From the NCBI GenBank assembly GCA_964342815.1, contig CAYFHS010000037.1:1-43910 (forward strand): a stretch of 43,910 nt of DNA. Reading direction: 5' to 3'. Source of the stretch: an uncultured archaeon (GTDB lineage Archaea > Thermoplasmatota > Penumbrarchaeia > JASLWR01). Below, in pieces: positions 1 to 43,910 of the stretch (position 1 is the first letter of the stretch; the number at the start of each line of letters is the position of its first letter). The notes below the pieces were generated by a model. It was not told where the DNA came from. It searched no databases and worked only from the letters and a program-made list of their open reading frames with translations. The position numbers were made by a program, and so were the translations under genes.

Positions 1-321
1 AGGGTGAGGAATTTTCGGCCGCCGTTTTTGGGGATTTTTAAAGCGCCATTGACATCGGCAAACAGGCCATATAAAATCTTTTGAAAAATTTCTATCCGTT
101 TTTTCAGAATAATTGTATAATATTGAAATTTCTAAATTAGAATGGTAAGGGAATAAGTGCATACCACATTTGAAATATCATTAGAACTTTGAAAAAAGGG
201 TCAAACCTTCTCCATCATACTCGCGAAAACTTCAGCACTAACCTTCATCTCGTGATCGCCCAGATGATGATCAACAGAGTAAAACGACGGCGACCGTTCC
301 CGCATGGCACAAGACCGTCCA

Positions 322-1818
322 TCATTCTTCTGTATCCTCTTCTTCCCCCTCTTCTCCGTCTTCTTCTAAATCCTCCTCCTCGCTGATAAATTCCACCTCG
401 TCGATTTCTTCAACCGGACTGGAATCCTCCTCTTCAACTTTTTCATCCTGTTCCTCATCGGCCTCCGCAGGAGTTTCTGGCGCCTCTGCTTCGTCAACCG
501 CCACTTCCTCTACGTCTGTAACTTCTTCTTCAACTTCCGTAACTTCCTCTTCGTCAACTTCAGTGGTTTCCTCTTCCTCTTCTTCATCTGGCGATTCGTC
601 CGGGATTTCCGCCGATATTTCGTTTTCTTCTTCACCTTCCTCCTCTTCAAAGTCTTCCTCGCTTATCTCGAAGGCAAAACTGTCTTCCTCGAAATCCACC
701 CATTCAGTGAAAAATCCCTCTTCATCGCTGGCCCCGAGGGCTTCTGAATCCCATTCTTCCGCGGACGGGGGTGGCGGTGCTGGTGGTTCTTCTTCTTCCA
801 CCGGTGGTTCCTCCTCCCCATCATCCTCATACTCGATTTTTTCATCCCCTTTCGTATCTTCTCCCCCATCTTCCGGTGGCGGGGGAACAAAGGCGAAACT
901 CTCTTCTTCCATGTCAACCCATTCGGTGAAAAATCCATCCTCGTCGGTTGCGCCTACTTCGGTGGACCAATCCTCCTCATCCCCTTCCGGCGGCGCGGGA
1001 AGATCATCTCCTTCCGTAGAATCCTCTTCTTCATACTCGATTCCATCTTCATCTTCCGGCTCGGCGTCCTCGTCTTCGGTCCGTGCGGGTTCCGGCGGAA
1101 CATCACCCTCGTCGTCCGGCAGATCTTCGTACTCAGATATATTTTCACCCTGTGATTCCAGGATTGCAGTACATTCTTTCAGATATTTTTCAGCAGTTGA
1201 ATTTGATCTATTTAATGTCAGCGCCCTGTGGAAACTTCCTGCGGCTTCGCCATAAGTTCCCATGCTTTTCTGTGCCATGCCCAGGCTGAACCAGTATTCG
1301 TCCGAGTCCCCGTTGATATCGATTGACTTCAAATAACAGTCCACCGCTTCATCCATCCGTCCGAATCCCGTGATAAGCGCATTGGCTTTGTTGTACCAAC
1401 CTGCATCATTGGACGGATCCAGCTCGGTAACCTTTTCAAAGGATTCCAGAGCCATCTCCCAGTCATGTACCTTCATTCCCATCTTTCCCCTTCCTAGCCA
1501 CCCTTCAACATAATCGGGATCTATCTTTATTGCCTTGTCAAATGATCTGTGTGCCTCCTCATTCCTGCCTACCGCAAGTAGAGCGATCCCTTTGCTTTTC
1601 CAGATACTTTTTTGGTTGAGATTAACCACGAGAGCCCTATCATAGCATTTCATCGCCTCTTTCGGATCGCCTTTCAAGAGAAATGCCTCTCCCTTCAGTT
1701 CCAGGGCTTCTATATCAATTCCTTCTGAGAGTATTTCTTCAATGATATCGATGGCATCTTCGAATTTTTCAGCGCGAAGAGCCTCTCTTGCATCTTTGAT
1801 GATCTGTTCTTTATCCAA
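322..1818 (-). CDS. TPR-repeat protein with long Asp/Glu-rich C-terminal tail
   Basis: N-terminal ~220 aa shows ~6 TPR-like 34-aa repeats (e.g. EAMKCYDRAL..N, EAHRSFDKAIKIDP, EAVDCYLKSI); the rest is acidic low complexity. TTG start preceded by GGGGA. Confidence 0.85.
   Translation of the reverse strand: MDKEQIIKDAREALRAEKFEDAIDIIEEILSEGIDIEALELKGEAFLLKGDPKEAMKCYDRALVVNLNQKSIWKSKGIALLAVGRNEEAHRSFDKAIKIDPDYVEGWLGRGKMGMKVHDWEMALESFEKVTELDPSNDAGWYNKANALITGFGRMDEAVDCYLKSIDINGDSDEYWFSLGMAQKSMGTYGEAAGSFHRALTLNRSNSTAEKYLKECTAILESQGENISEYEDLPDDEGDVPPEPARTEDEDAEPEDEDGIEYEEEDSTEGDDLPAPPEGDEEDWSTEVGATDEDGFFTEWVDMEEESFAFVPPPPEDGGEDTKGDEKIEYEDDGEEEPPVEEEEPPAPPPPSAEEWDSEALGASDEEGFFTEWVDFEEDSFAFEISEEDFEEEEGEEENEISAEIPDESPDEEEEEETTEVDEEEVTEVEEEVTDVEEVAVDEAEAPETPAEADEEQDEKVEEEDSSPVEEIDEVEFISEEEDLEEDGEEGEEEDTEE
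671..954 (-). repeat. Two ~65-bp intragenic direct repeats (671-735 and 890-954) encoding GAxDE(D/E)GFFTEWVD(M/F)EE(E/D)SFAF
   Basis: Both copies visible in DNA and protein, 219 bp (73 aa) apart. Confidence 0.85.
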
Positions 1819-1979
1819 TATAATTCCCCATTTTTATATTATTGAAGGTGACTACCCCAATGTTTCGTACGATATTTAGATGTTGTTATTTCGGTATTAT
1901 TCATAGTCGTTCCATATTTGAAAGTTGATATAATCCAATTCAAAGATTTCACAAATATGCATAGGTCGATAATTGATTT

Positions 1980-2870
1980 TCAACTTTCAGTTGTTAATTT
2001 CTTGCGACTAGATTTCTGTATCACAATTCCAAATATTATCAACGCCAGACCGATAATGGTTGTTGTCAAGATCGACTCACCGAGAATGAAATACAAAAGA
2101 AAGAATGAAATGAAAGGTGAGAGATATATCAGATTCCCCACCTTCGCAGTGTTCTCTGCAAGTTGAAGCGCTTTGAGCCATAGAACGAAGGTGATACCCA
2201 TCTCGAATGCTCCCACATATGATACGGCCAATATGCCGCTTATACCTGGATCTGATCCTGAAGAGAATATTAAAACTGCAATAAATGCGAAGACGGAACC
2301 TGCGAGGAAGTTGAGAAAAAGTTTTACCACAACATCCCTTTTGTCCTTTATATTATATATCCAGAACAGAGCCCATACGATAGATGAACCCACTGCCAGA
2401 CCGAATCCCAATGGATTGCCGAAGCTGATGAACTGACCCCTTGTACCGATTATCAACGCTCCGATGAAACTTATGAACACGGCTATTATATCCCTGGCAT
2501 TTATTTTCTGTTTCAGTATCGGGATGGACAATAACACAAGAGCAAGCGGCCAGACGTAATTGAGAGTCTGAGCTTCTTGAGCTAGCAGTATGTCGTAAGC
2601 CTTGAAAAGAATCACATAGTACAGAAAGGGATTCAGAAAGCCAAGGGCCGCGGAACGAATGTAAGCATTTCGGGAGTATCCTGAGAAAAGGTGTGTTTTC
2701 TTTTGAACCAGAAGAATTAAAAAAAGTACTATTGTTGAAACCACCGAAGAATAGAACAACAGTTGAAGATGATCTACATGTCTTAGCGATATTTTGAATG
2801 CTGTTGCCACAGTAGACCAGAACAGCACCGCTGTGATAGCGAAAATAGTTGCCCGGCTCTGTCCCTTCAT
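1980..2870 (-). CDS. DMT/EamA family transporter
   Basis: 296 aa, ~10 hydrophobic segments in two EamA-like halves (FWSTVATAFK; LNYVWP; GNLIYLSPF). Confidence 0.9.
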   Translation of the reverse strand: MKGQSRATIFAITAVLFWSTVATAFKISLRHVDHLQLLFYSSVVSTIVLFLILLVQKKTHLFSGYSRNAYIRSAALGFLNPFLYYVILFKAYDILLAQEAQTLNYVWPLALVLLSIPILKQKINARDIIAVFISFIGALIIGTRGQFISFGNPLGFGLAVGSSIVWALFWIYNIKDKRDVVVKLFLNFLAGSVFAFIAVLIFSSGSDPGISGILAVSYVGAFEMGITFVLWLKALQLAENTAKVGNLIYLSPFISFFLLYFILGESILTTTIIGLALIIFGIVIQKSSRKKLTTES

Positions 2871-2915
2871 ATCCGTGGATTGGCGGTCGACTAATATAAA
2901 TCCACCGCGGCAATT

Positions 2916-4589
2916 TTATTTTTTTTCGGTAGAGACCCAGCTTGGTCTTATTCCGTCGGGAGCCGCTTTCATGTATATTCTATATTCAATTTCCGGAAAA
3001 TTCAGGTTCTGGGGCAGCCGGTCCCAAAGTCTCGCTTCGCTTATTTCGTTTGCGTCGAATTCGTCCATTTTTTCTCTCACTCTACCATAAAAGACCTTTC
3101 CGTGTTCCGCGTCCATACCCGATAATATTTCTATATGATACCCGGTCTCCTCCAGAAACTCGCGACGGGCTGCTTCCCCGTACCCCTCTCCTTTAAGAGC
3201 ATGTCCTCCCGGCATCTCCCAACCGCCTCTTTTTATATTTTTTACCATCATTACCTTGTCATCGCGGAATCCGAAGACCCACACTGTCCTCTGCTTTCTT
3301 ACCAATTTCCCGTTGAACACCACGGGCTTACCTTTTTTAATCACGTGCAGTACGTGGTTGACACCAAAATGATATGGGATCTTTCGGTAGTCATCAACGT
3401 CATGTATGACGACGTCGGCCTGTTTCCCCACCTCCAGCGAACCGACCTTATGCTCCATATCGATACCATAAGCTGCATTTATGGTTGCCGCGCTGATGGC
3501 AGCCGCCGGCGTCATCCTCATATTGAAACAGGCTAGAGAAATAATATTTTGGATGTTTTCCGTCATGCAGTTAGGATTGAGATCGCTTGCGAGAGCCACC
3601 ACTGCATCGGCTTCGATAAATTTTTTGGAATCGGGATAATGAAAATCCATCAGCGTAAAAGGAGTTCCCGGTAGGAAGATACAGCATATCTTTGATGCTC
3701 CCAGTTTTTTTATTTCATCGTCACTAGTCATTACGAGGTGTTCAACCGAAGTGGCTCCCAATTCTAACGCGAGACCGGCCCCGCCAAGGTTCTTTATTTC
3801 GTCGATATGCAGTTTCAATCCCAATCCCATTTCCTTAGCACGCTCGAGGAGCCTCCTTGATTCATCAAGGCCGAAAACGTCTTTCTCCAGGAACACATCA
3901 CAGTATGCTGCCAATTTTTCCCGGACAACATCTGGAAGTATTTCCCGAACCAGATGATCGATATAACCAGAGGGATCCCCCTTGAATTCAGGAGGTATCG
4001 CGTGGGCGCCGAGAAAAGTTGGGACTATATCCATGGGATGAATTTCATTAAGCTTACTTACAGCAGCTAGTGATCTAAGTTCGGTCTCCCGGTCGAGACC
4101 GTACCCGCTTTTGGCCTCTGCAGTAGTGGTGCCGTACAGAAGCATCCGGTCAAGTTTTACCGCTGCGTCTTCCACAAGTTCCTGAATTGAAGCAGAGCGG
4201 GTTCGATTTACGGTGTATAAAATTCCACCACCGCTCTTGAGAATTTCAAGATAACTTTTCCCCTGCAGTTTCAGGTCCAACTCATGCTCCCGTGTACCTG
4301 AAAATATCAAATGAGTGTGAGGATCTACGAATCCCGGAAGAGCGATCCTGCCGTTGCCATCTATTATCTTAGTCGTAGGTCCGATAATGAAGTTATCATC
4401 CAGATCGCTGGTTTTCCCTGTGAATACTATCTTTTTATCGCTAATACCGATCGCACCGTTTTCTATGATGTAAAGTTCATCGAGCTGATCTCCGGTCTTG
4501 TACCGGTGGCCTTCAGCGACCTTGACCAATTGAGCCAGATTAATTATGGCGATATCAAGTTGAGCGTTCTCATTGTTATGGAGCATCAT
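2916..4589 (-). CDS. hutI: Imidazolonepropionase fused to a C-terminal NUDIX hydrolase domain
   Basis: PGFVDPHTHL metal motif, TTAEAKSGYGL, FLGAHAIP, HIDE, SDLNP, GSLEVGKQAD. C-terminal ~125 aa carry a complete Nudix box (GHALKGEGYGEAARREFLEETGY). Start placed at ATG 4589 or 4586 after AGGTG; the ORF track extends to 4628. Confidence 0.9.
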   Translation of the reverse strand: MMLHNNENAQLDIAIINLAQLVKVAEGHRYKTGDQLDELYIIENGAIGISDKKIVFTGKTSDLDDNFIIGPTTKIIDGNGRIALPGFVDPHTHLIFSGTREHELDLKLQGKSYLEILKSGGGILYTVNRTRSASIQELVEDAAVKLDRMLLYGTTTAEAKSGYGLDRETELRSLAAVSKLNEIHPMDIVPTFLGAHAIPPEFKGDPSGYIDHLVREILPDVVREKLAAYCDVFLEKDVFGLDESRRLLERAKEMGLGLKLHIDEIKNLGGAGLALELGATSVEHLVMTSDDEIKKLGASKICCIFLPGTPFTLMDFHYPDSKKFIEADAVVALASDLNPNCMTENIQNIISLACFNMRMTPAAAISAATINAAYGIDMEHKVGSLEVGKQADVVIHDVDDYRKIPYHFGVNHVLHVIKKGKPVVFNGKLVRKQRTVWVFGFRDDKVMMVKNIKRGGWEMPGGHALKGEGYGEAARREFLEETGYHIEILSGMDAEHGKVFYGRVREKMDEFDANEISEARLWDRLPQNLNFPEIEYRIYMKAAPDGIRPSWVSTEKK

Positions 4590-4817
4590 TACACCTTTGT
4601 TTTTATCGTTGTCGTATCCAGGCACCACTTATTCCATTTCTCTTCCGGTCAGTGTTTTTCATCTATTTAATATATGACAAAATATACAAAATATACTTAT
4701 AAATTGACAAATAATAATTCGTTGCCTATTTATCGTGTTTCCGCTGAAAATGCCTGCATTCCATATGTCCTGAATGAAATTAGCGGCGTGAAAGACCATA
4801 ACGGTGAGAGGGATAAT

Positions 4818-7800
4818 ATGAAGAGCCGAATAATGGGATATTCGATACCCGCCGTGATCATTTTGATGCTTCTATTGACAACCATACCTCTAATGATGCT
4901 CATGCCCAACGTACGCGGTACCGTGGAAGTCCGTTATGCGGATAAGAACTTTGCAAACCATCAGAGTGTAGTGCATGATGTGTATTGGGCACCCAACAGT
5001 TCCGACGTGGTATCATGTGGCAATGATGGAAACGCAATAATATGGAATTGGGATACCACCATATCACGAGTTGTACACGATGGTAATTCGGGAAATGTCC
5101 TCTCGGTTGCCTACTCTCACGATGGAACAAAGGTGGTCAGCGGTGACTCGGAAGGTAATGTCAAGATCTGGAATGCCCTCAACGGGGATGGTGTGAGAGG
5201 ATTTGACCATGGGACCGGTGTTGTTTTCGTATATGACGTGGCCTGGTCTCCGAATGCCGAAAGGGTAGTAACCTGCGGAGGCGACAATATTGCCAAGGTC
5301 TGGAATGCGGACACCGGAGTCGAGCTCGCGACTTTCAATGACCATACAAATAAAGTAAACAGTGTTGATTATTCACCCGATGGTAGTAAAGTGGCGACTG
5401 GTGGTGATGACAACAAGATAAGGATATGGAATCCTTCTACTGGGGATCAAATACGCAAGATCGATGGACATCCGTTAAGCGTCAAGGCAGTGTCATGGTC
5501 CCCTGACGGGACCAAGATCGTATCCGGTTCCGAAGACAATTCCGCAAAGATATGGGATGCAACTACCGGGAATGAGATCCTTAAATTCACCGGCCATTCG
5601 GACACAATCCTCGCGATTGATTGGTCGCCAGACAGCTCAAAGGTGGTCTCTGGCTCGGCTGACGGTGCCTTGAAGATATGGGATGCCACCAATGGATACG
5701 AGTACGTGAACTTTTCCGGCCACAACGCGGCTGTAAATTCGGTGGCATGGTCTCCCGATGGTGCAAAGGTCGCAGCAGCCTCGGATGATACCCGGGCTAC
5801 GATATGGCGGTTAATTGCCCCTCCCAGCACACCTCAACTTACAATACCCCAAAAAACTGTTCTCAGGGGCGATACGATAACCATCATGGGCGAAGCAGAG
5901 GCATATTTCACTCCTACCGAGCAATTGACACCATTCTTCGAGGTCAAATTCCACAGCGACAAGAGCTGGACGACTCTTCTCGAACCCACGTTCAAGGATG
6001 GTAAATGGCAGGTGGAATTTACACCGGATTATTCGGGAGACATTGGATATTATCACGTCAGAGTACGTTTTCAGGAATTGAACGGTCTTTACAGCATATG
6101 GACCCAGAGAGACAGCGGCATTGAGGTCAAGAACAATCCCCCTGTTGCCCTGATAACCTCTGCAACTCTTTCCGTTTACCGGGCGCAGCAGGGTTTTTTG
6201 ACCGTTGAAGTGAACGATCACGAAAGCGAATCCTCTGATTTGTCAGTTGCGGCCCAATATTCTAAAAACACACTGAACGAATGGGGAACGAATATTTTTT
6301 CGACGCCTTATTATAATGCCACACGCGATCTTTGGATAAGTAATTTCACATTTCCCGGCTCGGCTTCGGTTGATCATTTCTATGACATGAGGGTCAAGTG
6401 TTCCGATGAGGATGGCGGTCATTCAGCCTGGGATGTGCTGGATACTCCTATAAAGATACTGAATAATCCACCCAAGGTGACCCAACTTTCATTATCTCCC
6501 TCTCGTGTATTTCGTGGAAATACAACGAAATTGTGGATCGATGCCGAGGACCCCGAGAATGGAACTGCCATCGAATTGCCCGTAGTGGAGATAAAGGGTC
6601 CGAATTCAGACTGGATGCCGTTGGAGGTGACCGAGCACACAAAAGGTTCCAATTTCACAGCTAGCTATGTAACAGTTAAAGATAACGAATTGGGTTTCTA
6701 TGATATTCGAGTGAAACTGGAAGACATCGATAACGCCGAGACGAACTGGTTCTATTTTAATAATTCGCTGACGGTGATGAATAATCTGCCTGAAGCCTCT
6801 GGGGATTTCCTGCGCCTCGCTATGTATAACGACAAGCCCGAGCTTTTTGATCTGAGTTCATTCGCATCGGACTTTGAGGATGATCCGGGAAAATTGTTAT
6901 GGGAGATCGTGGACAAATGGGAGATGGTGGATTCGGATACTCCCCTATTCAGCGCAGTGATGAACGATCCCGTCACGCTGAGCATTGAACCCCCCCTGAC
7001 CGGAAAGACCGGCGAAGGGAAAATCAGGTTCAGGATCACGGATAGTGACAAAGGAGTCACCTACAAGGAAATATTTATTGAGGTACGTGACATCTCTGAC
7101 TGCCCATTCATAGGTGTTTCCCTGGTTTCCCCCGCCAACGGCCTCATAATTGGAGAAACATATATTGACCTGCATTGGGATATAAACTACACTAAAGGCG
7201 GCCCAACTTACAGGGTATATCTTGGTGAATTCGAGGATCAGATGGAACTTATCTATGAAAGCGAAGGTGGAAAATCATATCGATATGATGAGATGTATGA
7301 CGAGACAGAGTATTATTGGAAAGTTACTGCTCGGTTGTACGACATACCCCGAACCTTCGAAAGCCCGGTCCGCTCTTTCAAAGTGAACGTGGGTTACGAA
7401 GCTAAGTATGATCTTGATATGAGCCTAAATCAGACTCAGTTTGACAATATGATACCAGGAGACGTTATCACATTGACACTAACTCTCACAAACACCGGTA
7501 ACGTAATTGAAGATGTGGAATTTGAAGTGATGGGCTCTCTGAAAAACCATGTCGAATTTGATAAAGGTATCGTATATGGATTGGACCCTGGTGAGAAAGA
7601 GGAGGTTGTAGTGACGGTAACCTGGCCTTCGCTGGATTCTTCCACTCCTGTTACGCTTGTAATTCGGGCTAAATTTGGCGAATACAGCGAAAAGGAGGAA
7701 AGTGGGAGGGTCACTTTTACTGGAAAGGTCCAGTCTCCCAAAGAATCTTCATCCCGTACTTGGGTCTGGATTGTAGTTATCCTGATACTTATTGTGGGAG

Positions 7801-8147
7801 GTGTGGGTGCATACGTTGTTTTCAGAATTAAAAAGCGAGAGGATGAAGGAAACGCAGCCACCGAACCCACTCAATTCGTGATGCCGCCTCCTGATCCTGG
7901 TTTAATGGGTGGTGGAGCGATCCCCGGACCCCCGGTCCCCCCTGGAGCGCCTCCTCCCCCTCCTTCGATTCAACCGCAGTTGGCTGAAGAAGAAATCGCT
8001 GAACCGGAGTCAAAAGAGTCCGTCAAAGTTCAGGAGAAGATCGTTGAGATCATCCAGCTCCTCAAGGTGTTGGAACAGCACAAAGAAGCTATGGAAGCGG
8101 ACCTGCTCTGTATAGAGGATCCAGCCGAAAGCAGGAGATCACCATGA
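4818..8147 (+). CDS. Secreted WD40 beta-propeller / Ig-like repeat single-pass membrane protein (N-terminal part)
   Basis: ATG 4818 after GAGGG, then a hydrophobic signal peptide. Seven WD40 repeats (SCGNDGNAIIWN ... AASDDTRATIWR), NNPP-initiated Ig/cadherin-like domains, TM helix WVWIVVILILIVGGVGAYVVF, Pro-rich tail. Confidence 0.85.
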   Translation: MKSRIMGYSIPAVIILMLLLTTIPLMMLMPNVRGTVEVRYADKNFANHQSVVHDVYWAPNSSDVVSCGNDGNAIIWNWDTTISRVVHDGNSGNVLSVAYSHDGTKVVSGDSEGNVKIWNALNGDGVRGFDHGTGVVFVYDVAWSPNAERVVTCGGDNIAKVWNADTGVELATFNDHTNKVNSVDYSPDGSKVATGGDDNKIRIWNPSTGDQIRKIDGHPLSVKAVSWSPDGTKIVSGSEDNSAKIWDATTGNEILKFTGHSDTILAIDWSPDSSKVVSGSADGALKIWDATNGYEYVNFSGHNAAVNSVAWSPDGAKVAAASDDTRATIWRLIAPPSTPQLTIPQKTVLRGDTITIMGEAEAYFTPTEQLTPFFEVKFHSDKSWTTLLEPTFKDGKWQVEFTPDYSGDIGYYHVRVRFQELNGLYSIWTQRDSGIEVKNNPPVALITSATLSVYRAQQGFLTVEVNDHESESSDLSVAAQYSKNTLNEWGTNIFSTPYYNATRDLWISNFTFPGSASVDHFYDMRVKCSDEDGGHSAWDVLDTPIKILNNPPKVTQLSLSPSRVFRGNTTKLWIDAEDPENGTAIELPVVEIKGPNSDWMPLEVTEHTKGSNFTASYVTVKDNELGFYDIRVKLEDIDNAETNWFYFNNSLTVMNNLPEASGDFLRLAMYNDKPELFDLSSFASDFEDDPGKLLWEIVDKWEMVDSDTPLFSAVMNDPVTLSIEPPLTGKTGEGKIRFRITDSDKGVTYKEIFIEVRDISDCPFIGVSLVSPANGLIIGETYIDLHWDINYTKGGPTYRVYLGEFEDQMELIYESEGGKSYRYDEMYDETEYYWKVTARLYDIPRTFESPVRSFKVNVGYEAKYDLDMSLNQTQFDNMIPGDVITLTLTLTNTGNVIEDVEFEVMGSLKNHVEFDKGIVYGLDPGEKEEVVVTVTWPSLDSSTPVTLVIRAKFGEYSEKEESGRVTFTGKVQSPKESSSRTWVWIVVILILIVGGVGAYVVFRIKKREDEGNAATEPTQFVMPPPDPGLMGGGAIPGPPVPPGAPPPPPSIQPQLAEEEIAEPESKESVKVQEKIVEIIQLLKVLEQHKEAMEADLLCIEDPAESRRSP

Positions 8148-9625
8148 AGATCGAGGCCATTAAAACTCAGGAGGTCGAGCTCCAGCAACAGGCGGTGATT
8201 CTTGGAGAGAAGGCTCAGAGCTTAGTGAAAGAAAAGGAATTGGATGACATTTTTGGAGACAAAACGGAGCCTGAAACAAAGGCATTACCCGTCAAAACCA
8301 TGCCAATTCCCCCGCAAAAGACGGTTCCGGTAAAAACCATGCCAGTTCCTGAGCAAAAGGCACTTCCCGAAAAGACCGAACCCATAGCGACGGACGAAAC
8401 CGAAACCGGGGAAAAAGAAAAACTCGACGAGGAAGAAACAGTTGTTGAAAAAGAAATCTCACCCCAGGAGAAAGAGAAAATGAACCTAGTAAATCAGCTA
8501 AATGACCTCGATGAAATGCTAGAGAAAGCGAAGGAAAACGGATTGGACATCAGTGCAGTCCAGGTCCTTCGAGATAATATCAGGACTTGCATAGACGAGG
8601 AAAAACTCGAAGAAGCCGAAAAGAGCATAATTGAGGCAAAAAAGGCGCTTCTGGAACTAATGGAAGCCGCACTTCCGGAAACACTACGTGTAAAGATTCT
8701 AGAACTGTCCTCTTCTATAGACAGCGCACGTGGTTACGGGATAAGCGTTGAAGACGAGGCCGAAGCATTGATCGTGATCAAGAATCTAAAGGAAGCGGAA
8801 AAGTACCGTGAAGCCATCAGTTCGATAAAGGGTATTCATACATCCGTTGAAGAGAAATTACTACATTATGAGAGAGAGGTCCGATTGGAAAAGCTCAGCG
8901 AGGCGAGGATAGAGATGGGGACTTTCGAACTTGAGGATCGATCCAATGTGGATGAACTTCGGGCCTATCTGGATTCTGCTAAGGAATCCGTGGAGATCGA
9001 TGATTTCGAGGCTGCCGATAAATTCTTGGAAAAATTCAACGAAGCAAAGCAGGGGGAACCTGAAGCAGTTGCCGCCCCGGTGCCAGAGGCCGCACCGCTG
9101 CCGAAAACCCTTCCCGTACCGCCCGGTTTAGCCGCAGCTGCCACTTACCCGGCCCCCGCAATCGCGCCGAAGAAACGTGTCAGGAGAATACGTCGGAAAC
9201 CAAGTAAGATAGTTAAAAGAAAGGTGAGAAGGGTAAAGGCGAGGCCACCTGCGCAATCGGCAGTCCCGCCCGCAGTGTCCCCACCGGCAGCTTTATCCCC
9301 TGGGGAGGCAGTTCAAGCTCCCTCCATTCCAGTTGCACAAGCTCCCGCGACAACCGCCGAGTCTGCTCAGCAAATTCCTCCTGCTCAAGCGTCACCCGCC
9401 GAGTCTGCTCCGCAAATTCCTCCTGCTCAAGCGGCTTCCGCCGTGGTTGCTCCGCAAGTTCCTCCTGCTCAAGCGGCATCCGCCGTGGTTGCTCCGCAAG
9501 TTCCTCCTGCACAAGCGTCACCCGTCGAGTCTGCTCCGCAAGTTCCTCCAGCTCAGGCCCCAACCACCCAGAGTATACCTCAGTCCGTACCCCCTCAAGA
9601 GGAGCAAGCGGATAACACTCAATAA
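8144..9625 (+). CDS. Helical, basic and Pro/Ala-rich protein; possibly the frameshifted C-terminus of the WD40 protein
   Basis: 493-aa ORF overlapping the upstream stop (ATGA). Helical Glu/Lys-rich repeats, an Arg/Lys patch and a 14-aa tandem repeat. Confidence 0.7.
   Translation: MKIEAIKTQEVELQQQAVILGEKAQSLVKEKELDDIFGDKTEPETKALPVKTMPIPPQKTVPVKTMPVPEQKALPEKTEPIATDETETGEKEKLDEEETVVEKEISPQEKEKMNLVNQLNDLDEMLEKAKENGLDISAVQVLRDNIRTCIDEEKLEEAEKSIIEAKKALLELMEAALPETLRVKILELSSSIDSARGYGISVEDEAEALIVIKNLKEAEKYREAISSIKGIHTSVEEKLLHYEREVRLEKLSEARIEMGTFELEDRSNVDELRAYLDSAKESVEIDDFEAADKFLEKFNEAKQGEPEAVAAPVPEAAPLPKTLPVPPGLAAAATYPAPAIAPKKRVRRIRRKPSKIVKRKVRRVKARPPAQSAVPPAVSPPAALSPGEAVQAPSIPVAQAPATTAESAQQIPPAQASPAESAPQIPPAQAASAVVAPQVPPAQAASAVVAPQVPPAQASPVESAPQVPPAQAPTTQSIPQSVPPQEEQADNTQ
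9377..9559 (+). repeat. 42-bp intragenic tandem repeat, 4 full units plus a partial (PPAQAxxAxxAPQ(I/V))
   Basis: Units start at 9377, 9419, 9461, 9503 and (partial) 9545, each beginning cctcc(t/a)gc. Confidence 0.9.
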
Positions 9626-9730
9626 ACATAAGGTTTTATAATTGGACATTGACGCAACAGAGCTAATACAATTTGGCTAATCGGGTCCTCCTAGGCGAAA
9701 TAATATGTACAATTTCACAAGGTGAGAACG

Positions 9731-12556
9731 ATGATGATGAGAAAAAGATTTCCGTTCATCGTTTTAATGCTATTGGCGGCTTCCACTGCGCAGTTCGATA
9801 TATCTGAAATGGGATTCCATGGAGAAGTGAATGCCTCTGCAGCTTTCTCTCCAACTCAAACTCCGGTTTACGCTAATCAACAATTTGGGAGGAATGAGAC
9901 CGAAACACTGGTTACATTCAATGACGGAAGCTCGATAAAAGATGTTTGGTTCTTGGAGGCTGCTACGAACTCATCTGCTGCAATAACTTTGCCGCCTCGT
10001 ATAAATATCATTTCCGCTAGCATGGTCATTGAAGGCCGCGGATTGACCGGAAGTACTACCAAAACATTCTCTTTTCTGGACGTTATAAATAATAAAGCAT
10101 GGTGGGGTGGTTTTAGCGGGAACGATCCGACATTAGCGCCCGACCAATACAAGGGTACTCCATTCGGCCCCGCATCTTACGTGGATGTTTCTGCTTCCGA
10201 TGATCTGAGGTACACCACTTTCATACTTAATGGTCAAAAACCCTATCATCTTTTCGAATTCACCATCAACTCATCTACTATCGAGGAGTTGGAGGTGCTT
10301 TACGAAGGAAAAGGGTATTTTACCGGCGGAATGGCATTTGCGAGACATCACGCCTATTTTTACATATATAATCACAGCTCGAACGGCTGGGAGCTTGTTG
10401 GGCACGAATCAGCGGAAGTGATGCAGAAAACAGATTTTACAATTGATGAACGTTATTCGAATTCTCCAAATGATTATATAGATAATTCCAATCATATGTA
10501 CCTGATAGGTGCGGGACCTGTATCTCCGGAGAACCCAAATGATTCTATCTCGACTGACTATGTGAAAGCGGACGTGACCGGGATTATGAACATTTACTGT
10601 CAAAATCCCTCTCTGAACATTGAAGATATAGGAGATAACGAGTGGGAATATGACGGGGATTATAGTGAAGAATCGATAATCGACGATAAAATTAATTTCA
10701 GATCCACCCTGCAAAGTATAATCGATGCGAACGAAGACGAGTCGGAAATCAACATAACGCTGTCACTTTCCTCAAATTCCATGGGAATACTTCGCCTGAA
10801 AAATCTCAGCATAAATTATGAGATCATCCCCCAGCTTAGTCCACCGGAGCTGATCGAGACCATCCCCACTGACCACTTTTCCTTTGGGGAAGATTCAGAT
10901 GATGGGGTCGGTCTTATAGATCTCCACGAATTCTTCGATGATGATAAGGGAGTAACAAATATTACCTTTTCAATGCTTGTAAACCATAGTGATGTTTCAG
11001 CTTTTGTGAATTCTTCAAGCCATTCATTGGACTTTTTTTCAAAAAAGAACTTTTTCGGCTCAAAAAATTTCCAGATTCGGGCTACGGATCAAGACGGATT
11101 GAGCACCGATTCAAATATTTTCAATATCATTGTAACGCCAACTAACGATCCACCGTTTTTAACATCTTTCGAGACTTTGGACTTACTATCTGAAAGGGAT
11201 ACCATAGAACTACGGATCGATGAGGGTGGGATTACAAGTTTTAACTTCTCTACCTGGGACATAGACAGGGATCTACCCCAGTTCGCTTTCGGGCCAAATC
11301 TGCCAAATTCCGACATTTTCCTTCTTCAAACGTCTTCGGAGAATGCGTCCTCCGGAACTATAACTCTCAATCCCGATGACGAACATATCGGTATGATTAA
11401 TTTTACACTCGTTCTTAATGATATGAATCAAAGCGAAGGCGATTCCCTGAAAACTGTCTATAATTTCACACTTATAGTAGTCAATACAAATGATCCACCA
11501 TTGATCGAAAATATCGAGAAAAAAGAAGGTGTCCAGGACACTTGGATCAATTTCTCACTTAAAGCCGATGATATCGATTTATTGTATGATAGTAATGAAA
11601 AATTGACATATTCGACGAATTTCAGCGAAGCCAATGTGGATGATGTGAGATGGACTTTCAGCAAGGATACGGGAAATTTTTCATTCCTTCCTGATAATTC
11701 CGATGTTGGCAAATATTCCGTAAATTATTCAGTAATGGATAGCAACGGCTCATTCGATTGGACCCACGGAGTTATCGAGGTGGATAATATCAACGATCCA
11801 CCCGAGGCAAAACCCATTATGTATTCGTTAGTTGATGCTGATGATAGTACGCAAAAAGCGGAGAATCTCACGATTAATTTCACGACAAAGACCGCGGACG
11901 ATCCCGACATAATCCATGGGGACCTCCTCAGTTATTACTGGGACTTTGACGGCGACGGTATATACGATGATGAGGGTTTGAGTGTCGAATGGTCTTTTGC
12001 TAAAGCCGGGAATCATACTGTTATATTGACCGTGAGCGATTCCGGAACACCGGTTCTTTCCTCTACCGTAAACATTAGTATAGAGGTTTTTGCACCGCCT
12101 GAGCTTGATTCCGGAGATGATGATGACAACGATGATGATGACGTTACGGGTGGGTATGGGAATACTTCGGGGAAAGGAGGCGAGGGAAAGGGTGCCTGGT
12201 TGTGGATTCTGATCGGTGTAGTAACGTTGTTAATCGTTCTAGGCGTAGTTTTCCTCTTTGTCACAGTAGGTCGAAAGAAACCGGGAAAGACAACCGATTC
12301 CATTGTTCCACTTCAAGTGAGTCAACATGTACCGACAACGGAAACGGTGCGGAGAATAAATTTGTCGGGGGAGCCTATGAGTGGGGCGCAATATATTCAG
12401 TACCCCCCTCCTGAGAATTCCCTCGCAGCGCCTCAACAAATTCAGACTCCGGAGTACCAAAATAATCCAATTCCGCGAACGGATGAAAATCCGTCGTTTA
12501 TTCTCCCCTCGCTTCCTTCTCTGGACCACACATCTGATGATAATAACAATCTATAA
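9731..12556 (+). CDS. Surface protein with cadherin-like repeats, PKD domain and C-terminal TM anchor (paralog 1)
   Basis: Signal peptide after AGGTGA; NDPP/DxDxD cadherin-like motifs; YYWDFDGDG...AGNHTVILTVSD PKD motif; TM WLWILIGVVTLLIVLGVVFLFV. Start could be 9731, 9734 or 9737. Confidence 0.85.
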   Translation: MMMRKRFPFIVLMLLAASTAQFDISEMGFHGEVNASAAFSPTQTPVYANQQFGRNETETLVTFNDGSSIKDVWFLEAATNSSAAITLPPRINIISASMVIEGRGLTGSTTKTFSFLDVINNKAWWGGFSGNDPTLAPDQYKGTPFGPASYVDVSASDDLRYTTFILNGQKPYHLFEFTINSSTIEELEVLYEGKGYFTGGMAFARHHAYFYIYNHSSNGWELVGHESAEVMQKTDFTIDERYSNSPNDYIDNSNHMYLIGAGPVSPENPNDSISTDYVKADVTGIMNIYCQNPSLNIEDIGDNEWEYDGDYSEESIIDDKINFRSTLQSIIDANEDESEINITLSLSSNSMGILRLKNLSINYEIIPQLSPPELIETIPTDHFSFGEDSDDGVGLIDLHEFFDDDKGVTNITFSMLVNHSDVSAFVNSSSHSLDFFSKKNFFGSKNFQIRATDQDGLSTDSNIFNIIVTPTNDPPFLTSFETLDLLSERDTIELRIDEGGITSFNFSTWDIDRDLPQFAFGPNLPNSDIFLLQTSSENASSGTITLNPDDEHIGMINFTLVLNDMNQSEGDSLKTVYNFTLIVVNTNDPPLIENIEKKEGVQDTWINFSLKADDIDLLYDSNEKLTYSTNFSEANVDDVRWTFSKDTGNFSFLPDNSDVGKYSVNYSVMDSNGSFDWTHGVIEVDNINDPPEAKPIMYSLVDADDSTQKAENLTINFTTKTADDPDIIHGDLLSYYWDFDGDGIYDDEGLSVEWSFAKAGNHTVILTVSDSGTPVLSSTVNISIEVFAPPELDSGDDDDNDDDDVTGGYGNTSGKGGEGKGAWLWILIGVVTLLIVLGVVFLFVTVGRKKPGKTTDSIVPLQVSQHVPTTETVRRINLSGEPMSGAQYIQYPPPENSLAAPQQIQTPEYQNNPIPRTDENPSFILPSLPSLDHTSDDNNNL

Positions 12557-12675
12557 AAAACCTATTGAAACTACCAAAAACCAAGTAAGTTCCCTGATAT
12601 TTCGATGTTCATTCCAAAATCTATATTTATATAACTAGCCAGTTAAGCGGCGATTATTGATAAGGATGTTTCACC

Positions 12676-15543
12676 ATGATAAGGAACAAGTACGGCAAGA
12701 TGCTAGTTTTATCTATTTTATCGATACTAATTCTGATAATAATGCCTCTGGGTATTAACTCAATAGATCTTAGAATCGATAACGCAGGCGGCCCCGTTAT
12801 TTCATCGGAAACAGCTTTCCTTGACAAGTCACCACTTGTCCAGTATGACACGCCTGCAGGTGTGTCTTTACCGGAGACAACTACCAGGGGAAGCATAACG
12901 ACATTTGCCGACGGTGCTTCCATAAAAAATGTTGTATTTCTAAAGAATGGCACCAATGACACTGTGCAAGTTTTACTTCCTCGTTACAGTGTAATCTCCA
13001 GTGCAAGCATGGTAATTGAGGGAATAAAATATGACAATCCCGTTGCTCAAAATTCAACTTTTTTCGATACTGTTCGAAATTCCGCCTGGTGGGGCGATAT
13101 GCCCAACCTTCCCAATCAAGCCCCGCAAAATTATCAACAGAATCAGTTCATCAACCAGGATTATATCGAAGTCAGGGCCAACGATAATCTTATGAAAAAT
13201 ACCGAGAGCAATAATAAGCGTTTTGCATATCACCATTTTTCTTTTTCAGCCGCACCCATGGAGTTCGATTCCATCGACGTGCTGTGGGAAGGGGGTGGTT
13301 TTATGAATTGGCCCCATGGGGGTCAGGGTCGCTCGGGAATGAATCTTTATATTTACAATGACCAGAATTCTGCCTGGGACCTTTTAGACAGCTATTCCGG
13401 TGGTGGATTTGTAGCCATAGAAGAAATGAAGGTAACTATTTTTCAAAATGTGGGGGATTATTTTGATGTTAACGAAAAGCTGCATCTCATTGCTACGGTA
13501 CCCTCTGCAATGAATGACAGCACAACCCAGATTTTCACTGATTTCGTACAAATTAGATTTCGAGGGAATATTTCATCCAATCCGGAGAATCCTTCTTTGA
13601 ATGTTGGCGGCCAGGGGGAGCCCGAATGGGAATATCCCGGCGAGTTTACCGATGAAGTCACAATCAATGATGCACATAATTTCAAGGAGCGTCTTCAGGG
13701 TTTTGTTGATTCTGCGGTTGGTGACGGAAACGTGTTAATCTCATTGTCTCTGTCATCGGACGCCCCGGGAATACTGCGCTTGAAGGAACTTCTCATAGAA
13801 TTTGTTATTTCTTTACCCAATGAGTCACCACTGCTAATTGGGAATATTCCAGGAGAGCAGTATTCGTTTCCTGAGGATTCGGATGAAGGGGTTGGTTTGG
13901 TTGATCTATATACTTACTTCAACGATGACAGGGGACGGGAGAATCTTACCTTCACAATGCTACAAAACCATACTGAAATAACCGCTTTTGTAAACACATC
14001 ATCTCATTCCCTCGATTTCGACTCTAGAGAGAACTATTTCGGGAAGAAAGATTTCCAGGTCAGAGCAACTGACAAGGATGGTTTGTATACTGATTCAAAT
14101 GTTTTCGACGTAATTGTAACCCCTTCCAATGACCCGCCTTTTATGATTAGTTTTGAGGATGAACCAGTCAATAATGGTGAGCTGGAAATTCAGGTTTTCG
14201 AAGGTCAGACAAACCGCTTCGATTTCTCGCTATGGGATATAGACGGGGATATCCCTGCAAGATCGCTCAATGTAGATTCCGATTATATGGATATTTTTTA
14301 CATAATCACTCCCTCCCCCGATAATTTATCCCGCCACATCCTTTCAGTTGATCCAGAAGACCGACATATCGGTAGTATAAATTTCACCCTGATCATTGAT
14401 GATCAGAATAGCAGTCATGGAAGGAACAGCCTCATAAGAGAATATAACATCTCTCTCGAGGTAAAAAATACAAACGATGCTCCTGATTTGGAGGAAATTG
14501 GAACAATTATCGGAGCACAGGATGACTGGCTGAATTTCACTCTTGTTGCTCATGACGTGGATATTACCCATGACGACATGGAAATTTTAACGTACGGTAC
14601 AAATTTCAGCGATTACGGGATAGATGAGGTACTGTGGAATCTCGATGAGAACACTGGGAATTTCTCGTTTCTGCCGGATAACTCGCTGGTGGGTGAGTAC
14701 AGGCTAAACTTAACGGTGGAAGATAGGGAAGGTGAAAAGGATTGGATAAATACGATTATCCAAATAAAGAACGTGAACGATCCGCCCGTTGCAAACCCGA
14801 TATCGTTTAGCATAGTTGACGCGGATGATAGTACGCAAATCGCAGAAAATCTCACGGTGAATTTCACAACGACACCGGCGGATGACCCTGACCTCGTTTG
14901 GGGAGACGATCTCGCGTATTACTGGGATTTCGACGGCGATGGTGTGTTCGATGACGATGGATTGAGTTTGGAGTGGACATTCGGTAAAGCCGGTAACCAC
15001 ACCGTAATCCTCACAGTTAGTGACTCCGGCAGTCCAATGCTTAGTTCCAAGGTAAATGTTACGATAGAGTTATTTGCGCCACCTGAGGCGGATTCTGAAG
15101 ATGATGATAATGACGACGAAGTCACAGGTAATGGAAGGACTCCGGCAAAGCAAAGCAAGGGAATGAGTACCTGGTTATGGATTATCATCGGTATAATAAC
15201 GTTGATTATCATCCTGGTATTGGTGTTCCTTATCGTCATTTCAAGTCGAAAAAAAACCGAAAAGAAAGGTGAAGCCGGTATTCAGGCTGTTCCAACTTCA
15301 ACGCCTGAACACACACCAGCATCGGTGCCTATACAAGCTGTACCCCTTACTCCAGCAGCTACAGCGGGCTCTCAACCTTCGCCTACGCAGATTGTTCCGG
15401 TCTCCGATCCGCCTGAAGCTTCTCAACCTACTCTTGAGCAAGCTCCGGTATGCCCCAAATGCAGTCAAAGTTCTCAATATTATTCTGAGTATGATTGTTA
15501 CTGGTGCGGGATTTGTCAAGACTACGTTTATAGAATTTCCTGA
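12676..15543 (+). CDS. Surface protein with cadherin-like repeats, PKD domain, TM anchor and C-terminal Zn ribbon (paralog 2)
   Basis: Colinear with paralog 1 throughout; ends in CPKC-x11-CYWCGIC. Confidence 0.85.
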   Translation: MIRNKYGKMLVLSILSILILIIMPLGINSIDLRIDNAGGPVISSETAFLDKSPLVQYDTPAGVSLPETTTRGSITTFADGASIKNVVFLKNGTNDTVQVLLPRYSVISSASMVIEGIKYDNPVAQNSTFFDTVRNSAWWGDMPNLPNQAPQNYQQNQFINQDYIEVRANDNLMKNTESNNKRFAYHHFSFSAAPMEFDSIDVLWEGGGFMNWPHGGQGRSGMNLYIYNDQNSAWDLLDSYSGGGFVAIEEMKVTIFQNVGDYFDVNEKLHLIATVPSAMNDSTTQIFTDFVQIRFRGNISSNPENPSLNVGGQGEPEWEYPGEFTDEVTINDAHNFKERLQGFVDSAVGDGNVLISLSLSSDAPGILRLKELLIEFVISLPNESPLLIGNIPGEQYSFPEDSDEGVGLVDLYTYFNDDRGRENLTFTMLQNHTEITAFVNTSSHSLDFDSRENYFGKKDFQVRATDKDGLYTDSNVFDVIVTPSNDPPFMISFEDEPVNNGELEIQVFEGQTNRFDFSLWDIDGDIPARSLNVDSDYMDIFYIITPSPDNLSRHILSVDPEDRHIGSINFTLIIDDQNSSHGRNSLIREYNISLEVKNTNDAPDLEEIGTIIGAQDDWLNFTLVAHDVDITHDDMEILTYGTNFSDYGIDEVLWNLDENTGNFSFLPDNSLVGEYRLNLTVEDREGEKDWINTIIQIKNVNDPPVANPISFSIVDADDSTQIAENLTVNFTTTPADDPDLVWGDDLAYYWDFDGDGVFDDDGLSLEWTFGKAGNHTVILTVSDSGSPMLSSKVNVTIELFAPPEADSEDDDNDDEVTGNGRTPAKQSKGMSTWLWIIIGIITLIIILVLVFLIVISSRKKTEKKGEAGIQAVPTSTPEHTPASVPIQAVPLTPAATAGSQPSPTQIVPVSDPPEASQPTLEQAPVCPKCSQSSQYYSEYDCYWCGICQDYVYRIS

Positions 15544-15774
15544 TAATTGATGACCGGTTGGAAGATCACCACCGATGTATAAACATAATTCATATTATTT
15601 CTATCAGAATTATTACAGTGGCTTTCTCAGCAATTCGACCTAGTTGATTCCCTTAAATCTGCGATGCAGGTAATATATCGCCACTAAACAAATATAAAAG
15701 AAATACATATAGCCTATCCTATATAAAGGAAAAAATTCCAAAACTTGACAAAAAACTTTTTAGAAGGGATAAAA

Positions 15775-16344
15775 ATGGCAGAGACTAAGGTGGTGAATAT
15801 CGTTGCTTCCGCATCCATAGGTGTTACTCTTGACCTTCATGAGATATCCGAAAGGTTCGCTGAAGCTGAGTATGACAAGAATAGATTCCCCGGGCTGATT
15901 TACCGGATGAAAAAGCCAAAAGTTGCAATCTTACTTTTCACCAGTGGTAAACTCGTGTGTACTGGAGCGAAGAGCATCGAGCAGACCAAGGAGGCCATCA
16001 ACATTATCCTTGAGCGTATTAAGGCCCTTTTCGCCGAAAAACATCCCAATGAGTTGGGCGATATCCCCAAGGACGTCCCCGTGGAGATACAGAACATAGT
16101 TGCCACCGGCGACCTGAATACAATTCTGAATCTTAACAAGGCCGCGGTCTATCTTTCTTTTGAGAAGGTCGAATACGAACCGGAGCAATTTCCGGGTCTC
16201 GTATACCGACTGGATGAACCAAAGGTCGTAGCCCTTTTATTCGGTTCGGGAAAGGTTGTGTGTACCGGTGCGAAGAATACAAAGGACATCAATATCGCAG
16301 TTGATATTATTATTGACGAACTGAAAGGGATCGGACTTATTTAA
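15775..16344 (+). CDS. tbp: TATA-box binding protein
   Basis: Two TBP repeats: NIVAS...FPGLIYRMKKPKVAILLFTSGKLVCTGAK and NIVAT...YEPEQFPGLVYRLDEPKVVALLFGSGKVVCTGAK. Confidence 0.97.
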   Translation: MAETKVVNIVASASIGVTLDLHEISERFAEAEYDKNRFPGLIYRMKKPKVAILLFTSGKLVCTGAKSIEQTKEAINIILERIKALFAEKHPNELGDIPKDVPVEIQNIVATGDLNTILNLNKAAVYLSFEKVEYEPEQFPGLVYRLDEPKVVALLFGSGKVVCTGAKNTKDINIAVDIIIDELKGIGLI

Positions 16345-16365
16345 GTTAGTGTTTTCACCGGTTCC

Positions 16366-16373
16366 TTTTTTTT
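16366..16373 (+). terminator. T8 tract, probable archaeal terminator of tbp
   Basis: Oligo-T 21 nt after the tbp stop. Confidence 0.5.
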
Positions 16374-16612
16374 GGAAATTCAAGCGGAAGCCCTAGTCGT
16401 TTTCAAGGGGTTTACTGATATTTTTTCAATCATCTTAGTGTTATTCTTCAAGAGACCAGCGGCCCCTAGGCAAACGCTGGTCTCGTTTACGATGTATAAA
16501 GTATAATTTTAACATAATTATAGGTCCGCTTGGTGCTGACCAAGGGTGTGACACCCTTTATTATTTCGAATATCGATGATTATTCTATGAACATATCAAT
16601 CGGATTTGCCAT

Positions 16613-16860
16613 CCCATACTGGTCCATTTGCTCCACAAACGGCCCTGTATCTTCCAGCCGGTTTGCTGTAAGACGCACCCACCCGAAATCCTGCGCTGGC
16701 CCGTATTGGTCCATTTGCTACGCAAACGGCCCTGTACCTCCCACAGAAATCCTTATGGATTTCGAGGGAGCAGGGCAATTCTAGATTGCCCGGAGTAACA
16801 CGGGCTTCCAGCAAGTGTGCTGTAAGACCCCTTACCCCGCCTCGCCTGCACGGATTTCGA
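16613..16860 (-). ncRNA. Putative structured non-coding RNA of unknown family
   Basis: Duplicated hairpin modules (16613-16649 / 16700-16736; 16651-16674 / 16805-16828), extra hairpins (16738-16770, 16773-16791), long-range pairing 16684-16694 with 16848-16859. G-U pairs favour the minus strand. No credible ORF. Confidence 0.45.
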
Positions 16861-17105
16861 AACGTTATAGGATTATACTCAATCATTTTTGAATCGTACC
16901 TGCGCCCATGGCATTCCGTTGCACGCTTCGCTACGATGCATTGGAAATGCGTCTGCATCCTCGGGATGCTACCCTACGGATGCATCAAGATGCAACTGCG
17001 CTCTCGGGGTGTAATCCTTCGGGCGTCTGCTTGGGCTCGCAGGCCCTCAAGAGAAGAGATTATAGATTCAATTGGGTCTAAATAATATGTTACAACACAA
17101 ATCGT

Positions 17106-17735
17106 TCATCTATCCTTCTTTTTTATACTATAGAGTAAAAGTCTCTCTTTATCGAAGTCACAGTGTGCGACTTCATCGAATTCGAACCTATCCTTGAAAG
17201 GCTCTGTCAACCTATAAGTGTCTGCCAGAGTGCTTGCGGCCAGATATATGGTGCAGTCTTTTTTCATGTACTCCAAGGATCCCTCAAGGAAACGTATCGA
17301 TGTTTCCACACCATTTTGACCGCCGATGAGGGCTTTTTCTTCCCATTTCGGAAGCTTTTCACCCATGTAGGAAGGAAGATAGGGTGGATTGAAAACTATA
17401 ATGTCGAACTTAGCCGAAATCCCCTCGAAAAGATCCCCGCAGTGAAATTGTGCGTTTACATTGTTTTTTACCGCGTTGTGTTTTGCATTTGCCACGGCTG
17501 TAGGGTTGATATCGGTCCCCTCAACCACAGCACCTTGTTTTGCGGCAAAGATGCTTATGAGCCCGGTTCCAACACCGATTTCAAGAAATCGAATATCTGG
17601 TTCTACTTGGATATTGTCGGTTACGAGAAACGTGTCCTCACGTGGTGAATAAACTTCGGCAAATACATCAATGTCGATCCCGCCTGGCATGGTGAAATGA
17701 TACGACTCAACGATTTCATTCCTCTCAATGCGCAT
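17106..17735 (-). CDS. HemK2/N6AMT1(MTQ2)-type SAM-dependent methyltransferase
   Basis: VYSPREDTFL, LEIGVGTG (motif I), TDINP, IVFNPPY, ALIGGQNG. Confidence 0.9.
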   Translation of the reverse strand: MRIERNEIVESYHFTMPGGIDIDVFAEVYSPREDTFLVTDNIQVEPDIRFLEIGVGTGLISIFAAKQGAVVEGTDINPTAVANAKHNAVKNNVNAQFHCGDLFEGISAKFDIIVFNPPYLPSYMGEKLPKWEEKALIGGQNGVETSIRFLEGSLEYMKKDCTIYLAASTLADTYRLTEPFKDRFEFDEVAHCDFDKERLLLYSIKKKDR

Positions 17736-18008
17736 ACAGACCGCTATTGGACTTATGTTTTTTTTAGTTTACCGTATTGAATGTTTGGTATCGGGAATAA
17801 TATCAATGATCGGTTTGATTATTTAATGGTATCCCGCACATCCCTGGTATGGTTTTGCTCTAATGAAAATACATGGAACGTCGCGAACTTTAAGATGATC
17901 AATTACCGGTTTTTAGGAAGGGGAATCTCAATGAAAATGAAATCCCAAAAAAGAAATAAGATGGATTAGTAATCCTGTATAGATTTCCTCTGAAAGGAGG
18001 CCAAAAAA

Positions 18009-20855
18009 ATGAATGTAAAAAAGACCGAGGCAATAGAGAAAAGTGGCAGAAAGCTCGGAATCACGGCAAAAGTAGTAGTTATATTACTGGTGTTATCCCT
18101 GATCACCATTGGTTCTATGGCTTTTTTAAATATAAATGCCTTCAAAAGTATGGGGGATATGACAAAAAAAGATAGCAGGAGTTTATTTGGGAGAGAAACT
18201 GAGGAGCATCTGGAGAGGATCGTGACGGATAAAACAACATTATGTGAAACTGATCTGAACGTAATAAAGGACCTGATCTATGCGCAGGAAGCTTATGCTC
18301 TTGAGCTGTATAATAATGGAACCGATTACAAATATGTTGAGCAAACTCTTGACACTCAATATTCTAAATACCCTGATGATCCGGTCCCTGCAAACACACC
18401 GTCTGATTTCCTATATTCCGAAAAATTTCAAAGAATGCTGTCATTAAAGTATCTTGCGATTAAACCCGCACCAGGAATCAATGTGACATTTGATCAAAAC
18501 GATAACCTATTTTCTCCTGATCCCGAGGTCAATAAGACGCTGCACACATTCAGCCAAATGATATCCTTATTTAGATCCGCATCAGGTGAACATTCTACAG
18601 TCCGGTGGATTTATATCGGAACACCCGCTGGATTACATTTTTGTTATCCGGGCCACGGCCCATACGGAGAGTCCTATGATTGCCGACTTCGGGGTTGGTA
18701 CAAACGTGCGAACGAGACAGGTGAATTCGGATGGAGCGATCCTTATGTTGACGCAAGCGGTCTGGGACTGATGATCACTGCTTCAAAGCCTGTTTATGAC
18801 AGTAATAACAAATTAATTGGTGTCGTAGCTGCAGATGTAACTATCGACACTATCAATAATGAACTTATCTCTCTTGATCCGGGAGAAAGCGGTTATACAT
18901 ATTTAATAGATAGCGAAGGTGCTGTAATATCAAAACCTGAGTACGAAGCCGGTGATGTAAGATGGGACGACCTATATCCAATAACGTGACGCCATAACAC
19001 AAGCAATGAAGAACTGAATAACATCACCAAAAAGATGATGAATGGAGAAACAGGCTCTGCAAAAATCACATTAAGCGGCGAGAAAAAATATATTGTTTAT
19101 GCGCCGGTCAAATCAGTGGGCTGGAGTTTAGCTGCAGTACTTCCCGAGAAGGAAGCGCTAAAGGAAGTAAAAGAAATAGAAAATGATATCGATGACAACA
19201 TGGACACCATGATCAATTCGATAATAGTCGTTACGATTGTAATGTCGATTATTGTGATTATCTGCTGTATTGTATTCGGAGGAACTCTAACAAAACCGAT
19301 TATAAAACTAACTGAGAACGCAAAAGCCATGAGTGAAGGCAACCTCGATGTAAAGACTGATGCTGTCTACAAAGGTGATGAGATCGGAGACCTTACAAAA
19401 TCTTTTGATACCATGTGCCTCAGTCTCAAGAAGTCCTACGAAAATTTAGAAGAAAAAGTAAAGGATAGAACCAAAGAACTAGGTGAAGAAAAAGCCTATT
19501 CGGAAAATATTCTAAAAAGCATGGCAGATTCACTCATGGTAATTGATCCAAATGGAAAAATAAATAATGTGAATACCGCGACGGTAAACTTATTGGGTTA
19601 TAACGAAAAAACTCTACTTTTAAAACAGATCGAAGAGATCATCTCACCTATTGGGGTGGCCAAAATAGAGGAAGCGGGTAAAGAAAGGACAGGGGACGTT
19701 GAGGCGGCACTCCATCGTTTAGGTCTACAGAAATTGATAGAATCGGGTTTCATTAGAAATATTGAGATCGAATATATTGCTAAGAATAACAGTAAAATTC
19801 CCATGAGCTTCAGCGGCTCAGTCATGAGAAACGATAAAGGCGAGTTGCAGGGGATTGTCTGCGTAGCTAAAGATATCAGAGAGCGTAAGCGGATGGATAA
19901 GAAGCTCCAGGAATCCGAAGATAAATACCGTTCTATTTTTGAAAATACCGGAACGGCGACTGTTATCATCGAGGAGGATATGACAATTTCTTTAACTAAC
20001 ACTGAGTTCTTAAAACTGTGTGGCTACACAAAAAAAGAAGTGGAAGGTAAGATGAGTTGGAGCGATTTTGTGGTGAAAGAAGATTTGGAATGGATGAAAA
20101 AGTATCATAAATCGCGTAGAATCGTAACGGGGCTTGCTCCAAAAAATTATGAATTTCGATTTGTAGATAAGGTCGGATTTAATAAAAATATATTTTTGAC
20201 CATTGATCTTATACCGGGGACAAAAAAGAGTGTAGCATCACTTTTAGACATCACCCAACGCAAACAAATGGAAGAAGAATTAAAACTATATACCCAAAAG
20301 CTGGAGGGTGAATTGGAGGAGTTGGAAAAACGTTTCCAAATAGAACCTAAAGAAGAGTTACCCAGTCGGGCAGAACAACGTTATTTGGTGGAACCGGGCT
20401 ATATCTACAAGGTGGAGGAGAGAAAAGCAATGAAAACCTTTGAGATACTTTCTGAGCTCGTCACGCATGGTTATCAAGGCCTCGCCATCACAATACAATC
20501 TCCGGATATCGTGAAAAGAAAGTTCGGGTTCGAAAAAACTCCAATATTTTGGTTAAGCAAGTGGAAACGATGCGAGGAGTGGGTCGATGCGACCAAATTA
20601 GAAAAACTTGGATTTATTTTGCGGAATTTTCTTAAGGATGCTGAGAAAGGTGTGGTGGTCATGGATGGCATCGATTATTTGATCACAATGTATAACTTCA
20701 ATAAGATAGCAAAGTTAATTCAGGGATTATACGAATTTAATACCCACAATAGATCACAGATAATCATTCCACTTAACCCTGAAGTTCTGGAAAAAAAGGA
20801 AATGGCGATTCTGGAGAGATATTTAGAAAGTGTCGAGGAAAAAATCGAAGACTGA
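18009..20855 (+). pseudogene. dCache-HAMP-PAS-PAS-DUF835 membrane sensor interrupted by one in-frame TGA (18987-18989)
   Basis: ORFs 18009-18989 and 19035-20855 share a frame. dCache motifs (YDCRLRGWY, WSDPYVDASGLGLMIT, GVVAADV, KYIVYAPVKSVGWSL) span the stop; then TM2, HAMP (PIIKLTENAKAMSEGNL...DEIGDL), two PAS domains and DUF835 (DGIDYL). Could be a real lesion, an assembly error or readthrough. Confidence 0.7.
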
Positions 20856-21124
20856 TAAATATATTTGGATGCGTAGGTATTCATTGATAATCTCGAATGA
20901 TCGAAAGCAAAATCCTGGATTCCACCTTTAACAGAAGGAGTCTCAAGAGATAACTGAAATGGGTATATTTATTTTTTAAAAACCATTTTTTAGTCACTTA
21001 AAAAGAGTCATTATTTTACCATTGGTCCATATCTTGGAAAATCATTCAAAAATAGAAAAAAAGAAGGGTTATTATACTTTAAACCGAATGAACGGACAAC
21101 AATAAAGAACGGAGCAACATCTAA

Positions 21125-22174
21125 ATGCAGATTCTACATAAAAACCATAAACTCGGGATGGTCAAGCTCTATGTCGACAATGACGACGACCTGTGGCATC
21201 TCAGTAACATAATAAGACCTGGAGATCACGTCAAGGGTTTGACCCATCGGCGCGAGGAGTGTGCCCAGGACACCATAAGGAGCCATAAGGCTGAAAAAAA
21301 GACCATGACGCTGACCATAAAATGCGAAAAGATCGAATTCGTTGAATTTTCCAATCGACTGCGTGTTCTAGGGGTAATCACCGAAGGGCCCCAGGACCAC
21401 GGTTGTCATCATACCTTGAACATTGAGAGCGGTTCCCGGATTACGATTTTCAAAGACCAATGGAAGAAGCATGATCTCGATACAATCAATATGGCGGTGG
21501 CGAATGCAAAGAAACCGACTGTCGTCTTTCTAGCCATAGAGGACGACAACGCCGTGATCGCGCTTCTCAGGCAGTACGGACTTGAGGTTGTTAGCGACAT
21601 ACACGGATCCATTTCAGGGAAATTATACAAACAGAAGAACAGGGGAAAAAAAGATTTTTTTGCCGAGATCACGGAAAGAATATGCCAAATATTGAATGAA
21701 AACACGCCTCTCGTGATTATCGGTCCCGGGTTTACAAAGGACGAATTTTACCGTCAAGCGTCGTATCTTCACCCGGACCTGTTCAAATCAACATATCTCA
21801 AGGCTACTGGTCAGGCCGGTGTCGCCGGGATTAACGAGGCATTGAAACTTGGAATCAAGAGTTTGTATACAAATGAAGCTCGGGTTTTGAAGGAAACCCA
21901 GCTTATGGATGACCTGTTAACGGGGATCGCAACAGAAGGTAACGTAACCTATGGTGAGAAATATATCACCCGTGGTCTCGAACTGTCTGCCGTGGATAAA
22001 CTATTGTTGACCGATCGTATTGTCCGGGAAGGAAACGGTGAAACGCTTATCGAGCTGGCAAGAGAGACCGGAGCAAATGTTGCCATTGTCTCAACGGCAC
22101 ACGAGGCCGGAAAACGCCTGGAAGCACTTGGAGGTACGGCGGCTTTTCTAAGATTCAAGATCGACGGAATGTAA
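21125..22174 (+). CDS. pelA: Pelota (Dom34) mRNA surveillance protein
   Basis: DDLWHLSNIIRPGD, RLRVLGVI, HHTLNI, GPGFTKDEF, AGKRLEALGGTAAFLRF. Confidence 0.95.
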   Translation: MQILHKNHKLGMVKLYVDNDDDLWHLSNIIRPGDHVKGLTHRREECAQDTIRSHKAEKKTMTLTIKCEKIEFVEFSNRLRVLGVITEGPQDHGCHHTLNIESGSRITIFKDQWKKHDLDTINMAVANAKKPTVVFLAIEDDNAVIALLRQYGLEVVSDIHGSISGKLYKQKNRGKKDFFAEITERICQILNENTPLVIIGPGFTKDEFYRQASYLHPDLFKSTYLKATGQAGVAGINEALKLGIKSLYTNEARVLKETQLMDDLLTGIATEGNVTYGEKYITRGLELSAVDKLLLTDRIVREGNGETLIELARETGANVAIVSTAHEAGKRLEALGGTAAFLRFKIDGM

Positions 22175-22732
22175 TAATGAAAACCTCTCGATGATATTTC
22201 TGTTCCGTACTTCCGGGTGGAACAAGACCCCATAATGGTTCATATTGTCATGTTTGAATGCAACTGGAAAGCCATGGTCTTCCGCAAGAAAATGGAAACC
22301 GTGGGAGATCGTCACAGTATAATTGTGAAGATGGTAGGCATTTTGCTCGTTTTCAGGGTGGATCACCGGATTGTTCGTGTTAAGTTTGAACGGATGCAGA
22401 CCTATACGTTCAAAGTTAACAAGCTCGCCCCCCCATAACATTCCAATGACATGCATGCCCGCACATATTCCCAGAACCGGACCAGTAAAGGTTTTCAGAC
22501 ATTCGAAGGCTGAAATTTCATTTTGATAATGATTGTCTTTCAAGGCAGTACCGCATAGTATGATGGACTTCGGTAAATTTCGGCCGTTTCCATCGAGCTT
22601 TTCGGAAAGACCGGTAAAATGGATCACCTCGGTCTCTACGTGAATTGCATCTAGAACATACTTCACCGGATCAACGAATTCAAGCGCGTGCATGCTCCCC
22701 TTGACATCCGACAGGTCAACCAGCAATATCAT
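22148..22732 (-). CDS. Stand-alone class I glutamine amidotransferase
   Basis: PVLGICAGMH nucleophile elbow and GVLFHPEV (Cys-His-Glu triad). Confidence 0.85.
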   Translation of the reverse strand: MILLVDLSDVKGSMHALEFVDPVKYVLDAIHVETEVIHFTGLSEKLDGNGRNLPKSIILCGTALKDNHYQNEISAFECLKTFTGPVLGICAGMHVIGMLWGGELVNFERIGLHPFKLNTNNPVIHPENEQNAYHLHNYTVTISHGFHFLAEDHGFPVAFKHDNMNHYGVLFHPEVRNRNIIERFSLLHSVDLES

Positions 22733-23409
22733 CGATCGCCCACCCTTGCCTTAATTATATCCATGGTACCTGAATAATTTTTATATTGGACCGAGGTTTC
22801 TATAATTTCAAGGGGATGGTGGAAATCAGGCCCGTCCAGAACCGTTGTCTCCAGCTCACCGCCCTCACCTGACGGATTTATCCTGTATCTCTGTTCCATT
22901 TCCACAAGATCGTCTACAAGAACTTCATCCAGCACCCGGCCCAGGTAATCTTCGGTAAGGGGATAAGCAAAAACACCGGTTATCATCACCTTGAATTCTT
23001 TCTTTAAAAGCTCTCTGAGTATACTCTCGGGAATTCTCATCCAGAGGGGATTATAGCACCAGATATTCAATTTATTGCATATACACTGGACCCTTGCGGC
23101 TTGATAAACCGAAGCAAGCGTCCCGGTGGCAATACCCTGGATCTTATAGAGATTCATTGCCTCGGCCATGGCTTTTTCGAGATCCAGCAGCTCTGTTTCC
23201 TTTTCACCATCGGTCTCCACTTCCACCAAAGGAATTGACATTGCCTTTGCCTGAAGAGTTGCCATTCCGACATTCGGAGTATGAAACATATAGCTCTCTA
23301 AATTTAATGATTTGATGGTAATAAGACATACGATATCATGCCATCTCCTTGCAATGTTGAGAGCAAGGCAAGAATCCTTTCCCCCTGAAAAAAGAATACC
23401 GAGCCTCAT
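22729..23409 (-). CDS. dph6: Diphthine-ammonia ligase (PP-loop ATPase)
   Basis: LFSGGKDS, SYMFHTPN, YQAARV...C..L...YNPLW, INPSGEGGELETTVLDGP. Confidence 0.92.
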   Translation of the reverse strand: MRLGILFSGGKDSCLALNIARRWHDIVCLITIKSLNLESYMFHTPNVGMATLQAKAMSIPLVEVETDGEKETELLDLEKAMAEAMNLYKIQGIATGTLASVYQAARVQCICNKLNIWCYNPLWMRIPESILRELLKKEFKVMITGVFAYPLTEDYLGRVLDEVLVDDLVEMEQRYRINPSGEGGELETTVLDGPDFHHPLEIIETSVQYKNYSGTMDIIKARVGDR

Positions 23410-26400
23410 TTCATCCCGTTTATCAATTTCTGCAGGTCCCCGAATACATCCTTGGTATCTCCGGTCACCGATATTCCGTCATCAGGTGGGATTTCGGGAG
23501 TTTCCGGAGGAGCCGGCATATCAGGGGGGGGTGCGGGAGATGTCGGTGGAGGAGGAGCTGCAGCTTCCGGTATAGGTGCGGCATCAATAGATGCAGGAGC
23601 GACAATTTCGAAATCGGGTTTAGGAGCACTAATTCCACCTTGGCTTTCCAACCGGTTGAATATTGCAGTAATTTCCCCAAGGCAGCGGTCAAGTGAGGGG
23701 AAGTCCATTCTTCCGAAGTACTGGTTCGCCTCCATGATCTTTTTATCGGCCTCACCTACATTCATACCCTTGTTTCTGAACTCGACTATCTTCGTCTGTA
23801 CCTCAAGTATCTTGGTGGTGGCTTCCCCAATCTTCTCGGCACTCACCTGCGGTTCCAGTTTAACCGTTCCCGGGCTCGTGGTTGGAGGCATTTTCACTGA
23901 TGGAGTCTGCGTCGTTACAGAGGGGGTTGTTCCGAGACCAGTAATATCCGGGGTCCTGCCAGGCTGTGTCCCTCTCGTGTCTTTTACAACAGAGAACTGG
24001 GGCAGCGCTTTTATAGCCTGGGCTTTTTTGGATGCCGTGGTACCCACTGCCATATCCGGGACCATGATCTTTGGTAGATTCCTGGTCGAGGAGGGAAGTT
24101 GTAACTGATCGCCGTTTCTCTTTGGTCCTGCCAGCGCTGGTGACTGGGCTGTGTAAATGGCCATTGCTATCCGTTTCGCGCGCGGGTCCATAATGGGTGT
24201 GTCCGAAATCCGGGTAACATTTCCCGTTCTCTTCTTCTTTATTACACCCGAATTCCCGTCTGATTCCACCATTTCAGTAAAATCATGATCCCCACCCAAA
24301 TTCCTTCGCTTTCTGATCACTAAGAGGACAATAAGAAAGATCAAGAATAAGAAAATGATCGCAACCAGGGGCCAGAACCAGGTCTTCTCTGAATATTTAC
24401 CGAATAATGATTCACCGGATTTATCAAAATCCCCTATCCTGAGGGTTGCGGTGGTGGTGGTGCCGGATAAAGATGTCGCAGTTATATTTATCTCCTGGTT
24501 CGCAAATTTAAATGTATTCAACACCTCTATGGTAAAAACTATCTCGATGAATTCGCCCGGTGCCAGTTGGATATTATCCAGCAGAACATCGCTGTATTTC
24601 GCCTTAATAGTAAAATCGGGGAGGTCCGGAATGTTCAGAGCGATATTATCTGGAAGTGTACCCAGATTGGATACGGTGAGATTTATTTCATAAGAACCGC
24701 CTTTCTGGACTTCCAGCTTGTCCAGATAAAAACTCACGATAGGTTTGAACGTACCTACGAATATCTCTTTTTGAAAAACACTTGAATTCCCCATCCCGTC
24801 ACTGGACATGATCTGTATATAATATAATCCGTCCGTCAGATATTTAGTTACATTGTAATACGGTTTGGTAACCAGATGCCATGAAAGGAACTCGTTGCCG
24901 TCTCTACTAGTGCCTATCTGGATAAAATAGAACAATCTATCCCGATCACCCTCGTTCTCATCTTTTGCTCCTTCCCATGATATATCCGGATAACGCTGTT
25001 TTGTGAACAGGGGTTCCAACGATGTTGGCGCGGTGGGGGGCACATTCCCTGTCGCCCAGATCTTCAGTATCTCTTCCAGAATCTCGGACTCCAATTTGGT
25101 ATCTGTACATTTCACTTGAACATAATATGTACCGTATGTGAGATTGAAAGGTATATCATAACTGGTTTTGGTTCCTGTTGGAGTCCAGTGAAGGACGTCG
25201 CCCCCACCTTTGCTCTTTCCCAACTGTATAAAATATGTCAGTTCATCTCCATCCACATCGATACCATCGGTCCAGAATATTTTAGGTAGCTGATCTCCTG
25301 TGACATCCGGATAAATTGCCGTGGGGGGGATTGGTCGGTGATTACCCTTTGTAAGTATTGAAAGAATTTCTTCCCGGGGATATGACTCTTCGTTACCGTC
25401 GTATGCCCAGACCTGAACGTAATAATCCACCCCTCTCTCCAAAGGTTTCATTAATATGAAATATTCTAAATGTCCCGCGGATTGCTTGGAAATGATCTCT
25501 CCCCCTCCGCTTCTTTCACCTATCTGTATGAAATACTCGAGCTGGTCTCCATCGAGATCATAGGCTCCGCTCCAAGTTATGTTTGGAAATACCTTATCCG
25601 TGAAATCGGGGGATATGGAGGTGGGCGGTCTTGGAGCAGAATTGAGACCCTCCTGGATAATTATCTTCTCCTGAAACACTGGTGAAGTAAAATATGGGTC
25701 CTTTGCCCATATTTGTATATAATAATTGCCATAGGGCAGGGGTATTGTAACATCATAGAAATTGTTCGTTCCAGTAGAAGTTCTGACGAGTACATCCTTT
25801 GAATACGGTTTCGTACCTATCTGAATCGAATATGATACTGGATCCCCATCGTTATCCGTTGATTTGCTCCAGGCAATACGCGGATTTTGCTCAGCAGTCT
25901 CGTTGGGGAGTATCCAGTAGGGTGGCGAGGGGGGAGTGTTCATCATAAGATCCAAGATAACGTCGGTATCAGTTACATCAATCGTTGAGGTTGCACCGAG
26001 GCTGTCTTCCACACCTATAAATATTTCATATTTTCCCACTTCAGTATTTTCCGGGGGATCATAGGTGTAATTAAAGCGGTACACTCCTCTTGTCTCCACG
26101 AGTTCTAGCTCCGGTATTTCGGCAATTTTCTTCCCGTTCACGATCTCATATTCAATTGAAACATTGACCATCTTAATGGATATTGTAAACTTGAAATCCT
26201 CAATGGGATAAGGGTCCTCGTCCTCTAGTTCAAATGATATGGTAGTGGTATAATTCCATTTGATGGGGATAATTGTTGGGTTTGCCATTAGCGATGTAGG
26301 GTCAAGGTTCGGTTGAAAATTTGAAAATATTTCCAACTTTTTATCGGTGTCGTTATAATCGATAATACCTTTTTCTGTCACACCGTCATACAGCTCGAAA

Positions 26401-28175
26401 TAGATTTGCCAGAGCCCGTCATTCACGTAAGGTGTTGGGGCAAATGTATAGTTAAGCGAGTATTCACCCTTATTCATCAACCTGAAATCAGAGTTTTCGC
26501 TGCTGCTGAAAACACCGTTGTACACCGTCAGTTCCTCCCCGGTAGAGTTATTCCTCAACTTTATCAGACCGGAAAATAGTGCTGGAGATAGACCATCCGA
26601 ATCCGTAAAGAGGAAAGTAAAAAGAGAGCTTTCTCCCTTTGCCGCATTGATCTTTGCAGGTGTAATACCAAGTTTAAAATTCGAAGGTGCTTCATCGGTG
26701 TGATATTCAATCTTGATCCAGTCCAGTAAAGGCGTGGCATGGGGGTCGACGCCTGTGTTCCTGAATACTATCTTGAATCGTATCCAACGTTGATCCGATG
26801 AAAGTACCTCCGAGTGATCATCCGAATAACTGTTGGACCATTCGGACCAGTTTCCGGGTAGATTGGGATTCGTATCTTTTGAAGATGCCGTCTGCGTGTA
26901 GATGTCCATCAATGTCCCGACAGGTTTATCGCATGAGTAGGAGATGCTGTCGAAATGAGGTGTTGTATTATTCGTGTCCAGGGGTTTTGAAATGTAGAAA
27001 CCGTAACCCATGTAGTTCAATTGGGATTCGAATTTTCGCTCCCCGATGAACAGCGAACCCTGCATGCCGTCCAAACCATTACGTCCAGTTCGACCAGCAT
27101 GTGGCCCGGGTCCGGCAGTACCTCCAGATCCCTTATTGACTGAAGCATCAAGGAATCCGACACCGGTGATATTCGTTTCAGTGAAAATCTTAATCCTCCC
27201 GCCCCCTCCTCCTCCTCCGCCTCCACCCGAATCACCACTACCCCCGAAAGCTCTTCCAGACCCGCCGCCATTACCTCCTTTTGCGGAAAGTTGACACTTG
27301 GATTCGACAGTAATTGTATTTCCGTGAAGAAGAATACCTCCTCCACTTCCCCCTCCCCCTCCTCCTCCCGAGTCCGTATTCCCTCTCTGTGTGTTCTGCG
27401 ATGTCTCACCATTCTCACCGTTTGCGATTATACTTCCGTTTAGTACCATATTATCGGCAATTATCTTTATAATTCCCCCACCGTGCCCACCGGTGGCTCC
27501 ACCATAATGGGCACTGTTGCCACCTTTGCCGCCGCTGCTTCCGGTCAGTATATCATATGTATCATTTGAACCGTACGTATTTCCAGCGGTACCACCATTC
27601 CCCCCGTACTGTCGGGCTCCTTTCCCTCCGACACCTCCAATATCTGCGTAGCTGCCGCCACCTCCTCCTCCGCCACCGGAAGATTGCGAGTTGGAACCGT
27701 CATTTCCTCCGCCTATGAGATTGTTACCAACTCCCGCTACACTTATTGTACTATCCCTTTCCATGATGAAGTTTCTAGCATAAATCTCGATACGATCGAC
27801 ATTGTCAGCAACCCAAACGGTGCCGACTTTCACTCGAATTGTCTCAGCATACACCGGTTGTGAACTGCTGAATGCACCCTGAATAGTCATATCAGGGAGA
27901 CCTGTCGAAAGTCTTAATTTGCCGTCCCCCGCCTCTTTTTCAAGTAGGGTCACGTTTTCTGATAATTCCTCGAAATCTTCGAAATCTTTCAGATCAGCCA
28001 TGCTAAAGTTCAAAATTTCGGGTACATACTCGGTGCGGGATTTCAAATTAGAAGTCTCTGAATCATCAAATCCGTTGATACGCGACACGAGTACTAGATC
28101 GAATGATGATAACATAGTTAGAACGACTATCAATAACGCCAGTACTCTTATTGAATAGGGGGCAGGTTTATTCAT
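23406..28175 (-). CDS. 1589-aa single-pass surface protein: Gly-rich domain, Ig-like domains, four FN3-like repeats, TM, Pro-rich cytoplasmic tail
   Basis: Signal peptide; several GGGGGGG runs; four ~97-aa repeats NxxPxxP...W...D.DGD...Y.IQ.G...YY.Q. (about 24755-25940); TM WFWPLVAIIFLFLIFLIVLLVIRKRR. Confidence 0.85.
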   Translation of the reverse strand: MNKPAPYSIRVLALLIVVLTMLSSFDLVLVSRINGFDDSETSNLKSRTEYVPEILNFSMADLKDFEDFEELSENVTLLEKEAGDGKLRLSTGLPDMTIQGAFSSSQPVYAETIRVKVGTVWVADNVDRIEIYARNFIMERDSTISVAGVGNNLIGGGNDGSNSQSSGGGGGGGGSYADIGGVGGKGARQYGGNGGTAGNTYGSNDTYDILTGSSGGKGGNSAHYGGATGGHGGGIIKIIADNMVLNGSIIANGENGETSQNTQRGNTDSGGGGGGGSGGGILLHGNTITVESKCQLSAKGGNGGGSGRAFGGSGDSGGGGGGGGGGRIKIFTETNITGVGFLDASVNKGSGGTAGPGPHAGRTGRNGLDGMQGSLFIGERKFESQLNYMGYGFYISKPLDTNNTTPHFDSISYSCDKPVGTLMDIYTQTASSKDTNPNLPGNWSEWSNSYSDDHSEVLSSDQRWIRFKIVFRNTGVDPHATPLLDWIKIEYHTDEAPSNFKLGITPAKINAAKGESSLFTFLFTDSDGLSPALFSGLIKLRNNSTGEELTVYNGVFSSSENSDFRLMNKGEYSLNYTFAPTPYVNDGLWQIYFELYDGVTEKGIIDYNDTDKKLEIFSNFQPNLDPTSLMANPTIIPIKWNYTTTISFELEDEDPYPIEDFKFTISIKMVNVSIEYEIVNGKKIAEIPELELVETRGVYRFNYTYDPPENTEVGKYEIFIGVEDSLGATSTIDVTDTDVILDLMMNTPPSPPYWILPNETAEQNPRIAWSKSTDNDGDPVSYSIQIGTKPYSKDVLVRTSTGTNNFYDVTIPLPYGNYYIQIWAKDPYFTSPVFQEKIIIQEGLNSAPRPPTSISPDFTDKVFPNITWSGAYDLDGDQLEYFIQIGERSGGGEIISKQSAGHLEYFILMKPLERGVDYYVQVWAYDGNEESYPREEILSILTKGNHRPIPPTAIYPDVTGDQLPKIFWTDGIDVDGDELTYFIQLGKSKGGGDVLHWTPTGTKTSYDIPFNLTYGTYYVQVKCTDTKLESEILEEILKIWATGNVPPTAPTSLEPLFTKQRYPDISWEGAKDENEGDRDRLFYFIQIGTSRDGNEFLSWHLVTKPYYNVTKYLTDGLYYIQIMSSDGMGNSSVFQKEIFVGTFKPIVSFYLDKLEVQKGGSYEINLTVSNLGTLPDNIALNIPDLPDFTIKAKYSDVLLDNIQLAPGEFIEIVFTIEVLNTFKFANQEINITATSLSGTTTTATLRIGDFDKSGESLFGKYSEKTWFWPLVAIIFLFLIFLIVLLVIRKRRNLGGDHDFTEMVESDGNSGVIKKKRTGNVTRISDTPIMDPRAKRIAMAIYTAQSPALAGPKRNGDQLQLPSSTRNLPKIMVPDMAVGTTASKKAQAIKALPQFSVVKDTRGTQPGRTPDITGLGTTPSVTTQTPSVKMPPTTSPGTVKLEPQVSAEKIGEATTKILEVQTKIVEFRNKGMNVGEADKKIMEANQYFGRMDFPSLDRCLGEITAIFNRLESQGGISAPKPDFEIVAPASIDAAPIPEAAAPPPPTSPAPPPDMPAPPETPEIPPDDGISVTGDTKDVFGDLQKLINGMK

Positions 28176-28423
28176 GACACCACAACCGGGTATAAAATTG
28201 ATAAATTGAATCTCTATACTTATTGTAGGTCATTATAAATACAATATTATATTTTTATTGGTCCGTCTGTTAAATTAATTTATATACGATGGCATTGTAA
28301 ATTTGTGCGATTTATTCGACATTTCGAATTGAGGCATAATATTAATATAGTGTCCCTTCGAATATATGTCACAGGAATAAAACATACATTTGGTGCGGTA
28401 ATTTAGGAAAAAGGGGACTGAAA

Positions 28424-28807
28424 ATGAATATTTTGACTGTAGAACATCTCAGCAGAGCGATAATCAGCAGTATGGGCGAATACAATATGTCCAAAGATGA
28501 AGCGGAGGACATGGCCCAGCACGTATTGAATTTCTTTGGATACAGCGACAGAATAATAGATAACGTTCTCCAACCCGATGATCGGGACCTGTTCTACATG
28601 ATGGAGGATAACGGGCTCATGGTCACCGCAAGAGAAGAAACCACGCTTTTCGATGGAAGAGATTGGAGGATACATTACTGGCTTTTCAAAAAGGACCGAG
28701 TATTCGAACTTGCCGATCCCAATCGAAAGCGGTCTGAACAGAAGAATGACGACCCGGTTTCAAAACTATACAATTCTATTCCAGAGGATGCGTGGGTGAG
28801 GTTCTAA
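28424..28807 (+). CDS. Small conserved archaeal protein (resembles DUF6015-like Thermoplasmata proteins)
   Basis: SD GGGGA. Pattern VLNFFGYSDRIIDNVL.PDDRDLFYMMEDNGL...REETTL..GRDWRIHYW recalled as a Thermoplasmata family; not verified by search. Confidence 0.7.
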   Translation: MNILTVEHLSRAIISSMGEYNMSKDEAEDMAQHVLNFFGYSDRIIDNVLQPDDRDLFYMMEDNGLMVTAREETTLFDGRDWRIHYWLFKKDRVFELADPNRKRSEQKNDDPVSKLYNSIPEDAWVRF

Positions 28808-28825
28808 GGAATAATTGGTGGATTG

Positions 28826-29932
28826 ATGGACCCTCGAATCCTGGCCAGGTATCCATTTCTTTCTCAGGCCAAGGAATATATAATGCGGGAAGCCCCCCCC
28901 CTTGATAAACTTCTTTTGGATCCTTTGTATTATGAAATAAGAGAAAAAGGTTTCACTCGTGTCCGTACCGCTCTCGAAGAAGGGAGGATTCCTGCCGCGG
29001 TTCTGCTCGACGAAGACGCCATATTGGACGAAATATTATCCTATCCACTAGCACGAATGCTGGTTTCAAGCGTCAATGACTCTTTCCTTGTTGCAAGGTA
29101 TTGTCTTGCCGAAGCGAAATCGGCGTCAACAAACCTGGAGCGGGAAACTCTTGAATTTCAACTCGACATGGCAAGAGATGTCGGAATCGAAGGTGTGTTC
29201 AATCAAAAATATCTACCTCCAGAAATTCACCAAAAAATAGCAGATGCGGATATATCGAAAGAAAGTGAGGTGGTTATAGATTTTATCGATTATTTGAAAT
29301 CCTCGTCATCCTTCAATTCCCCAGAATGGAAGATGGTGAATAGAGAACTGGTCCACGGTTATATTGCTCTTCCCGGGAGGACCTTGATTCGCATTATTGA
29401 GGAAAAGATCCGAAAACGCCTCTTATTGGAATTACCTCTACCCGTCAACCGGACAATAACCGATGCTTTGCATGAGATATCCGCCGAGATCAAGATGAAG
29501 ACCGAAGAGATGAAGGAGAGGTTCAGAGAAGAAGACATGGGTGAATTCTCCACTGAACGGTTTCCACCTTGCATATCTCATCTTGTCTCTCAGATCCAGG
29601 CAAATATCAACCTGTCCCACGAAGCTCGATTCTTCATGGCGTCATTCCTGTTCCACCTGGGTCTCGATATGCCAAAGGTAATAGCGATATTTTCCCAATC
29701 TCCCGATTTCGATGCCTCCCTTGCAGCTTATCAGTTAGAGCACATACGCGGCGACATTTCCGGAACGAAATACACTCCTCCATCATGTGGCACACTGAAG
29801 ACGAACGGTATCTGCTATAAACCCGACGGTCTATGCAGGAAAGAATGGATGACGCATCCTCTGACGTATTACAGGATAAAGGGAAAAAGTGTGGAGACTG
29901 TCGAAAAGAATATAGATACAAAAAAGGAATAG
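28826..29932 (+). CDS. priL: DNA primase large subunit
   Basis: ARYPFL, EILSYPLARMLVS, FPPCI, NLSHEARF, YQLEHIRG, YTPPSCGTLKTNGIC, DGLC, HPLTYY. Confidence 0.95.
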   Translation: MDPRILARYPFLSQAKEYIMREAPPLDKLLLDPLYYEIREKGFTRVRTALEEGRIPAAVLLDEDAILDEILSYPLARMLVSSVNDSFLVARYCLAEAKSASTNLERETLEFQLDMARDVGIEGVFNQKYLPPEIHQKIADADISKESEVVIDFIDYLKSSSSFNSPEWKMVNRELVHGYIALPGRTLIRIIEEKIRKRLLLELPLPVNRTITDALHEISAEIKMKTEEMKERFREEDMGEFSTERFPPCISHLVSQIQANINLSHEARFFMASFLFHLGLDMPKVIAIFSQSPDFDASLAAYQLEHIRGDISGTKYTPPSCGTLKTNGICYKPDGLCRKEWMTHPLTYYRIKGKSVETVEKNIDTKKE

Positions 29933-29944
29933 CGGAAATTCAGA

Positions 29945-30775
29945 TTATTCCCTGAGAGTCAGCTCAGAGCTCCGAACAATATTAAATCCATTTTCTACGA
30001 AAAGTGATTCGAGCTTTCTTCTATCAGCTCCCTTCAATGCCTTTCGGTGCAGATATATCTTTTCGGCTCCGGGTGTGGATGAGATGGCCATTAAAACCGC
30101 CTCGTCGTCAGCTTCCCTAAGCGCCCATCCAGGTATGATATGTCCATATGCCGCATCGAATTTTTTCACGACGTCACTATGCCGGGGACAGTAATGCCCA
30201 CCACCTACACCGACCAAAGTGTCTTTTGATTTTTTAAAGGAAGGGATCTCCATTATTGTTCTTGCCACTGCTGTCCCGGCTTTTTCGTCCCTCCACCCTT
30301 CCTCGTCGCTGCCTATCTCAATGAACATTGTAGGCGTATCAAGATATGGGCCGTGATGGGTCGCCTCGAAAGTTATCATATAATCCAGATTTGCACCATT
30401 AACGAGAAGGCGGTGGTAGGCATGGCTGATCTCGTGGGGCATACTTGTAACCAGGGTTTTGTCTTTTCCACCGTATTTTGCCTTCGAGAAGTTCCCAATA
30501 GAATGGACCGTAAGTGATTGCAGACCTGATTCAGCTTTATGCCGGGAAGCAAAGATGATCCTGTCGAAATCAATTTTCAATTTCGCTCGTATCTCCCCGT
30601 CAAGTTCTTCTGCGTATATGTGGAATTCATCGTTTGTGAGAAGGAACATGTTCCTATACTCGTACACAGGCATCCCCTTGAACCTGCTTTTCTCTATCCA
30701 CGGGACCAGTGAAAGAAGTTTTTCCCTTATATTCATAGAGGCCAGATCTTGGCTCGACGTTACAACCAGATACAT
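29945..30775 (-). CDS. dtdA: Archaeal D-aminoacyl-tRNA deacylase
   Basis: D.ASMNI, FASRHKAESG..SLTVHSIGN, EATHHGP, FIEIGS, VGVGGGHYCPR. Confidence 0.93.
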   Translation of the reverse strand: MYLVVTSSQDLASMNIREKLLSLVPWIEKSRFKGMPVYEYRNMFLLTNDEFHIYAEELDGEIRAKLKIDFDRIIFASRHKAESGLQSLTVHSIGNFSKAKYGGKDKTLVTSMPHEISHAYHRLLVNGANLDYMITFEATHHGPYLDTPTMFIEIGSDEEGWRDEKAGTAVARTIMEIPSFKKSKDTLVGVGGGHYCPRHSDVVKKFDAAYGHIIPGWALREADDEAVLMAISSTPGAEKIYLHRKALKGADRRKLESLFVENGFNIVRSSELTLRE

Positions 30776-30960
30776 ATTCCCCTTCCTATAAAGATTAAAT
30801 TATTCAAGATATCGGAAGAAAAAGAAATTTCCGGAATGCTACTCTTTCCGGATCCATAATTTGCCTTTCTTGCAGTAGAATTGTATAGATGACTCTGTCA
30901 CGATAGCTTCTATTCTATCTGAGAAGTCCTACAAATGTATAAGAAGAAGTATTATGGGTA

Positions 30961-31347
30961 CTAGACAGCACTCTTTATACGTTCCCGGTCTATCTTTATT
31001 CCTCGTGGAGTGACCAGTAATAGATTCCGGTTAACTCCGCACAGATCTCCATTGATGTCATCTATAACTCTGTTGAGCTCGGAGGTGATCCTTTTAAGTT
31101 CCAGTTCATCGCTGGCGAGATGGGTAATATCCAGGAGCATTATATGACCGTGATACATCATACTGGTCAAACCGCGTATATCCTGAAAACTCTTTACCTC
31201 CGCCATCTTTACGGAAGCGATTCTCTCCTCCATGAGACCTCCGCCTTCGTATTTACCAAGGTCGATATATTTTTCCGGAGTCGCACCAAGTTCTATGGGC
31301 TCCACTTCTTCCCCTTCATCTTTCTTGACTCGTTTTAGGAATTTCAT
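30961..31347 (-). CDS. sepF: Cell division protein SepF
   Basis: YIDLG, IMLLDI, LKRITSELNRVIDDINGDL, LLLVTPRGIKIDR: archaeal SepF pattern. Confidence 0.85.
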   Translation of the reverse strand: MKFLKRVKKDEGEEVEPIELGATPEKYIDLGKYEGGGLMEERIASVKMAEVKSFQDIRGLTSMMYHGHIMLLDITHLASDELELKRITSELNRVIDDINGDLCGVNRNLLLVTPRGIKIDRERIKSAV

Positions 31348-31651
31348 TTCAATACCTCATTTCCATCTGGCATTAATCTTCAGTAGGATTTGCACATCCA
31401 TGCCACACAGCCGGAGTGTATCCTTGCCCTCACAAGGTATTTGTAACTTCAACTATAAATATTTTAAAGAGAAATTGCTGTGATGAATAATTCGAATTTC
31501 GACTAAACATGGCTAATAAATGAAAAAATACCCGAAAAAGAAAAAGCAATGTAAACGTTAAGGGCGGTAAATCTTATAGTTCCGGATGGGCGTGAACTGG
31601 GATTCGGAATGAGGATTTGGTATTAAATGATCAAAGGTGATCTAAATTACA

Positions 31652-33205
31652 TTGAATGAAATCGACATTGACGAACTGCCTAGGATATCTGCTTTGAAGG
31701 GTATCCGGTTGGATGAAATTGAAAACACTTCACAGATAGAGCTTCCAGGGGATCCCCTAAAGAGGGTCATCGGTCAGGATGAGGCGGTGGAACTTGCTCG
31801 GATAGCCGCAAGACAAAAAAGACATCTCTTTCTCGTGGGACCTCCTGGCACTGGGAAATCCATGATCGCCCAGGCCTTGTCGCTTCATCTTCCGCGGCCT
31901 ACTGAAGAGGTCTGTATAGTACACAACCCGGAAAATCCCGAAAGACCAATGGTTGAGGTGAAGGGAAAGAATGAAGTAGAAGAGATCCGCGAGCAGAAGA
32001 GTCGAGCTCAGGGTAAGCTGGTCTCTGCCGTGGAGGTTCCCCCCGAGATCGCTGAAAAGCTGGGATTTAGGTGCAAATACTGCAAGACATATTCACCCCC
32101 GGATGTCCCGATATGCCCACGTCCCGGCTGCGGAAAGCAGAAGACGGATCGTGATAGGGGGAGCGATGGACGATTCATATCATTCGGTAATATAAAAATG
32201 GCTTTCAATCCCATGAAGTCTGACCGCCAGAACCGAGTTACAACTACGAGGAAGAAAGAGGGAGGCGAGGAGGTTGTCATATACGAAAGAGAGGGGGATG
32301 GAATAAGAGAGCTGGATCAAAAAGCCCTGGAGAAGCGAAAAGAGCTTAAAAGGGAATCCCCGAAAAAGACCCTGCTTCCACTTAACCGAAACCCATTCGT
32401 TCTCGCCACAGGCGCCTCTGAAACAGAATTTCTCGGGGACGTTAGGCACGATCCCTACGGAGGTCATCGGGGATTGGGCACTCCACCGTACGAGCGTGTG
32501 GTCGCTGGTTCTGTTCATGAAGCACATGAGGGTGTTCTTTTTGTGGATGAACTGCCGCACATGGGCTCGCTGCAGAGACATATACTCACGGCGATGCAGG
32601 AAAAGATATTTCCCATAACCGGGAGAAATCCACAGAGCGCCGGTGCCTCTGTTAGAGCAGATGATGTCCCGTGCAATTTCATATTGGTAGGTGCATGCAA
32701 CATACAGGATCTCAGCAGTATTCTTTCACCGCTGCGCTCAAGGATAATTGGGGAGGGTTATGAAGTCCTGGTTGATACTTTCATTGAGGTAGACGACCAT
32801 ACCACCAGCCTGATGATACAGTATATATCTCAAGAGATCGAGATAGACGGCAGGATACCCCATGCTGACAGGAGCGCAGTCCGGGAGATATTGGAGGATT
32901 CAAAAAGAAGGGCCAAGGTCTTCGATGGGAAAGACAAGGCATATACTCTGAGGTTGAGGGAACTCGGCGGTCTGATCCGGACGTCCGGAGATCTGGCAGT
33001 GATGAACGACGATCCATACATAACCGCCGCGCATATTAAGGAGAGCATAAAGCGTGCCCTAACCATCGAGGAACAGATCGAATTGAAATATGGGAGTTAT
33101 TACAAGGCCCTTGGCAGGGATATCACCTCGTCACAGAAGAGCGGTGCATCACCGTACAACTACTGGAACCGGCACCTGCACGACGACAAGAAAGGTTATG
33201 ATTAG
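31652..33205 (+). CDS. LonB-like AAA+ ATPase lacking the protease domain
   Basis: VIGQDEAV, Walker A GPPGTGKS, LGDVRHDPYGG, HEAHEGVLFVDE, PLRSRI.GEGYEV, LRLRELGGL. Ends at 517 aa with no Lon Ser-Lys domain. Confidence 0.85.
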   Translation: MNEIDIDELPRISALKGIRLDEIENTSQIELPGDPLKRVIGQDEAVELARIAARQKRHLFLVGPPGTGKSMIAQALSLHLPRPTEEVCIVHNPENPERPMVEVKGKNEVEEIREQKSRAQGKLVSAVEVPPEIAEKLGFRCKYCKTYSPPDVPICPRPGCGKQKTDRDRGSDGRFISFGNIKMAFNPMKSDRQNRVTTTRKKEGGEEVVIYEREGDGIRELDQKALEKRKELKRESPKKTLLPLNRNPFVLATGASETEFLGDVRHDPYGGHRGLGTPPYERVVAGSVHEAHEGVLFVDELPHMGSLQRHILTAMQEKIFPITGRNPQSAGASVRADDVPCNFILVGACNIQDLSSILSPLRSRIIGEGYEVLVDTFIEVDDHTTSLMIQYISQEIEIDGRIPHADRSAVREILEDSKRRAKVFDGKDKAYTLRLRELGGLIRTSGDLAVMNDDPYITAAHIKESIKRALTIEEQIELKYGSYYKALGRDITSSQKSGASPYNYWNRHLHDDKKGYD

Positions 33206-33286
33206 GACCAGTCATTACAAACCCATTGTGAAAATTACCCTATTGAAAGTCGAGAATCCACATCATATCCAAGATTATATAGATTG

Positions 33287-33958
33287 ATGGGAATGAATAT
33301 CAAGAAGTTGGATATTATGATATTTTCCACCAGACATCCAGTTCTAGGTAAGAAAATTTATGATTCAAGGGATTTAAAAGTCATTATTCTCGGTTGGTCC
33401 CAAATAGTTATTACAAGCTTTTTAGTTTATTTCGCAAGTACGTATTTTAAAGCTTATTGTAATTCATTTTTCTACGCTATTTTATTTCTTCTTACCTTCA
33501 CAGGTAGCCTGGCATTTGCAAGCGGGATTCTCAGATGCACTTATAAATGGCGTTTCATTGTATATGAAAAAGGATTACCTATTTTAACTTTTAATCCGGA
33601 AGGAAACAATTTGGATGGTTCATATTGTATTGAAGGTCCAATTCACCGGTATGTAATACCTTTCAAACGGATAAAAGGGATTTACGTTCATCATGATGGT
33701 GGCCAATCTGGAATTCGATTAGATTTGGGATTCAATGGTAAGAACCGTATTGTTGCCGATTTGAATGTTTATAATTTTCTCGGAAACTATTGTTACAAAA
33801 GAAATATAATAATAATCCAAACTTTAAAAAAAGCCATGGGTGAGCAATGGAAAATAAAATACAAAGAAACAGATCAATTGTGGAAAGGTAAAAAACCTGG
33901 CACACCCAATAATTATCCTGTGTATAAATGGATGAACAATTCGGATATTTATAATTAA
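33287..33958 (+). CDS. Hypothetical membrane protein (2 TM plus possible PH-like domain)
   Basis: 223-aa ORF, two hydrophobic segments followed by FIVYEKG...IPFKRIKGIYV; AT-rich. Confidence 0.6.
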   Translation: MGMNIKKLDIMIFSTRHPVLGKKIYDSRDLKVIILGWSQIVITSFLVYFASTYFKAYCNSFFYAILFLLTFTGSLAFASGILRCTYKWRFIVYEKGLPILTFNPEGNNLDGSYCIEGPIHRYVIPFKRIKGIYVHHDGGQSGIRLDLGFNGKNRIVADLNVYNFLGNYCYKRNIIIIQTLKKAMGEQWKIKYKETDQLWKGKKPGTPNNYPVYKWMNNSDIYN

Positions 33959-34044
33959 TATAATTTTTTACTATGTTTATTAGGTATATTATCATTTTAC
34001 GAATTCGATGCATTAAATATTTTCATTCATCTAAGTTTGATAAT

Positions 34045-34869
34045 TCAAAAGCGTTCCGTTTTCAGATCGTTTGCAAACCAAACTTCTCGCTGTGGGATTG
34101 ACATTTCTATACCGTGATCTTCCATGGTAATTTTAATTTTCCATAAAAGGTCCTTTTTAACATTAAACCACTCGGTCAGCGGGGCCCAGATTTTGGTAAT
34201 TATTATAATCGAATTCTCCCCAATCTCGTCTACATAGACCGTTGGTGTCGGATCCTTTAGAGCAAAGGGATGCTTTTCGATGAGATCATTGATTATCTCC
34301 ATGGCCTTTACAGCATCGTGGTCGTGCCTGATCCTGATGGTATATTCGAATCTTCTGGCAACATTGATGACATAGTTTGTGATGTTAGTATTGAAAACCT
34401 TTTCATTCGGTAATCTGACGTACAACCCGTCATAGGTTCTCACAGCAGTGGTTATTATGCTGATATCCTCAATAACGCCGGAAACATCGCCAATGTTTAC
34501 CGAATCACCTATCTTGACAGTTCTGTCAATCATGAGGAAAATTCCAGAGATCAGGTTGCTGACCGTGCTTTGGCTGGCAAAACCGATCACTAGTGCCACA
34601 ATACCCCCAGCCACCAACAATCCTGCGAGATTCACTCCCAATAAAGGGAGGACCGAAAGGATAACAAGAAAAATAATGACTGTGTGGATAAGTTTTACGA
34701 AGAGCTTGTAATAATCTTTTGATAACCTGTGTTTAAGAGCCCTTTTTAAGTACGATGTAATTATTTTGGATATAAGGAGCGAAACAAGAATTATTATTAC
34801 AGCAAAAATAAGATCCAGAACGGTTACATTCGAGTAAACAACATAATTAAAATCTATTTTAAAGTTCAT
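34045..34869 (-). CDS. mscS: Small-conductance mechanosensitive channel (MscS family)
   Basis: GGIVALVIGFASQSTVSNLISGIFL, VKIGDSV, GVIEDISIITTAVRTYDG..VRLPN, IPQREV. Confidence 0.92.
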   Translation of the reverse strand: MNFKIDFNYVVYSNVTVLDLIFAVIIILVSLLISKIITSYLKRALKHRLSKDYYKLFVKLIHTVIIFLVILSVLPLLGVNLAGLLVAGGIVALVIGFASQSTVSNLISGIFLMIDRTVKIGDSVNIGDVSGVIEDISIITTAVRTYDGLYVRLPNEKVFNTNITNYVINVARRFEYTIRIRHDHDAVKAMEIINDLIEKHPFALKDPTPTVYVDEIGENSIIIITKIWAPLTEWFNVKKDLLWKIKITMEDHGIEMSIPQREVWFANDLKTERF

Positions 34870-35630
34870 AACCCTCCCTCCATGGAAAATTTTGGCGTGA
34901 ATATCGAGACAGTATTGGGTGTGTACAATTCAATGGATTTTTTCATCCCTTTTCTTAAAGGAGTGTCAAAAAAATTAGTCACGGCAAATTTTTCACCCGT
35001 TATCTTAATTGTCCCTTTCATTGACACGCATTTTTCATTGTAGTAGAGAGTCATGCCGCAAGCATTGAAAACCGCTTTTGTCAGCTCAATCCAATCACTA
35101 CTTGAATTGTATATCTGAAGCTCCATGATTCCTTCATATAAATTATTAGTATGGGGTAAGGAAGAAAAAACTTCACTCTTATAATATCTGCATATCACTC
35201 CATTTTGCAGATCACCATATAGAGTATATTTCTGATTTGTTAAAGTTACAATATCAAGTATTTCATGCTCATCCGTTCCTTGAATAAAAATCCCTATTTC
35301 GATGGGGAATTTTAAAAAAATCTTTTTTTTCATTTCAGGTTCTATCATTAGACTATTTTCAAACTCAACAAGATAGTGCGATGTAATTTTCTTGGGCAAA
35401 TTCACAGGTTCGACGGGATTGACCTTTATGCTATCCATCTTCGATAGTATAATCTTATCTACTTTATCACCCCGATAATCCCTTTTGTAGATAAGTTGTC
35501 CTCTGTCTTTTTCAAGAGAAATAGTAAGTTCATCCTCGTTAATTGTGAAAGGAACTGTATATTCATCGAACCTAAACCGTTTTGATCGGTATTGGTTCTT
35601 TTTTCGATATGATTTTTCTTTTTCCTTCAT
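34866..35630 (-). CDS. DUF432-like protein, coupled to the MscS gene
   Basis: NPVEPVNLP, KFPIEIGIF, KYTLYG....G.ICRYYKS; 4-bp overlap with the MscS gene. Confidence 0.8.
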   Translation of the reverse strand: MKEKEKSYRKKNQYRSKRFRFDEYTVPFTINEDELTISLEKDRGQLIYKRDYRGDKVDKIILSKMDSIKVNPVEPVNLPKKITSHYLVEFENSLMIEPEMKKKIFLKFPIEIGIFIQGTDEHEILDIVTLTNQKYTLYGDLQNGVICRYYKSEVFSSLPHTNNLYEGIMELQIYNSSSDWIELTKAVFNACGMTLYYNEKCVSMKGTIKITGEKFAVTNFFDTPLRKGMKKSIELYTPNTVSIFTPKFSMEGGL

Positions 35631-35817
35631 CTCATTCCTCCATAATTATACCCTAAAGGAATTCTTGCAGCCACCTCATGTAACCATGAACATATAATTG
35701 TTTTGTAAGCAGTTGCTATTGTTTATACCCTACACCTTTCAATGGTTTTTACAATAATTTTTTCAATTGGCGTGAATATGGAAAAGGGAGTTAGCCGAGG
35801 GAGAAGGACGTCCGTTA

Positions 35818-36357
35818 TTACCAAATATCTAAAACATAATCGGCCAATTCTTGCGTCTCATTATTAGGTTGCATCCCATTATAATATCTTACTTCCTTTT
35901 CATAACCATCTAAAAAAATTGAAATAAAATAATAACCGGCATCACAGCAACCATCCAAAGTATGATTTGTATAAAAATCCGAATTGACAACTTTGTCAAA
36001 TAATTCATCGGTTACATTTTGGTCGATTTCTTTTTTCATTATATCAATTGGCGGATCATATTCATCCGTGTGGTTAGCATATGATAACAACTTAAGGGCA
36101 GTTTTTTTCTCACCACCAGAAAGCGATTTACTTTTACCACGGGCCCCTTGCGTAATTACCTTATAGGTAGTTGAATTATTCAATACAAATATCCACTGAT
36201 AATCAGGTCCAAAATACCCTTCTTCTGCAACAATAATTAATAAATCGTCCTCAATAACGTTATCATCAATTTCCGAGCCAGTTTCCTTATTTATACATCC
36301 AGTTGTAAGAGAAAAAATGAATAATAATAAAAGCATTGTCGAAGACCACTTTTTCAT
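35818..36357 (-). CDS. Hypothetical lipoprotein
   Basis: MKK + hydrophobic stretch + TTGC lipobox-like motif; contains GCCDAG. Confidence 0.7.
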   Translation of the reverse strand: MKKWSSTMLLLLFIFSLTTGCINKETGSEIDDNVIEDDLLIIVAEEGYFGPDYQWIFVLNNSTTYKVITQGARGKSKSLSGGEKKTALKLLSYANHTDEYDPPIDIMKKEIDQNVTDELFDKVVNSDFYTNHTLDGCCDAGYYFISIFLDGYEKEVRYYNGMQPNNETQELADYVLDIW

Positions 36358-36384
36358 TTTTTATCACCACGATGTTATTTTTCT

Positions 36385-36867
36385 TTAAATTTTCATTTCA
36401 AGTATGATTTCATCCTTTATTTTTATGCCATTATGTCCGATCAAAGGAATTTCAGGTTTCAATTTTCTTGCTTTCTCCATGGCCTCCGGGTAAACTGCTG
36501 CCAAATTAAACCCTCTTTTTTGATAAAAACTAATTGCTATATGATTATCATTAGTGGTGACAAGCCAGAGTTTTTCACACCCGCTGGAACTAGCTTTTGT
36601 CTTGACGTATTCAATTAAAATTGACCCTACACCAATACTCTCTTTTATACTGTCCAAAGAAATAATTTCGCATTTATTATGTTCAATATTAAAAGTAATT
36701 AAACCAATTTTTTCACTATTTTCTTCAGCTATGAACCCTTGAAGTTCATCCCCTTGATGAATTTTCCCGCGTGTTATTATTATCGGTGAGCCCCAATGTT
36801 TCGTCAACCTATCTGAAATCCATCCTTTGTCTTCATCTCGAACTGGTCTAACGATATAATCGACCAT
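36385..36867 (-). CDS. GNAT family N-acetyltransferase
   Basis: EIISLDS...GVGSILIEYV, LWLVTTNDNHIAISFYQKRGF. Confidence 0.92.
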   Translation of the reverse strand: MVDYIVRPVRDEDKGWISDRLTKHWGSPIIITRGKIHQGDELQGFIAEENSEKIGLITFNIEHNKCEIISLDSIKESIGVGSILIEYVKTKASSSGCEKLWLVTTNDNHIAISFYQKRGFNLAAVYPEAMEKARKLKPEIPLIGHNGIKIKDEIILEMKI

Positions 36868-36955
36868 GTTTATTTCTCCGAAATTATTTAGGGTATTAAA
36901 TATAAACCCCTAAATGCAAACTCAGTTTGGATAAGCACGTAATTATCTTCTTCGA

Positions 36956-38119
36956 TTATTTCAACATCTCTTTCCTTTCCCTGTAATAATCTCTATCCGG
37001 TGACAGCATCTCGAATATTTCGCTGTCAAGCAGTGGTTTACCGTGCGCTATCAACTCAGACAGGTTCCTCCCAACACCCGGGCCCAGCATGAAACCCTGT
37101 CCGCACATACCCACCGCCATGTAGAATCCCTCCAACTTACCAGTTGTTCCAAGCACCGGTACGCCGTCCGGTGTCATGGGATAGAGCCCTCTCCATAACC
37201 TTCGCACCAGCAGATTCTTGAATCTCGGTATAAGGTCAGTAAGACGTTTTGCAATTACCGGCATGAACTCCGAGGTGCATCTTCGATCCTCCCCAACCAT
37301 GGGTTTAATGGGTGTATAGCAGAATATTATCTGCCCGGATAAAACTTGACCGAAATAGAAGTTCGCAGTCTTCCCCTCAGCTCCGGGACGAAGATCTACA
37401 ACCAGCGGGTCCAGGAACGGTTTTACAGGCGAAGTGATCCCCGCTTCGTGACTGTCTGGAACCACGGGGACGTCAAGGCCCGCCATACTGCATATATCCG
37501 TCGCCCTTGCGCCCGCTGTATTCACAACTACGTCTGCATGATATTCGCCGCAATCTGTCCTCACACCCTTTACACTGTCTTCTTCTACCATTACCCCCGT
37601 CACGGTTTCGTTATATCTGAATTCGGTTCCCAACCGTTTTGCTTCCGAAGTAAATCCAGCAATTGCAAGGAGAGGACTAACCTGACCGTCATCCGGTGAG
37701 TAGGTTCCTCCAAGGAGATCCCTTGGATTTATCCCAGGGACTTTTTCCTGTATCCTATCTCCATCGACCCAATCGATATTTAGCGAGAATTTCTTTTGGA
37801 TCGGAAGTATCGATTTTAAAATATTTCCCTCGTTTTCGCGGTAGACCGGAAAGCAGTATCCGCCCTTTTTCCAGCCTATGTTGAACCCCGTCCTTTCCTC
37901 CCAGGAAGAAAAAATATCTAGACTCTCCTGACAGATTTTTATTTTTGCAGGGTCCGAATGGGTTGCTCTCACACCACCGATGGCGGCCTTGTTCTGCCCC
38001 TGCCCGGATGATGGAAGCCGGTCCAGACATAATACATTAAATCCTTTTTCTTGAAGGAAGTATGCCGTTGGAACTCCAACACTGCCAGCACCTACTACTA
38101 TGGCATCGTAACCGCTCAT
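36956..38119 (-). CDS. FAD-dependent oxidoreductase, DAO family (proline dehydrogenase / sarcosine oxidase beta-type)
   Basis: VVGAGSVG, AAIGGVR, WRGLYPMTPDG.P, GMCGQGFMLGPGVG. Confidence 0.88.
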   Translation of the reverse strand: MSGYDAIVVGAGSVGVPTAYFLQEKGFNVLCLDRLPSSGQGQNKAAIGGVRATHSDPAKIKICQESLDIFSSWEERTGFNIGWKKGGYCFPVYRENEGNILKSILPIQKKFSLNIDWVDGDRIQEKVPGINPRDLLGGTYSPDDGQVSPLLAIAGFTSEAKRLGTEFRYNETVTGVMVEEDSVKGVRTDCGEYHADVVVNTAGARATDICSMAGLDVPVVPDSHEAGITSPVKPFLDPLVVDLRPGAEGKTANFYFGQVLSGQIIFCYTPIKPMVGEDRRCTSEFMPVIAKRLTDLIPRFKNLLVRRLWRGLYPMTPDGVPVLGTTGKLEGFYMAVGMCGQGFMLGPGVGRNLSELIAHGKPLLDSEIFEMLSPDRDYYRERKEMLK

Positions 38120-40191
38120 TCCGATCCCTCCTTTTTACCGAGGAAAGCGTTAAGGGGAACCTCCTGGGTGAAAGGACGTTCTACGTGGTCCGTCACTTCC
38201 TGAAGATCGATCTTTTCTTTACTGAAAACCTGTTTCAGAATCGGTATGCAGGTCTTTCCACCACATGGGCCCATACCCACCCTCAGATATGCCTTCAGAT
38301 CGTTGATGTCTCTTACTCCTTCTTGAATCAACCTTCTTATCTCGCCCCTGCCAACTCTTTCGCACCTGCATATCACATCGTCGTCGCCACTGCTGATCAA
38401 TTTCCCGACGTTCCGATTCCCATCCACCTGTTTTATGATCCTTATCCCAGCAATTTTTTCCGCGTCTTCCATTGGGGCCTCGAGAGCCACCAGTCTGCGC
38501 CGTTGCTGCCATTCTGCCTGCTTGATGGCAATTACTCTTGCTGAACCTACTATCTCACCCTTATGCCCCGAGGTGATCACCTCCATTCCTTGTAATATGA
38601 TTCCGTCTGGCATTTCCCAGGGAATTATTACCAAAGCGTATTCGCCGGTATTATCGTAAGTTCTATCCACCAGCGTTATGGCGAGTCCGGGACAGATGGA
38701 CACGCACTTTGCACATCCCAGGCATTTATCTTGGAATTTTGGCAGTTCGATTATTTCTCCTGATCCTATGGACATACTGCCCAAAGGACAAACCTCTGTG
38801 CAGGGATTGCACGGTATCTCCTGATAACACCTTATGACCGGGTGAACCTTTCTTTCATTTTTTACCGGACCTGCCGCGTGCACCTCTCCCGGTTTGTCCC
38901 TGAGAACACCAAGAATTTTATCCCATTCGCTTGGAACAAATACGTTCATTCCCATTTCTTTTAGTATTCTCCTGCCCGTGATCCTACCGCTGAACATTGC
39001 TGCTGATGCTTCCGCAATTATCTCGGCATCCCCTGCATTATAGATCTTCAAACCGCACTCTTCCGCTTTTTTTGCAAGCTCGTCAACAGGTGAAAGTCCT
39101 ACTGCCACTAGGAGCGTGTCAATCTTAAACTCCATTTCAGTGCCGGAAATTGGTTGAAAGCGATTATCAATCTCGGAGATTACGATACTCTCAACGCGTT
39201 CGGAACCCCTGGCTTCGAGTACGGTATGGGAAGTGAATATTTTTACCCCCAACCTTAGAAGCTTATCGAGATGAACCTTGTACCCACCGCAAAACGGAAG
39301 AGCTTCGGCGATACCCTTGACCTCTATACCTGCCTGCAGAGCCTGGTAAGCGGCGATTAAACCAACATTACCGCCGCCGATGATGAATATGCTTTCCGAA
39401 GTCTTTACGAGGTCCCGGTTAACTAGCGTTTGGAAAGCCCCGGCTCCATATATCCCAGGTAGGTCGCACCCATGGAATACCAGCATTTTTTCCCTAGCGC
39501 CGGTGGCGATAACGATTCTTTCTGGTCGAACTATTCTGTACTTACCCTCCCTTACTACGCCCACTGTCCTATCGGAGAAAACTCCCACCACGGGAGAGTC
39601 CGGCCAGATCCGAACAGAGGGGAATTTATCAACCTCATCCGATAAAATTTCCCCAATATCCATTCCCCTGGTCCCTGCGAAACAATCTCTTATGGAACCG
39701 AAAAAATTGTGGGTCTGGAGGAAGAGTTTTCCGCCCAATTTATTTTTATCATCAGCGATTAAGGTGGAGACACCCATGCTGCCAAGTTCTCGAGCGGCAG
39801 AAAGCCCAGCTGGACCACCACCAATGATCAAAACCTCAACAGCCTCTATTTCGATCTCTTTCATTCCGGTCAGTTCATCATCCTCCGGAAGCTCGGGCAA
39901 ACCATCTAGAGATTGGATATTCATTCCCTCGGACAACGGTGTGATGCATGCTTTATTCGGAACTCCATCGACGAGCAACAGGCATTGACCGCACTGACCG
40001 TTGGCGCAAAATATACCCTGCGGCCACCCATCGAAATGATGCCTACCGAAGACCTGTATATCGTTGGCGAATAACGCAGAAGAGATCATTTCATTTTTGA
40101 AGGCAGTCAATTTCTTTCCATCAAAGGTAAAACTGATATTCTCCCTATCAGATATATCGAGGATTGGGTGTTCCTCGAGACGTTTGCTCAT
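38116..40191 (-). CDS. Multidomain FAD/NAD oxidoreductase: [2Fe-2S], FAD/NAD, 2x[4Fe-4S], BFD-like [2Fe-2S] (alpha-type subunit)
   Basis: CANGQCGQC; IIGGGPAG; IIGGGNVG; CNPCTEVCP and CLGCAKCVSICP; CRCE...GPCGGKTC. Confidence 0.88.
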   Translation of the reverse strand: MSKRLEEHPILDISDRENISFTFDGKKLTAFKNEMISSALFANDIQVFGRHHFDGWPQGIFCANGQCGQCLLLVDGVPNKACITPLSEGMNIQSLDGLPELPEDDELTGMKEIEIEAVEVLIIGGGPAGLSAARELGSMGVSTLIADDKNKLGGKLFLQTHNFFGSIRDCFAGTRGMDIGEILSDEVDKFPSVRIWPDSPVVGVFSDRTVGVVREGKYRIVRPERIVIATGAREKMLVFHGCDLPGIYGAGAFQTLVNRDLVKTSESIFIIGGGNVGLIAAYQALQAGIEVKGIAEALPFCGGYKVHLDKLLRLGVKIFTSHTVLEARGSERVESIVISEIDNRFQPISGTEMEFKIDTLLVAVGLSPVDELAKKAEECGLKIYNAGDAEIIAEASAAMFSGRITGRRILKEMGMNVFVPSEWDKILGVLRDKPGEVHAAGPVKNERKVHPVIRCYQEIPCNPCTEVCPLGSMSIGSGEIIELPKFQDKCLGCAKCVSICPGLAITLVDRTYDNTGEYALVIIPWEMPDGIILQGMEVITSGHKGEIVGSARVIAIKQAEWQQRRRLVALEAPMEDAEKIAGIRIIKQVDGNRNVGKLISSGDDDVICRCERVGRGEIRRLIQEGVRDINDLKAYLRVGMGPCGGKTCIPILKQVFSKEKIDLQEVTDHVERPFTQEVPLNAFLGKKEGSE

Positions 40192-43091
40192 TTGCCCCCA
40201 CCTGCCCTTTTGTCTTTAATTTCCAAAAGAAAAGAAAAAACGTCCTTAACCTCAACAGGGTACCGCCGCCAGCAACCACCCCGGATCAATAATCTCAATG
40301 CGGCAGTGGATAATGGAGTTACGGTGATTAACGTACCAATACCTTGTTTTTCGCACTCTTTAAATATTTCATCCCCGTGGCCTGGATAATCGTCTTGAAA
40401 ATTTAACCAATCCGGTCCGTAACATTCGGCTGGAATCTCTGTAACAGAAAGACCTGGCAGCCGAAATAATATGTTTTTCAGAATATCGGCTCCGTACTTT
40501 TCATCGCTCTTGCATCTCAGAAATGCGAATCGCTTCGAGCCTCCAAAACTTTGGGGAACATTTGTAAAGGAAAGCGATAAATGATTTACCAAATCGATAA
40601 AGGTTGATCTTTCCGGTTCTTTTTCGAATTTCATCAAATTACGTTCTATTGAGGATACCATGTCACGAAGCACGAAATATCCTTTTGCCATGAAGAGATT
40701 ATCCAAGCATTGTAAATATGAAATTGTAGTATTATTTGTAATAAATAAATTCCTTCCGACACCGTCAGGTTGAGCGCTAAGCCATTCCATTTGGGCCAAG
40801 GTGTGCATTATCGGGGAATCTCTATCCGGAACCGGAAAAGGGCATTTTTTTATTGGGCCTAGACAATAATTGTCCAATTCTGCATTAAAATCATCAAGAA
40901 ATTCAATCTGTTTTCTCCATGGCCCTCTTTCGAGCTTAATCCTCCGATGATCCATCCCTATAGACGACAGCAACTTTTTAGCTAGCTGCACATTTTCATC
41001 TATGTTTCTTTCGGATTCGAGATAATGACCTCTTTCATATTCCGGAGGTGCAATTATCAATATACCAGATGCTCCCGCTGCCAATCCATCGATCATCAGA
41101 GCGGGAGTGATTGCATTTATATTCATCATCTGAAGCATTTTCCGATCTAAGATTTCCCCTTTCACAGACCAGGGAGATGTGAATATCATTGGTTCGGTTT
41201 TTCCCTTAGATACCGAATTTATTTTGTAAAAAAAAGATTTTGTCGACAGAGGTTTCTGGTCAAGAGCATCTGAGATGCATGAAGTGACACATATCCCGCA
41301 GGTTCGGCATACGTTGGGGTCCACAACTGCTACCGGGTACTCTTTCTTAACCAGACGTACTTGGACCGCACTGTACGGACAGACTTCCTCACATCTTCCA
41401 CAGGCAATACATTTTTCCTCATCAACACTGGGTACCAAGGATTCGAGTGTGAGCGGGAAACGACCTTCTGAAGTTTCAATCTTCCAATCCTCTTCACCTA
41501 CGATGACCTTGTCCCGGAGTACGGATGGAGCTTTTAGGAGAAATGCATGCTCGCCAACTCTTGCGAATAATTGTCCATGATCACATGAACTCAGACAGAT
41601 TGAACACTCGTAACATGATCCACAGCTCCGGCATCTCTGAGCTTGCTGTATCGAATCAAGTTCTCCGAATCCCCGAACTACTTCAGTAAAATTTTCATTT
41701 CCTTGATTCAGCGGGACACAATTAACTGAAATACATTTCCCCTTTACACCTTCTTCGCTGAGGACCGTTGCCATTTCTGGTAGCTTATCTTCTACGATCG
41801 TACTCCCCCGAAATGACCCGTGAATAATATCGGCTATTCGATGTCCCAGTCCAACAACATCGATAACTGTCGACGGACCGGTGACCACATCTCCTGTAGC
41901 AAAAACATTATCTTTTGTAGTTCTTCCGAACTTATCGACCTTGACTGAACCCCATTTCGTCAATGTCAATCCTTCCGTGATATTCTTCACATCTGGAGCG
42001 TAGCCTACTGCCGGTATTACCCAATCCGCTGGAATAGTGAATTCGCTGTCTTTCATTGGTAAGAAGTTTCTCCTGCCGCTGCTGTCATTTTCACCAAGTT
42101 TGGTTTTCTGGAATTTTATTTCTTTAACATGGTTTTTGCCGATTATCTCCTTAGGTAATGTCAGAGTGATTATTTCCACACCTTCCTCCTTTGCCTGCTC
42201 TATCTCTTCTATATTGGCAGGCATCTCGTTTTCAGTTCTCCGGTATGCCAAGGTCACCTTATCGGCTCCGATTCGTATTGCGGTTCTTGCAGCATCGAAA
42301 GCCGAACTGCCTCCTCCGATAACCACCACATTGCCATTCAGTTTAACTTGATCATCTGAATTGATCTCCCTGAGGAATGGTAAACATTCCAATACTCCTG
42401 GCAGATCGCTCCCCGGGACATTCAATCTCCTGTCCTTTTGTGCTCCTACCGCGAGAATCACAGCTGAATATCCGGATTCAAACAGTGAATCGAGATTCTC
42501 TATCTCAAAGGAAGTTACAATATTGACTCCCGTTCTCCTTATATGTTCTATTTCAAAATTCACGATTTCCCCCGGCAGTCTGTACCTGGGTATACACTGG
42601 ACCAGCATCCCTCCAGGATCAACACCTTTTTCGAAAACTGTTATTTCATAACCATATTTCAAAAGATCAACTGCAGTTGTCAAACCTGCGGGACCCGCCC
42701 CCACTACAGCAATCCTTTCGGGGTATCTTATAGGATTTCTCTTAATGGAAATTTCCCTCCGGGAAAGTTCGTAATCAGCGGCATAGCGCTTTAATTCTTT
42801 TATAGGGATCGGCCCAGGATCCATACCTGGGGAACACGCCTCTTCACATGGATGTGTACATATCCGACCACATATTCCCGGAAATGGATTTTTTTCAAGA
42901 ATCAGGTGGAGGGCTTCCTCGTATCTTTTCTCCGCGATTAGCTTGATGTAGCTCTTCACGTTCACCCCTGCAGGACAAGCTTGGCTGCAATTGGCTTGGG
43001 AAGAAATCTCAATTATATAAACCTGTTCTTTTCTAAAAATGCTAGCCTTCCTACCAAATAGAGCACGTTCCAGTTCACTCTTTGAAAAAAT
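40188..43091 (-). CDS. GltD/SudA/DsrL-type NAD(P)H flavoprotein fused to a ferredoxin and degenerate MvhD-like and CCG-like domains
   Basis: CSQACPAGVNV, CGRICTHPCEEAC, VVGAGPAG, VIGGGSSAFD, RCRSCGSCYECSIC, CIACGRCEEVCP, CRTCGICVTSC. The frame is open to ATT 43091, which follows AGGAGG; the first canonical start (GTG 42965) lies after the first Cys motif. Confidence 0.85.
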   Translation of the reverse strand: MFSKSELERALFGRKASIFRKEQVYIIEISSQANCSQACPAGVNVKSYIKLIAEKRYEEALHLILEKNPFPGICGRICTHPCEEACSPGMDPGPIPIKELKRYAADYELSRREISIKRNPIRYPERIAVVGAGPAGLTTAVDLLKYGYEITVFEKGVDPGGMLVQCIPRYRLPGEIVNFEIEHIRRTGVNIVTSFEIENLDSLFESGYSAVILAVGAQKDRRLNVPGSDLPGVLECLPFLREINSDDQVKLNGNVVVIGGGSSAFDAARTAIRIGADKVTLAYRRTENEMPANIEEIEQAKEEGVEIITLTLPKEIIGKNHVKEIKFQKTKLGENDSSGRRNFLPMKDSEFTIPADWVIPAVGYAPDVKNITEGLTLTKWGSVKVDKFGRTTKDNVFATGDVVTGPSTVIDVVGLGHRIADIIHGSFRGSTIVEDKLPEMATVLSEEGVKGKCISVNCVPLNQGNENFTEVVRGFGELDSIQQAQRCRSCGSCYECSICLSSCDHGQLFARVGEHAFLLKAPSVLRDKVIVGEEDWKIETSEGRFPLTLESLVPSVDEEKCIACGRCEEVCPYSAVQVRLVKKEYPVAVVDPNVCRTCGICVTSCISDALDQKPLSTKSFFYKINSVSKGKTEPMIFTSPWSVKGEILDRKMLQMMNINAITPALMIDGLAAGASGILIIAPPEYERGHYLESERNIDENVQLAKKLLSSIGMDHRRIKLERGPWRKQIEFLDDFNAELDNYCLGPIKKCPFPVPDRDSPIMHTLAQMEWLSAQPDGVGRNLFITNNTTISYLQCLDNLFMAKGYFVLRDMVSSIERNLMKFEKEPERSTFIDLVNHLSLSFTNVPQSFGGSKRFAFLRCKSDEKYGADILKNILFRLPGLSVTEIPAECYGPDWLNFQDDYPGHGDEIFKECEKQGIGTLITVTPLSTAALRLLIRGGCWRRYPVEVKDVFSFLLEIKDKRAGGGK

Positions 43092-43165
43092 TCTCTCGCC
43101 TCCTATCGTTATCGGAGTTCAAACAATTGAGCTAGATCGAATCTTAACAAGCGAATCGTATGATA

Positions 43166-43175
43166 CTTTATAAAG
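43166..43175. promoter_or_regulatory. Palindromic TATA-like box CTTTATAAAG upstream of the oxidoreductase operon
   Basis: About 75 nt upstream of the proposed ATT start, in an AT-rich intergenic region. Confidence 0.45.
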
Positions 43176-43392
43176 AATTGGGGATAGTTTATTTCATTAT
43201 AGATATTAATTCTCTCCTTAAAAAAAAAAGGAGAAATAAGAATACCATTTATACCCAATAATTAAGTAGATTTGTGTTGATACTGCAGCAGCGGAAGGGC
43301 TGAGACGGACGTGATTCAAGTAGTAGTATTGACACGGTTGAATGAAGAAAACGATATCCGGTTAGACGGTAGCCGATATGACGAATTGCTGC

Positions 43393-43581
43393 ATGAAGAT
43401 AACATTTGTACAGGGAGAAATAATATACACGGATGAGAACGCTGATCTGTGTGTTATGTATAAATCGAAAGGAGGCCGTTTCTCTTTCGAAGAAATAGAT
43501 AAAGCAATTGATACCGCAATTGATAGAGGAAGAGAGATAAGGGAATTTTGTTTCTGCTTGAGAAAACCTTTGCATTCGTAG
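43393..43581 (+). CDS. Small hypothetical protein (62 aa)
   Basis: MKITFVQGEIIYTDENADLCVMYK...CFCLRKPLHS has protein-like composition; no recognisable family or clear SD. Confidence 0.3.
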   Translation: MKITFVQGEIIYTDENADLCVMYKSKGGRFSFEEIDKAIDTAIDRGREIREFCFCLRKPLHS

Positions 43582-43860
43582 TCGCAGTGGACGGCAATTC
43601 CGGAGTATTTCACCATCAAAACATACTTTTTGTTTTAATAGATAATAATGTAATACATAACTATATAAAAGCATAATTGGTTAATAAATGGCTAAATTTA
43701 GGACGCATTAATCCCTGGGAGAGGAGAAAACGCAGAGAATGTTCAGAGTATTATGATGAAAGGAACTCCGTATATCGGTTTGAACATAAGAGTTTGTTCG
43801 TTTTATATTAAGTAATTCTCATGTAGGATATCAAATAAAAGTTTGCAAAGGTGTATTGTT

Positions 43861-43910
43861 ATGCAATGGATTATGAAAACAACGATCGTATTGATACTAA
43901 TAGCTCTTGG
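43861..43910 (+). CDS. 5' end of a probable secreted/membrane protein, truncated by the window
   Basis: AGGTG upstream; MQWIMKTTIVLILIALG resembles a signal peptide. Confidence 0.5.
   Translation, partial: MQWIMKTTIVLILIAL

Follow-up and report, generated by a model that had tools for sequence, protein, structure and literature searches.

The structured feature at 16613-16860 of the window (the whole 43,910-nucleotide stretch of DNA from an uncultured archaeon that was analysed) probably consists of small hairpin repeats, non-autonomous and nested within one another, which likely spread as DNA, rather than of a single RNA gene. The modules recur across the genome, lie inside each other, are present in one sister species and absent from another at orthologous sites, and show covariation that is specific to one strand. 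Inserted repeat DNA is preferred to a dedicated RNA gene because the nested repeat copies sit in a block of about 690 bases that sister species lack. The original prediction had put forward a novel structured RNA, with a tandem aptamer, a ribozyme-like RNA or a non-autonomous mobile element as its three options. The last of these fits best, whereas the novel structured RNA is not supported as a dedicated gene, the unit being dispersed, lineage-restricted and situated in a block missing from three relatives, with copies that sister species have gained or lost.

Architecture and fold of the locus

The genomes compared are referred to as G000 (this genome), G001 (same genus) and G002 and G003 (same family). 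The block is flanked by two convergent genes, a TBP gene (15745-16344, plus strand) and a small methyltransferase gene (17106-17735, minus strand). The parts of the locus, with the basis for each, are the following.

16392-17084, no strand assigned: lineage-specific mosaic block (flank comparison by eye, boundaries approximate to a few nt)
16845-16862, minus: 5' arm of the host hairpin (closing helix) of unit 2, UUUCGAAAUCCGUGCAGG (fold; the host also occurs without A-B)
16829-16844, minus: G-rich 5' junction segment of the host hairpin, CGAGGCGGGGUAAGGG (copy alignments)
16805-16828, minus: hairpin A, copy 2, GUCUUACAGC-loop-GCUGGAAG, with a conserved A-G mismatch (repeats, fold, covariation)
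16737-16804, minus: 68-nt module of two hairpins, nested between A2 and B2 (own repeat family)
16700-16736, minus: hairpin B, copy 2, UACAG-stem-triloop-stem-CAAUAC, with a G-U pair and purine-purine mismatches (repeats, fold, covariation)
16675-16699, minus: 3' part of the host hairpin, comprising the conserved GGCCAGCGCAGG motif, the closing-helix 3' arm GGAUUUCGG and the start of the G-rich tail, GGGUGGG (alignments, fold)
16651-16674, minus: hairpin A, copy 1, of the second A-B module, in the 3' tail of the same host (repeats)
16613-16649, minus: hairpin B, copy 1 (repeats)
16602-16615, minus: conserved 3' tail end of the host, GGGAUGGCAAAUCC, resuming after A1-B1 (comparison with C19, C10 and G001:C81)
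16886-17025, no strand assigned: adjoining, different hairpin repeat family with GCATC/GATGC palindromes (at least 15 genome copies or fragments)
16435-16546, no strand assigned: further repeat family of the same block, including a hairpin at 16452-16484 (copies on C8, C2, C42 and C4)

A repeat search of the window recovers module B as a direct repeat (16613-16656 and 16700-16743, 86% over 44 nt) and module A as another (16651-16674 and 16805-16828, 88%). The 37-nt B copies do differ at four positions, as had been counted, but one of these, and not two, falls in the loop; another replaces a C-G pair by U-G on the minus strand, and the remaining two are at the base of the stem. The three differences between the A copies had all been placed in the loop, which is right if the loop-closing position is included. 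The spacing of the two modules is also as described, with 1 nt between them in copy 1 and 16737-16804 intervening in copy 2. RNAfold applied to 16596-16866 reproduces hairpins B and A, the two extra hairpins formed by the 68-nt insert of copy 2, and the proposed long-range closing helix, which here pairs about 16683-16699 with 16845-16862. The minus strand of this region reaches -116.7 kcal/mol (z -5.16), a value equalled by none of 200 shuffles, and the plus strand -97.3 kcal/mol (z -4.84 against shuffles).

With regard to known RNA families, the reported lack of a match is borne out: a cmscan-type check against Rfam gave no match at gathering scores over the window. The covariance models of Rfam 15 without a match at gathering include those of riboswitches, ribozymes, RNase P, SRP, omega-RNA/HEARO and group II intron domains. 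At E<=10 over 16250-17200 the sole match is SNORD115 (16.7 bits, 16544-16615), a chance match that lies outside the element. Readings as a hammerhead-like three-way junction, a K-turn or an H/ACA or C/D RNA were discarded, the defining core motifs being absent on inspection by eye. A decayed coding sequence was likewise rejected because the open reading frames at 16596-16958 (minus), 16530-16784 (plus) and 16786-17085 (plus) have no Pfam match and lie in DNA that is absent from the relatives.

A lineage-specific block of mosaic repeats

The TBP and methyltransferase genes are adjacent in all three relatives compared, where the spacer between them measures about 75 nt (G001, G002 and G003) against 761 nt in G000. 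By flank comparison the extra DNA of G000, some 690 nt, spans about 16392-17084. When the spacer was searched against its own genome by sensitive BLAST, four or more repeat families were resolved in it as a mosaic: one at 16435-16546, the A/B family at 16613-16850, an inner hairpin at 16763-16806 that has copies of its own, and the GCATC-palindrome family at 16886-17025. Assembly of the DNA runs X3 and X4 yielded only short contigs broken at repeats, with no bridging contig and no joint.

The other families of the spacer are also dispersed. Hairpins of the GCATC family (GCATCC-tcg-GGATGC and similar) are much commoner in the genome than A-B, examples being C11:95837-95959, C33:374-482 and C29:62-169. 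The 16435-16546 family contains a perfect 10-bp hairpin (16452-16461 with 16475-16484) and has copies at C8:46881-46923 and C2:318163-318215, as well as on C42 and C4.

Modules nested within modules

The A-B module is a 62-nt two-hairpin unit that sits within a host hairpin of about 70 nt, the short form of the whole measuring 110-130 nt. Two types of host are found. Type 1 has GAAAUCC-type or CGAUUCC-type arms, the GCCAGCGCAGG motif and a GGGUGGGGGCUUGGGAYGGC tail; type 2 has CUUUUUG/CAAAAAG arms. In both, the closing helix, which constitutes terminal inverted repeats of 7-14 bp, covaries (GAAAUCC/GGAUUUC, CGAUUCC/GGAAUCG, CUUUUUG/CAAAAAG). Bare hosts, which lack an A-B module, are found as well, both of type 1 (C3:82211, C4:65263, C11:79038, C32:2551 and G001:C81) and of type 2 (C7:130095), and A-B-like modules with quite different stems exist outside both host types. 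In G001, the elements at L165 and L168 (C75 and C90) have the same extra hairpin, GGCATGACAGG-N6-CCTGTCATATT, just 5' of the element, and this hairpin is another module travelling with host type 2.

The 68-nt insert of copy 2 is itself homologous to free-standing two-hairpin modules (C11:88123, C6:36502, C2:100021 and C9:87569), and A-B with this module nested inside it is found again in C10, G001:C33 and G003:C9. Copies in G003 carry further hairpins inside B and inside the insert, for a total of 255-304 nt. Each module being independently repeated, the multi-way junction of the original prediction is therefore an accretion of independent modules. The second A-B of the window lies inside the 3' tail of the host, in the arrangement GGGUGGG-[A1-B1]-GGGAUGGC, and this produces the apparent tandem duplication. 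Copy 1 could have arisen by unequal crossing-over between two G-rich segments or by a second insertion.

Constraint on a single strand

The claim that structure is under selection, as RNA or as single-stranded DNA, is supported by compensatory changes. R1 is a covariance model of the A-B core, and 23 copies were aligned to it. Across the family both sides change in 18 of the 23 pairs, and 90.5% of cells pair against 28-56% with slid partners, values attained by no shuffle; the fit of this alignment is to the model itself, and its rows are related copies. The departures from Watson-Crick pairing are unequally shared between the strands, with 37 G-U against 10 A-C and 30 purine-purine against 8 pyrimidine-pyrimidine mismatches. 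Furthermore, in each of the six copies examined, the strand corresponding to the minus strand of the window is the more stable one, by 10-14 kcal/mol. Selection, or a concerted process, thus acts on one single strand, and RNA and single-stranded DNA fit this result equally.

This is the evidence on which a structured small RNA family could be proposed. Under such a reading, the minus strand of the window would encode a trans-acting or protein-binding RNA whose genes duplicate and accrete helices, and the hairpins would be RNA domains. Strong covariation and a strand-specific bias towards G-U and purine-purine pairs are what it would lead one to expect, and the junction motifs (GAAGAUACAG, CAGUAU and GCCAGCGCAGG) are kept while the stems differ. 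Two genera retain the long multi-helix form, whose stems are compensated at an orthologous locus, and these two observations would fit a selected RNA as well as a mobile module. The failure of Rfam to match is compatible with it too, and the family would be a new one because no Rfam family matches. Nevertheless, no conserved promoter-like or terminator sequence accompanies the copies in the flanks compared, their gene context and orientation vary, and each supposed domain is also found alone or recombined, in mosaics of unrelated repeats. Taken with the turnover described below, where seven of eight compared loci are not common to G000 and G001, these observations leave an RNA family an unlikely explanation. 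With regard to transcription, 15 runs are listed; two metatranscriptome runs from one sample share words with the window, and their contigs cover just 15762-15920, in the TBP gene, which counts neither for nor against transcription of the element.

Distribution and turnover of the family

The search for the modules in the genome and in metagenomes that had been suggested as a check turned up dispersed copies, so the unit is not single-copy. G000 has about 8 A-B copies (8-10 by R1), namely two in the window and others on C19, C10, C2, C11, C8 and C9, the C10 unit carrying the 68-nt insert as in copy 2 of the window. The same model counts 7-12 copies in G001 and 8-15 in G003, and an R1 search of G002 and of 33 further genomes of the same class found no A-B core. 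In a pattern scan of all species representatives, 8 of the 47 matches are real. They come from just two Thermoplasmatota MAGs, which bear the titles Thermoplasmatota archaeon ETNP2_MAG_1 and uncultured archaeon SRP077602_co2_347. A pattern scan of metagenomes gave five real matches, from two marine data sets and mostly identical to MAG copies. Three viral matches were dismissed as chance.

The A-B copies are 75-93% alike, and their positions differ between close relatives. Among the eight loci compared between G000 and G001, whose flanks are 77-92% identical, one position is shared (C10 and G001:C33), and the stem changes of this orthologous pair are fully compensated. The other seven are unshared: the window, C2 and C8 in G000, and L168, L179, L182 and L188 in G001. 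The C2 copy belongs to a block of 465 nt and the C8 copy to one of 330 nt, where the orthologous sites of G001 measure 18 and 75 nt, and the four G001 copies lie in blocks of 250-480 nt against 0-30 nt in G000. No direct repeat (target-site duplication) is visible at the boundaries of C8, C2, L168, L179 and L188, where the sites differ by composite blocks and the borders of a single element are undefined.

Two FGE-sulfatase (PF03781) paralogues in G000, at C19:32622-33542 (L166) and C10:1792-2715 (L177), are 75% identical overall and have identical C-terminal halves. Each has an A-B element 60 nt downstream, one with and one without the 68-nt module, as though a duplication or gene conversion had taken the A-B element along.

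The position of the copies relative to genes bears on a further explanation, namely that they are exapted 3'-end elements, serving as terminators or mRNA-stabilising hairpins for adjacent convergent genes. Many copies do lie 20-90 nt from a stop codon, the block of the window is situated between convergent genes, and the T5/A5 arms of host type 2 could, in either direction, be read as oligo-T terminators of the archaeal kind. However, host type 1 has G/C runs in place of the T runs, and relatives manage with a 75-nt spacer between the same genes. Moreover, with rough ORF calls and related copies, the better-paired strand is in most cases antisense to the neighbouring gene (13 of 22 on the 3' side), and a co-oriented position downstream of a gene is seen in just 5 of 21. 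A role of this kind is therefore very improbable as the explanation of the family.

The search for a mobiliser

If the modules move as DNA, an enzyme would be expected, and Y1 (HUH) transposases are one candidate. According to such a scheme, the family would consist of REP/BIME-type or PATE-type elements moved in trans by an IS200-like or RAYT-like Y1 transposase that recognises single-stranded DNA hairpins, and strand-specific conservation of hairpins is what Y1 enzymes impose. Pfam-confirmed Y1_Tnp genes are found in G001 (two full and two fragments) and G003 (one), and the repeat-free G002 has none, a distribution that is suggestive as a pointer to the mobiliser; yet the four genomes are related, and their correlation is not a test. 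The mosaic, intergenic arrays are also as in BIMEs (PMC2817692).

Against this, G000 carries 8 copies, and no Y1 transposase (PF01797), TnpB or reverse transcriptase was found in its assembly, where a tblastn search for Y1 gave only a 53-aa fragment (E 0.007); absence of Y1 from the genome is unproven because the assembly is 89% complete. Furthermore, the hairpins flanking the Y1 loci of G001 and G003 are unlike A or B, and R1 has no match there. No conserved GTAG is present either: the copy alignments contain no GTAG/CTAC head, and their conserved frames are AUACAG...CAGUAU and UCUUAC...GGAAGA. The copy number is also far below that of typical REPs. Mobilisation by a Y1 enzyme thus seems decidedly unlikely.

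The Y1 genes in question include two solitary IS200-like genes (PF01797), L195 1423-1890 in G001 (on C65, 155 aa) and L196 1465-1956 in G003 (on C1, 163 aa), the G003 gene having typical flanking hairpins, GCCAGTGTCTTTAGGCACTGG and GCCAGCTCCTTTAGGGGCTGG. In G000, two hairpins about 60 nt apart at C40:4956-5104, CCCCGCAGCTTGCTGCGG and CCCTGCAGCTTGCTGCG, match both flanks of an IS200-like Y1 gene of G001, and C36:43071-43117 matches one of them. From its sequence, the C40 segment looks like a transposase-less, PATE-like IS200 remnant, and this trace of an IS200 end in G000 is a point in favour of a Y1 mobiliser. A reverse-transcriptase domain (PF00078, E 6e-40) is present in a 438-aa open frame at L197 (G003:C83:17128-17766), in G003 only among the four family genomes.

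A proposed mode of spread and its implications

In the composite of mobile modules, which remains the preferred reading, the host hairpin is outermost, with A-B in its apical region, the 68-nt module between A and B (copy 2) and a second A-B module in the 3' tail of the host, and the whole is part of the mosaic block inserted between the two convergent genes in this lineage only. The modules would spread, or would once have spread, as DNA, with a preference for intergenic DNA and for the loops or junctions of earlier modules. We infer DNA mobility with a single-stranded intermediate: the stems would be kept on one strand (the minus strand in the window) since it is the single-stranded form that is recognised, most likely by a structure-specific recombinase or transposase supplied in trans.

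Several findings weigh against a mobile element. No transposase or recombinase could be linked to the family: Y1 and TnpB are absent from the G000 assembly, and the IS200-like ends of G001 and G003 do not resemble A or B. Neither a target-site duplication nor a clean single-element boundary is seen, the differences being between composite blocks; nothing in the 75-93% likeness of the copies points to recent activity, and about 8 copies is a low number for a selfish repeat. A more specific proposal, which we regard as doubtful, is that A-B and its companions represent an unrecognised archaeal class of mobile hairpins, defined by structure and targeting loops and junctions, with an enzyme outside the Y1/TnpB families or an RNA intermediate. 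If true, such a class would account for the Russian-doll nesting, for covariation confined to one strand and for the absence of visible target duplications.

Nested-repeat mosaics of this kind mimic large multi-junction RNAs, and screens based on fold energy and covariation will flag them as ncRNA candidates, so that copy-number and empty-site checks are needed before RNA claims are made on them. The marine Thermoplasmatota considered here carry several nested hairpin repeat families with structure kept on one strand, which suggests that archaea have a structure-specific transaction on DNA (or RNA) that is yet to be described. The turnover of the hairpin repeats also means that intergenic regions change quickly between sister species. 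The A-B family offers a clean case of three-level nesting combined with strand-specific covariation, and introduces no new principle.

Comparison with known repeat systems

Integron attC sites and IS200/IS605 ends are single-stranded DNA recombination sites defined by structure. The A-B family is like them in its conserved fold, variable sequence, conserved mismatches and single functional strand; unlike them, it has no integrase, cassette ORFs or adjacent tnpA/tnpB, and the analogy is one of mechanism only. The BOX repeats of Streptococcus are modular, with the arrangement boxA-boxB(n)-boxC. Like these and MITEs in general, A-B elements are non-coding, have terminal inverted repeats and variable internal modules, and are present or absent between close relatives. 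They differ in that no target-site duplication is visible at the composite block borders and that the internal modules are independent repeats, and, from MITEs, in that no autonomous element with A-B termini is seen among the Y1, TnpB and RT families searched.

With bacterial REP/BIME sequences (REPIN), which RAYT Y1 transposases mobilise (PMC2817692), the A-B family shares short imperfect palindromes, an intergenic location, mosaic arrays, conserved structure and lineage specificity. It departs from them in having no GTAG head, no repeat-flanked RAYT found and no Y1 in its own assembly, about 8 copies against hundreds, and modules that lie inside one another's loops instead of alternating side by side.

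The closest described analogue, by likeness of description, would be SMR-A of Haloquadratum walsbyi, an element of about 110 bp whose inverted termini have no relation to any transposon and which makes no target duplication (PMC3119063). SMR-A is too short to code, is often integrated in other small mobile elements, and its mobilisation is enigmatic (PMC3119063). The two differ in host (Thermoplasmatota for A-B, Halobacteria for SMR-A), and A-B copies are fewer and more diverged, their internal hairpins covary strongly on one strand, and their nesting reaches three or four levels. In descriptive terms, the A-B family resembles SMR-A, with a short form of 110-130 nt that nests in and under other modules. 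Both are archaeal, both are about 110 bp long and non-coding, with prominent terminal inverted repeats apparently unrelated to known transposons and, as far as the composite block borders of A-B show, no target duplication, and both nest in other small elements.
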